Shown one piece after another: positions 1 through 64,000 of a stretch of 64,000 nucleotides of DNA (positions within the stretch are counted from its first letter, which is position 1; every line of letters starts with the position of its first letter). The notes beneath the pieces are model-generated. The model worked only from the letters and a program-made list of their open reading frames with translations. It was not told the origin of the DNA and did no database searches. This DNA is from Lytechinus pictus (taxonomy: Eukaryota). Location: positions 27,654,001 to 27,718,000 of the forward strand of contig NC_087251.1 of assembly GCF_037042905.1 (NCBI RefSeq), read 5' to 3'. The position numbers were made by a program, and so were the translations under genes.

Positions 1-3000
1 TGCAAAATCTTCTTTTTTTTCTGTAAAATCAGTTTTTTAAAACAATGCAATATTATGGCTGAACTGGTATTCAGCTCGATTATATCGCCTTTCTCAATCA
101 TATTACATTTCATCATATTAATCAAAATCATGAATGTATGGGATAGACATAGACACATAAAAAATGCACAGCCCTATTTATAATTGGAATTTGATGGAAA
201 ATAATGAATTATTGATTAAATGTCATAGTGAATTCTAATAATTTAATTAGAATACATCGTCACATTTAAACAGGCCTATTTAAGTACCAATCCATAATTT
301 ATGAAATATTTAACTAAAGATTTAAAATAAAATTACATTCAAAATTAATGTATAATTCAAATTTGCAATACTATAGTAAAGAGAAAGCTTGATGAAATGG
401 ATTGCGCGGAAAGGCATATCGATACCTAATATGAGAATGAAAAAACATTTTCATATATATTTTTGTGAACTGATAAAGAGTTATATTGCACTCTTTATCT
501 CATATCTAACCAGTTCGTTCATTTCTATCCTAAGATTGTATTTATCATTATATACAGATTATTTGGCTCACCGTATTATATTTAATGAGGAAAAAATCAT
601 CTTTTAAAGATTGAATCAACAAAAAATATCACTTTGAAATTTTCCCTCTCGCCAGCCAGTTTCTTATCTTGCAAACCCGAGAACTCGCACGGTGTGTTAT
701 TCCAAACCCCTTCTTGGCTTGGGCCTTGGCAGGCGGGACGTCTACCATTCCATTTCCCTCGCTTCCGCGTGGCCCGATTTCTGGCGGGAAACCAACCCTG
801 CAGTTCTTTAATGTTAGAGTACATCATGACCTTTATTGGATGTAAGAAATCTGATCAACTGATTACCTGTGATAGAAAGAGATACATCAGGATTCGAAAG
901 ATGGAGATCGAGGGTAAACGATTTTTCTATAGTCTCCGCTAATCTAGGATAAACACACAACCTGATTGTGTTACCGCCACGAACACGAATTACGAGAGAG
1001 AAAGAACTGGGCCTATACCCAGTGATATTTTGGCGATGAATGTGTTTCATAATATGCCTCGAGAGTGAAATCAAGTCTTTAAAATATGAAATTTCATGCT
1101 GCACATGTTTGATTACTTTTCGATCTGATGTTTCGCGATGAAATTCGACTTTTATATTAAAGACAGTGATTTTTTAATGTGTACACGGGCGGGATGAAAT
1201 CCTATATGTTCGTATTGGTTTTGATTTTTAAAGTTGTTCCATCGAGCTTAAACTTATCGATTTGTTACCGAGTCTCTACTTTTATCAGCCGTTTTTCTAG
1301 AAATAGCTCATTAATATACTGTTCACTATAAAAATCAAGAAATTTGCTTACATGAACAATATCATCATACTCGTACCCATTCTATACAATTGCATCGCCT
1401 TCTTTGAAAAAATGAAAGTATCAAAGTGCGCCATTTCAACACTTACACAAAAATATATTCTCAGATTCAGAGTGCTATGAATTTCAAAGAATCTTCAATT
1501 ATATTTGAAAAATTTGTAAATATCCCAAGTCAAATAAAATCACTTGGGCTTTAAGATTATGCAAACGATCCACCAGACCACCTTGACAGGTTATATTTTC
1601 CTAATGAAGAGCACCGGAGCGCATCATCTTCGTTACCTGGGTATAATGTGGGAAAAGGGTTTGAGATGCATTAAAAGGAGAAAGGAAGCTCTGAAGACTG
1701 TGTAAACACCCTCTCCCGTGGGACCTGTTTTGAAAAGGCCAGCAAATAAGCTCTCTGGACCAATACCAATGTTAGAGGGCGTATGGGGTAGAAGAGTGAA
1801 GAGGGGTTGTGGTGAAGTCGGGAATGATGATGCGGACACTTAACATATTTAGATCTTAGGATTCCTGATGTTTCCGACCATATATAAGGCATTGGATTCA
1901 TCATTCTTGTTATCTCTATACAATTAAAGGAGACATCTAATTATGTCTTATATTGATTGATCTGAAGTCGACTCATAAACCCCTACTTCTACGCCCGTAA
2001 TTATATTCCCGCGATAGTATTAATATGTCATCCTGCGGTGTTCCTTCAAACTTATTTCCCTTCCCTCATAATAGTGCAAAAACCAATAACGACTAGAAAT
2101 GAAGGGACACTGCTTAATAGTTAATGGTTTATACCAGCAGTTAATTGTTTATAAATAACCAAACCCTGTTAAAAGGGTGCCATTAATGGTCCTTCCTCTC
2201 CATGCATGTCAAGTTTCATCTGGAAGTATACGCAGATGCTGGTAGATTCTTATTCGCTTTGACGTGACAGATGCCATCCCATCTAACGGCACCACTGAGG
2301 ATGATTTTATTCATCCTCGTCCATCATTCAGCAACCGGGAATTAAGACAGAATCAAGACAAACCTTTTACCTCCGTCCTCTGTCACTGTCTCTTTATGTC
2401 TTCTCATGTGCTGTTAAGTTCACCCCTCCAGGCTGTCCTATTACCCCCCCCCCCTTGCAACTATTTTAGCCTGACGCATGCTGGTCTCTTCATTTCAAAA
2501 TGTATCTTTATCAGGCTTGAGTATGTACATATTCGGTGTCAAAAGTCTTTACATCGGCGATAGTATTGGAAGAGGAGCATGGGAGTTTTACAAAAGGAGT
2601 CCTAGGTCTACCACGCTGGTATAGCCAGGGAATTGATCGTATTAAAATGCACAATTTTAAAGTGGACATTGAATATCTTGAGTGGTGTTGTATTACCGGA
2701 AAATCTAAACTATTTCGTAATCCTTCAATTCCATTGCTTTTATATTGTTTGCTAGAAACCAAATATTGAAAATGTTATCGATTTCAATGATTAGGCAAAA
2801 TAATGTGTAATCCCCTTTATCTTCATTTTAGTATGGTATTCACCGCAAATTAGTCAGCTACATTTTCGTAATTTCCGTGTATTAAAGAATATAACATTGA
2901 TTTTGCGGCACTATTCTAACGATTACAAAAGTAATATGACTGATGGAGGTGCCACGTAAAAGTATTCTCATTCTAACAGATTGCACGTCCCAATTTATAT

Positions 3001-3031
3001 GCATTCACTTTGGTCTAATTATCTATCAATT

Positions 3032-3196
3032 CAGGGGGCCGTTTCATAAAGCTGTTCGTAAGTTAAGAACGACTTTAAGGACGAATGATGACCCTTTCTA
3101 ACGCGCAAAACCATCGATAATGAATATACCATTCGCCATAAGAAAGGATCACCAGTCGCTCTTAACTTACGAACAGCTTTATGAAACACCCACCTG
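3032..3196. mobile_element. Short MITE, family C (Harbinger-like), with CAG/CTG flanks
   Basis: Left GTTTCATAAAGCTGTTCGTAAGTTAAGA is the reverse complement of right TCTTAACTTACGAACAGCTTTATGAAAC; related copies at ~10109, 45068 and 50211. Superfamily is inferred from G-rich termini and 3-bp CWG flanks. Confidence 0.85.
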
Positions 3197-4873
3197 GTCG
3201 CATGTCCATGTATTTGCCAAAACCTAACAGAATTAGACTTTCAGGATCGAAAGTCGCCGACTGTCCACCTACACGCCTTTTCCTGTTCCCACATATATAT
3301 CCCATCAATTACACCGGAAAAACCGTGTCTTGAAGCAAAATAAGGGATTGATTGCGTAGAATATCGAACATGAGTAACAGTAAGAGCATTGAACGAAGAA
3401 ACTTGTTACGTTTGGTAAACGTGCTGGGAGCGACGTGTTCCAGAAGATGAGGAAAAGAGGTCGGGGGTGACTGATTTTGTAACCTACTAAAGCCTCTCTT
3501 CTGCGCCAATGTTGCGTGTAAACGAATGGTTTTGATTAAATCACGCATGGTTTTAATTAAAGATATGTGTAGTAAGTTGTATTATTATTTCATTCACAAA
3601 CTGAAATAATTATTTTCGAGAAACTAGTGATAGAACATTTTGATATCATTGACTTCATATGAAACGCAAATTACATATTTTTCAGATAATTTCAGGATGA
3701 GTTAAGAAGCAATGCGTTGTATGCTAAAGCAGCTTTAACTCCTAATCCCCGAGAGAGAGAGAAAAACTCTTGAATGTACCAAATATGCCCTTAACATTAG
3801 CACCTATGGAACTAATTCGTCACCAGCACATTATAGAAACCATTAGCTGAAAAGGTCCATTCTTGATCTTATCGTAAGTGCAATAAATATCTAAGTCTAT
3901 ACCTCTAGCGTTAGGTTGCTATTTTAAAATGCATTTCGTGGGTAAATAAATATAGGCGGGGAAAGGCGGGGGGCTAAAAAGAAAAATTAGAACGGACGAC
4001 CTACATTTTTTTCCCAAACCAGATCAAAGCGGTGACGTACGGTTTTATTGATTTGATGTTGCGTGTTCTTTTTATAAAAGCAAAGCGTCGCCGCCATTTT
4101 TCGAGGTTGCCTCCAGTTCATATATAATGTTTGGAATCGAATGACTCGATCTCACCATTATGTACACTGTATACAGTCCTGTTTTGGATGTTGGTAATAT
4201 TATGACAAAATTTGATAGCATTTTGGTTATCGATAAAGTGACAAAATGGCAGCGGTTTAATGCAATATGGATTCTTTTTTTCATTGGTCGAGGAATGTCT
4301 TGTTATTCACGTGTACTAGGTAGAGTGAAAGGAGGAGTGATATTACGAGTTTTGATGAGATTTTAAAATGATTCAATCCAATTATGCACAATAAATCGAA
4401 AGGAGAGATGTTTGGTCATGTAAGGCAAAGTTCGAAACAGAAAATCGAAAATTCGAGGTAGCTGGGACTGATGTTTGGCGAATTGGACTTTGGACTATCT
4501 AAGGTAGATTCGAACTTATTATTTTTTCTTCATCTTTTTTTTTCTTCTTTTGGGAGAGACTTGCAGGTTAAAGGCAAAATGATACTCAGCATTAGGAAAT
4601 GTGTGATACGCATATGGATCTATACATATACCATATGTGTATAAGGGTGTGGGTGATGGTGTGTTGGTGTGTGTGTGTATAAGTATAAGATATATACATG
4701 AAAAAAAAAACATATACCCAAATGCCGAATTAACTTTTCATCTGAGACAACCGTAGCGTGCCCGGATTGTGATCGCATCCTACCAATCGTACGATCTCAT
4801 TTTGATGTCGTATGACGATTGTGTGATTTTCGTAAGTAAGTCGTAGCATAGAGTTATACATATTTTTCTGTAA

Positions 4874-6067
4874 AGTATGATCGTAGCCCATAAACACACC
4901 TATGGTGAATTGTACAATGTACGGTCATCCTATGATCAACGCAGGGGCATCGTGTGATATATCTACGAATTATAGTATGATCGTAGCCCATAAACACACC
5001 TATGGTGAATTGTACAATGTACGGTCATCCTATGATCAGCGCAGGGGCATCGTGTGATATATCTACGATATACAGTATGGTCGTAGCCCATAAACACACC
5101 TATGGTGAATTGTACAATGTACGGTCATCCTATGATCAACGCAGGGGCATCGTGTGATATATCTACGATATACAGTATGATCGTAGCCCATAAACACACC
5201 TATGGTGAATTGTACAATGTACGGTCATCCTATGATCAACGCAGGGGCATCGTGTGATATATTTACGAATTATAGTATGATCGTAGCCCATAAACACACC
5301 AATGGTGAATTGTACAATGTACGGTCATCCTATGATCAGCGCAGGGGCATCGTGTGATATATCTACGATATACAGTATGATCGTAGCCCATAAACACACC
5401 TATGGTGAATTGTACAATGTACGGTCATCCTATGATCAGCGCAGGGGCATCTTGTGATATATCTACGATATACAGTATGATCGTAGCCCTTAAACACACC
5501 TATGGTGAATTGTACAATGTACGGTCATCCTATGATCAGCGCATGGGCATCGTGTGATATATCTACGATATACAGTATGATCGTAGCCCATAAACACACC
5601 TATGGTGAATTGTACAGTGTACGGTCATCATATGATCAGCGCAGGGGCATCGTGTGATATATCTACGATATACAGTATGATCGTAGCCCATAAACACACC
5701 TATGGTGAATTGTACAATGTACGGTCATCCTATGATCAGCGAAGGGGCATCGTGTGATATATCTACGATAAACAGTATGATCGTAGCCCATAAACACACC
5801 TATGGTAAATTGTACAATGTACGGTCATCCTATGATCAACGCAGGGGCATCGTGTGATATATCTACGAATTATAGTATGGTCGTAGCCCATAAACAAACC
5901 TATGGTGAATTGTACAATGTACGGTCATCCTATGATCAGCGCAGATGCATCGTGTGATATTTCTACGAATTATAATATGATCGTAGCCCATAAACACACC
6001 TATGGTAAATTGTACAATGTACGGGCATCCTATGATCAGCGCAGTGCCATCGTGATATTTCTACGAT
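4874..6067. repeat. Tandem array, 100-bp unit, 12 copies
   Basis: TCGTAGCCC(A)TAAACA recurs at 4881, 4981, ... 5981 with an exact 100-bp period; copies differ by only a few substitutions. Confidence 0.98.
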
Positions 6068-8706
6068 CTCCGTGTCGTGTTTATGGCTTTGTTTTGGTCC
6101 CTCTACGATGCCCTTAACATGAAATCTTACAATTGGCCGTAAATATTGTACATTAAAGTTTCGTAGCCTACAGTTTTTAGTAATTACAATGGCCCCTAAT
6201 AAAGGTAAATATCATAGACTAATCTTTCATACGACGATTGTAGCAAATGAAAAGTAGGCATAAGCAATAAAATGATCATGATTCAGTTGACAATAATGTC
6301 TGTCGGCATTGCTTCACTTAGTGTTCTAGATATAGTTTCACATTCATACTAAAAAGGAATTATTTCTATAATGTAAAGGAAGGCTAAATCAGTCTTAAAT
6401 CAATGGTCACTTGAATGTTAAAAAAGAATTCATGAATAGCAAAATATTAAATTTAAACACAGTATCTGGACGTTTAAAACAAAATCTAGATGAGTCCGTT
6501 AAGGAAGTGGAATTGATAGTACCAATTATATGTTCATTTTGAAGACTGTGTTGTTGTCAACATGCTACTTCTTTCGTCAGATTCGGCTGGCGTCATCAAA
6601 TTGGAAGAAATGAAAATCATATTTGCGTGGCTTTGATAGAGTCTGCCGTTTGTATTGATATCTATATCAATAAGTTGTCTGTCGATGGATGCTGGGACAA
6701 TGTGGAGCGAACGAACGGAATGAGAACCTGGCAAGAACATAACAGACGCCATGACATAGGAGGGGCAGAGAGCCCCTATGATTTTCAGGTAATGAAAAAA
6801 AAAACATTTCGAGAAAGTAATAAGTTTTAAGAAGAAGAAAAAAATATTAAAGAGATTTTGCGGGGCGTGTAACTGCACTTCTTTATTTTTTAAAGGTCGC
6901 CCCTTTCACTTCAAACCCAGCCCCCTCCCACCAGAAAAAAAGTCCTAAAAAGACCCGCCAAAACCAAAAATGGAATGAATCGGTGAAAGCACATTCAAAT
7001 CGTCCAAAATTGCCATTGTGCAGACAGCAGACAGCGCTGAAAAAAGATACGGAAAAAAGGGATTTGAAGGACTTTGTGAGGAAGGGGCGAATAAATTTGA
7101 AGAAACGGAAAACCTTCGACCTTGAAACTTCTGAGGGTCTCTGCACGATTGGATTGTAATTGGATAAAGGAGCGTGTATCGGAATGCCACAGCCACTCGC
7201 TCCATCGCGTCTTCCAAATGAAATCTCACTTCAAGAGAGTGCACTGCCAAAGCTGAAAAGGAGACGCCACATACATACATTTCAGGCCCAACGGTGATGC
7301 TAATTGTTGCGGACATCGCATATTAAAGCCCTCGTGTCGTCCTCCTCTCTTTTCACGCGTCATTGGTGTTTTGTCCCCAGTCAGGACAAGGCTGATTATG
7401 GATATATATTGTGCATGGGGAGGGGGCACATCATTCTGCCTTAATCACTTGGAGATATGCATCTTTACCAAGACGCCATTTAAACAATATTGAAAACTGA
7501 AGGTGAGGGTGAGGAAATTGCACCCAAAAGGCAAAATAATCCCTTGAAACAAGAACTACCATGATTAGATTGAGGAGGTTGTTGATGGCCCCTGTATATT
7601 TTGCATTAGATGCAAGCAGAGTACACCAATCAAATTCAAAAGGGGTCAAAATGCTAGCGACCGACGAGCAACAAGAAGTTCTCCTTTTGGTTGGAATCAT
7701 TTTTGTTTAACTTTGAACATCGGCCCCTCTCCTCTTTTATTGCTTCTCTTTAGAGAATTTCTGGTTTAACACGACATGATTGTTATCTCCTATTATTGCT
7801 GGCAATTTCCCCGCTATCTCCATCGATGTATGTCGTTAGGGCGTTGATCCGGCCTGACGCGCCAATAAAGTTACTTGCCATCGTTTTGGCGGGAACGAGA
7901 AGTGAAAGGGCGCTAGTGAGACCTCCATCCACCTCGGAATGTGATCATCCGACATTTTCATTCCGCCTCGGTCAATGTTGTTAACCGTGCTTGTTTTCTC
8001 AAGTAACATTATGTTGAGGGGATATCTTCGCTCTGTCGTTTTCATAAATCACCAAATCTTTTCAAGGATAGGACATAATTTATCTATCGTTATGGAATAA
8101 AATGGGTGATGACGCGGTCGTTATTGCCAGGAATAGTCTCGCGGAGATAAACAAAAAGCGAAAGGTGTGATTGTGGAAGCGATGGGGTAGACGAGCTCTC
8201 GTAAATACCTTTCAAATAACAAAATGTCTCTATAATAAAAATGTTTCATTACATCGCCTCAGATGAAACCTCTCTTGTCAATGTTGGCTTGCAGGTGGAT
8301 GCAAATAGAGAGGCGATCGTGTGTATCATCTTATTGGTTACTTTACTTTTTTTTTCTTATGGTTTGCCAGGTTAGCCTAATAATTTCCAATCTAATAGTT
8401 TGAAAGTATCCCTTTACACTTAGGTTTAAACTTTTCAGGTTGTCTTCATGCGGGATCGAAATCGAATGGTAGACACGTACGATGCGACTGCGCAGTTGAG
8501 TACGATTTGAATAGGATGTGAGAATTTTGTTCCAGTGTGAGTCCAATCGAATCGAAATTAAAATGCGTACTGTGCAAAATTACTAATTCATATTTCTATT
8601 CCTTTTCCAACGTAAAAAAATTTATAATCCACATTGAATAAAACCATGTTTACGTTTACCATGTATTTGTTACCATTTCCTTGCTGTACTACCCTGGGTG
8701 GTTCTT

Positions 8707-8841
8707 GGGACAGTGTCACGAAGCGTCTCGTCGGTGATTTTACCCAACACGTCTTGCTGTCAGCCAATCGTATGCAAGGATTTCAGTAGCTGATAACAAT
8801 TGATGGCAAGACTCGCTAAATATTTCTTTATGAAATGCTCC
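8707..8841. mobile_element. Degenerate short MITE, family E (CAGCCAATC core)
   Basis: Core CAGCCAATCGTATGCAAGGATTTCAGTAGCT and end TTTATGAAATGCTCC resemble the copies at 54203, 54353 and 58425. Confidence 0.5.
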
Positions 8842-9390
8842 TTGCACAATTTATTCCCTACCTGAAAAAAATAATCTTGAAAGATGAAGAGAATTCCATC
8901 CGCTCCTGGTAATAAAAGCGATCCTTGATGGTATAAAGCTCCTACGCATGTGACATGCCATCACTCAAAATTGATGTTAATCTTCCGTGCTTGAGTGATG
9001 GAGCGTAAAACATCTCAGCGGCCAACCGTTCATTAATGCCATGATTTCAAAAGACAGTCATCTGTAAAAGGCCTTTGGTTATATCATCCAAAATCCAATA
9101 TGCCCAACAGGCGGAGTGAATTGGCATAATTTCGAAAATAGATGATCATTCCTGCCTTAACTATTAGCACGCTTCTGTAATTGGGTGTAGAAGTTGAAAT
9201 TGGAATCGACTCGACTCGAATACCCTTGCTATGATTGAAGAAATGTTGCAATATTCAAAACTGAATCTTAATGTGAAATCGAATTTCTCTTAACATAGAA
9301 GTAATTTCAGATCGCAGTGCACTTTTGCGGGCACTTATGACAAAGCTTTTTTTCCCCCTTACATGGATTGGCTTACGACTAAATTCATTA

Positions 9391-9994
9391 TTAAAGGGAT
9401 GCTCTGGGCTGAAAATATTTGTATCTAAATAAATAGAGAAAAATTCACAAAGCAAAATGCTGAAAATTTTCATCAAAATTGGATTTAAAAAATAACGAAA
9501 TTATTGCATTTTAAAGATTTGGATTATTCCGGTGAAACAATTCTAGGCATGTCTTCATGAATATTCATTAGGTGAGCTAATGATGTCACATCCCCACTTT
9601 TCATTTTCTTATGTTATTACATGAAATCATAATTGTTTCATTTTTCATAAATGTGTAAATGATGTGTCTCTATTATTATGAAATAAGTTGCAGCGAGAAA
9701 TAACTAATTCACTTACTTATCTACTTGTTTAAGTTCTTGGTAGAATTTTTTTAATAATCCTGATTTCATATAATAAAATACAAAGAACAGGTGGGGATAT
9801 GACACCATCAGCCCTTCTATTGTATATTCATGAAGACATGCCTAGAACTGTTTCACCTGAATAATGCAATTTTTTTAATTCAATAACTTTGTCATTTGTT
9901 ATCCGATTTTGATCAAATTTTCAGCATTTTGCTCTGTGAATTTTACTCTTTTTATTGATATATAAATATCTTCAGTCCCGGAGCATCCCTTTAA
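9391..9994. mobile_element. Kolobok-type (T2-like) non-autonomous element, subfamily B, including TTAA TSDs
   Basis: TTAA|AGGGATGCTC ... GAGCATCCCT|TTAA; long imperfect inverted arms (e.g. GGTGAAACAATTCTAGGCATGTCTTCATGAATAT mirrored near 9825-9858); TTAA duplication with purine-purine termini fits Kolobok rather than piggyBac. Confidence 0.88.
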
Positions 9995-10108
9995 GATATT
10001 TCATTTTAAGTATTTCTTCTTATCGATTTTTTTAAATTTAAAATTGCCCCTTTCTGTACTTCATTACGTTTTGTCCCGTGCATTTTTTTCATGAACCATA
10101 CACCCTCG

Positions 10109-10275
10109 TGTGTGTTTATTAAAGCCGTTCGTAAGTTACGAGTGACTTTATAAGCGATTGTTGATCCTTTCTTGAGGTAAGTTATGACCAAATTTTCATT
10201 GGCGTGGATGTAGCTCCTAAGAAAGGATCACCAGTCGTTCGTAAAGTCGCCCGTAACTTATGAACAGCGATTATG
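10109..10275. mobile_element. Degenerate MITE, family C
   Basis: AAAGCCGTTCGTAAGTTACG ... AAGAAAGGATCACCAGTCG ... CGTAACTTATGAACAGC matches the 3032-3196 element. Confidence 0.7.
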
Positions 10276-11539
10276 CTCCACTGCGTATCTCCCCATGAAG
10301 CATCTTATTATTTTAAAGTCATTTAAAAAATTTGCAATGAATTCGTTTTCCAGTCATAAAATTACAAGCCCCTTTTCCGAAATTCATCGAGCCGAAGGAA
10401 GTAGCGGGTACCTTTATCCCATCCTCGTAGCTCTGTTTTCACGACATATACTGCAGTAACCTTCAACAACACTACATGTCCTTTATGCTTGAATGATGTA
10501 TAGGTCACCCCTACATTCATTTTCATTAATAAAGTAGAGTAATTCTTATTTTTAGAATATAGGACTAATAAGCTACTAATGAAGACTGAATCTATCGCAT
10601 ATACCAATTAATTTGAGGAACATCGAAAACAAATTCCCAATTATGATGCTGGCATGTGGCGTTATTATTGGTTATTGTATTGTTTTAATTGGATTGCCGT
10701 GCATATCCTCTCTGAACTTGGTGTAACAGGAGATTGCAAACAGGATGAATTCAATTCAGTTCTTGATTGGTTTTGTGACGTGGATTTAATGGTGGCGGCG
10801 ATGAATATGATACAAATCTCATCTCCGATCCAGTAAACCATTTCCTAGGTTTCTTCGCGTGTTACCATGGTTACATACTGGTATCAATTTTCCTATATAG
10901 TTCGAAGGTCGATCGATTACACAAAAATCTCATTTCATCTCGCGGTGATGTATATTCGGTTTGATCAGGAATTTATTATCAACAGAATTAGACCAAAGAG
11001 AAAGCCTCGCTTGTGTGGTTTTGTGCGATCATGCAAACTTAATTTGGAGGGAAAATGTTTGACCCACTTAAATTCAGACTTTCCATTCACTGTTCAAATT
11101 GTCGCGCAGGTTCCCCACGCCTGAAATATTGACTAGGAACGGAGCGAATCAGTTATACCGATGGCAAATGCAGCCTGTATCAATGACGAGTTAATGTAAT
11201 GAACGCCAAACGAAATCTTAGGTGGTACTGATATCTGTCTAATCAGAGCGGATGTTGGGCAACAGTGCAGAGACCAAAAGAAACAAGACGAGGTAAAGAG
11301 AAAGTAAAAGAGATTAAGAGAGACAGACAGAGAGAAAGATTTATAAGACGTGTATGAAATGGAGAAGAGGGGTAGAAAAGGCGAAAGATGATGTTGAAGG
11401 TATTTTCGTACATGAGGCAACGCCATGCAGTATGTCACGTGGTTTCGACATCACCCTTCTCAAGTTCCTAACCCCGGGGAGCGCGCAAAAATGCAATGTT
11501 GAAGATTTCCTTTGGTCTTCTGCACCTATCTCCCCTATC

Positions 11540-11735
11540 ACCGTCTCTTCGTCTGTATCTCTCTCCTCTTTTTCTTTTTTTTTCTCTTTATCTGCCGCTC
11601 TCTTTACCTCTTTCTATTTTCTCTCATCCCCTCTCTCTGTGTGTATATCTCTGTGCTATGTGTGGGTGTACGTTTGTGTGTATGTGTCTCTCTCACCGCA
11701 TCTCTCTGCATCTCTCTGTCTCTCCCTCCCTCAAG
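11540..11735. repeat. CT/GT-rich low-complexity tract
   Basis: Runs of CTCT, TTTC and GTGT; it explains the three overlapping spurious ORFs here. Confidence 0.75.
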
Positions 11736-13181
11736 TAGAGTTTACCGTATAGGCCCAACAGCAACGGAAACCCATCACGAGCACACTCCAATCTAGATAT
11801 TAGAAATTACGCATAGAGTTACATTTAGGGGGTAACACATGAGGAGCAGTACAAACAAATTATTTTTCAAGAGCTTCATGGCATACACCCTCAACTCGGT
11901 GCCCCTGTCGACTACCGGGGATGAAAAACGAGATGGACAGAGGGAAAGAAACAAATTCTTCTTCATCTTATCTCCTCTGAACGATGCAGAGCGTGGACTG
12001 GGGCTATAATCAAGTTGTTTTCACCGGAAGACAGAGGTATGCAAATTGTAGCACGAGTCAAGCAAAGTTGAAACAGCGGGACTTGGAACACGGGTCGGCT
12101 GCCGACGGTGGGAGCTATTATTGTCAAGAAAGTATCGGACGAACCTTTTGGCGCATTTTCTACTGGGAAGGATTAATCTTCCTTCTTTCTATAAGTAGAC
12201 GTTGAATTTTTCCAGTAGTATGTAGACTTAAAGTAATTAAGTAAAGCCTTGACAAGGACATGACCTGGTCTATTCTGTCCTTGTGAGAATTACTTTATCA
12301 TTACAGATTATGATAACATTAGCTTGACTTGACGATAAAGTTATTGTAAATGGTGCTGCGAAAATGGCGTTACGGTCTCTGAAATGAAATACGTGCTGCT
12401 TTAAGGTAACATACTGGTAATATTTCTATGTCTGTCGAACTGTCATTATGCCACGCTCTCCCTCACACCATACCCCATTTCGACACATCCCCCTGGCACG
12501 ATGTGGAAAGAAAAAAGATTTCGAAAGATAACGTTTTTGTTTTCTTTCTTTTCGTTTTAACTATTTCGTATGATTTTCATTTTTTTAATCGATGTTTAAC
12601 TTTACTTACATATCTTTTGTTTCTTGTTACAATCTTCTCTATAAGTGTATATATTGCTCTAGATGCTGTACAAACACACTACTCTTGCAGACACTGCTAC
12701 TTTCCTTCTCACATGTCACATGAATTCTTTACAGATAGACCTGCTATTTAATCAAACCTTCGCCTCCCCCCAATCTTTTGTGGAGTGTCCTGGTGATCTG
12801 TGTATATTCTAGACGTCAGTTCTTCCTCTTTTATACTGGCGTGAAATGTCCCATTGGCCAAAAATGTCATGGATCATAAAATCAATACCCAACAAATAAA
12901 GAGTTCAAATTACTTGGCAGCCCCCGATGACCAATTGATCGGTGCGATTCGTAATGATAAATGACGGTCCAAGTGAAAAACCCTCCCAACAAATCGTTAC
13001 GAATTCTTTATCTTCTCTCTCTTGCTATCATAGTTGAGTTGCTCTAGGTCCATGCTCTCATTGTGGTTTCCAAGATTTCGAATTTAGAGCAAAATCCAAT
13101 TTGATGGATTCAAAATGAGCACTTCCTCCTAGCTGCATTCTTGATTTTTATTTCTCTTGGAACTCAGAGTTATTATGAAAC

Positions 13182-13763
13182 TTAAAGGTCAAGTGCACCC
13201 CCAAAAAATTTTGAATTTAATAAATAAAGAAAAATCAAACTAGCATAACGCTGAAAATTTCATTAAAATCGGATGTAAAATAAGAAAATTATGGCATTTT
13301 GAAGTTTCGCTTATTTATCACAAAACAGTGATATGCACAGCTTAGTGACATGCAAATGAGACAGACGATGATGTCCCTCACTCACTCTTTCTTTTTTTTT
13401 TCATTGTTTGAATTATACAATATTTCATTTTTTGCAGATTGGACAATAAGGACCAACTTGACTGAACCATATAGTGTTAAACAATGCTAATTCATTCCAC
13501 ATGTTCAGGAACAATGAGGAGAAAATTAGAATATTTCATGTTTCAGATAATAAAATACAAAAGAAATAGTGAGTGAATTACGTCATCGGTCTACACATTT
13601 GCATACCGACCAGGATGTGTATATAACTATTTTGTGAAATTAAGCAAATATAATAACTTTCTTATTTTACATCCGATTTTGATTAAATTTTCAGTGTTAT
13701 ACTTGTTGGATTTTTCTCTTTTTATTATATTCAACTTTTTGTTGGAGTGGACTTGTCCTTTAA
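13182..13763. mobile_element. Kolobok-type MITE, subfamily A, including TTAA TSDs
   Basis: TTAA|AGGTCAAGTGCACCCC ... GGAGTGGACTTGTCCT|TTAA; long inverted arms; same orientation as the 25047 copy and opposite to the 34551 copy. Confidence 0.92.
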
Positions 13764-15444
13764 AAGATAAAAGTTTTATTTTGTGAGTCTTGAACAACTT
13801 TGCTTTACTGTTATTGATGTTGTCTTCATAAATTTGAATTATTTCACTCATAGCTCATCATATAATATTATGTATTAATCATTTTTATTTCTTTGATTAT
13901 ATTCCCATGATTCCTATGACCATAGGGTTATGGTAATAAAAAACAACCACTTTTAGTAATAATGAATTACCATTCAAACAAATTTGGGATACATGTAGAT
14001 TAGATAAAAAAAATTGAAGGAAATAATATACTTCATAAACTAGTGCTTTTAAAAATATATATAGATAACAATTCCATATTGCCTTAAACACCGGTGGGTT
14101 CTTCTTCTCTTTGTTTAAGGCACTGCTGTATACACCTTCGAGACTGGCATATTTCTTACAAGACTGTGAAAATTATGAATTATATTTAAATGGTATGCAT
14201 TATTGAAGTAAGCGAGAGGATGTTAAACGTTTTTATTTCCATATCTTACTAAGATCAAGCCATTTCGGATTGTAGTTATTGACCATTGTCGTTACTTTCT
14301 GTTATTACAAATTTCAACATCCCACCTCAAACGAACAAACATTTTTTTTGCATTTTATACACCTCTATTTCTTTTCTCGTATTTCTTTTCTCGTTAAGAA
14401 AGCACATTTTAAAGCAGTATCCTATCTGGCATAAGTTTCCCTCGAAATGTCACCAACACTGATTAACATTTTTGCCTAAGGATCAGCCCTCCAATTTGCT
14501 GAAATTGTTCCCTATATTCTGACACCCCTGGAACAATTTCCCTCCCGCACATCACGCCCCGGGCTGCTTTACCTGCCGAGAGTGAGAGAATGGACCCAGG
14601 TAGCATTGACGAGCCAAACGCTTGGGGACGTCACCTACTTGGCATTGGTCGCCAAGATGGGGCAGCCTTTGGAGCGTTGATTTACAGCGCGAGACAATCC
14701 GAAATGCCTGCCTCTCCGAAATGAATTAGCAGTGGAGTGTGAAAAGCTTCATACCCCATTGGCGCGCGCAATCTGATAATAATTCATTATTAACATCCGT
14801 TGGGTGTCGTCTGCCATGATTTAAGCTTGTCAAATCACTTCGAGTGCCATCCCAAGCGAGGAAAAACGCCTCCATTTCTAGGTTTCATTCGAGATCTCGT
14901 CCCTGTTTTTTTTTTAAAGATAAGAACCGTTGATACGCTTTCATCTGATGTCGCCCATCTACTAACTCACTGACGTCCCCTCTTGTCCCACGCTCATTCA
15001 AAACATTTCTGTTTGTTTTCTTTTATCAGCATTTATACACTTTTTATTCGCTGAACCACATGGACGTTGACGTTTTTCTTTTATTCTCAAGTATACCATA
15101 TTATTGGGTCCTGTATATTTTGATTAGTTTCACAGTAAAAATTCACGTTAGCTTTCAATTTCAATTAGAAGTATTGATTTAAAATGCAGGAGCAGTCGGA
15201 ATGTGAATTGTTAATCATTCCACGTTTGATTGACAAATTTCAATTTTTAATCTGATGGAAATTTTTCAATTGAAAATTCTTGGAAGACTTAATAATTGTT
15301 CCTACTGATGTTGCTTAACTACAATGTAGTCCAAGATGAGCCTGATTTTGATATCATCATATGAAATATTTTTTAACGCTTTTTGCAAAACCATTTTATA
15401 CCTGTTCGACACCCTAAAACTTTATCATTGGTTTTGCTCTAAAG

Positions 15445-15512
15445 ATTTGCGATTGATCCTTGGCTGATTTCTACGATTGAATGCATCAATAAGTATACGA
15501 TCAATCGTAAAT
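15445..15512. repeat. Short inverted repeat, probable MITE remnant
   Basis: ATTTGCGATTGATC and GATCAATCGTAAAT pair at 13 of 14 positions; the CGATTGATCC word also occurs in family D termini. Confidence 0.45.
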
Positions 15513-17030
15513 ATCATCCGAGCAGTCGTTAAGCTCTGTGTAATGAGGTTCTTGTCCTCAAAAGAAGCGGAGTTGCAGTGGTACTTCATTGTAATGTACG
15601 ATGAAACATTTGGTTATAAATCACTAACCTGAATACACACGGCTGCAGACATTTTGGAATGTTCCATGACGTAATATATCATGAAAGAATAAAGTATTTG
15701 ATTAATAGTATGTCGGTGATCACTGCAAGAACACTTGAGGTTTATTTGTTTGGCACATGAACGACATCAATGTTTGTCATGACTCGCAAAAAGACATCAA
15801 CGAAGATGAAGGGGTTAGTCTGAATTCTCGCTGATTAAGGATTCACGATTCTCAGCGCAGCTTCGTGACGTGCGTACATTTGGACTTTATCGGACTTTAT
15901 CGCTACTTGCGATAGATAGCAACATGTGACCAGTATGGTGTTAGTTCAGACATTGTCGTCACCTGTAATAAATAGCAACACTGCATTATGAGGCATGTGT
16001 ACAATCTGAGTTCCTTCGACATTTTATCCGTGATTGATCGCACGGCCATTCAAAGTGACGTCATTATCACTTATTACCCATAACACAAATTTGGTTGTAA
16101 GTGGTGACTGATCGCGAGTTGCGAACAAGCACCACAAGCCATAAAAGAGGATAAAGACGTACGATCTATCACCACTGGTGATTGATAGTGCTATCCATTG
16201 CGATTGTTGATAAACGTTTGAAAGAGGGGGGGGGGTCGTGATGAAGAGAAACTGAGAAAAGTTACATTCATGACAGTGAAATTTGATTAGAGCAGCTGAT
16301 AAAACGCGTCGTAAACATACGGAGAGGGGGGGGGGGGCTTTTTTAATGAGATGAGCAAAATACAAAAAATGCCAGATTACCTTTGGTGTCCCAGACTATA
16401 ATTGATCACGTGATTCATTTTTGACCATTTTTTACCAATATTCTGCTATTATATTTTGAATACATGCATTTATGTCAAGATGTCATGCTTTAGTGTGCAA
16501 GTCGTGACGTTTTCCTCCGACAAATAAAATCACATACAATTTATACGTCATCGAAGTGTGATTGGTCGCATTGCACGCATGCGCCTAATCTTATTTATGT
16601 GAATTCAGTACGTTTTCATCAATCATGTCAATTAAGCCATTCAACATCAAATCACATTAAGGAGGAATTAGATTTTCCAGGCACCAGTCACGAAGGGGAT
16701 TATGTTTCAGAATAAAATGACTAGCTAAGATGGGTTGGATTATAAACTCGGTTGCAACGGTCACTGACGGTAGTCTTGAAAAAAAATACAAGAATAAAAA
16801 AAATGAAAACAATTATTGTCATGACTTTTTAAAATGAATTTTAAATAAAGGAACCTATACCAGTAAAAATGATTAACAAAGTCTAATAACGTTCGACAGA
16901 TAGGTTTGTCCAAAGGTTCTATGAAATCATTGTGCCTCCCTCAAGATTTGTCGACTGTGGGTTATTTTGAGGTCTCAATCATTGGAAAATGATTGTGTTA
17001 CTTACGTATTCATCTCCTCTTTATTCACAG

Positions 17031-17080
17031 AGCTGCCGCTCAGATAGTTCATCTTTGATGTCAATTCCCAGACTTGCATG
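17031..17080 (+). other. Candidate 50-nt non-coding (5' UTR) exon
   Basis: Preceded by the pyrimidine-rich acceptor CATCTCCTCTTTATTCACAG and followed by a consensus donor ATG|GTAAGT. The link to the receptor transcript is inferred only. Confidence 0.45.
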
Positions 17081-17387
17081 GTAAGTTACCTTACTGAATT
17101 ATAACCTATTTTATTTAATAAAGTTATGATGAACGGGGATTTATAGAACTAAATATTCGAATTACTTAGTATTGATTATGACAAGCCAGAGCCTAATTTC
17201 AATCTTATTTTCAAATCAGCTGAAGATGAAGTATGCAGATATTGATTCTCATCCGCAAGGATTTCATATTTGTGGAAGCAATTCTATTTTTGCCATTACT
17301 TTGATAACATCAAATTTTAAAGTTATTCAAAACAATAACAATAGAAAAATGGCATTTCATATCTGAGATCTGTAATTTCACGAACAA

Positions 17388-17934
17388 CTTTGAGTCCAAA
17401 TCAGTTCGATTAAAATAAGACAGTAAAATAATCATAAAGCTTATTTGATTTTTAAAATGAAAATCGGCGGATGTGTAGAATAAGAAGGTTGTGGAATTTT
17501 AAAGTTTTGCTCAATTGCACAAAATTGCTTCTGTACAGACGGTATTGGGAGGCGATGACGCCATACACTCACTTTTCCATTGTATTTGATCAAATTAAGA
17601 TTATAGTTATTTCAAATTTTCCACTTACAATAGAAACTTATGCTTTGATTCCACCTTGAACATCTGGGATAGTCTTTGTTATCAATCATTATCTAATCGG
17701 TCGGATCTTTATTGTCCTATCTGCAAAATTGATTCGTTTTATATATACTAAAATACAGTCGAAATAGCCAAAATGTGTTATGTCATCCACTCTCTGACTT
17801 GTGTATCGTCCATAATTTGTGTTTATAAAAGTTGAGTGAACATTTTCAATGTTATACATGTACCTGGTTGCTGCGTTTTTTTTAAATATGATTTATTTAA
17901 ATCAATTTACTGTAGAGGTGGACTTGACCTTTAA
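17388..17934. mobile_element. Old, degenerate Kolobok-type MITE (subfamily A-like)
   Basis: Right end GGTGGACTTGACCT|TTAA is intact; left arm retains CGGATGTGTAGAATAAGAAGGTTGTGGAATTTTAAAGTTTTGCT; left boundary approximate. Confidence 0.65.
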
Positions 17935-20589
17935 TGAAAACAGCCCCTTGAATAATCAGTCATAGAACCCAAAAACCAGGGATCTCTATAGTTTGGTCTT
18001 AAGTTACACCTTTTCAATCGGAATTTATCCCGTCTTACTGCAATATCATGATTAAAAGTGGAGTTAGGTGTTCAGGGTCCCACGTAATGTATCCGACTGA
18101 ACATGGCCGACTTATTGTTCAAATATGTTGAACGTATACGGTTCAAGGCTGGTATTATGTATTTACATTTTGTTCATCGATATCACACGTTTTTACATCT
18201 ATATTGGCATATCCAGCAATAGATGGAAGATTAGGGAGGGTTTATCCGGAATATTTGTTTAATCGCATGGGTACAGGATATCAGATTTGGAAGGGGCAGT
18301 TATATTAACTTTGTCCAGGATTCTTATTTTTAATTCACCGTTCCAGCTACTTCATTATGATTGCAATTAACAGGAATCGCCTCAGATTTATATAATGTTC
18401 AAACTTTACTTTAAAAAAAAGAACAACTGATTAAGAGAGTAAAGTGATACACACTATAAATATCAAGAAGTCCGAAAACTCCAGACTAAAACCTTTTCAC
18501 TGATTTTCAAAGAAATTTATTATTTTCAGTGAAATATTTTGTTTCCATGGTTTCTATTATCAAACGAAATTGAATAGTATAGGCATATATTATCATTTCC
18601 CCCATATCCAGGCAGTCATTTGACATTGACCTTCTCTCGATGTGTTACACTATAGAAATTCTGCTTTTACTCTATCCTTTTCAAATTGACCTTTCCCGTT
18701 TTTTAACGTGTTTTTTTTTAAGTTGTGGATTTCATCCCTTATCCTCTTCCACAACGAAGAAGCACGAAGTACAAAGTCATCAATGGTTCTATTTCTGTGA
18801 CAATGAATGATTGAATAGATTTATTTATGACAACTCCATAATTATAAGTTTTCCAACTGAATTTCTATTCAACATGTTTAACTTACAACTCTGAAAGTCT
18901 ATGCTTGATTTTGGATGAATTTATACGTTATTAAAGACAATTGATATGCATGGTAATGGTAATTACAACAGGTGTACATCGCTCATCTATACTTCTGTCT
19001 CGTGATGATGATTGTCATTATGAGTTATTAGAGTTCTCAATGAAATTGGATCTAAGATGGCACGGCTGGTTGCAAGGTTAGATTTAAAAAGATAACTGAT
19101 CATTGAGTTTTGAACCTAAATCTGTATATTCGACAGGATTCAACCCTACTTGTGAGTGTAAAGACTCTGATTTCAATTTTTCAGCAATGCCATCATCCAG
19201 AGTGGATTGTAGTAAGAATTGATTGTTTATTCAATCAATAATAGATTGATGTTGGGTTGGGTTGAGATTGTGACTAATGTATTGGCTATATAGCGTAGAC
19301 TGAACCTGAATCAATTTATCTGCACTTAAAAGACGAGTTTCCTGGGCTAGTATATATCAATCGACACACACCATAGAGTAGATATAAACCATAGACTAGA
19401 TATCATAGGGAAAAAATATGATGAAGCTGTGGCCTTGCCTTTATCAATATATCACAATGATGACAAGTGAATATATCACTTATTGAAACATTACTTGATG
19501 AAGTGAGAGGGTTTTCTACGAACATTTCAATTAACGACATTATATCTGTAATGCCGTCAATGCACACTCTTTCGAATTGGATCTGAAATCTGAATAATAA
19601 ATGGAAAAGACATTTTATCTAATGGAGGTAAAATGAATATTTGGAAGCTTAAGAAACCTTATAAATAAGTTCTGAATTTATTGAAGTTGCGATTAATTGA
19701 ATACAAATTCAAACCCTGTGACATCGTATTTTCAATTCAGCTTTTATTCACTAACTTTGAAAGAATTGATTTAAAAAAAAAACACAATCTTTTTGGTATT
19801 TATTCAGTTACCAGTCTTGAAAAAATATAGAAATTTTTCAATTTTTTAAAATACAAATCATTAAAAAAACACGACTGTACGGTATACTCCATTCATAAAG
19901 GGAATGAAATTAGTATATGAAGTCCGCAACTCCTTTTACATCTGCAAATGGAAAATGATATTTTGAAACTTATATCAGAATTCCTTCGTAATTTTTGTTC
20001 GTTCATCATTATATTCTGCATCTGTACATGCCCTATCATGTACTTTCAGGTAGTATGTATCCCTTTAATTCAATATACTTTCCCCGGAGGCGTGCTGTAT
20101 CATACCGCCGAGAGAGGGGGTAATAAGTGAGATCGATAAGGTCCAGGCCCATGAGTGGAGCTTGGGAATCGTTGTGGGTAAAGATCGTCGATCAAAGAGG
20201 GTGAACACCCTTGCCATAAAGGCTTCTCACAGCTCTATCGAATAACCACTTAGCCTCTTTCAGGTGCCTGCATGCATTAACCCTATACCTGGCTTCAACA
20301 AAACACTCCACTCCTTCCACCTTGCGCCCAAAAAAACGGGGGAGGAAAGAGATAGGTACGTGCAGGGGATTATATTTAAAGAAATAGATCCGAGCGCGCG
20401 TTCACATTACTTTCCTTAAAAAAGAAAAAAAAAATAGAGTGTTACATTCATGTGATTTGTTGAAACCACTTTGAAGTCAGATAATTAAGATCTTTCATGT
20501 AACTAGTTATGCTACGTATTCAAGTGAGGCCTCACTGGAAATTTTGATGTCTGTCAGAAAAAAAGTGACAGTCCTTTAAATTTCTCAAA

Positions 20590-20661
20590 TTCCCTATAAA
20601 AGCTTGTCAATAAAATTGTCGAGTTTCCCTATAAAAGCTTGTCAATAAAATTGTCGAGTTT
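20590..20661. repeat. Perfect 35-bp tandem duplication
   Basis: TCCCTATAAAAGCTTGTCAATAAAATTGTCGAGTT occurs at 20591 and again at 20626. Confidence 0.95.
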
Positions 20662-20739
20662 AAAACTCGTTTGTGAGCTTATTTCATAATCATGTGCATC
20701 TTCAAAGAAATGAATAACAATGTTGACAGTTGCCGTTTT

Positions 20740-20945
20740 GCACCCTTTTACGCCACGCCGGGACGCTGAAAACATTATTTTCTCGATCTAAAACTACATT
20801 ATTCACCAACGTAACAAGCATTATCAAGTACTCATCTGCACCTGGGTGGAGAGTGACGAAATAAAATGATACAATATATATAGAGACTTTGCCAAATAGC
20901 GTTGGAACTTCACAACGGATAGGAGAACCATGAAATAGAGCTCCA
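20740..20945 (-). mobile_element. Possible degenerate SINE fragment
   Basis: Minus strand reads CTCTCCACCCAGGTGCAGATGAGTAC, which resembles from memory a conserved central domain of invertebrate tRNA-derived SINEs; boundaries uncertain and no clean A/B boxes seen. Confidence 0.4.
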
Positions 20946-21077
20946 GTCAATTATCAATTATACTTGCAATGTATAGAACTATGATTTTCTCTACAAGCAG
21001 GATGTGCTTGGTTTGGCATCGTGACGTAGTAATGTTCACAGATCCAAAGACACAGGCCATGGAAAGACGCTGCACTG

Positions 21078-22045
21078 TTTTATTGTCTCACCTGCATAGC
21101 AGAGTGAGACTATAGGCGCCGCTCTTCCGACGGCGGCGGCGGCGTCAACACCAAATCTTAACCGAAAGTTAAGTTTTTGAAATGACAGCATAACTTAAAA
21201 AGTATACGGACCTAGTTCATGAAACTTGGCCATAAGGTTGATCAAGTATCACTGAACATTCTGTGCAAGTTTCAGGTCACATGACCAAGGTCAAAGGTCA
21301 ATGAACTTTGGCCATAATGGGGGTATCTGTTGAGTTACCATCATAACTTCGAAAGTTTAAGGATCTGATTCATGAAACTTGGACATAAGAGTAATCAAGT
21401 ATCACTGAACATCCTGTGTGAGTTTCAGGTCACATGATTAAGGTCAAAGGTCATGTAAGGTCAATGAACTTTGGCCAAGTTGGGGGTATTTGTTGAATTA
21501 CCATCATAACTTTGAAAGTTTATTGGTCTAGTTCATAAAACTTGGACATAAGAGTAATCAAGTATCACTGAACATCCTTTGCGAATTTCAGGTCACATGA
21601 CCAACGTCAAAGGTCCATGAACTTTGGCAATATGGGGGGTGTCTGTTGAATTACGATAATAACTTTGACAGTTTATAGATCTGATTCATGAAACTTGGAC
21701 ATAAGAGTAATCAAGATCCCGTCAAAGTTTCAGGTCACATGACCAATGTCAAAGGTCATTTAAGTTCATTGAACTTTGGCCATTTTAGAGGTAATCATTA
21801 GATTGCTGTCATAACTTTCAAAGTTTATAGATATAGTGTATAAAATGTGGTTATAGGGGTAATGAAGTATCACTGACAAGTTTTAGGTCACATGATCAAG
21901 GTCAATTGTCAATGAACGTAGTATTGTATCATTATATGAATGGTGTTTTTTGTGAATACTTATTTTATAGTAGTTTTCAAAGTCAGCGCTGCTACTATAT
22001 TGAATCGCGTGATGCAGGTGAGACCGCCAGAGGCATTCCACTTGT
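21078..22045 (+). mobile_element. Non-autonomous Helentron-type element (HINE/DINE-1/Tsp-like) with internal tandem array
   Basis: T-rich start; 13-bp subterminal inverted repeat GTCTCACCTGCAT (21085-21097) / ATGCAGGTGAGAC (22012-22024); second short IR GTGAGAC at 21104; (GGC)n microsatellite; ~4.5 tandem units of 153-163 bp; 3' mini-hairpin GCC-AGA-GGC then CTTGT; no TSD. Confidence 0.85.
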
Positions 22046-23688
22046 CTGAATAATGTATTGGATACCACTAAGACTGCGCGCGGTAGCGTTCTGTCATACA
22101 CATGAATTCGTTTCGGCTTTTAAAAGTATTTTGGGGTTTTTTTTTAGTTGCGGATGATAACTATGCTTTCTTAAGTCCTTAGTGTGGAAAATCGGATTCC
22201 TTTGTTAAAATCTGGCTTTGTCGTCGCTGACCTCTCCAGGGTCTACCGTGTCTTTGAAAATAACCTCGCCACAACACACCAAACTTCTCCGATACACAGA
22301 ACCTACAAAACAAAGAAAACCCCTTTATAGTTCTTAGGGGGTTCCTGTTATAGGTTCTGGAAGCGAACACTATACTTGGTGACGTGATCTCCCCGAGTAT
22401 CCATGACTGACAAAATACACGGCCCTCCGTGGGGTCTCCTCTAGTTTCTTATTCCTCCAGGGATGGGGATCTATTTTCCCTTTTCAGCCCCCCCCCCCGC
22501 TCCGAAATGTTTTGGTCCACAGACACAAAAGGTTGTGGGGGATATCGTGACCTTTATTCATAATGGGCGACGGTAAATGACTAGAAACACACTTTCCAAT
22601 TCTTGAGATATTTTCTCTCATCTTTTTAAACGGAAATTAGAGAGATGTGCGACATTTGAGATGTAAGACATCTTTAGATCCATGTACATACCAAGTTGCA
22701 ATGATTTACTGGTTAATTCGCACAATCACATTTCTCGTAACACAAACTCGTTGTCGCCTTTTGGGGGCTGTGAACAAATATAACAAGCACATGCCAAAAG
22801 AAGCCTGAAGTGTATGATGAGAGGAATGAAAAAAGATCATCGCCACCATTGGCGAGGAGCGGGGGCACAATTATCCGAGTGAGGGGCGGTCCCCCCTTTT
22901 TTTACGGCTTTTCAGTCAAATTTGACTATTTAAGCCGATTAGTCCTTCTCCTTGTATTGATACGTCATCGGTTTATTTTAATACTTATTAGTTTATCAAC
23001 ATTATTCATGAAAAATTCAAATAGGATTTTTTTTTTTATTCACATACGAAAGATCCATTGGTTTATCATAAATCGTTATGATTAAAGTGGCAATTTATTG
23101 ATTATAGAGTGAACACATTATACAATCTTGCAAGTCACGTCATAAAATAAACTTTTAGAAATAGAACTCAAGTTTAGTAACGGATCTTGGTGAAATGAAT
23201 AGTATGTTTCTCTTATATTTCTACGGAAACTAACTCGATGTCAGTGTGAACTTACCCTTTTAAAGGCATTGGCTAACATTGATTTGACTGTTTTTTTTAA
23301 TCTGCGCTGCGAGGTCCCACTTGTCACCTGTGTCTGTGATATGTTACAAAAATGAAGCCCAGGAAAACTCGCGTCCGAAAATGATTATGATAATTATTAC
23401 TGCTTCAAAAAAGTGAAATATAAAGTGACCGGAAACACCATCTTAATTTAATCACATACACTCATGTGTTCTATTATTATCGACACGATAGGAATTACAC
23501 AATATCTTCGATTATAGTATCAAAAGCATTTCTTTTGATTTTTTTGGGGGGAGGGGGGTTAGAGTTTTAGGTTGATAGAAAGGCATCCATGTACATACTT
23601 GATCTCTCCTTTGTCTTTTTTTTATTTCATGCCTACAACGTTAACTTATGTCTTTAACCTCCCCTTTCATCTGGGGCGTGAGGGTTAA

Positions 23689-23690
<2 letters not shown>

Positions 23691-23720
<30 letters not shown>
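23691..23720. repeat. (TG)15 microsatellite
   Basis: Uninterrupted TG dinucleotide run. Confidence 0.97.
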
Positions 23721-23722
<2 letters not shown>

Positions 23723-24288
23723 TGCGTGATGAACTTGAGTCCCCGATTTCACTGCACGAAATATTCTTTGTATGCTTGTCAGCAACCACCGAATCGATAA
23801 CAAGCGGATCTCCGTCAGTGCATCGCTGTTCGACAGAAGTTCGATATTCTCTGTTACATCCACAAGAGCAAAAAGATTGTATAACACCAAGATAGTGACG
23901 TAACAACGTTTCAATATATCGGTCGTTCCTTTTTCTTCGCCGCGCATGAATCCACGCGCCAATATATCACGCCGTGCGTACTGCGTTTTGCACTCCCGAT
24001 AGAAAAGTAGCAGACTGCGTCGGTTAAAAGGTTTCTGGTACGCTGTAGGTCGAATCACATGAGAGATAAATGACAGAGATAAATAGGATTGAGAAGCGAG
24101 GGATTCGATGGCGTCAATGTTTAGATGAAGAGTGATACATTATGAGATATAGAGACGATATTGTACATCGAATGCTTTGATTTTAATCTCAAACCTTGTA
24201 TGCATTTCACGTCTGTAATATGATCATAATAAGGAAAGATTTAGATTTAAGGGAACAAAATTTAGAATAATTGTAGTCCGGGCGTAAC

Positions 24289-24850
24289 TTAAAGGGATAC
24301 ATCAGATTGAAAATAATAAAATTCAATTAAATAGAGTAAATAGAAAAGTAAATAAGAAATAATACTGTAATGCCATGAAAGTCGGATGAAAAATTACCAA
24401 GTTATTGAATTATAACATTTTACATGATTACAGCTCATACATTTTTATATATGTCGCCATGGGTATGCAATGGGTGGACTCATGCCATGTCCTGATCACA
24501 TGCATTTTTTAAATTGTATTTTTCATACGTATATCTTTCTTGTTACAAAATAAGTTGCAGCAATGATAATCTTAAACATTGAATCATTGTCTTATTTTTA
24601 CATTCTTAGAGCAGAGATTTTGAATAATTGTAATTTAATATAGTAAAATGTAAACAAAAGATTGAGAAGATGACGTCATCATCAGCTCGATCGTTGTATG
24701 TTCGTCATAACATCCATCGACCTATTTCAATGGAATAAACTAAAAACAAAAGAAAATGTCATACTTTCCTTATTTTTCATCAGATTTTTCGTTTTTTCTG
24801 TTTATCTCAACTTCACTTTTTCGAATTTTGTTCTTCTCAGCGTATTGTAT
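24289..24850. mobile_element. Degenerate Kolobok-type MITE (subfamily B-like)
   Basis: Starts TTAA|AGGGATAC; internal AAATAAGTTGCAGC and CATCAGC blocks are collinear with the 9391 element; right end eroded, so the boundary is approximate. Confidence 0.55.
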
Positions 24851-25046
24851 CCCTTTACTCTTTTGGATGGACACTCGATTTAAGACTTACATGGTCGCCC
24901 AAATAATTTTCCAAAAAGAAAATTATAATCACTACCTCATCCAAATCGAAAGTGAGCCATCATGTTCAAGTAACAAACGGTTACCAAACTTTGAAGATAC
25001 AAGTAATACATTTTTTCTTATGTTACAACTTTTGGCAAATATATCA

Positions 25047-25651
25047 TTAAAGGTCAAGTCCACCCAAGAAAAAAATTTTAAAGAGAAAAATCAAACAAGC
25101 ATAATGCTGAAACTTTCATCGAAATCGGATATAAAATAAGAAAGTTAGGACATTTTGACGTTTCGCTTATTTTTCTCAAAACGGTTTTATGCACCACTCA
25201 GTGATATGCAAATGAGAGAGTCGATGATTTCCCTGCACTCACGGTTTCTTTTGTTTTTATATTGTTTGAATTATACAATATTTCAATTATTTACAGATTT
25301 GACAATAATGATCAACTTGACTGAACCAAAAATAATGTCAAAACAATGGTAGTTCCACATGTTCAGGAAGGAATAAAACTTTATTTCACATGACATTGAG
25401 GAGAAAATTTAAATATTTCATATACTGAAATACAAAAGAAATAGTGAGTGAGTGATGTCATCAGTCATCTTATTTGCATACTGATCAGGATGTGCATATA
25501 ACAGTTTTGTGAAATTAAGCAAAACTTTACAATGTCATCACTTTCTTACTTTACATCCGATTTGGATGAAATTTTCAGTGTTATATATGCAGGTTGGATT
25601 TTTCTCTTTATATTCAATTTAACTTTGTGTTAGGGTGGACTTATCCTTTAA
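25047..25651. mobile_element. Kolobok-type MITE, subfamily A, including TTAA TSDs
   Basis: TTAA|AGGTCAAGTCCACCC ... GGGTGGACTTATCCT|TTAA; collinear with the 13182 copy. Confidence 0.92.
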
Positions 25652-26835
25652 ATATTTTCATGATACATACATACACTGATGCATTCACTCGCAAGTGCCT
25701 TATTTATCTTGCTTTATCATGTTTATGTACATGTGCATCAAAAATATGGGTTACCGTCATACAACAATAATACCTGATTAAACATTCTATGTCATAATAT
25801 AACTTCAATGCTTATATGCTCATACGGCGGTGATTTCTGCCCTGTATACTTAATTTCAAAAGTGCTATAGACTCTACTCGGAAAGGATAATTGAGAAGTC
25901 AAACATCCAAAACATACGAAAAAACAATTCATTTCATCCAATTCGCTCTCATCATATTAGTTCTGTATTTTCTACCATTTCGTTTTATTTGCTTACGTGT
26001 ATTTTGCCATGTACGTGGATGAATGCACTCTGTGGTCCCATGTAGTGACCTTTTGTTTTGAAATCCGTGGGTGATTGGATATTAAAGGCATAATGAAATG
26101 AACCTGCGCTTCTCCAAGTCACGCTTGTTATTTTATGCGATCGTTTGTACGCTGACCAAACCAGAATAGGTCCTTCCACAAGCATCCAATTGGTTACTTT
26201 TATTTTGTTGTTTTGTCTTGCGTTGATGTGCCCATTCATTGCATTGTGATAATTTCGAAATTTGGATTGAATTAAAATTTCCATTAATTTCACTGGATTA
26301 AGATGTTCATATTTGAAAGGAGCATTGTTCACACAGAATTCAATCACGGCCAAAATCTTTTGGAAATATCAATAGAAGCCAAAATAAAACGAATTTCTAT
26401 GAAAAATCACAAATTTCTTGAAAAAACATATAACTTGCTAAAGTAATACATTCTCTATTTTATTTAGTATCTTATTGTATTTCGTAATCATGTTGATGGT
26501 ATCATGTTCGAAATCAGATTTAGTGTTATCAGATTATGACACAGAACGACTAAATGATTATTGCATTTTAATATATTAATTCAATTACGGTAATTCATTA
26601 GGCTCTACTGTTCTTGCTTTTGTTTTAGAATATAATTTTGTTATTTGTATAGTCTCTTCTTGTAAATAATATACTTAGAACAATTAACAAAAATGCTGTA
26701 TGGTTGATTTCTCTGTTTCAGTACAGAATGATTAATATCCTACAAAACTCCAAATCGTAACTTGAACTCGGTGATACAATAATTCATCCGAATGAATGGC
26801 GAGAGGTGGATGTATTCAAAACTGTCTGCTCAAAC

Positions 26836-27182
26836 AAAGGGAATGTCATTCCACCTAAAAGGGGGTTTAAAACTTGGAGTGTCGTTCCCCGTTAAAGTGG
26901 GTTAATATTTTGGCGTGGCCAATGTTTTGTAAAGGGAATGCCGTTCCCCCTAAAAGTGGGTTTTAATATTTGGGCGTGGCCAATGGTTTGAAAAGGGAAT
27001 GACATTCTCTGTAAAAGCGGGTTTATACGGTAACGGGACGTCGCCAAAGTGTTGCAAAGGGAATGTTATTTCCCCTTAAATGGGGTGAAAGTGGGGCGTG
27101 GCCAATGTTTTGCATAGGGGATGCCATTAATGGGGCGTGGCCAGTTTTCCAAGGGAATCTTATTCCCTCTCAAAAGGGATTT
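26836..27182. repeat. Degenerate ~60-bp minisatellite carrying GGCGTGGCCAAT
   Basis: AAGGGAAT recurs near 26837, 26932, 26993, 27057 and 27151; GGCGTGGCCA occurs four times. Confidence 0.8.
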
Positions 27183-28053
27183 ATAGTGTGGGGCAGACTG
27201 TTTTGCAGTGCGCGCGTTTTATGTATATTTTTGACCCTGTATGAAATTGGGCCACTCGTGACCTTGCTTTCTAAGACTGTATCATAGAACTGTTATACTC
27301 CTTTGGGAATATCATGAGGAAGGTCATGGTATGCATTCTCACCTAAATGATGCCTCGCTTCACTTCAGTGAAGGTTGGCCATACGTTTAATGATGAAGTG
27401 ATGAGTTAATTATCCTTTACGCGCTATTACTCCACCGGTTATCTGCCTTAATAAACTGTTATATTTTAAACTCGGGATGTTCGCTTTGAGTCGAAACACT
27501 GGATTATCAATATAGGCGTTATACATGTAGGTGTTGAAGTTACATTATTTTCATTTCCAACCCTTTAAGGGTCATTAGGTAAAAAATATTTAATCATGAA
27601 TTATGTTGAATATTCCTTTTCCATGGTTACAGAACATGTTCAACGACATTAATATACAGGTGAATTTGTTGAGTAAGCTCCTCGGGAATGCTTTCCCCAC
27701 ATTTGAAGCATTTCTAGTATTGAATAGGCCTACTGATCTTCCAAAACTTACATTGGTGTAAATCGCTATCATATCAATGTGTACATTACAACACGATTCA
27801 GTGTTTAATGGGTTGGCCAAAATTCATTTTCAAATTCTTGTAATGTTACTTCAGCATGTAATATTAGAAGATTTTGTTCAAGCTGTAAATGAGCAGTTTG
27901 ACGACACCAACAACATATCACTTCGTAACCTCTTTTGGAAATTTATCGATGGTAATCCAAGTTGTTACAAACAATATTCTTATCTTACGTTTTCTTGGTT
28001 TGAACTTTTCACTCCTGCAGTAATACCCTCCCTGCAATATAGGTCACGAAAAT

Positions 28054-28330
28054 CAGGGCCCCGTCTTACAAAGAGTAACGATTGATCCGATCAACCTCAA
28101 CTGTGGATGGCCAGCAACGTCAACATCTAAAATGCAAATTTGTTCAAAACGTTTTCTATATAGATTATGATGTATATTCATACATTTATCGTTCTCTTGA
28201 AGATTCAGTGTGATTTCTTTTGTTTACTATATAAGGAGATTTCTCGTAGAAAAAAAAAATGGTATGGATAGATTTCCATAGAGATAAGATTGATTGGATC
28301 AATCGTAACTCTTTGTAAGACGGGGTCCAG
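28054..28330. mobile_element. Harbinger-like MITE, family D, including CAG TSDs
   Basis: CAG|GGCCCCGTCTTACAAAGAGTAACGATTGATCC ... GGATCAATCGTAACTCTTTGTAAGACGGGGTC|CAG; second copy at 44293 in opposite orientation. Confidence 0.88.
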
Positions 28331-30539
28331 TATAGCATGCCAGTCTTGCCAGACAAGTTATGGTGGTCGGCGTTTAGGTGAACGATATGTATATGACTGA
28401 AAACTATCAATTTCTTTCATTTAAAAAGTGACATTTCTTGAGGGTGGCTTCGTGACCCGCGAGCACTCTCGACTCTCGAATGAAATGAATGTAGGTCAGT
28501 TTGACCATGGTTTAACCAACCCAGAAGCTGTCATTGTAAGTGTTTTGTCCACTAATGGTCCATTTTCATTGTGGCTGATGTCCAAAATATCTAGATTTTC
28601 GCTTTGTCATTGTATGAATCATCATACGCACAGAGTTATATGCATTTTTTTAGATGAAGTAAATTATAGTCTATATACATTATACACTAGCACTTCCTTA
28701 TTTGTTTTATTTAAGAGAATTGATTTTACCAGCTAATCATCATAAAATCAGTAACTGGTTATGGACATGAAATGTTAAAATAATGAGCATTTTTTTGTGA
28801 TGCAAATCTAATGCGATTTCTTTTCTCTCTCGATCTCTTCCTATGACTTGTAATTTACATCAATACTTTATCCAAGGGATAACGTAAGCTATACCAATAT
28901 ATGAGCTCGCAAAAGTCAAACAACTGTTTACTGTTTGAAACATGTAATGAGTCTATTAATAGTTTGTACTTTGCATACATGGCCACTTCAGCCATCTGGC
29001 TGCGACTTTTTTTTTATACAAACCTTTAATTGAATGGAATATGTTCTTTCCGTTACAGGCTAGGCAGACTAGTAAGCCCCCCCCCCCCCCCTTCCAAAAG
29101 GCACATTGTGGCGTATGGACCAGATGGGCTAAAAGTCACGCGCGAACGAAACGAGCAACCGAAATCTGAACTTTTTTTAAAGTTAAAATCAAATTGTGTG
29201 AAAGAGTTTGACATATAATATTTAGAAAAAATGGGAAACCGTCCCATTTGGTTTTCATGAATATTTGAACCCAAGTCTCAGTTCATTCTGTTAAAGAAAT
29301 GGGTTCTGCTTATTTTTGCTGATAATGACTTTGGAATATTTGTAGATACAAGAAAAAGACTAGAAAAGCATTTGCTGATATGAGGCGACAAAGCTGATTC
29401 TTTCAAGTAGCCTAGTAACCCTAAGTTCTGTTTTCATTTTTTTTTTCAAACGCGACGTCGGGTGAATCTGAAGGGAGGCCTCAGTTTTAAGGCAGATTTT
29501 CTACCTTGTTCGCAAAGAATCAATTTCTTCGTGATGTGAACTGACATAGATCGCGGAAGCAGGGATACAGACCCGTCCCGTGCTATTTACCATGTCACTT
29601 AGCACAGTATTTGAACAAGATATCGATATGATTTGAATGAAAAGGCTCGTTCAAACAACAAGTGGAAACGCGTCAAGATGCATGCGATGTGTCCCTTCCA
29701 AGTCTTATTTTTATGACTCCGACTCGTTCCAGATGTTTTTGAAAATTCGTGGAATTTGATCAAAGCCTGCATCATGTATCTAAACGCACTAAATCATCTT
29801 TCAGAGGTGGTTTATTCACGTGATTTCTATTAAACTGTTAAACTTCACCTATATAGTCTAGTTTTGTCAATTTCTATCATCATGTTTTGAGATATAAATA
29901 TTGTATGAACACTACCACGTTTACCTGCTAACAATGCCTGCTCTCAATCCATATTTCTTCGCTAGACTAATGCAAATAGACACCTGAGGCATGTTCTTCC
30001 TGCACCATTAGCTACAACACTCTAAATGTGTTAATTAAGAACTTAGTATACGCAAACGTGTCAACATTTACACATTCAGCAATTACAGTTGTCTTTCATA
30101 CATTACACAAATAAGTACAATTTGTTATAAATAGAGTTTGCAATCACCAACAGGCAAAGAAAATACAACAAGTCTTCATTAGCGAAATAGAAAAGAAGAA
30201 CAAAAACAGGTGATGCAGTTGAATGCCATAATCAAAAGCCCTATTGTAAAAAAAAATTCGCCCCCCTTATTTCTACGGGAGTTTAGCCAATTATCAAGGT
30301 ATGATGAGTGTAAGTCAAAATGATCTATACAAATTAGTTTTTATTTCGCAAGTGACACTTTGTTGAGAAACACCTGCTGAAATACGCGCGAAGCGAAATC
30401 TCTTCATCTCAAGTTACGCGGTTGTTTTGTTTAGTTGCAAAAAGCTCAAAAGAATACTCCCTATGTACTTGGTTTTGTAATTTTGATAACGAAATTCAAT
30501 ACAAGACTGTCCTTATTTATTTATCCCGCCTTTACTTAT

Positions 30540-30730
30540 TCTTTCTCTCCCCCCCCCTCCCCTCTCTCCCCCTCCTGTGCTCCTCTCTTTATTTCTCCCC
30601 TCTTCCTATCTCGGTCTGTCTATGTGCCTGTCTCCGTCCTCTCTCAACTCTCTTTCTTCGATTCATTCCTTCTTCCTCTCCCCCTTCAATCTATTCTTTC
30701 CCAACCCCGGCTCAACCTCTCTCTTTCTAC
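30540..30730. repeat. Polypyrimidine (CT-rich) low-complexity tract
   Basis: About 190 bp composed mostly of C and T on the + strand. Confidence 0.75.
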
Positions 30731-33700
30731 TTAATTTCAGTGCATAATACGAGGGAAATGCACTCTAGCCGTGACTGAATATATCCATGATATATCAAAT
30801 TGTAAAAATATCATACGAATATGAGCGTTTTCGAACCGTACGTAATTGTAAGCTTTCATTTTAAGTTCCTTGAAATTTTTATGCATTGCCATGATTCTAC
30901 TTTTTTTTTTCGCCATTCCTCGAGTCAATGTTCAGTAACTCGTGTATGGGTTTCTTCGACCGTAAATGATTCCTGTACTTTCCTTTAAGAAACAATACTT
31001 TGGAGTGTGGATGATTTCATTTCGTTGTTGAGAGATTTCTAAGGCATATTGAAGAAGAAGAAAATGGAGAGCTGTGGGAATATCGATAGAGAATTATGCA
31101 TAGAGATAGAAATTGCTCTCTCAGTGTTTTCTTCTGATTTGAGTGCGAGGCCATAAGAGTCAAAATTGTACTCGCAATCTTTCAATGATTCCATGTCCCT
31201 TTGTGCAATAATTATTTCGTTCATGAATGGGAGTTAGATGGCTTTTAAAAGCTGATGCAGTATTAATATCACATAAGGGAAATGATAGATGTATCCCGTG
31301 ATTTAACCAACGACCCAATATCAACTATAAATGAATTGTTTCTTTTGTTAGATGAATTTATCAATATCTTATTCATCTTTTGGTTACCATTTTGCACGTA
31401 AGGGTGTGCCGTGGCAAAGATAATTGGGTAAAAAAATTAGGTTCTGCTGAATATAGTAACCTTCGGTAATTGTCAGGCTTTGGTACTCTTCCGTTACTAT
31501 CGTGACAGAATAAATCTTTCTTAAAGCATACTTGTGACGTGCAATAACTTACATGATAATGAAACTTGGTATGTCAAAGTATAGCATGACGTGGAATGAT
31601 ACTAACCTATACAATCTGTGTAGCAGAAAAATAAGTATTGCAACAAAGATGTGTATGCACGTTGTTATTATTGTGTTATTGAGTAAAATGTCGATTTGGG
31701 AACAATATTCCATCTGCGTCGGCTTACCTTGATCGAAAAGGTGTTGGTTTCGGATGTATCACTTGCATCACAACCAACGCATAAACAAAGCATCGCCAGT
31801 AAACAGGCCTATATAATGGGCAACGATTTTCAAGCCGCCATTAAAAAATCAAAGCTTTTGACACTATCGTGGGAGAAATTGGAACACCTATCACAAAAGG
31901 TCGTAAAGTTGATAGGAGTTTGTCTATAAACCTACCGAACCCCAAAACAACTAGAATTACTACTCGAAAACTTCTTAGATTCAAATATTTAGCGTCTGTC
32001 TTAATAGAATCAGCCATGAAAATGTCAGTCCTATAACGAACATTAATTTAGAGATAATTTATTGGTGAGGTAAAATGAATCTCAAAATTTGGCGTTTGTC
32101 AAACTTGTCAAAAAGACCAAAGATCTCAATAACAATCGGACGTCGAAACTTAAATGTACTGTTTTCACTAGTTTCTTTTATTTTTCCTGTTTTTTTTCTT
32201 CCATTTGCGTAATAACAAACAGTGGGGTTTGTTTTGTTTTCACGTTGTTGTTTATGTTGTTTTTACTGCAGAAGATGGAGATTCAGAGCAGTGGAACTGC
32301 ATGTCGTCGTATTAAATCGATGTGCCACTTCACAGAAAGTCAAGTGAATTCGAAATTTGGCGTGTCAAATTCAGTGAATTGTTTCCGCATGTGACATTAT
32401 TCTTGCGGTCATGAACGTGTAGATTTGACATTTTCATTGGGAGTATTATCGCAGGGTCTAACTAACACTGCCCACGAACAAACTCACTGGTGTTCATTCA
32501 GTTTCATCATTCGCAAGGAAGATTTTCTACTCGTCTATTCTCACGTGTCAAACTTTATTCATGGTATTCTGGTTGACGGGCACAATTACATTGTTTCTTG
32601 GCATTAAGGTTGACTCAATGAATGTCTTCACATTGATCCACAACCGTGTAAATTTGGGTTCATGGTGAACAGTTGCTGATGATGGAGCAAAGCTAAAGAA
32701 TCGTAAGTCAAAAAAGTCTTCTTTCCTCTTCCTCTTTCGGCGACTTCAGCTTGACGGACGCGCACTTGAAATTTACAAGACTTCTCATGGTATCGGGGAA
32801 AATAAAACTAAGAGGAAAAATACCTTCACTGTCTTGATATACATGTATTCATCAAAACGAATTTCACGGTGCTGCTTCAGAGTCGATTGACATTTCACTT
32901 TTGAAAAGTGCTGTCGGTCAATATATCTTTTGGACTGCCGAACACGTTCAAACGGATGAGTACATCGACTGGTCAGTTGTTGAACTGATCGAGTGGAAAA
33001 TTTATAGAATTACAAATGCTTTTATTCAGCGCGTGTAATCTGATTAGAGTCTTTTTTATTCTCTATTGTAACATGCTACAATTTCATGGCCACAAGCATA
33101 TTTTGTTTACGATTGCTTTTTGTCTGTATCCGGTCATCTCTTCGTCTTGTATTTCCAATGACCCGTTTTCACTAACCTCTTGAAAGTTGATGGATGTTCG
33201 TTTCCGTATGGTAGCGAGTATCCCATTCGATTTTAAGAAATGAATTACAATTCGGAATGATATGTCGGGCAAGTAGAAACCTTAGAAGACCGAACGATAC
33301 CGGCATCACCTATGCATGGCATTTTACTGCATATTTTTAATTTATTATTCATCCGACTGAACTATTCTATAGCAAGTGATAGTAGTGTCTTGTACTGGCT
33401 TGTTCCGACGTACAAACCATCATAAATAGTTCGCTGCTCTGTTGGTAGTTGTAAGTCAAGTGACAATTTCCCTATTTCCCATTATTTCCGTTGTACATGT
33501 CTTATCTATATATTCAATCTGTTTATTCATCTTAGGCAAAACAATATATGTCTTTTGCATTATTTTGTAGCCTCTTCGATGTTCTAGTTCTTCCATACAT
33601 GCCTCCATCCGTGTTGTAAAATTTTAAAATGTACGTATGACTATATCCAATGGAACACGGCAGCCCCCGTTGGTTTCGAGTTATGTTTAGTCACATTAGC

Positions 33701-34550
33701 GAGAAATGAAATAAGCCTATACGTGCGTTTTAATATACTAAAAATACACTGATTGTGCAAGTATATAGTTACCACATTATTTAGATGAGATTATGATATA
33801 CATGCATTTTGTTTAACTAGGGAAAATAATCGCAGTTCACACTTCATAATTTCACCATGTGTATACGCTCACGCGTAGTTTTCCAAACATCTTCGTGGCA
33901 TAGTACCTCTGATGTAATCAAACGTTATCGCCCGTCGCGATGGGTAATGCTATATCACGTTAGGATACTTCTTTATCGCGAGTGATGATTGATCGCCAAT
34001 CGAAATCAATTACCACTGGCGATCACGGATTTAAAACTAGAAGTAAGTTAAACTTCAAAATACCATAAATGTTTAACTTTTGATTTTCATGAAATTTTCA
34101 GTTTTATGCTCATGCAAATAAGTTGCATGTTGGCGAGGCCTTTAATATGCAATGGTAATGCAACAAACCAATTTTCTATAATTTAGTGCTCTACAATAAC
34201 ACGACTGCTTTATTAACCTATATCGCTCGTTTGATGCACTTGCATAGCATCAGCAACTGCATATTGAAAATATTGGAGCTTTCAGTGGAAAATCTATTTT
34301 TTGCGCTTAGAAAGATGGATTACATTATCATTGTCATGCAAAAAAAAATTATGCTCTCAGCATTCTACCGCATCGTATTTTGCAAGAGACCTTGGAGTAT
34401 AAAAGCCCTTTCATTTGACATTTAATCGCGATTGCCTCAACCCTCGTTCAACCATTAATGCAGTCGACAAGAACGAGTATAGGTGAATTGGGGTTTAGAG
34501 ATTGAAAGGAGCAAAGGCTTACACTGTATAAGTCAGAAGATGAATGGAAA

Positions 34551-35161
34551 TTAAAGGACAAGTCCACCCCAACAAAAAGTTGATTCAAATAAAAAGAGAA
34601 AAATCCAACAAGCATAACATCGAAAATTTCATCAAAATCGGATCTAAAATAAGAAAGTTATGACATTTTAAAGTTTCGCTTAATTTCACAAAACAGTTAT
34701 ATTCACATCCTTGTCGGTATGCAAATGAGGAGACTGATGACATCACTCACTCACTATTTCTTTTGTATTTTATTATATGAAATATGAAATATTCTATTTT
34801 TCTCCCTGTTGTCGTGTGAAACAACGATTAATTCCTCCCTGAGCATGTGTAATTAACATTGTTTATTACTATATGGTTCAATCAAGTTGGTCCTTATTGT
34901 TGAATCTGTAAAAATTGAAATATTGTATTATTCAAACAATAAAAAACAAAAGAAATAGTGAGTGATGGACATCATCGACTGTTTCATTTGCATGTCACTG
35001 AGTTGTGCATTTAACTGTTTTGTGAAAATTAAGCGAAACTTTAAAATGTCATAACTTTCTTATTTTACATCCGATTTTGATGAAATTTTCAGTGTTACGC
35101 TTTTTGGATTATTCTCTTTTTATTCAAATCAACTTTTTGTTGGGGTGGACTTGTCCTTTAA
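34551..35161. mobile_element. Kolobok-type MITE, subfamily A, best-preserved copy, including TTAA TSDs
   Basis: TTAA|AGGACAAGTCCACCCCAACAAAAAGTTGATT ... AATCAACTTTTTGTTGGGGTGGACTTGTCCT|TTAA; inverted similarity continues for roughly 200 bp. Confidence 0.95.
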
Positions 35162-38100
35162 AACAAAATGGGACTCACATAAGGAATAACATTCCAAAAC
35201 ATTTCATTGTAATATTGTGTGGGTTTTTCTTTTAGTTTTCTCATATGAGACAACCTCAGAGTACCAGTTGCTCCTTTATTAAGTTTGTTGATATATGGTT
35301 TTAGACATTGAGACTGTGAGCTTTTAATCAAAAGGGAGGATTATTTTGAAACAGTAAAATAATTGATGCTATACTCCAAATGTCATCTAAAATACTCACT
35401 TTCGTTTAAAATGCGTGATGTTAATGTACGTATTCGGCTATTTAAAGATCTCGATATCCATTGAGAATCCCATACCATCGTTTCTTTATTAAAAAAATTT
35501 CGGTTGTAAATTAAGCATGAGGTTTGTTTTATAAAGGGAATAAAATACTATTAAGATGTATTTTTTTAACTGCATGGTATGAAAGTATTCTATCAATTCA
35601 TCTCAGAGACAGCATCAGTGATTTATTTCCCATTATATAACATTGCCCTGAAGTCTACGTAGCCTGTACCCTAACTTAAAACAAAGTTTCTGTCATTCCA
35701 AAAAAGTAAAATTCACACTTTGCCAAATTTAATGAGTTTTAAATCCATTCTCACTTTTCCAAGATCTTCTGAGACATCTACTTTTGTAATTGTTCCAAAT
35801 CAACCGCGAGGCTTCTAAATTTGAAGAAATTCATTCATTCCAAAAAAGCCAATAGCAAATCTTTTGTCGCCTTTTTTACAACTCAAATGCAGTCAATGGA
35901 AACAGGAATGGAAGATTTAACAATTATTTTGTACTAATTGTAGGGAGACTAGAACTGTCCGGTCAGCGATCCGATAATACGATACCCTTTTTACCTTGAA
36001 TTACTATCGCCATTAGATAAACGTTTTTAACAATGCCCCTGGAACCTGATGAGGAACGAAGAGAAGGGAATATGATAACGTATTAAATCTGTGCAATCCC
36101 AATTATAGCCATGCCCCTTGTGCCTGTTTTAATTTTTTTCGACGTTCACGAGATTCCTCTCACTTTATTAAAAGAAATTGTCTATACCGCTTGAGAAAGT
36201 GATAGAAATTAACAGATCAACGATCGATTATACGTTGCTTGTATAGTCCTGCTTTGATGGCCTATACAAATCACCTCTATTTTCGTAGATTCCGTATAAA
36301 ATCTAAAGGATGCATAAAAGTAGGAGTGGGCTATAAAATGTGTGAATTTTCATTTTTCTGTGGCAACAGTTTTTGTGTTCTTTTCACCTTATCTCAACAT
36401 GAAATGATACTATTTTTTGTCTCGGGTCCGAGAAAAAAGTGAGCCGGGCCAGAATCCAAAATGGCCGCCAACCCCCCCCCCCCCAAAAAAAAAAAATCAC
36501 AGTTTTGGCCACAACTTCTTTATTTGGTGGTCTTTTTCTCTGGTTTTGGTGCATATTCATGTTTTGGGGGACAGGCAATTTGTTTTTTTCCTAAAATCAG
36601 TAATTTAAACCATTATTTGTAGAGTTAAAAGTTGGTTTTACTTAATTTACCAATTTTAGAGCTTTTTTCAGCCAAAAAGTAGGTTTCATCGTCTTGTGGT
36701 TCTTGGATATTAGACGATACCATTTGAACAGTAGCAAGCAGCCTCTCCTTAGGCAGGGGTTGGGCCCCTGGCAAAAGAAGAAACCCACCAGTCATCTGGT
36801 GATAAAGCATATCAATAACTATGCAACTTGGATAAACATTCAAATTTTGAAATGATTAATTTGATTCGTCATTTCAGTAGTTATGAGGTCAGTGGGCCAT
36901 CTTAGCGCTATCCGATACTTATATTTAACTTAAACATCAGTGTCAAATAATAAAAATGTACCGTTAAAGAGAGTCTTGGGAAGTTCTTGTGAGAAACCTT
37001 AATCGTTTTCTGCAGTACCTGCACATTTCATATTTATTCATTACTTTCATCTTGTTTATAATGCTCACCTCTAGATAACGTAATATTTGGCGTTTTTGTG
37101 CTTATGGTTCCATAAAAAAAATGGCAAGGAAGATAAGATGTGCCATTGATATTACCCATGTAGCATTATCAAACGGGTACCATTTCTTTGACTGGGTTCT
37201 AATGAAATTATTTGATTGTGGTTGGGCTGGAGGGCTGGACTTTCGGATGATTATACTGCCACCCAACCAATTCAACCACTGCAATTATACAGCATACCAC
37301 ATAATCAGCTGGCTTCAATCGCCCACAAGTGGCGTAGGAGGAGCAGTATATGTCTTGGGGTCGAACTCCGCCCCTCATTCTTTTTTAAAGTTAGCAGATA
37401 CAAACCTTATCTGTCATTGAGTTGAATAGTTAAACAGTCTCAATGATAAATGTAAAGTATATACATACTCATATAAAATGGATTTCATGAGCAATTGACA
37501 AATAAAAGACCGATCTTGACACTGGACAGAGCAGCAGTTAAGTTAAAAAAAAAAGAGGCTGTGGTCGTTGAGTGGATTTGGATTTATATGTAATAATTAT
37601 ACACGCACACATACGATATGATCGTTTAATGATATAACATTAGTATCCAACTATACTAGATTTAGGTATTAAATTGAATTAAAGACTTCATCTTCATTAT
37701 CTTCATCGAACAGAGCGTCCATATTGGTCGAACACTCCTAATGATCAATGGCAATGGTATTAAAGACATAAATGTTGTAAAATTCTTTAAACTTTTGCAC
37801 TTTTAAGCCATATCTTAGCAACCCATTACCTATCGAATGATTTATAACTCTTTAATAATGATAATCCAATAATTGTATCGTTGACCAGAATCCAAAAATA
37901 CTCAAAATTTGGAAACAGAAGTATATCGGAGTAGGGGTTATACCGAAAAAGATGTCATTCGTCATTTTGACAGTCGCGTAGGGATGGAGTTTGTATCGAT
38001 TATATCCGCTGCCTGTTTTTCTTTGAATGCTGACCAAAACCCCATTGTGGTGTTTTATATAGGCTGAAATGTGGCTAGTTTCTATAAGCAAATGAATTTC

Positions 38101-39683
38101 CACCCCTCTGTCACTCAATTGCCAATCTAATTTTTCTTTACATGGATCAACATCACTGTGGTAGTCATACCCCTCGTTCAGACGACTTTTAAAGTTCTCA
38201 TATCATATGATAATTATGTGGGTATAGACAATAATGGTCATTTTTTTTTACTCTCTTTCGTCTGAATGCTCCTAACATTTCGAACATGTTCATATCTATG
38301 GATGGACCAATGCTTTACCTACATGACCGTACCATACCTTATATAAATATATACCATAAGTGTGCAATTAAAGTAGGATTGTGCTAATTTAGAGTATGCT
38401 CCGAGATAACAAGAGCTAGGGCGGGCGCACATGCTTATGAATGTTTTATTTACCATAACTTTTTCGCTAAAGATATGCTACTTGTTGACGATACCATTAA
38501 TCCAATTGAAACTAGCATTTTGATAATATTGAATAAGAAGTGCTGGAAATTAAACGAAGTTATATATATCTTTAAATCACTTCTAGAAACAAATGTCGAT
38601 AAAATTTTCTGTTTTTTTTTTATTCAAAGAATGCTCAGCCCCTAAGTAATCAGATTAAGTTTAAAAAAAACGTTCCAATGTTCTCGGAGTTCATCGCTTG
38701 ATATAAAGAAGCTTTCATTTTATGATCGTATCACAATGGCAAAAATATTGTTTACTAGCTTCGGAAATATTAACCGACAGAAAGACTTTATCAGAAAGGT
38801 TATTTATTTTTGAAAGTATTATGTCAAATCACATCTTCATCTCCAAACTTAATTTATTTCGTTGATTATTATATTAGTATTCTTTCTTGGTTTTTTAGTG
38901 CTGATCGTTATTGATTGGGGTCTGTAATGTAAAGAATTTTATAAATCTACCTCCAGAAAAGTCAGAGAGCGGAGAAAGATCAACCACGGTACGGTTATTC
39001 TATTCTTTCGCGCCACTCGACATTTTGCTTCATGTTTTCTTACTTCTCTCCCTGCACCATCTCTGACATTTATGGAAAGCCATTTAATACTTCTCTGTGC
39101 CACGCATATTATGGTTTGGAATGAAAAGGTTAGCTATATTCACGACCAAGATGTGGAGAAAAGTCCCTCTTACTCTTTGCCTGTCAAGGTAATGATAGTA
39201 ATTGGAAGAATAGTATGTGGATATTGTTGCTCGAGTCATTTGATGAGATCATTGAGGAGTGTGGTTCGCTTCTCACAAACGACTGCTCTTCCGGCATCTC
39301 AAGGGTTGATCTCACTAATGAAAGAAAGGAAATAGAGAAAATGAAATATATAAAAAATCTTCCAGGTATATTGTTTGTGATGCCAATGTATCCTAAAATA
39401 TAAATCGGTGAGACTATAACAATCCGAGATGTATTTGCTTTTTATTTTCTATCTTTTAATATTTCATTTTTTTTTTTTGGGGGGGGGGTGTTGCTTACAT
39501 CTCTTCGTGAATATTTATATTTTTCCTTTTTTGTTTCATACATTCATGACTGAAATGTGAGAGACCGGGATTATTCACCTCCGAAGCTAATACAGATCGT
39601 GTTGTGATAGGCCTAATTGTAACGTTGAACGATAAGTTCATTAAGAAAATGAGCATTCATTTCAATGAGAAAAATAGAACGTG

Positions 39684-39930
39684 TAAACTGCAAAAACTCT
39701 GGTGTTGATTTAAAACCAGCCCGGAATATTTATATGTCCACATCAGAGAAGTGTTAAACAACACCAGTATCGTTTTTGGTCTAACACCAGATAGGTGTTT
39801 ATACAACAGTAATTAGTATTAAAACAGCATCGGTTTGATTCCAAACTGGTGTTGTTTCAATACTTCTCTGGTGTGGACATATATGGATTCCGGACTGGTG
39901 TTAAATCAACACCGTAGTTTTTGCAGTGTA
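39684..39930. mobile_element. Palindromic MITE with (C)ACTGC...GCAGTG ends flanked by TA
   Basis: ACTGCAAAAACT..GGTGTTGATTTAA..CCAG pairs with CTGGTGTTAAATCAACACC..AGTTTTTGCAGT; arms ~80 bp with repeated ACACCAG words; CACTA/EnSpm-like assignment is tentative. Confidence 0.85.
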
Positions 39931-42900
39931 ATAAGAATACTGTATGCCACGAAATCTGTATTCTATTCCTATAATGAATGCAAATATTTCGTCGGTAATT
40001 TCCAGTCCGGTTAAAATAGGCAATCGCATTCGTGATTTTGAAGTTTGTTTTATTTTCATGCATTATTTCATCTACAAGTGATTTCTTTCATGATCAAAAT
40101 TTGAAGCATATAAAAAGAAAGAACCGTGACGCATGCATTGTTTATTAGTTCAAAATATTTTATACATTAATTTGAAGATGCAGCTTACATAATAATTTTG
40201 TGTTGAATTATACACATATCGTATTTGTGTGCAATGATATCAGGTAATAATACACAAATGTGTTTAAATATCACCTGAAATCCATTAAACCCTTATTCCA
40301 CCAGGCCCATATTGCAATTTCAAAAAGCCATACTCTAACCATCTACTGTTACAACAAATAGTAAAATCGTGTCATTTCATTGACTGGAAACAAATTGGCG
40401 TAGAATCACAGTTTCTAATAGCTGATGAGGGTCCAACCAATCTTGGTAAGTGGATGACCTCTGAAGTATTATTGCGAGTACCAGGGTCCAAATTCCATTG
40501 CAACACTAGAACATATTCCTTTTCATCAATGTACATCCCCCTATCGCATCCATGGTCGAAATGGATATTGATAGAAATGGATCACTTAAATGCTACAAAC
40601 TTTATTATTCGTCAACTGCATTATAAAACTTATCTGCTCATATTTGAATAGATTTCCATCAGATAGTTAATTTGCAGAAAGAAAATTTGAATTTTTCCTT
40701 TAAAAAAATCCTATACACTATGTAAATAGCCTAGTCATTTTAAAAGATAATTCGATTCAATGCCCTTCTGATACGATATTTCTTTTAACTTGAGTAGACA
40801 AATTTTTATTGTAACTAACATATAGGGAAATAACAGAGCGCCATCTAGGTACATATGATTTTGGTGAATACGTGCGCCACCAAAAATATCATCTTTTATT
40901 TTGAATTATCATTTTCTAATGACTTTAACTTCAATTTACTGATGACTTGAATTTGCCGGAAGAAGAATATATTCACTTCCGTGTCATGATGTCTTGTTCA
41001 CCTTCAGAAGATAGATATTCCCGATGAGATTCATTCGGATGCCATGTTGTTTCAGGAGATGTAAACAGAAAGCCCGTCATTCTCTCTTCCACTCGTCTCC
41101 CGATTGATCCACATCGATCTTCAAAGATGATGTGACTGACACGCGGTCAGGGGCTCACCCCCTAACCCTTTCTCGGCCATCGTGAATCTCAGCTATATAC
41201 CACAAGTAACTCAGTTCTCCGACAGTCTGTCTATTCTCTTCACTTGTGTGTGTTGGTTAGTTGGTTAGTTTTATTCACGGTAAAAAAAATATAGAATATG
41301 AACTAATAAATAGATGTACAAACACTTACCCAGTATAGAGTGCAAGAATGAAAATGAGAAATCTATTGGGATGGTCCGTTTCAGAATAACTATGAAGCAT
41401 AGTTAATCTGTTCTCATCGAGGTTCCTGTGTGTCTGTGGAATCAGTGTATGGATGATGGATTTCAAGCCTGAAGCCCAGGTCACCTTCACAAGACCGAGG
41501 ATTTCTAAAATTTTTAATGAAGGGATTCATTATCTCTGTAGATGCTGGTTTTCACAGTTTCCTACAAGTTAAAACCAATACCAAACAAACACTTTTAACA
41601 ACTTTAACATCTTTCTAAGGAACTGACTCTTTCTTTAACCATAATTATATGCCCTACTTGAATTTATGATAATCATTCAGTTTAGTTGACCGACTGATTA
41701 ACTGATGTTGGCACATGGAGTTTGTTGTTGGAATTTGCTTATCGGTATATTACAAAATCATTCTTTATCATTGACAGTAATGTGTAGAATAAAATATTTC
41801 ATCACATTCGGTTCTCCATCATTTACAAGACGTTGTATCCTCTGTAATACAGAAATCAAATCTTGCTCTTTTCCTAAGAAACAAGAAGGAAACGGAACAC
41901 TTATTGAGACGAATAGCCGGAAGAAGGTGAAAACCGTATCACTTTCAAATCATCTTCAACGCGTGACGATGAAATGAATGCCCCAGCAACTCGATATTAT
42001 TCTGGCTCATGTTAGTACAAAGAAATGGAAGAAAATATGTGTTTGCCTAATGAAATTGGAAATTGCTGTCACTGTCTCAAGTTTCTTGCCTGTAGTCGTT
42101 TGGTGTAAACTGTGTTGCAGGCTTGAAGCTCGATTTGGTTGGCAAATATCACGGATCACGTGACACGATTTGGTAAACAGCAAGGTGGGTAAAAAAGGCA
42201 GACAGGGTGAAGACGAGACTCCAGAGACCCGCAACACATACCTCAACAATTGATCATGAGATCGATTTTACAATCGATTGCATTGATAATTATCACCAAT
42301 CGTTAAAAGTTATTCTACGGTCGATACGTTTAGGCTTTGTGTTATGGGACCAAGAGCCAAGGCGGATACATCTTTACAAGATACACATCAATAGTTTGCT
42401 AAACTGTTTGCATGGTATTCTTATCATGCCTTGAAGGAGTTTTTCTCAGAACGAAGTGTCATAAGTATTCACTTTCTGTTCGACTGAGGGTTTGTTAAAG
42501 GCACGTTAGTGGAATACGTTAATAGATTACTCAATTGGCTTATTAATCAGGGATGTAAAAGGTACGCATTGTCTATCGCTTTATACGTTTATCCTTTATT
42601 TCAACAGTTTTAATCGTCTACCAAATTCGTTAATAAATTTCAATATATTATAATGGATGAACACAAAGAGAAAAATGTTTATTTCTTCAGTTACATCATT
42701 TGAAATGATTGTAATCACTTGTCTTCCTGGCAAATTTGTAATCTTCGTCTAATTCATGAGGTTTTACTCCGCAATAATCATCAATGTACATCTATGACTG
42801 CATTGACAACTTGGTCTCTTTTTTTCCCTCTTCATCACATTAAATAATGACTATCAAGATTAGCTCTTAGTCCGATTGTGTGGATGATATTTCAAATACA

Positions 42901-44292
42901 TTCACGTAGGAATATGATTAACCACAAGAACGATGTATTTTCGGGTATATGATGAGATCTGATGCATTTGGTATTTGACCTTGATACCTCCAGTATCAGA
43001 AGATCATTGTCAATTCTATATAAATATTTGGACTAAGTTGAAGTTGATCAGTGAAATGTTTTTTGTTCTTTTTTAGTTCTCACGAAAACAAAAACAGGAC
43101 GGACAGGCAGACGGACAACGCCTCAACATTAGACACATCTCTCCACAAAGAAAATTCTTCGTTTATCGAAAGGACTACTTATTCGAAAGCAGCCACCTCC
43201 AGGAGAAGTTATCCTAGGAGCGGGCATGGGACGGGGTACTTTGAGACCTTTTCGAAAGAACAGTTTATAGGCCATTAACCTCTCGCATGTAATCATAGTT
43301 CATCTGGATTTTATAGGTGTGAAGATGAATTGATAAGGGCAGAATCATGGTGATTATCATAGTATAAGAGCTATAATAATAGTAAAGAAAAGAACATACA
43401 TAATTGTAAAGCAAGCTTTAGGACACCTGTTCAGTAAGTCCGGACCGTATCTGTGCTATAAAAGTATCACTTTGCGTTCAGCTGTACCTTGCGATTGAAT
43501 GTATTCCGTATCCGGTATTGGATTAAAATCGATACATATCGACCTATTAGTAATCCTTTTGAATCATGAACAGCTGTACAGAAGTCACTATCATTGTTAG
43601 ATATGAATGTCGAGTGAAAAGTATTGAAATCGGAAGGAAGAGAAAAGGTTTTGGAACCCGCAGTCATGAGAATTCAGTACCCCCCTTAATGTTTAGTTAG
43701 CTGAAGATGTTTGATTACCATTAAAAAAAATTGACGCTAGTCTCTGATCATGTTCCCAGAACTTTGCGTGATAGTGACGCGCTATATTATTTCCAACTTT
43801 TTATCAGGTAATTTAAATTCTCAAGGCCAAGAAAGAGACCAGAAACCGTACATCCCAGCTCATATATAATTCAATTTCTCCAACATGATCTTTGAAAGTC
43901 TATGAGCGAAATATGCAATATCATATTTCTTCAACGAAAATAATATAATTCATTATTTTTGTTTGATTTTCTTTCAATTGCATTTTCCTGGTTTTTGGTA
44001 TTCTTTTCATATTATGTATGAAAGTAGATGTATTAACTAGGGCCTAGAAGTAGTAGTAGTAGTATATAGTAGAATTAGTATTTGTTGTTTTTGGAGTGTA
44101 TAGAAGACAGTTTAGAGGTATAAGTAGTATTTAATTAATAGTGGTATTAAAAGTAGTAAAATCTGAACCAGCATTATGGTAATAGTAGTACTGGTAGCTG
44201 TTGATTTTATTGCTGATGGTGTACTTCTTTTCAAGAAGTAGCCCATGTATGAGGGGAAGCAGGAGGTGGAAGAATAGTAATGATAGCAATAT

Positions 44293-44559
44293 CAGGGCCC
44301 TGTCTTACAAAGAGTTACGATCGACCTCAACTGTATGGACATCCATCAATATCATAATTTTTGGTTAAGGAAATTTTGCACAAAATCCTTTGCAAACAAA
44401 GAGAAGCACATTGAAATTTTCATGAAAACAATGAATGTATGAATATACAACATATCAAGGAAATATTTTGAACCAACATGCATTTTAGATGTTGATTGTT
44501 GGCTTTCCATATTTGTGGTTGATTGGATCAATCGCAACTTATTGTAAGACGTGTCCCAG
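44293..44559. mobile_element. Harbinger-like MITE, family D, including CAG TSDs
   Basis: CAG|GGCCCTGTCTTACAAAGAGTTACG ... CGCAACTTATTGTAAGACGTGTCC|CAG; interior resembles the reverse complement of the 28054 copy. Confidence 0.85.
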
Positions 44560-45067
44560 TAGTAGACCGGGTTTAGACTTAAACTCTTTGATAAGCTTCA
44601 ACATGTTCACATCTACGGCTGATAACTATTTCTGTGGGACAATATGCCTACATTAAGCTTGGAATACTAAATCAATGATTCTACAGGGATCAATCTTAAA
44701 CAGAGAAGGAGAGTGTGTGTGCTTCAGTTGGGTTGGTGTGTGAGAGAGAGGGTGAGGATGTGTGTGTGAGTAGGGTGGGTGGGTGTGAATGTGTGATTTG
44801 GGGCGTTCTTATGAGTGATGGTCAAAGAAGGAGGAGACAGGGGAGAGAGCTGTCTAAAGAGAAGTAATGATTAGGAATTTAACTGTGAATGCAAACCATT
44901 ATGATCGAATACTTTTTAATCTTAACTCTGTTTCTTCAAATATCATTATTTATGTTATTTTATTCATATTTTCAATGCATTTGACTGGCCATGCTTCACT
45001 TGTAAGTTATGTAAATTTTGAAACAACAACAAACAAGGGGTGAATGCAGTAAAGAGACAGAAGATAT

Positions 45068-45239
45068 CTGGGGGCCGTTTCATAAAGCTGTTTGTAAGTT
45101 AAGAACGACTTTAAGAACGACTGGTGATCCTTTCTCACGCGCGTAACCATCGCCAATGAACATTTAATGGTGAATCCCATTTACCACAAGAAATGATCAC
45201 GCTCTTAACTTACGAACAGCTTTATGAAACACCCATCTG
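45068..45239. mobile_element. Short MITE, family C, with CTG flanks on both sides
   Basis: CTG|GGGGCCGTTTCATAAAGCTG ... CAGCTTTATGAAACACCCAT|CTG; closely matches 3032-3196. Confidence 0.88.
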
Positions 45240-47629
45240 GTAAAAATAGCCATGAGAATAGGGTGTAGAGAATGGCGATAAGAACCTGAACAAAGACTGC
45301 CAATTGTTCTGCCGTAAATGTCACGTGATGATAAGCAGGGAGGAAGTCATTAGGAGGTAGGGAAAGGTTGGGGTTTAACTCGTGATATCAGAGTAATCCT
45401 TTCAGTCATCAGCCTTGTCAAGGAGGATAAAGGCAATCTTACATCTCTCTGTCTTTCTCCCCCTCTGTCTCTCTCTCCCTTTCGCTCTTGTCTCTATAAA
45501 ACGCACAATCGTGAGATTACTTTCATATTTCCTTTACCATTATGACCATATAAAAAGGGACTTCTTCTGTGTGTAACTTTTAAAAGATTTTAGTGAATGT
45601 GCTTCACATACTCTTTCAAGCAGATAACACATTCGCGTTTCCACCTTTTAATTGGGCTTTACTTTAGTTCGAATAGAGTAAGGCAGTGAGTGATTGTATC
45701 TTTTTCTTTCTTTTGGAACTCATTTCCCCCATGACCATGTTTTGATACCAATCGATCGTCATTTCATAAAACTTTGAAAATTTCCCTCTCATCTTCTTTC
45801 TCTTCTATGTCTATCTTCATTAATCCACATTGTGCCGCACTCGCCCCAATCAGTATTTAAAATTGTGTCGTCATCAACATCATGATCATTATTATTATTT
45901 TTCCCCTCTATCTTTATCTAAATCTTGTGTGAGTGTGTGTGTGTGGAGGGGTGATTTAGGATATATACATGTACGGGCGTTTTATTTTATCTGTGCCACC
46001 TCTGTATTTAAAGCGAGTCTCTATCCATATCTAAACATGATGTATTTTATATTTCATTGGGATCATGCGAAGAGCCTGTATAAAATCATAACACATTGAT
46101 CTTGTTCTGTTCTACATCGGCTTCTCTCTTACATTTCTCTCTCGGACTATCGTTTCATTCAATTTCATCTCTTACTATGTTCTAGTTGTATCCCAATGAG
46201 TATATTGGTATTTCCGGTGTTCGAAATCCCGCAAGTGTTTGGCATACGGTACGTTGCAAGCCTGGCGGGTGGAGAGTGGTGGGGGATTAAATACAATTAC
46301 GATTCTAATTTGGCAGGGTTTAGCTTCCAGCTTTGGAGGGGTGCAGCGAAACAAGAGCCAAGCATCGAAGAAGAACTCGATTTCATTTATAGTGTATGCG
46401 ACCCGGCCTCTATTTTAGGGGGAGGCGTCATTACGAAAATGTGGACGCCATGTTGGTTTTAATAAGCCAAGTGTATTAACAGAAATTGAACAGCCAGCAT
46501 GGGATCTATTAGAAACACGCAAAGCAACACCGGCAAAGAAACACAAGTATAGAACAAATATTCCTAGCTATAGCTTGGTCAAAGCAAACATTAGTGCCAT
46601 GGTTAGAGATTTGAAAGAGTTGAGTACCTTAAGTTGTAGACTCGGCATTCTTATTCCTCTGTGTTTGTAACTGGACCTTGTCATGGTATGAATCAATCCA
46701 TGACGATTGATGATGTTCACTTACTTTGCCTATCGATGAATAAGTAAAATATTTCAATGCATCGTTAGCATGCATCCTGACTATAAGAAATTATCTTTGG
46801 AATCATACCCTGAAGCTAGATAATCCTAGAATCACTACGTTAAAAAAAAAATCATTTTTTACAATTTGATCCTTGATTATTAAGCAGATTCGACAGCTTT
46901 TTTTTTCTGTAGTCATTCTGAGGTTAAGACTGTTGAGAAGTTGTGACTCTCAATTATGCAGTGAATTGTCATTAGTTTGATGACTGATTTATTTTATTTT
47001 TGTTTAGTGTCATGTAATTTGTGTTACCCATGAAATTACGAGGTCCAATTCAAACGCATTACACTGGTCTGGATTGAGAGTAGAAAATGTGGGTTAATGC
47101 TCAAAATACATAATAGTGCGTTAGTACTGAGCTTTGCCCCCTCAACTGAACATTGTTGTCTCTAGTTATCATTTGACTGGCATTCACGTAGATTTCTTCT
47201 CCCTCAACCAATCGTCCGATGTTATCCTTTCTGAAGTTGTCCCTTTCTTGTTTCAATTTCGCCTTTCGCCTCCACTCTAAGAAAAATTATTCGAAACAGA
47301 ATCTTGTCCCACTTTTTAAACCTTTAGGAAAAAATTCTTCTTAAACCGAATCTATACTTCAAGAATGCATTTTTTTTCCCGACAAGTGGTTCTCATGATC
47401 CATTGAGTATTTTCCTTCGTTTCCAATGTGAGATAAGATGCAATTAGAATCATGTTCTCTGCAAACGTATACAGTGCCTAACCGCCATCACCCGAAAAAC
47501 AACAATATTCTGAGTTCTTCTGAAATATTTCCATAACTCTTTCAATATTCATTTCGGTCATTTTTACCATCAAAATGATGTAGAATTTTTTTTTAAACGT
47601 AAGTTCAAATTTAAATGAAAACCTTCTTA

Positions 47630-47880
47630 CACTCTAAATAATACTGGGTAAAAATGATCCATTAGGGTAATTATGTGTCCAACCAACATTGGGCATTTCG
47701 TTGGGGCATTTTTAATAATCCAGTGTGATGAAAATTTTGCCATTTCTAAAGAAATTGCTGCTTTTTTAAACCTTACTGGACAGTATGCTTCCCACATTGG
47801 GTAAACTATTGCCAAAAATTGGTTGGACACATACTTATCCTCGTGCTAGTTAAACTTTTTACCCAATATTTTTTACAGTG
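47630..47880. mobile_element. Degenerate MITE with CACT...AGTG termini
   Basis: CACTCTAAATAATACTGGGTAAAAA pairs with TTTTTACCCAATATTTTTTACAGTG; inner pair ATGTGTCCAACCAA / TTGGTTGGACACAT. Confidence 0.75.
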
Positions 47881-50210
47881 TGTGGAGATTTGATAAAACA
47901 ATAGAGATGTGGAATTTTTATATATACTTTGGTCCAAATTCAAAAGCAAACATTTTCAATTTGGTTATCTTGACTTAGAAATAAGAACCTGAAATGTCAT
48001 TGGCTTGTAAATGTAACTGCCGCAATTAGTTGTCTGTCGTCGCTGAAATTTTGTATTTTTAAGGACATTTCTGGTTATGTTGCTCATGCATATCACTCTG
48101 GTGCATTAAAAAACGTTAATAAGCAATAATTCATTCATGGTTATCGTGCTTTATTTTTACATTAAAAAGAAACCTAAACTTGCAATTATTTTGAATAAAT
48201 TATTCCATATTTGCATTTGATGATAAACAGCACCTTTTCATATCATACATTATGAATTCTATAATGTATGATAAAAGTAAACTTTACATTTTAAGTGGAA
48301 AACATCCGACTCTTTCACTCCAAATGACTAAAAATAGCTTAAAAAAGAATCATACTTTTCTGGAAGACAGACTTTAAGCGGATTGGACTCTCTTATCTTC
48401 TTGTCTGCTCAATAGAAGCCAACATCCGATGCTCTCCATCAAAATGAGCACCAGTCTGTCGTACTGACGTCACAGATTTATGATACTTCTTTTTTTTCCT
48501 TTACACGCGGGCGCACGTCACAGTAGTCATAGAATCTTCCATTCCACAATGCACAATCAAGCTGTAGCGACAGATATAATGAAAATAGAAAATATTGGTA
48601 GGGTGGCCGCTTAGGGTGGGTGCGTGGGGAGTCAAACACCCATCCTCGTTTATCAAATGAATATGGACTAGAATTTGATTGAAATAAAAATATAGATATG
48701 GTAGATGCGTAGGATGCGTGAGGGAGACAAACATCATGAACCTTCGTTCATTAAAAATACATTTAAAGCTCAAGGCTAGAAAATCAAACAAACAATTTTG
48801 TTTTCTATCATCAACAATCGATATATCTCCCTATTCCCTAAAGAATCATTTGTTCCTCAACAGAGATTGAGTTCGTCATAATCTTTCTCTTTGCGTTTAT
48901 CTTTACACTCAACGTACTCATCAATTTTGTGCTATGCCATCAGAATTATAATTATTATCCCGTTTAAAATTTCATCGATCGTTTTTCATTACCAATTTTC
49001 CGTCTAAAACTCACCGAAGAGATAATACATGTATTACGATCTTTCATCTGAGTTGGATTGTACCGGGATCGTATCGATTTCCTTGACCGTACACAGGGGG
49101 AGGGGTGTGGTGTTTGCAACCGTTTACAACTTTTCACAAAACTCACCCGAAGTTCGTATCAAATCACTCTGCAAAGACTCCAAGCAAAGAGGTAAGTGCT
49201 TAGCACGGTCGCTTCCCCTCAAGATATTTTTGATGTTATTGGGTATCGCCCCCCCCCCCCGCGTCATCCTAATCGATCGAAATCGTTATTGACAGACATG
49301 ATCTAGTGGGCATCAGTTTTCCAGTGATATTCTCTGAATAATTTACCAGACGCCCCCCGCCCCCCACAAAAAACAGGATTTAGTCGTTCATAATAGTCAT
49401 CAAAGAGACCTTCGTCTGATTGATTTTCGACTCAGCTGTTTTAAAGGATATATTTTAGAAGAAGTCTCAGAACTATGATTCGTTTGAAGAGATAATGTTC
49501 TCATATTAATATTTTACCAGAAAACTCCCAACCTTGTGAGTATTATTATCAGTCCATTCAACACCCTCCTCCTTTTACAAGGATCGTTGGATGCTCTTCT
49601 TCCTTTGGTTTCCAAATGCATCATCACGCTATCCTCTCCATCATCCAAAGCAACTTACAACAAGAACACCGCCATCCAGTATGGTCTCCAAACCTCTCAA
49701 GAATCCTCCGTGCATGCCGTGTCGGACTTTTCCCCCCTGAGGTGGGATTGAGACGACGGAAGAAGATTTCACCTGGTGTTTTTATCCGCCACCGGCATCC
49801 CATCCCAGCTCCATTAGTTTTGATTGAATTGTTGTCATTTCCCAATGTCAATAATCACGCCCAACAAAACGGATCCACCTCACATGATGAGAGCGATAGA
49901 TGGAGACGGAATGGCGACATCATCATCTAGGGGTGATTTAGAAAGTGTAAAGTAGTAACACAAATTGTTTGGGAAACTGAATTGCACACTAACAAATCGA
50001 ACACACACACACACCCAAACATTTCATTATCCCGATTCAGTGCCTTAATTGTTCGGTAGTAAATTTACCTTTTTAAATACGGACATCTTGGTTGCCATAG
50101 AGAGATAGCTTCTGCTATTCAAAGAGCAAATGTATAATCTCTTTATTTTTACATAATGTAACATGCGTTAAGATATCAATTCGAGAATTTGGAATAGTAG
50201 CATATGGATA

Positions 50211-50378
50211 CAGGGGGTGCATAAATCCGTTCGTAAGGTACGAGCGACTTTATGAACGACTCTTAAGCCTTTTTTTGTGGTAAATAATATACACTAAATT
50301 TTCGATGATGATGATTTAGCATCTAAAAAAGGATCACCAATCGTCCGTAAAGTCGCTCGTAACTTACGGACACTTTTT
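50211..50378. mobile_element. Degenerate MITE, family C
   Basis: TCCGTTCGTAAGGTACGAGCGACTTTA pairs with TAAAGTCGCTCGTAACTTACGGA; contains the family word AAAGGATCACCA. Confidence 0.75.
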
Positions 50379-51856
50379 ACCAGACGTGAGACTTGGTTAG
50401 CTTTCAGCAGCGTTGCTTCTCTTTCTTTCTTCTTGTCGTCAATAAAGACACGAACGGAGGAGTCGGTATAAACTCATCTGAAATCTTTTGTATTATTAGA
50501 AGCGATTTCGCTAGTGGTTTAGACACTTTTTGCTCACAACATGAACATCGCGGACTTATTTATTAATAGTTCTGTGGACACTTAACCGCCATGGGCACGA
50601 CTCGAGTTGCAACTGTCAGACACATCAAACAAGAATTCATACTCTTTTACATGCTTGGATGTATCAATTTACCAAGTTTGTCGTCTGGCAACATCCCACA
50701 GGGCTGTTTGTCCTGATTTCCTAAAAAGCTCTTCGTTTAGTCAGCCTGCCTCGTGGTAAAAAAAGTGATCTCATTGAAACATTTTTCTTCTTTCTCTCTT
50801 TTGGACATTTTCTTAATTCAAATTGCATTTCTATTTTGTGATATTAGTATAGTGTTTTCTATTGATTAATACTAATCATGTTCGTTTCCAACAGTTGGAA
50901 AAGTGTCATCAGCGTGTTTTGTAGCCCCAAATGTTTCATTCCACTGTGACGCAGGCTATTTTCAAATTGTCCAAGAGATCCATGTCTGATCACCCTAACC
51001 CTTTATATTCCTCTGTTTCTATATTCATATTCCCTTATACACCGCCACCTGTTATTTCGCCTTCATTAGCTTTCCAAGGAGATTTAATAGTATAAACAAG
51101 CCGATGGCGGTCCTTACTCGCAATGTTGACACACATTATGAATAATATTTATTCTACAAAATGAGAACGTTGCATAGGAGGGGGCGAATAATATTCATTA
51201 AGATTCAGTATGAATAATAGCACATAAGTTGTTATATTTATATATAATAATTTGTACGATGTTGATGTGTACCATTTATATTAAAAGGAGCATTGTTTTT
51301 AACAAGCATGTTAGCTTTTAGTGACTCCCCACTTCGTGTAATGTTGATTGTTATAACATGTATTATAATTTTTTTTGGAAATAAAGAAAAAAAATTAAAG
51401 TACCATGTGATCAGCATGCACACAACATATTTCGCACACTTTCACATTTTCTTATGACAATGGCATGGAAAACCTAGAAAATAAGGTTTCTTAGCAAACA
51501 CGGCCCTGGATTAAGGGGGAAAAAGCTGACGCGAAACGATTTTATGGGCACCTAGATATTGATACTTAAAATACGGGCTAAAGTATAAATCGGGACTTGG
51601 CGCTGACAAAATTCAGCTCTGCGTTCTATTGTCACTTTAACTTAAAAAAAATTATCTTTGCCTGGCCGCGAAGCCATTATTCTTAGGTAGTTTCCTTTCA
51701 GGGTCTCGATTCAATTTTGTTTTTGGAAGTAGTACCATAATGTTTTTTTTTTCCTTCTTCTTTTTTATACAATTATACAGATATAAATGGCCCCAAATGT
51801 TTAATGGTTGATTATATGTACCACAAATACGTGTACTTCCGTTTTAGAGTGTTAAC

Positions 51857-51894
51857 TTTTTTTTTTCTTTCCTTTTCCCAACCTCCCTCTGCAG
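51857..51894 (+). promoter_or_regulatory. Polypyrimidine tract and 3' splice acceptor of the receptor coding exon
   Basis: About 35 nt almost purely T/C ending CTGCAG at 51894, 42 nt before the ATG. Confidence 0.8.
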
Positions 51895-51936
51895 TGAGTA
51901 GCTGACTGGTTGGCTTGGCTGGCCTCACGAGTGGCT

Positions 51937-53670
51937 ATGCCGCATACCCTAACTCCTACATCAGCCATATCCACGGCTGGCGTCGTTGGATCCGACTACG
52001 ACTATTTCAGCAGCAATATCTCACTCGACAACAACACAGAGACGGCCCTGCAGCCGTTCGGAGATCACGAACTATGGGAAGCAATCATCATCATTATCAC
52101 CAGTGCCACTATTGCAATCTTCACAGTCAGCGCCAACGTCATGGTGTGGCTGTCCTTCTATATGGACAAACAGCTTCAGGTCGTCAACAATTATTTTATC
52201 CTCAGTCTCGCTACCGCCGATATAATCATCGGCGCCTTGTCTATCCCCATTTACACCTTGTACCTTCTACAGGACGGTTGGAGATTGGGAAATATATTCT
52301 GTGATATCTGGCTGTCCATTGATTATGTCGCATCCAACGCATCCGTCATGAATTTGTGCATCATCTGTTTCGATCGATTCCTGTCAGTGACTCGACCACT
52401 CACGTACAGAGCAAATCGAACTCCAAGGAAAGCTAAAATAATGATTGCGTTGGCCTGGATAGTATCGGTTGTAGTTTGGATACCACTTATTATTGGTTGG
52501 CAATTCTTTTTCAGCGAAGGACGAAACGTACCGGACGACGACTGCTATATTCAGTTTATCAATGATGAAGTTGCGCTTAATGTTTTAACTATACTAATTG
52601 CATTTTATTTACCCGTTGCTCTCATGGGAACACTGTATTACAAAATATGGCGCGAAACAGAAAAGAGGTCTTTGGAGCTCGAGAGACTGCAGGAAGGTGG
52701 TCATACCAGTCCACCTGCCCGCAGACTTCTTTCCAGTGAAGATACGGATGATGAAGTCGGGGTTCGGGTCAGAAGCCAATCAAAGTGTCTCCGTTGTCCT
52801 TGCTGTCTGATAGCCGATTTGGGGGATGAAGATGACGATAGTAGTGATTTAACAATACATCATAACTCACCGTCCACGATGTCTTACTCCGCCAGCCTCA
52901 AGTCACGACGGGGATCAAGAGCACAACCCATCTTACCTCCGGACTCTCCGAGGCACCACACTATCCGAGAATCTCCTAGAAGTGCCACTCAAATGAACGG
53001 TAATCTCGCCTCAGCGGAAAACAACTCCAATGATAATAATAAAAGCTTCGCTGCCTCTCTTTATACCATTCTCATAAAGCTACCGGATGAAAGTCCCAAT
53101 GCGAGCGAAGAGGACAAACTCCCTAAAATTACCATGGTGGAGGAATCGCCTCAAAGAGAACAGTCCTTGATTCAAGATCAAGAAGGAACTCGCCTCATGC
53201 CACCGGAAACAAACGGAACTGAAAAATCTAGATCGAACTCAGTAGCTAGTAACAACAAAGCACCTGCCAACAGTCAGTCTAATCTTAGTATAAGCACTAT
53301 CTCGATGGTTAATAAGATGGCAAGTCGCGCCAAAACCAACGTGAATCGCAAACGAAAGTCGCAATTGATACGAGAAAAGAAGGCAGCAAGAACACTATGT
53401 GCTATTCTACTAGCCTTCATCATCACATGGACTCCGTATAGTATATTGGTGCTCATTTCTTTTAGCGGATTCAGCAACGCGGCCGTCTCCAAAAGTTTCG
53501 AAGTCGCATATTGGCTGTGTTACCTAAACAGCACATTAAATCCAATTTGTTATGCATTATGCAATGCAACTTTTCGCAGAGCCTTTAAAAGAATTCTTAC
53601 GTGCCAGTGGACACCTCGTCACCGGCGGCAACACAAGCAACGTCAGCATGCGAGAAGACGGGAAAGATGA
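51937..53670 (+). CDS. CHRM: Muscarinic acetylcholine receptor, M1/M3/M5-like (Gq-type) class A GPCR, 577 aa, intronless coding region
   Basis: Seven hydrophobic segments; TM3 CDIWLSIDYVASNASVMNL with D3.32/Y3.33; DRF-LSVTRPLTYR; ECL2 CYIQF; AFYLPV; long third intracellular loop; EKKAARTL; TWTPY; YWLCYLNSTLNPICYALCN; N-terminal N-glycosylation sequons. Start set at ATG 51937 because the track start at 51910 is TTG and an in-frame TGA lies at 51895. One-to-one orthology to a vertebrate subtype is not claimed. Confidence 0.97.
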   Translation: MPHTLTPTSAISTAGVVGSDYDYFSSNISLDNNTETALQPFGDHELWEAIIIIITSATIAIFTVSANVMVWLSFYMDKQLQVVNNYFILSLATADIIIGALSIPIYTLYLLQDGWRLGNIFCDIWLSIDYVASNASVMNLCIICFDRFLSVTRPLTYRANRTPRKAKIMIALAWIVSVVVWIPLIIGWQFFFSEGRNVPDDDCYIQFINDEVALNVLTILIAFYLPVALMGTLYYKIWRETEKRSLELERLQEGGHTSPPARRLLSSEDTDDEVGVRVRSQSKCLRCPCCLIADLGDEDDDSSDLTIHHNSPSTMSYSASLKSRRGSRAQPILPPDSPRHHTIRESPRSATQMNGNLASAENNSNDNNKSFAASLYTILIKLPDESPNASEEDKLPKITMVEESPQREQSLIQDQEGTRLMPPETNGTEKSRSNSVASNNKAPANSQSNLSISTISMVNKMASRAKTNVNRKRKSQLIREKKAARTLCAILLAFIITWTPYSILVLISFSGFSNAAVSKSFEVAYWLCYLNSTLNPICYALCNATFRRAFKRILTCQWTPRHRRQHKQRQHARRRER

Positions 53671-54202
53671 AATGAGGCATGCCTCTGAATTCAGAGTCAT
53701 ATGCACTGCCAGAGCTTAATTGCTTTTTATTCTGCCAGCAAATCTACATTAGATAGAATATGCGATTATGTGAAGGTGTAAATGCACATTATTTTATTCA
53801 AGACAGACGAAACAATCGAGTCACTCATATCTCAACGTACTTGTAATTTCTACTGAAGACACAGGTTCAAACGTTCAAAAAGTTTCACGTCATCATGATT
53901 CACTGGTATCTTCTTGATAAGAAACCTGGTTTACCTTCCCCGTCGATAACCCTGTCTACTCTCTCCTGATAAACATTTCAATTCATTTTAAACCATTCTT
54001 CTAACAACGATGTAGTCAAGGTTATCGAAATTCTGGCAGTTAATATGACTCTGATCCAGAGAGCATGAACCATGACTTCACAATCGCTGATCTGTCGTAT
54101 ATAGATGGATGGACAAGAACATTCAATGTCATTCTCGAGGCCTGCTCTTTTCGACTGGAGCGTAAGTACTACATCATATGCAGGTGTGGTACATGGAAGA
54201 TA

Positions 54203-54337
54203 GGGAGGGTTTCATGAAGCATCGTATCTGTAATTTTCACTTACAATTATGCTCTCAGCCAATCAGGTACAATGCTTTCGGTAGCTTGCAACAGTGGACA
54301 GAAAAGCTCACTGACATTGCGCTTTGTGAACCACCAG
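54203..54337. mobile_element. Degenerate short MITE, family E
   Basis: GGGAGGGTTTCATGAAG ... CAGCCAATCAGGTACAATGCTTTCGGTAGCTT ... CTTTGTGAACCACC. Confidence 0.55.
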
Positions 54338-54352
54338 TCGAGTGTATTACGT

Positions 54353-54487
54353 GGAGCTTTCATGAAGCGTCATGTCAGGGATTGCCCCCCAGCAACTGGT
54401 TAAGCTACTATAATCATTGGATCTGATTGGCCAAAAGTATATTTGGCAGAGAAAACATCTTACAACGAGCTTCTTGAAAGGATGCCC
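54353..54487. mobile_element. Degenerate short MITE, family E, inverted relative to its neighbour
   Basis: GGAGCTTTCATGAAG ... AAGCTACTATAATCATTGGATCTGATTGGC ... CTTCTTGAAAGGATGCCC. Confidence 0.5.
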
Positions 54488-57400
54488 AAAGGTACAAAAT
54501 CATCTCGGATTTGTTGATCGAATCAGGAGCAACAGACCACAGTATAAAAGGCTGACGCAGTCTTCCTTCATTTTCGTGCACTTTTATTGTATGAAACTCT
54601 CAAGATTGTATTTTTTGATCACGTGTAGTCACACTTTGATATGCTTTGACGAATGCTATGTTACGTTTACCGTACGACCTAATATGTTTTACAGAGATAA
54701 ATTATATTTCTAGCATCTAATATATATTCATGGTATAGTGTCAAGAATGGTAATTCCCAAAGATAAATGTTGTATTCGTTTTACAGAAATAGTATGTCAT
54801 TTCGATCAATGAAGATCATCCCACTGATGTTTGCCAACTTAATACAATGTCATACTACCTTTTAAACAAAAGTATGACATCAAGGAAAAATATTATTAAT
54901 ATCGTTGTTTTTTTATGAATGTACTACCTTCTGTCCACGCATGGTCTAAACATCGGTAATTTATTTACCGAAAGGGTGTCAACTTTCCCTTACCGCTTCC
55001 GGCCCACCAACTAGTCATCGTATGGTACTACTTATGATACGATTTTAATGATTTGAAGGGGGAAAAAACCGTTATAAAATGACAACATGAATATCATCGA
55101 AGCATGATAGAAGATTAGGCTGAATTTCAATATCACCATTTGGGGTAGTACAAGTCGTATCCAACACAATGTGTCGTCGTTGAACTCGCATTCAACTATA
55201 AACCGTAAGAATGGGCGAGATCCTACCTTGCAAAATTATTTATTTTCTTGCCGAAATATAATAGTCATGGTTCGGAGACTATAACCTATGTATTTTCATC
55301 ATTCGATTTCGTCGGTATTTTGTTCTTTAATGTAGAGATTGCACGACCAAAAAGTAATTTATCTTGCCAGTATTATATTCGACTTGTCGCGCACAAAAGT
55401 AATCAACTCTTGATTAATATTTTGCATTCTTTCTATACTTTTATCTATGCTGAATATCTCTATCAATCTAAAGTGTTCTCCGAATAATAGATTTCTCGTT
55501 TACATTTCAGTAAAATATCTTGCAATCACTCCAGGCGCTTTTATGCCTCTATAGTTGTATTGTCAGTGCATTCAAAACGCCTTTCGGCAATAGAAATTTA
55601 CTTAAATTATGGTGGTTTTTTTCATGTCATGTCGTTGGCCCATTTCTCGATATGCTTCGGGAATTTTTATTGTTCAATATCCAAAGTCGTTGATTCAATA
55701 AGGAAAAGTATGCAGTTTATTTGGAAGCAATCGAGACCGAAATGTTTCACTTTTCTTTGTCGCAACCGAGGTGCATTCCTGCTCGCTGGACGTCGGCGTT
55801 TCACCGCAAATTGGACATGACACAGCGGGGCAGCTGTGCAGAGGTAAACTTGAGAGATGAGCTGATACTCTTCGACGCTTTCCTAAAGTGTCAGTTACCA
55901 TTTTGCACCCTCCAAGCAAAGCGTTGGTATTCAATTAACATTCTGTCACGGCAACGTGGGAAGTGTTCTGGTCACTTCTTTTTATCTCGAGTCAAATAAT
56001 TGCCTTGTTTACTAATGCCATTTCAAATACACCAGAAGCAGAGAGAACATCCAGTCATATACAACTTCGATGTAATATCAAACACCCGTTTAAGGGGTCG
56101 AATATCACATTCACCTTTCCCTCCAAAATGTAAAGACGAAACTCCCATTGGGTCTGACTAGCTCTCTTCATGACCTCTTTCCCCCCATTTCTCCAATGTA
56201 CATGATGAAAATAAAAGCCTCGAATCAAGCGGTTGAATCATCTAAAAGATATAAGGTTGATCTTTGATTTCTTCTTTAACTCAATTCCAATTACCAAGCC
56301 GTATATAGAATTTATGAGTTATTGATTTTTCTTCAAATTGGTATTCTTATTGAAAGTGATATGAACTATTGTCCCGTTCAAAAGAAGATACGATGGGCCG
56401 ACTTTAATCTTCGGCAAAACGAGAGACATCGCAATGACGAGATATTGAATGTTCAGCATAGACTTCGACTACCAGACTACTCTGACCTTTCCCCCAAAGG
56501 CATCTAAAACTATATAAAATATATTTGACTTCAATGACGAATCGGGGAAATCAGACTTTACATGACTACTATCTTTTCTTTTTACTTTGGAGTCACACCC
56601 CCACCCCCCCCCCCCCCCTCCCACGAGATATGGCACTGCATGGTAACGACATTCCGATTTGAGATAAGTTCCTTGTTGCATTTAAGTGAGAACATTTAAT
56701 AAAAATAAAGTGTACAATAATATATCATCATGCAAGGGTCTTATATTCCATTGAGTTACAACCCCAAACAACCATCTAACATAAAAGACTAGTAAAATTA
56801 TGACTTTGACAATGTTATTTCAGGATATGATTTTTTCTTAGAAAGCACATGATAATGCTTTTCTATCACTTCAGTTAATGTTTTTATAAAATCAAAATGT
56901 ACTTGGAAAGGGTATGATCATGTTAAACAGATGGCCTTATTAATTAACCGTTACCATACTTTCACTTTGATCTGGAACGAAGCCAAACGCTGGCAGAGAG
57001 GGACGACTACCCCTTCCATATCCTTGTTGGGAAAGCAGGATATACTACAAAGAATATTCCTATTTCATTTATAATAAAAGTGACGTCAAAATATTATGTA
57101 TTTTTTCCTAATCCTATCAAAATACCCTTGAACTACCCCTGACATTAACAATCGCAGCAATACGACAACCGTTAAATTCATGCACACGCTCCATTGACTG
57201 GTTTGACGAAATACTAACTAAGCTTGACAGTGACTTGTAAGATAGATGCTTTACTAACTCTACTAATTTTGAATTCCACTGGCCTTCATCAATGAGGTGC
57301 AAAACTCAAGACTTGCGAAGCGCATATAGGACTGAGGAAGACATTGTATGACCAATTTTCGAGAATTCTTGTGACTGGCTCCTTACAAAACGGCATATAT

Positions 57401-58424
57401 TCGGATAGTCAACCACATACCATGACAAGTGACAACAAACAGATGAACGCACAGAACGCCAAGAGATCATGAGCTTAAACTTCTAAACAAAAACTCATGA
57501 CAAAATTAACGGTTAACCCCTCAAACTTAGTACTTACGGACTTTACCGAAAATAGCGAAAGACTTGTGAACTGTGAACTTAAAAGTGGTTTTCGTTATTA
57601 AAGCTGCATCGATTTTTTTTCTTTCAATACTAGGACTGACTAGATATGCTAGAAAATCACGAAAAAAAATTACTTAACGGACTTTTCCTTCAGATAATGT
57701 TGGCACCAGACAAGCGCTAAGGAAGAGAAGATTCCGCGTCATGTGCTAGGTTGTGGAATCTGAAGCTCCATTTTCTCAGCGGATATGTTGCAGTATGCTG
57801 GACTGGTTTGGTCTTTCCCTGCAGTTGGATACGATATATCTCCCCTAAAGAAATATTAACAATATACGAATAGGACTATATTGATGATTATTGATCGAAA
57901 AAGGTAACTTCACAAAATGACAGGCGACCGTGGTAACAACGACTTTAAAAGAAATATTAACAAACAATGAACGACTAAACATGACACTCATGCGTTGAAT
58001 TTGTAACGTATAGACGAACACAATGATTACTGAAGACCACTCCAGAAAAAGCTAACCAGCAAAGTGACGAATACTTCACCGTAAACTTAAAGGACCGACT
58101 AAACGTATTCCAGCTTGGTAGTTGACGGAACTCGTCACAGACAGGCAAGGACAAAACCTAATGTGTATTTACAAAGATTGACTAAGTGTTACACGACAGA
58201 CTAACGTGATGACCAACACTCAACGAACTACCTCCTGTAAGCAAATTGACTAAACCCTGACAAACCCTATACCTGGAAACTTCGGATGACCATGCTGAAC
58301 ATTTTCCTCGACAGGGCGTACGCCTGTTACTTAGTACCTTGATATTTGACACAACTTGTAATGATACTGCCCATTGCCAAAACAAGCATTTACCTTTCAT
58401 TATCTAGTCCAATTTTTAGAACAT

Positions 58425-58576
58425 GGGAGCGTTTCCTGAAAGGATTTGTAAGACATTTTATCCGACAAGTCTTGTTTTATCCGACAGTTATCTTACGAAC
58501 TATGGTTCCCAGCCAATCAATATCAAGGAAAGCCAGATCTGACAACTTGTCAGACGAATGATGAAACGCTCCCCTG
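58425..58576. mobile_element. Short MITE related to family E
   Basis: GGGAGCGTTTC pairs perfectly with GAAACGCTCCC; CAGCCAATCA core; internal TTTTATCCGACA duplication. Confidence 0.75.
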
Positions 58577-59418
58577 TAAATCGGCTTTAGTGTAAGTTAG
58601 TTGACACAGCCCAAAATGACGACTTACATCAACGACTGGTGACTTGACATCAAATTTATCAAAAGGACCATATTAAGAATATGCCAACAGGGTTAACCCT
58701 GTATCGAGGCTCCAGGACTGGTGCACAGTAGCAATAAATACTGACAAAACTATTACATGGGCATGATGTTACTGGAACGAAATCACATGCTCTTTTTTCA
58801 AACCTTTAAAGTGAACAGACACTTTTAAAAATGAACGAACTTGCAGGAAAAATTAAAGAATGACGAGTTTTATATTGGCAAACCTTACGGAACATTTACG
58901 GTTGTTTTTACATACTTTACGTTTTGGGTAATAATAAACGTTTGTGAATGAAAATATGTTCAGTGGTGATAAGAGTCAATTGACAAGACCTGTTTACCAT
59001 TAGGACTTGGTAAAAATATCACTCGGACAAATTGCTCGTTTAGCTCGTACTGCGAAAAAAGATACCTGCCTTTCATTAAATTTGCACACAACAGCCATTT
59101 AACTACAAAAGAGAACTTAATCATTTTCTTGTCGACTCATTATCCACAAAGGATTGGTTTAAGCAAATTACAGACAATGTATTGATGATATGACTTAAAT
59201 TTCGCCGGTTTCAAGTAATAGACCGTTAACTTTACCATCCATTCTGGAAGACTGTTTCTGTGTCCTTCTGTGACGTAAACTTTACGTTTAGGAAGCAACT
59301 TCATGAACGTTGACACGAAACAAAACATAGTGCCTTCGTTCTTGACATGGAGTAGTCCGACAACATACATAATCTCACCCAGGTGACTAGACTGGACTCC
59401 ACAAAACCTGCCTTATTT

Positions 59419-60210
59419 CTACTACTACTACTACTACTACTATACTACTACTACTACTACTACTACTACTCCTAGTATTATACTACTACTACTAATACTA
59501 CTACTCCTACTACTACTACTACTCCTACTACTACTCCTACTAGTACTACTACTACCATTGGTTTATTTATAATTCGTCTAATGTCAGTTTGTCCAATTGC
59601 CAAATCGTTTACTATGATTTGGTCTACCATCAGTTCATCCACTATCCATATGGTATAATTGCCAGTTCGTCCACTCACCATTTCATCTAATAACCAGTTG
59701 GTCCAATAGCCATTTTGTCCATATATCATTTGATCTATAATTGGACAAAGTGTTAATTGTGCAAAATGAATGAAAATGAAATGGATATTAGACCAACTGG
59801 TTATGAGACGAAATGATCATAGACGAAATGGTAATTAATCGAAGTGATGATTGGACCAAGTGATTTTTGGACCAAATGGTTGTTAGACGAAATGTTGATG
59901 GCATTAGACTAAATTAAAATAGCCAATGTGATGAGTGGACGAGTTGGGAGTAGACGAATTGGCAGTTTACCCTACCATTACTACTACTGCTGCTGCTGCT
60001 TCTACAACAACAACAACAACTACTACTACTACTACCACTACTACTACTATTACTGTTACTTTTACCATTACTACTACTACTAATGCTACTGCTACTACTA
60101 ATTTCTACTTCTACTACTACTACTACTACTACTACTATTACTGTTACTTTTACCATTATTACTACTACTAATGCTAATACTACTACTACTGCTACTACTA
60201 ATTTCTACTT

Positions 60211-60244
<34 letters not shown>

Positions 60245-60490
60245 CGTACTACTAATACTACAACACCTACTCCTACAATTACTTCTATTACTACTGCTCT
60301 TATTAATACTACTCTCCTATTACTATTACACCTACTTTTATTAATATTACTCCTACTATAAGTATTATTACTATTAATATCAATACTTCTTCTACTACTA
60401 CTACTTCTACTACTACTACTGCTACTACTATACTCATATTACTACTACTACTGATACTGCCAGTACTACTACAGCTACTAATATTACCAC
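59419..60490. repeat. Degenerate (TAC)n trinucleotide field, interrupted by an insertion
   Basis: CTA/TAC repeats at 59419-59559 and 59972-60490; internal duplication of ATTACTGTTACTTTTACCATTA...CTAATTTCTACTTCTAC at about 60049 and 60137. Confidence 0.95.
59560..59971. mobile_element. 412-bp foldback-type non-autonomous element with 8-bp TSD
   Basis: Flanked by the direct repeat CTACCATT (59552-59559 and 59972-59979); termini GGT...AATTCGTCTA / TAGACGAATT...ACC; ~15-bp subrepeats in mirror orientation in the two halves. Confidence 0.85.
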
Positions 60491-62379
60491 CTTGACTTCT
60501 ACGGGTTAACAATGCTGATGCATGTCATTCCAGATATTAATACAAAGACTTCAAGATCAGTGACTACTTATAGGAAGCTCATTTAATCACAAACCTGACA
60601 CATATGATCTCTAATGAGCACGAGCCTGGAACAAAAACACGGCCTGATTCAAGAAGAGAAATAAGACTAAGGATAACGTTTTATTATGAAATGGAGATGC
60701 ACATAATCAGAACACTAATGAAATCCATCAGTAATTGAGGACCTTTGACAGATTTGACATGCAGACTTAACACACGGTTTTCTGTATTTCTTAAACACTG
60801 AAGACAGTTTACTGTGTATATGTCTTGGATATAAAGCTGCATTTTCCGAATAAACTGAAGTTAATTTGAACAAGGACGTACCTTGACTTTTTATGGAATT
60901 GAAACCTAGAATCATCTACGACCGATTTTTCCAAAACTTACACTACTTAAATCGTATCATCGTAGGACAGCGTATAAACATGGACTCCTATTACTTTCAA
61001 GACCAATGAATTAATCTATAACAAGACAAGTGACTTTCTCGAGCAGATGAATAACCAAATTAACCGACTCTGACAATTTCAGTGAGTCTTGTGCATGTGT
61101 AAAGTAACTACATTAACTTCTAGTAAAAGCGGTGTTCGACTTGTCACGGCTAACCATAATTGATAACCATATATACCGGCTTCTTGGACGTACCTGATTG
61201 TGCTTAGCGCAGATCGACTGCATGCTTTACTTTCGAAACAGTGGCCTACAACACTTACCAACCCTCCTAGCCGTATACTTACAGTACTCTGGTGAAGACT
61301 CCGAACTGACACCCGGACTGGCACAGTCTCCATCTGCTTAAAATAAGCAGCAATACAGTACTATATAGACATAACAAGACAGCACGGCTAAAAATCTGCC
61401 AATTTCTGTGGTCTTCTAGAGCCTATATTAACCCATGGAAAAGATTACATGAAAATCTTGGTTTGGTTTATTATACATTCTTTTAACTGACATGAAGATT
61501 GTCTCTTATATGATGTACTGACACGGATTGTTCCGAGTAGACCTATTTGTTAATTGTACCACTACGTAGTCACTTCTAAATTTTAGGACTTCCGATCTGC
61601 TCTCAAATGAACCAAGAGGTTATTTCAACTAATGATTCATTTTGAATTATTCAACAAATATATTGGGATACAACGAAGAACAATGGAAATATCTCTGATT
61701 AATTACCAGAGAGTCCCTTTGACTCCCAACTTGACTGAAACTTGCACAATGATCACGAGATTATGATACGACAAACCATTCACACGTTAATCCTAAAGCT
61801 TGACAGACTGTTAGCTTGAGAAAAGGGGCTGACTATACGTAGGTAAAACTAATATATTGTAGGTAACTTGAAGATATCCTATATTCTGCAGATTATAATT
61901 GTGTAAAGTAAAGATATGTTTTGTAACATATCTTTACTAATTTTCAATTAATGTCTTGAGAGTATTTTACCCATACTACATGTATTTTCATACAGTAGTC
62001 GACTTTGATCTTTGACAATCAATTCATGAAATGTTATTAACTTGTCTCTATCCAACCATACTTGCCATTGTAACTGAAGAACCTTTTGTCTAAGGACTTA
62101 CGATCAGGCTTACGATATACAGAATATCTAAATAAACATTATTCTTAATTTGGAATGACTTTTCCAAGTGGACCTTTATAATAAATGACCAAGTGTAAGT
62201 CAATATCCTACGACCATACCCTTACCAAAAACTTGGGAGGCAGGGGCATTATACTATCGCACGGAGTTGCAAAGGACAAAAACAAAAATGAAATCGGACT
62301 ATTTTTGACCGCCAACAAATTCCCTGACCAATGTAACTATTCCGAATCCGGAACACATGATTGTGACATTACGCAAAAC

Positions 62380-62819
62380 TATGACGGGCCGTTCATGCCA
62401 TAAGCCGTCATTCATTCACTCACTCGAGCATGTCGAGTGAGTGAATGATTTGTACGTTTTTTACCATCACTCACTCGGGAAGGGGAATGATTGTACAGTT
62501 TTATCCAATCAGAGAGCTAGAATCGTAATCGAGACCCCTCACTGAAGTAGTAGTACATCCATTCGAGTGGATGTACAACCACTCGACTGAATGTTCAACC
62601 ACTCGAGTGAGTGTACAACCACTCGAGTGAGTGTACAACCACTTTTGTGATGGAGGGGGGAGGTCTTGATAAAGATTCTAGCTCTCTGATTGGATAAAAC
62701 TGTTCAATCACGCACTCTCCCGAGTGAGTGATGGTAAAAAAATGTGCAAATCATTCACTCACTCGACATGCTCGAGTGAGTGAATGAATGACGGCTTGTG
62801 GCATGAACGGCCCGTCATA
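62380..62819. mobile_element. 440-bp near-perfect palindromic MITE, TA at both ends
   Basis: TATGACGGGCCGTTCATGCCA ... TGGCATGAACGGCCCGTCATA; arms pair for ~145 bp; centre has 20-bp tandem units GTACAACCACTCGAGTGAGT. Confidence 0.93.
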
Positions 62820-63037
62820 CAAAACGCCGCATGTATACATTCACTCGGACAGAACTTTGACGTTATACAACATGCCTTGGAACTTGCTGTATTGTAACTC
62901 GGATGATATTCTGACTTTATTACATTTCAATATCTCAATATTGAAGATTAGTTTTATCAATGTTATTAAGTATAACGACTACTTTTTATGAAGTTTACTA
63001 TAATACCATTTAAAAGAATTTTAAAAGATAAACCTTT

Positions 63038-63043
63038 AATAAA
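63038..63043 (+). other. Candidate distal polyadenylation signal AATAAA
   Basis: AATAAA near where the GACT-rich composition appears to fade; other AATAAA hexamers occur upstream (e.g. near 56700, 57073, 58733, 62131), so the assignment is weak. Confidence 0.25.
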
Positions 63044-63060
63044 GTATCTTTCTACCAGTA

Positions 63061-63150
63061 CCAGTCAGTTGCCTCACCGGCGACTGACTGGAATACTCCC
63101 CAGGAAGTGGAGAATTTGCTTTGCATACATTGTGTGCGGGAATGACTGAT
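63061..63150 (+). repeat. Hairpin-containing fragment, possible SINE remnant
   Basis: CCAGTCAGTTGCC-TCACC-GGCGACTGACTGG forms a 13-bp stem (one G-U) with a 5-nt loop, followed by ATACTCCCCAGGAAGTGGAGA; SINE origin is from recollection only. Confidence 0.35.
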
Positions 63151-64000
63151 TGAATCCGATTCTTAGACAGATTGGTTTCTTTAAAAGATGCATTTACTTT
63201 ATACGTTTCTCAATCATAAACATTCTATAATTATCTTTGTTCAGATATTATTGGCTCGTCTGTATCAAGAAATTGTTGCGTTTGATTATCAAATGTTCTT
63301 GATGCTAAAAATTTCAAGGGACTTGGAGTAGCAAAGATCCACCTGGGCGTTCGGCTTAATATCATTTATGGCGCAGATGCAGACAAATTAAAGAAACCTA
63401 ACCACTCCCCAAGTAAGACACACTGTTTATGCCGCTTTACAGAGCAATCTACACCGCTGTTATGACCGGCATCCCTTTTGTTATTCCTTTTAATGAAAAG
63501 TGCCACTTTGATGATGAAAAGTAAAAAAAAAAATGAAGAGCGAGAACTCATCTCCTGATATACAATTTCACTCAGACCTGTCGGGCGCACATTTGATATA
63601 TTTCTCAAAAAATGAAGTACGGTCCGTGACGTCATAAACTGGCATGGAAACCAAACAATATAATCATACTAGAGAACGTTTTCCTTGCAGGGACTTCAGC
63701 TAGAGAGCTGGAAATTATAATGCCTTGATATTCAAGGCAATTTCGCCACAGAAAAAAAAAGAAAATTAAATCCTTCTTCTGATCTCATTCATTATTTTGT
63801 TTGATTCAATCTTGAGTTTGAAGGAAAGAGAGAAGAAAAATGGGAGTCGCCCAATTTAATCAGGAGAAAAACATCAAAGAATTGACTTTGCCATTCCATC
63901 ATGACTGTTTGGGGATACCATGCACTTTAGCCATTGATTCTTTTTGATGCAATTGAAACCAGGATAAGTGAGGGTTGTCCAAAATAAGATGTTTTGCGCT

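Follow-up and report, generated by a model that had tools for sequence, protein, structure and literature searches.

According to the exon-junction-exclusion model, any suitable word in a long exon receives m6A by default (PMC13594981; bioRxiv 10.64898/2026.10.16.759739), which leaves the question of whether most m6A sites are selected or incidental. Purified METTL3-METTL14 orders the -1 base as G>A>U>C with a fixed C at +1, and in vitro, -1 pyrimidines are not enriched over mock (bioRxiv 10.64898/2026.10.16.759739). Well-methylated planarian sites are DRACW (PMC13594981), and an A at -4 and a U at +4 are reported to be favored in yeast, mouse and human. m6A peaks near the stop codon in vertebrates, planarian (PMC13594981) and sea cucumber (PMC11556200), the last an echinoderm with m6A at RRACH in 3' UTRs. 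A sense-over-antisense gain of DRACH in human processed pseudogenes has been read as a sign of selection (PMC8201931), and "DRACHen" transcripts have been defined in nine animals by their observed/expected (o/e) DRACH ratio (PMC13629450). GAC words are also read by the protein RBM45, which prefers RNA with several GAC motifs and whose reported targets are GACGAC, ACGC and GGGACGGU (PMC7968997). These descriptions, and the comparisons below, follow the parts of the sources available to us. In the literature we could search, with subscription papers mostly out of reach and supplements unread, we found no sea-urchin m6A map and no paper on the UTR described here.

We analyzed a 64,000-nt stretch of the Lytechinus pictus genome (NC_087251.1, positions 27,654,001 to 27,718,000; hereafter the window), in which a stretch rich in GAC-centered words lies downstream of a receptor gene and on the same strand. 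The intron-free CDS (51,937-53,670, plus strand) encodes a 577-aa sea urchin muscarinic acetylcholine receptor with a Pfam 7tm_1 domain (E 1.1e-59). Its top PDB matches are the M3, M5 and M1 receptors (E 1e-105 to 1e-92), with histamine receptors at 1e-54. An identical protein is present in NCBI, and 572 and 527 of the 577 residues are identical in Lytechinus variegatus XP_041468593.1 and Strongylocentrotus purpuratus XP_030855368.1, respectively. Judged by these matches, the gene encodes a class A seven-transmembrane protein with muscarinic receptors as its top matches. The coding exon, which is the last, opens at a polypyrimidine tract and CAG splice acceptor (51,861-51,894, plus strand; AG at 51,893-51,894), placed by the sequence and by the start of a contig. 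Past the stop codon, the proximal 3' UTR (53,671-56,399, plus strand), over which X5 contigs 9 and 10 as well as X1 pieces extend, has no GAC excess and no GGACT, with 14.7 DRACH per kb. The GAC-dense domain follows (56,400-63,170, plus strand; 5,149 nt of unique sequence, delimited by a change-point fit and counts), beginning ~2.7 kb 3' of the stop codon. The first AATAAA after the stop (56,210-56,215, plus strand) lies just before the change point and is a candidate proximal poly(A) signal; further AATAAA words occur at 56,698, 56,704 and 57,073. Where the skew runs out, another AATAAA (63,038-63,043, plus strand) is a candidate distal signal, and its use would give a 3' UTR of ~9.4 kb.

A first-pass annotation of this DNA had counted 16 GACT against 1 AGTC by eye in 57,301-58,260, and exact counting returned the same numbers. 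After masking of the microsatellites and of two palindromic inserts, the 4,480 nt left in 57,100-63,050 contain 131 GAC and 25 GTC (binomial P 1.5e-18), and AC outnumbers GT 408 to 187. GACT (53/11), TGAC (58/9), GGAC (25/4) and GAAC (29/5) share the skew; AAAC, also among the words originally named, is no more than 1.4-fold over background. As a control we used 300 dinucleotide shuffles, in which the AC excess is already retained, and found 188 DRACH words against 155 expected (z 4.1), 98 DGACH against 62 (z 5.5) and 14 GGACT against 4.7, with no enrichment on the minus strand (57 against 62). The strand skew is larger than first stated and significant after composition control. The proposed enrichment of DRACH words stands as well, but the signal is centered on GAC: DAACH shows no enrichment over shuffles (90 against 93). 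Its word is NGACW and not canonical GGACU/DRACH. Among 214 background windows of 2 kb, z ranges from -3.3 to +2.5, compared to values up to 6.6 in the domain. In background windows of 5,149 nt, neither GAC nor GTC ever exceeds 79, and the strongest trinucleotide strand z is 4.6, compared to 9.1 in the domain. The skew is not accounted for by post-hoc choice of the region.

Across the whole domain we counted 147 GAC on the plus strand and 27 on the minus strand, about one GAC per 35 nt and 2.9-fold over window background. DRACH reaches 39 per kb, compared to 18 per kb in background, with 203 on the RNA strand (o/e 1.73) and 62 on the opposite strand (o/e 0.74). Neither the CDS nor the 2.7 kb next to the stop has a GAC excess (together 48 GAC, 72 GTC), and the upstream intron shows no GAC skew. 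The density change within the exon, from 48 GAC in its first 4.5 kb (4,505 nt) to 147 in 5,122 nt of the domain, has P 1.5e-10. The onset is sharp and lies at ~56,300-56,450 (change point 56,296-56,456), not at 57,100 as first claimed, and the skew ends at ~62,300-63,500 (best fit 63,167).

The excess recurs in three separate plus-strand segments of the domain and in a short fourth. Segment 1 (56,400-58,424; GAC 62 versus 8, 3.1-fold) is covered by X5 contig 10 and, over 57,083-58,574, by X1. Segment 2 (58,566-59,418; 27 versus 4, 3.2-fold) is covered by X5 contig 11, and segment 3 (60,486-62,379; 50 versus 14, 2.7-fold) is presumably transcribed. These two correspond to 58,600-59,400 and 60,500-62,350, where the pattern had first appeared to continue. 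Segment 4 (62,821-63,170; 8 versus 1) forms the tail. Final counts leave out three stretches: a short multi-copy MITE-like insert (58,425-58,565), marked by a depth spike and by loose ends at 58,425, 58,490 and 58,534 in four of four runs; a repeat block (59,419-60,485) composed of (CTA)n at 59,419-59,555, a palindromic element with 16-bp units at 59,575-59,970 (GAC 10 versus GTC 7) and (TAC)n at 59,979-60,485; and a palindromic MITE-like insert (62,380-62,820) whose 83-nt arms are 96% complementary and which is unskewed (GAC 5 versus GTC 4).

Transcription was read from contigs of two runs, compared up to 59,393. We take run X5 as RNA, on the layout of its contigs rather than on its record, which is not labeled RNA, because contig 9 begins at the splice acceptor and the intron bins are empty: within 48,511-59,410 there is no contig depth 5' of the acceptor, repeats apart. 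Contig 9 starts at position 51,894, and its 51 extra letters match nowhere in the same interval. The X5 contigs cover 51,894-54,432, 54,442-57,993 and 58,193-59,393 at depths of 15.2, 13.7 and 13.1, separated by breaks of 9 nt and 200 nt, and contig 10 runs unbroken across the change point. X1 pieces cover the CDS and 55,434-58,574 at a depth of 4-7 with no drop. Depth in both runs is thus level from the CDS to ~59.4 kb with no intron-like joint, in contigs that are strandless and none of which spans the whole. Together, these data support a single long last exon from the CDS to 59,393. Transcription of 59.4-63.2 kb, which lies outside the covered part, is indirectly supported; of the words sampled from 54,001-64,000, a fraction of 0.62 is present in X1, where the compared part makes up 54% of the query and has holes.

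The proposed continuity with the CDS holds in these contigs up to 59,393; whole raw reads give it no cover. Raw reads fitting wholly, 5 of 1,781 placed in X16 and 4 of 1,811 in X17, are located in the CDS by the depth table, and none falls in 5.7 kb of 3' sequence. If cover were even and the whole reads stood for 3 to 5 independent fragments, the chance that they fall only in the CDS would be 1e-2 to 7e-4. X16 and X17 reads at 57,762 were considered as strand evidence and rejected: ~170 letters from four reads amount to partial matches of ~40 nt, and X1 and X5 have a second contig at the same place.

The word profile is graded at three positions. At -1, folds over window background run GAC 2.9 > AAC 1.6 > TAC 1.5 > CAC 1.0, and the order is seen again in segment 1 (3.1/1.8/1.4/1.0), segment 2 (3.2/1.6/1.4/1.0) and segment 3 (2.7/1.6/1.6/1.1). 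C alone is enriched at +1 (GAC 2.9; GAT 0.76, GAA 0.95, GAG 0.73), and at +2, GACT (4.9) exceeds GACA (2.6), GACC (2.0) and GACG (1.6), the last still over background. The signal word is thus NGACW, in which the -1 base follows the order G>A>U>C and the +2 base the order U>A>C>G. The non-methylable controls DRCCH, DRGCH and DRTCH have o/e of 1.16, 0.70 and 0.70, compared to 1.73 for DRACH. As far as words can tell, the -1, +1 and +2 preferences appear largely to match those of the m6A writer.

Several features count against an m6A reading. C at -2 is tolerated, with CGAC 2.6-fold enriched compared to AGAC 2.3, GGAC 2.9 and TGAC 3.5; over shuffles, the -2 base gives z 4.7 for TGAC, 3.0 for GGAC, 1.6 for CGAC and 0.5 for AGAC. 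GGACA is weak at 1.4-fold, and the 1.5-fold TAC is higher than the in-vitro writer data predict. Preferences for A at -4 (55 of 146 GAC sites, P 0.34) and U at +4 (38 of 146, P 0.41) are absent, both matching local composition. The stop-codon region is skipped, with DRACH o/e of 0.74 in the CDS and 0.79 in the first 2.7 kb of UTR. Also counted on this side are the confinement of whole raw reads to the CDS, contigs that carry no strand and of which none spans the whole, a folding energy no weaker than that of shuffles, and the lack of sequence-level constraint described below.

Words that could pair with the sites are thinned out: GTC falls to 0.54 of background (P 2.7e-4) and GTT to 0.75, while GTA stays at 1.0. 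The predicted unpaired probability at GAC is 0.52, compared to 0.39 and 0.37 in controls. Since folding energy is no weaker than in dinucleotide shuffles (mean z 0.13, 32 windows), this accessibility follows from word content alone, and we found no structure beyond composition in the domain.

We think it probable that diffuse selection for many accessible putative m6A sites shaped this distal 3' UTR, maintaining their density but not the sequence around them. The stretch would make up the distal two-thirds of the 3' UTR of the muscarinic receptor mRNA, a UTR of ~9 kb within one long last exon, and we infer that one molecule runs from the CDS to ~63,060. Word by word, selection would enrich sites methylable by METTL3-METTL14 (N-G-A-C-W), and the thinning of GUC and GUU would keep them single-stranded. 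With the nearest splice junction thousands of bases away, exon-junction exclusion would not shield the domain, and its m6A load would depend on how dense the motifs are. YTH-type readers might then bind and tune the stability, localization or translation of the long isoform.

Other causes could leave a similar skew. Without selection on RNA, it would be an old decayed insertion, a simple-sequence expansion or local strand-biased mutation. Consistent with such an origin, conservation is not above the neutral level: between the two organisms compared, divergence is 5-10% in the domain and ~4%, as a lower bound, at synonymous sites, and the sequence itself is thus under no constraint. The domain contains two microsatellites that include AC and share its orientation, showing that slippage-born sequence arises inside it, and this is a single locus judged against the window rather than the genome. 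A metagenome scan (5 loci of 148 pattern matches, from distant relatives, with 3' flanks of 2 to 1,378 nt) gave no skew in its three longer flanks (11/15, 9/12 and 21/23), which are shorter than the 2.7-kb onset distance. The decayed retroelement raised as a possibility in the first-pass annotation left no trace in Pfam, in self-comparison or in contig depth: 12 read-through frames match no Pfam family at E up to 0.1, no periodicity emerges (the highest of 599 lags has z 2.9), no second copy lies within the window, and contig depth is flat and single-locus, inserts excepted. The same graded profile stands on both flanks of the 1-kb repeat block, and GAC and GTC summed reach 1.7 times background, so this is not a strand flip. 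Transcription-linked mutation bias, for its part, would not spare the same-strand intron and proximal exon, which are unaffected. We regard an origin without selection as quite unlikely. Hidden coding sequence was rejected on the lack of frame bias (GAC gaps modulo 3, 49/49/45) and of Pfam matches, in line with the non-coding character first proposed, and splice-site avoidance was rejected with GTRAG, YAG and AG near background.

If the words do serve RNA, their reader could be a methylation-independent GAC-binding protein, RBM45-like or an unknown urchin protein, acting on the same UTR. What is enriched is at its core a mere trinucleotide, the -2 preference is weak, the writer's -4/+4 flanks are absent, and both RRM1 and RRM2 of RBM45 recognize GAC (PMC7968997). 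GAC gaps in the domain are nonetheless Poisson-like (CV 1.1), and no 4-, 5- or 6-mer except a poly-C run exceeds a second-order regional model. ACTAAY, which we take to be a QKI/STAR-type motif, occurs 9 times against 2.5 expected and favors a protein, but motifs of the Nova, Musashi, Pumilio, Rbfox, ARE, CPE, IMP and SRSF7 types show no enrichment. For an RBM45-type protein in particular, GACG is the least enriched GACN, and GACGAC (2 against 0.7 expected, P 0.15) does not show the tandem preference. Overall, we judge a protein of this kind unlikely. The stretch might alternatively be a separate or separable same-strand RNA, either a lncRNA or a UTR piece found only in the long isoform. This would explain the sharp onset just 3' of the first AATAAA, and it fits the CDS-only whole reads of two runs and the breaks between the X5 contigs. 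Against it, contig 10 crosses the change point, depth stays level from the CDS to 59,393 and does not fall in X1, and no Rfam family reaches gathering score, the four weak miRNA-hairpin matches all scoring far under it and lying on palindromic inserts. A separate RNA thus seems distinctly unlikely to us.

Extending the reading of selected m6A-site density, we tentatively suggest, as a rather doubtful possibility, that the stretch is a kilobase-scale, bounded "m6A domain" that is coded by word density alone, with many accessible NGACW sites and few words complementary to them, kept up through rapid sequence turnover, and included or dropped by poly(A) choice at ~56,210 or ~63,040. That choice would yield a motif-poor short or a motif-dense long receptor mRNA. 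Such a domain would be invisible to conservation scans. If domains of this kind are common, a simple GAC/GTC strand ratio would suffice to locate them, along with long UTRs, from DNA alone, and their word profile would read out echinoderm writer specificity. For the default-deposition model, a sharply bounded, strand-specific threefold excess with writer-like base preferences, at otherwise roughly neutral sequence evolution, would directly show from sequence that selection acts on m6A load in bulk, and the domain offers a concrete test substrate in a tractable animal.

Among described systems, METTL3-METTL14 sites in long last exons share with the domain the sense GAC core, the -1 ranking G>A>U>C, the C at +1 and the U/A at +2; they lie far from splice junctions in long terminal exons, as the domain would if the contig reading holds. 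In contrast, known m6A maps peak near the stop codon while these words are confined to the distal 6.8 kb, and the domain, a putative m6A target, tolerates C at -2 and does not favor -4A/+4U. RBM45 sites (PMC7968997, PMC9472474) are likewise multiple GAC words recognized in RNA, but RBM45 targets favor GACG/GACGAC (PMC7968997), the least enriched forms here. Like DRACHen transcripts (PMC13629450), which carry motifs in CDS and 3' UTR and whose enriched terms include neuronal functions, the domain holds DRACH beyond composition. As its available text describes it, however, that metric is calculated per transcript with neither strand control nor internal boundary, in nine species that do not include echinoderms; its oyster genic peak o/e is 1.16, compared to 1.73 here by a formula not strictly identical. 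Human pseudogenes (PMC8201931) resemble the domain in their strand-asymmetric motif build-up, in the antisense strand as neutral control and in the poor conservation of single sites. The available text presents that case as a genome-wide trend tied to pseudogene RNA decay, whereas the domain is one sharply bounded 3' UTR stretch of a functional echinoderm receptor gene.

The first-pass annotation counted 16 GACT and 1 AGTC in 57,301-58,260, and our recount gave exactly these numbers. After masking of two microsatellites and two palindromic inserts in 57,100-63,050, the remaining 4,480 nt contain 131 GAC versus 25 GTC (P = 1.5e-18) and 408 AC versus 187 GT; in the first 51.8 kb the counts are 478 GAC and 534 GTC. 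The skew survives composition control, with z = 4.1 for DRACH (the METTL3-METTL14 m6A consensus) and 5.5 for DGACH over dinucleotide shuffles, and 14 GGACT against 4.7 expected. This test is conservative because dinucleotide shuffles retain the AC excess. The DRACH excess proposed earlier holds for GAC-type words but not for DAACH, which is flat (z = -0.4), and no DRACH-type enrichment over shuffles was found on the minus strand of the region. Across 214 background 2-kb windows z ranged from -3.3 to +2.5, compared to up to 6.6 in the region. These data show that the strand skew is real.

A two-rate fit places the GAC-dense domain at 56,396-63,167 (limits at two log-likelihood units: start 56,296-56,456, end 62,326-63,467). 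The domain holds 147 GAC, while background windows of equal length hold at most 79 GAC or GTC; post-hoc choice of the region is no explanation for the skew. GAC exceeds GTC in each of three separate unique segments (62/8 in 56,400-58,424, 27/4 in 58,566-59,418 and 50/14 in 60,486-62,379). The microsatellites at 59,419-59,555 and 59,979-60,485 read TAC/CTA on the plus strand, in line with the AC excess, and lack GAC. The region also contains a near-perfect palindromic element at 62,380-62,819, with arms of 83 nt and 80 nt around a 20-bp tandem core; within an mRNA it would fold into a long hairpin.

The long ORF upstream encodes a class A GPCR whose best matches among solved structures are muscarinic receptors. 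Its 577-aa product (51,937-53,670) is present in NCBI as an exact protein, and is identical to the muscarinic receptors of Lytechinus variegatus and Strongylocentrotus purpuratus at 572/577 and 527/577 positions. A plus-strand splice acceptor lies at 51,893-51,894 in the sequence, and the 5' exon joined to 51,895 is represented by 51 letters in a contig of sequencing run X5, with no match in 48,511-59,410. A long ORF is missing from the first 51.8 kb, where T exceeds A, as might be so in a long intron of the receptor gene; tandem arrays lie there at 4,874-6,067 (100-bp unit, 12 copies, 94% matched) and 21,189-21,876 (153-bp unit). Beginning 20 nt past the stop codon is a 23-nt inverted repeat (53,691-53,713 and 54,032-54,054, 91% complementary, separated by 318 nt). 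In contrast to the domain, GTC outnumbers GAC in the CDS and proximal UTR (51,896-56,299; 48 GAC versus 72 GTC, P = 0.035), so that the last exon has a motif-neutral or motif-poor half followed by a motif-dense half.

Fifteen of 18 sequencing runs match part of 54,001-64,000, none of the 15 registered as RNA; our transcription evidence comes from four of the 18, aligned to 48,511-59,410. X5, from a second organism, gives contigs spanning 51,894-54,432, 54,442-57,993 and 58,193-59,393 at depths of 15.2, 13.7 and 13.1. The pattern is that of spliced RNA, because the first contig begins at the acceptor with 51 letters that come from another place, and cover of the upstream intron is limited to repeats. 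The second contig passes unbroken through the change point. In X5, an 18-nt stretch at 57,253-57,272, inside the GAC-dense segment, is swapped for 68 other letters. The pieces from X1, which has the organism label of the best-matching runs, are shorter, covering the CDS and 55,434-58,574 at depth 4-7 with holes. No single contig covers the whole stretch, and together these strandless contigs support one long last exon reaching at least 59.4 kb. In X1, 0.62 of sampled words of 54,001-64,000 are present and the aligned part makes up 54% of that query, which points only indirectly to further RNA past 59,410.

Less probably, the GAC-dense stretch belongs to an RNA of its own on the same strand, or to a long isoform: the first AATAAA past the stop codon (56,210) lies just upstream of the change point, with another at 63,038 near the domain end. 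Judged by the even contig depth, however, the long form dominates in X1 and X5. Raw-read runs X16 and X17 (about 6% of each sampled) barely express the gene: 5/1,781 and 4/1,811 aligned reads fit wholly, all in the CDS by depth table with the first mate always on the minus strand, and none in the 5.7 kb behind it. With even cover and 3 to 5 independent fragments, such CDS-only reads have a chance of 1e-2 to 7e-4, thin evidence against the long isoform in those samples. These few whole reads, from two rRNA-depleted runs, are confined to 52,151-53,242, a hint of a shorter 3' end in the samples concerned. A decayed retroelement or another repeat is not supported: 12 read-through frames gave no Pfam family, no match to an Rfam family reached the gathering score, the window contains no second copy, and contig depth is flat outside inserts. 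Nor is transcription-linked mutation bias supported, as it should also mark the intron and proximal exon, and both are unmarked. RBM45 binds GAC, but its reported targets favor GACG and GACGAC (PMC7968997), the weakest forms in the domain. Other RNA-binding motifs are not enriched in the domain except ACTAAY (9 versus 2.5 expected), which is no longer prominent once trinucleotide content is modeled.

We compared the domain's words with the m6A writer, numbering positions from the A of GAC and taking the first 51.8 kb, both strands together, as the background for folds. Before AC (-1) the order is G 2.9 > A 1.6 > T 1.5 > C 1.0, after GA C alone is favored, and after GAC (+2) the order is T 4.9 > A 2.6 > C 2.0 > G 1.6; this graded profile recurs in all three segments. 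Purified METTL3-METTL14 ranks the -1 base G>A>U>C (10.64898/2026.10.16.759739), and in planarians the sites that are well methylated are DRACW (PMC13594981). DRACH observed/expected is 1.73 in the domain; the control words DRCCH, DRGCH and DRTCH, which cannot be methylated, stand at 1.16, 0.70 and 0.70, and DRACH in the CDS, the proximal UTR and the DNA upstream at 0.74-0.93. The domain's words follow the writer in base order at -1, +1 and +2, and depart from it in other features. C at -2 is tolerated (U is best there), GGACA is enriched only 1.4-fold, and TAC, at 1.5-fold, exceeds the in-vitro METTL3-METTL14 prediction. The preferences described for the writer at -4 (A) and +4 (U) are both missing around domain GAC. 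Published m6A maps peak in the stop-codon region, where the CDS and first 2.7 kb of UTR show no excess (48 GAC in 4,505 nt versus 147 in 5,122 nt of domain). Beyond a second-order model the domain has no enriched longer words save a poly-C run, and no periodicity. Around GAC, C is scarce at +3 (14/147, P = 0.001 versus local composition, uncorrected) and G at -3 (15/146, P = 0.035), both outside the writer code as the accessible literature describes it.

Words that pair with GAC are depleted, with GTC at 0.54 and GTT at 0.75 of background (GTA 1.0), and predicted unpaired probability at GAC is 0.52 versus 0.39 and 0.37 in controls; folding of the domain is not weaker than in shuffles. Between the two organisms the domain diverges by 5.3, 10.4 and 7.6% (three aligned pieces), and the CDS with proximal UTR by 2.1%. 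Synonymous-site divergence is at least about 4% (16/390, from 21 CDS differences among those listed). The domain diverges no less than synonymous sites, and the sequence itself is therefore unconstrained.

We consider it somewhat probable that selection has made accessible m6A-writer sites dense in the distal UTR, with m6A load tuning the mRNA. In the exon-junction-exclusion model, sites far from junctions are methylated by default (PMC13594981). As part of one long last exon the domain would be remote from any junction and its sites would be so methylated, whereby site density would set the m6A load of the receptor mRNA. YTH proteins are m6A readers, and may convert this load into altered stability, localization or translation of the receptor mRNA. 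In planarians, m6A is reported to stabilize or destabilize by cell type.

Our literature search, mostly of open-access main texts, returned no bounded distal domain this strong and no urchin m6A map. The domain resembles an m6A-site-rich last exon, with methylation putative and three secondary features absent. For human processed pseudogenes a gain of DRACH on the sense strand has been published (PMC8201931), DRACH-rich transcripts are catalogued in nine animals, with no echinoderm among them (PMC13629450), and in a sea cucumber m6A is reported at RRACH in 3' UTRs (PMC11556200).
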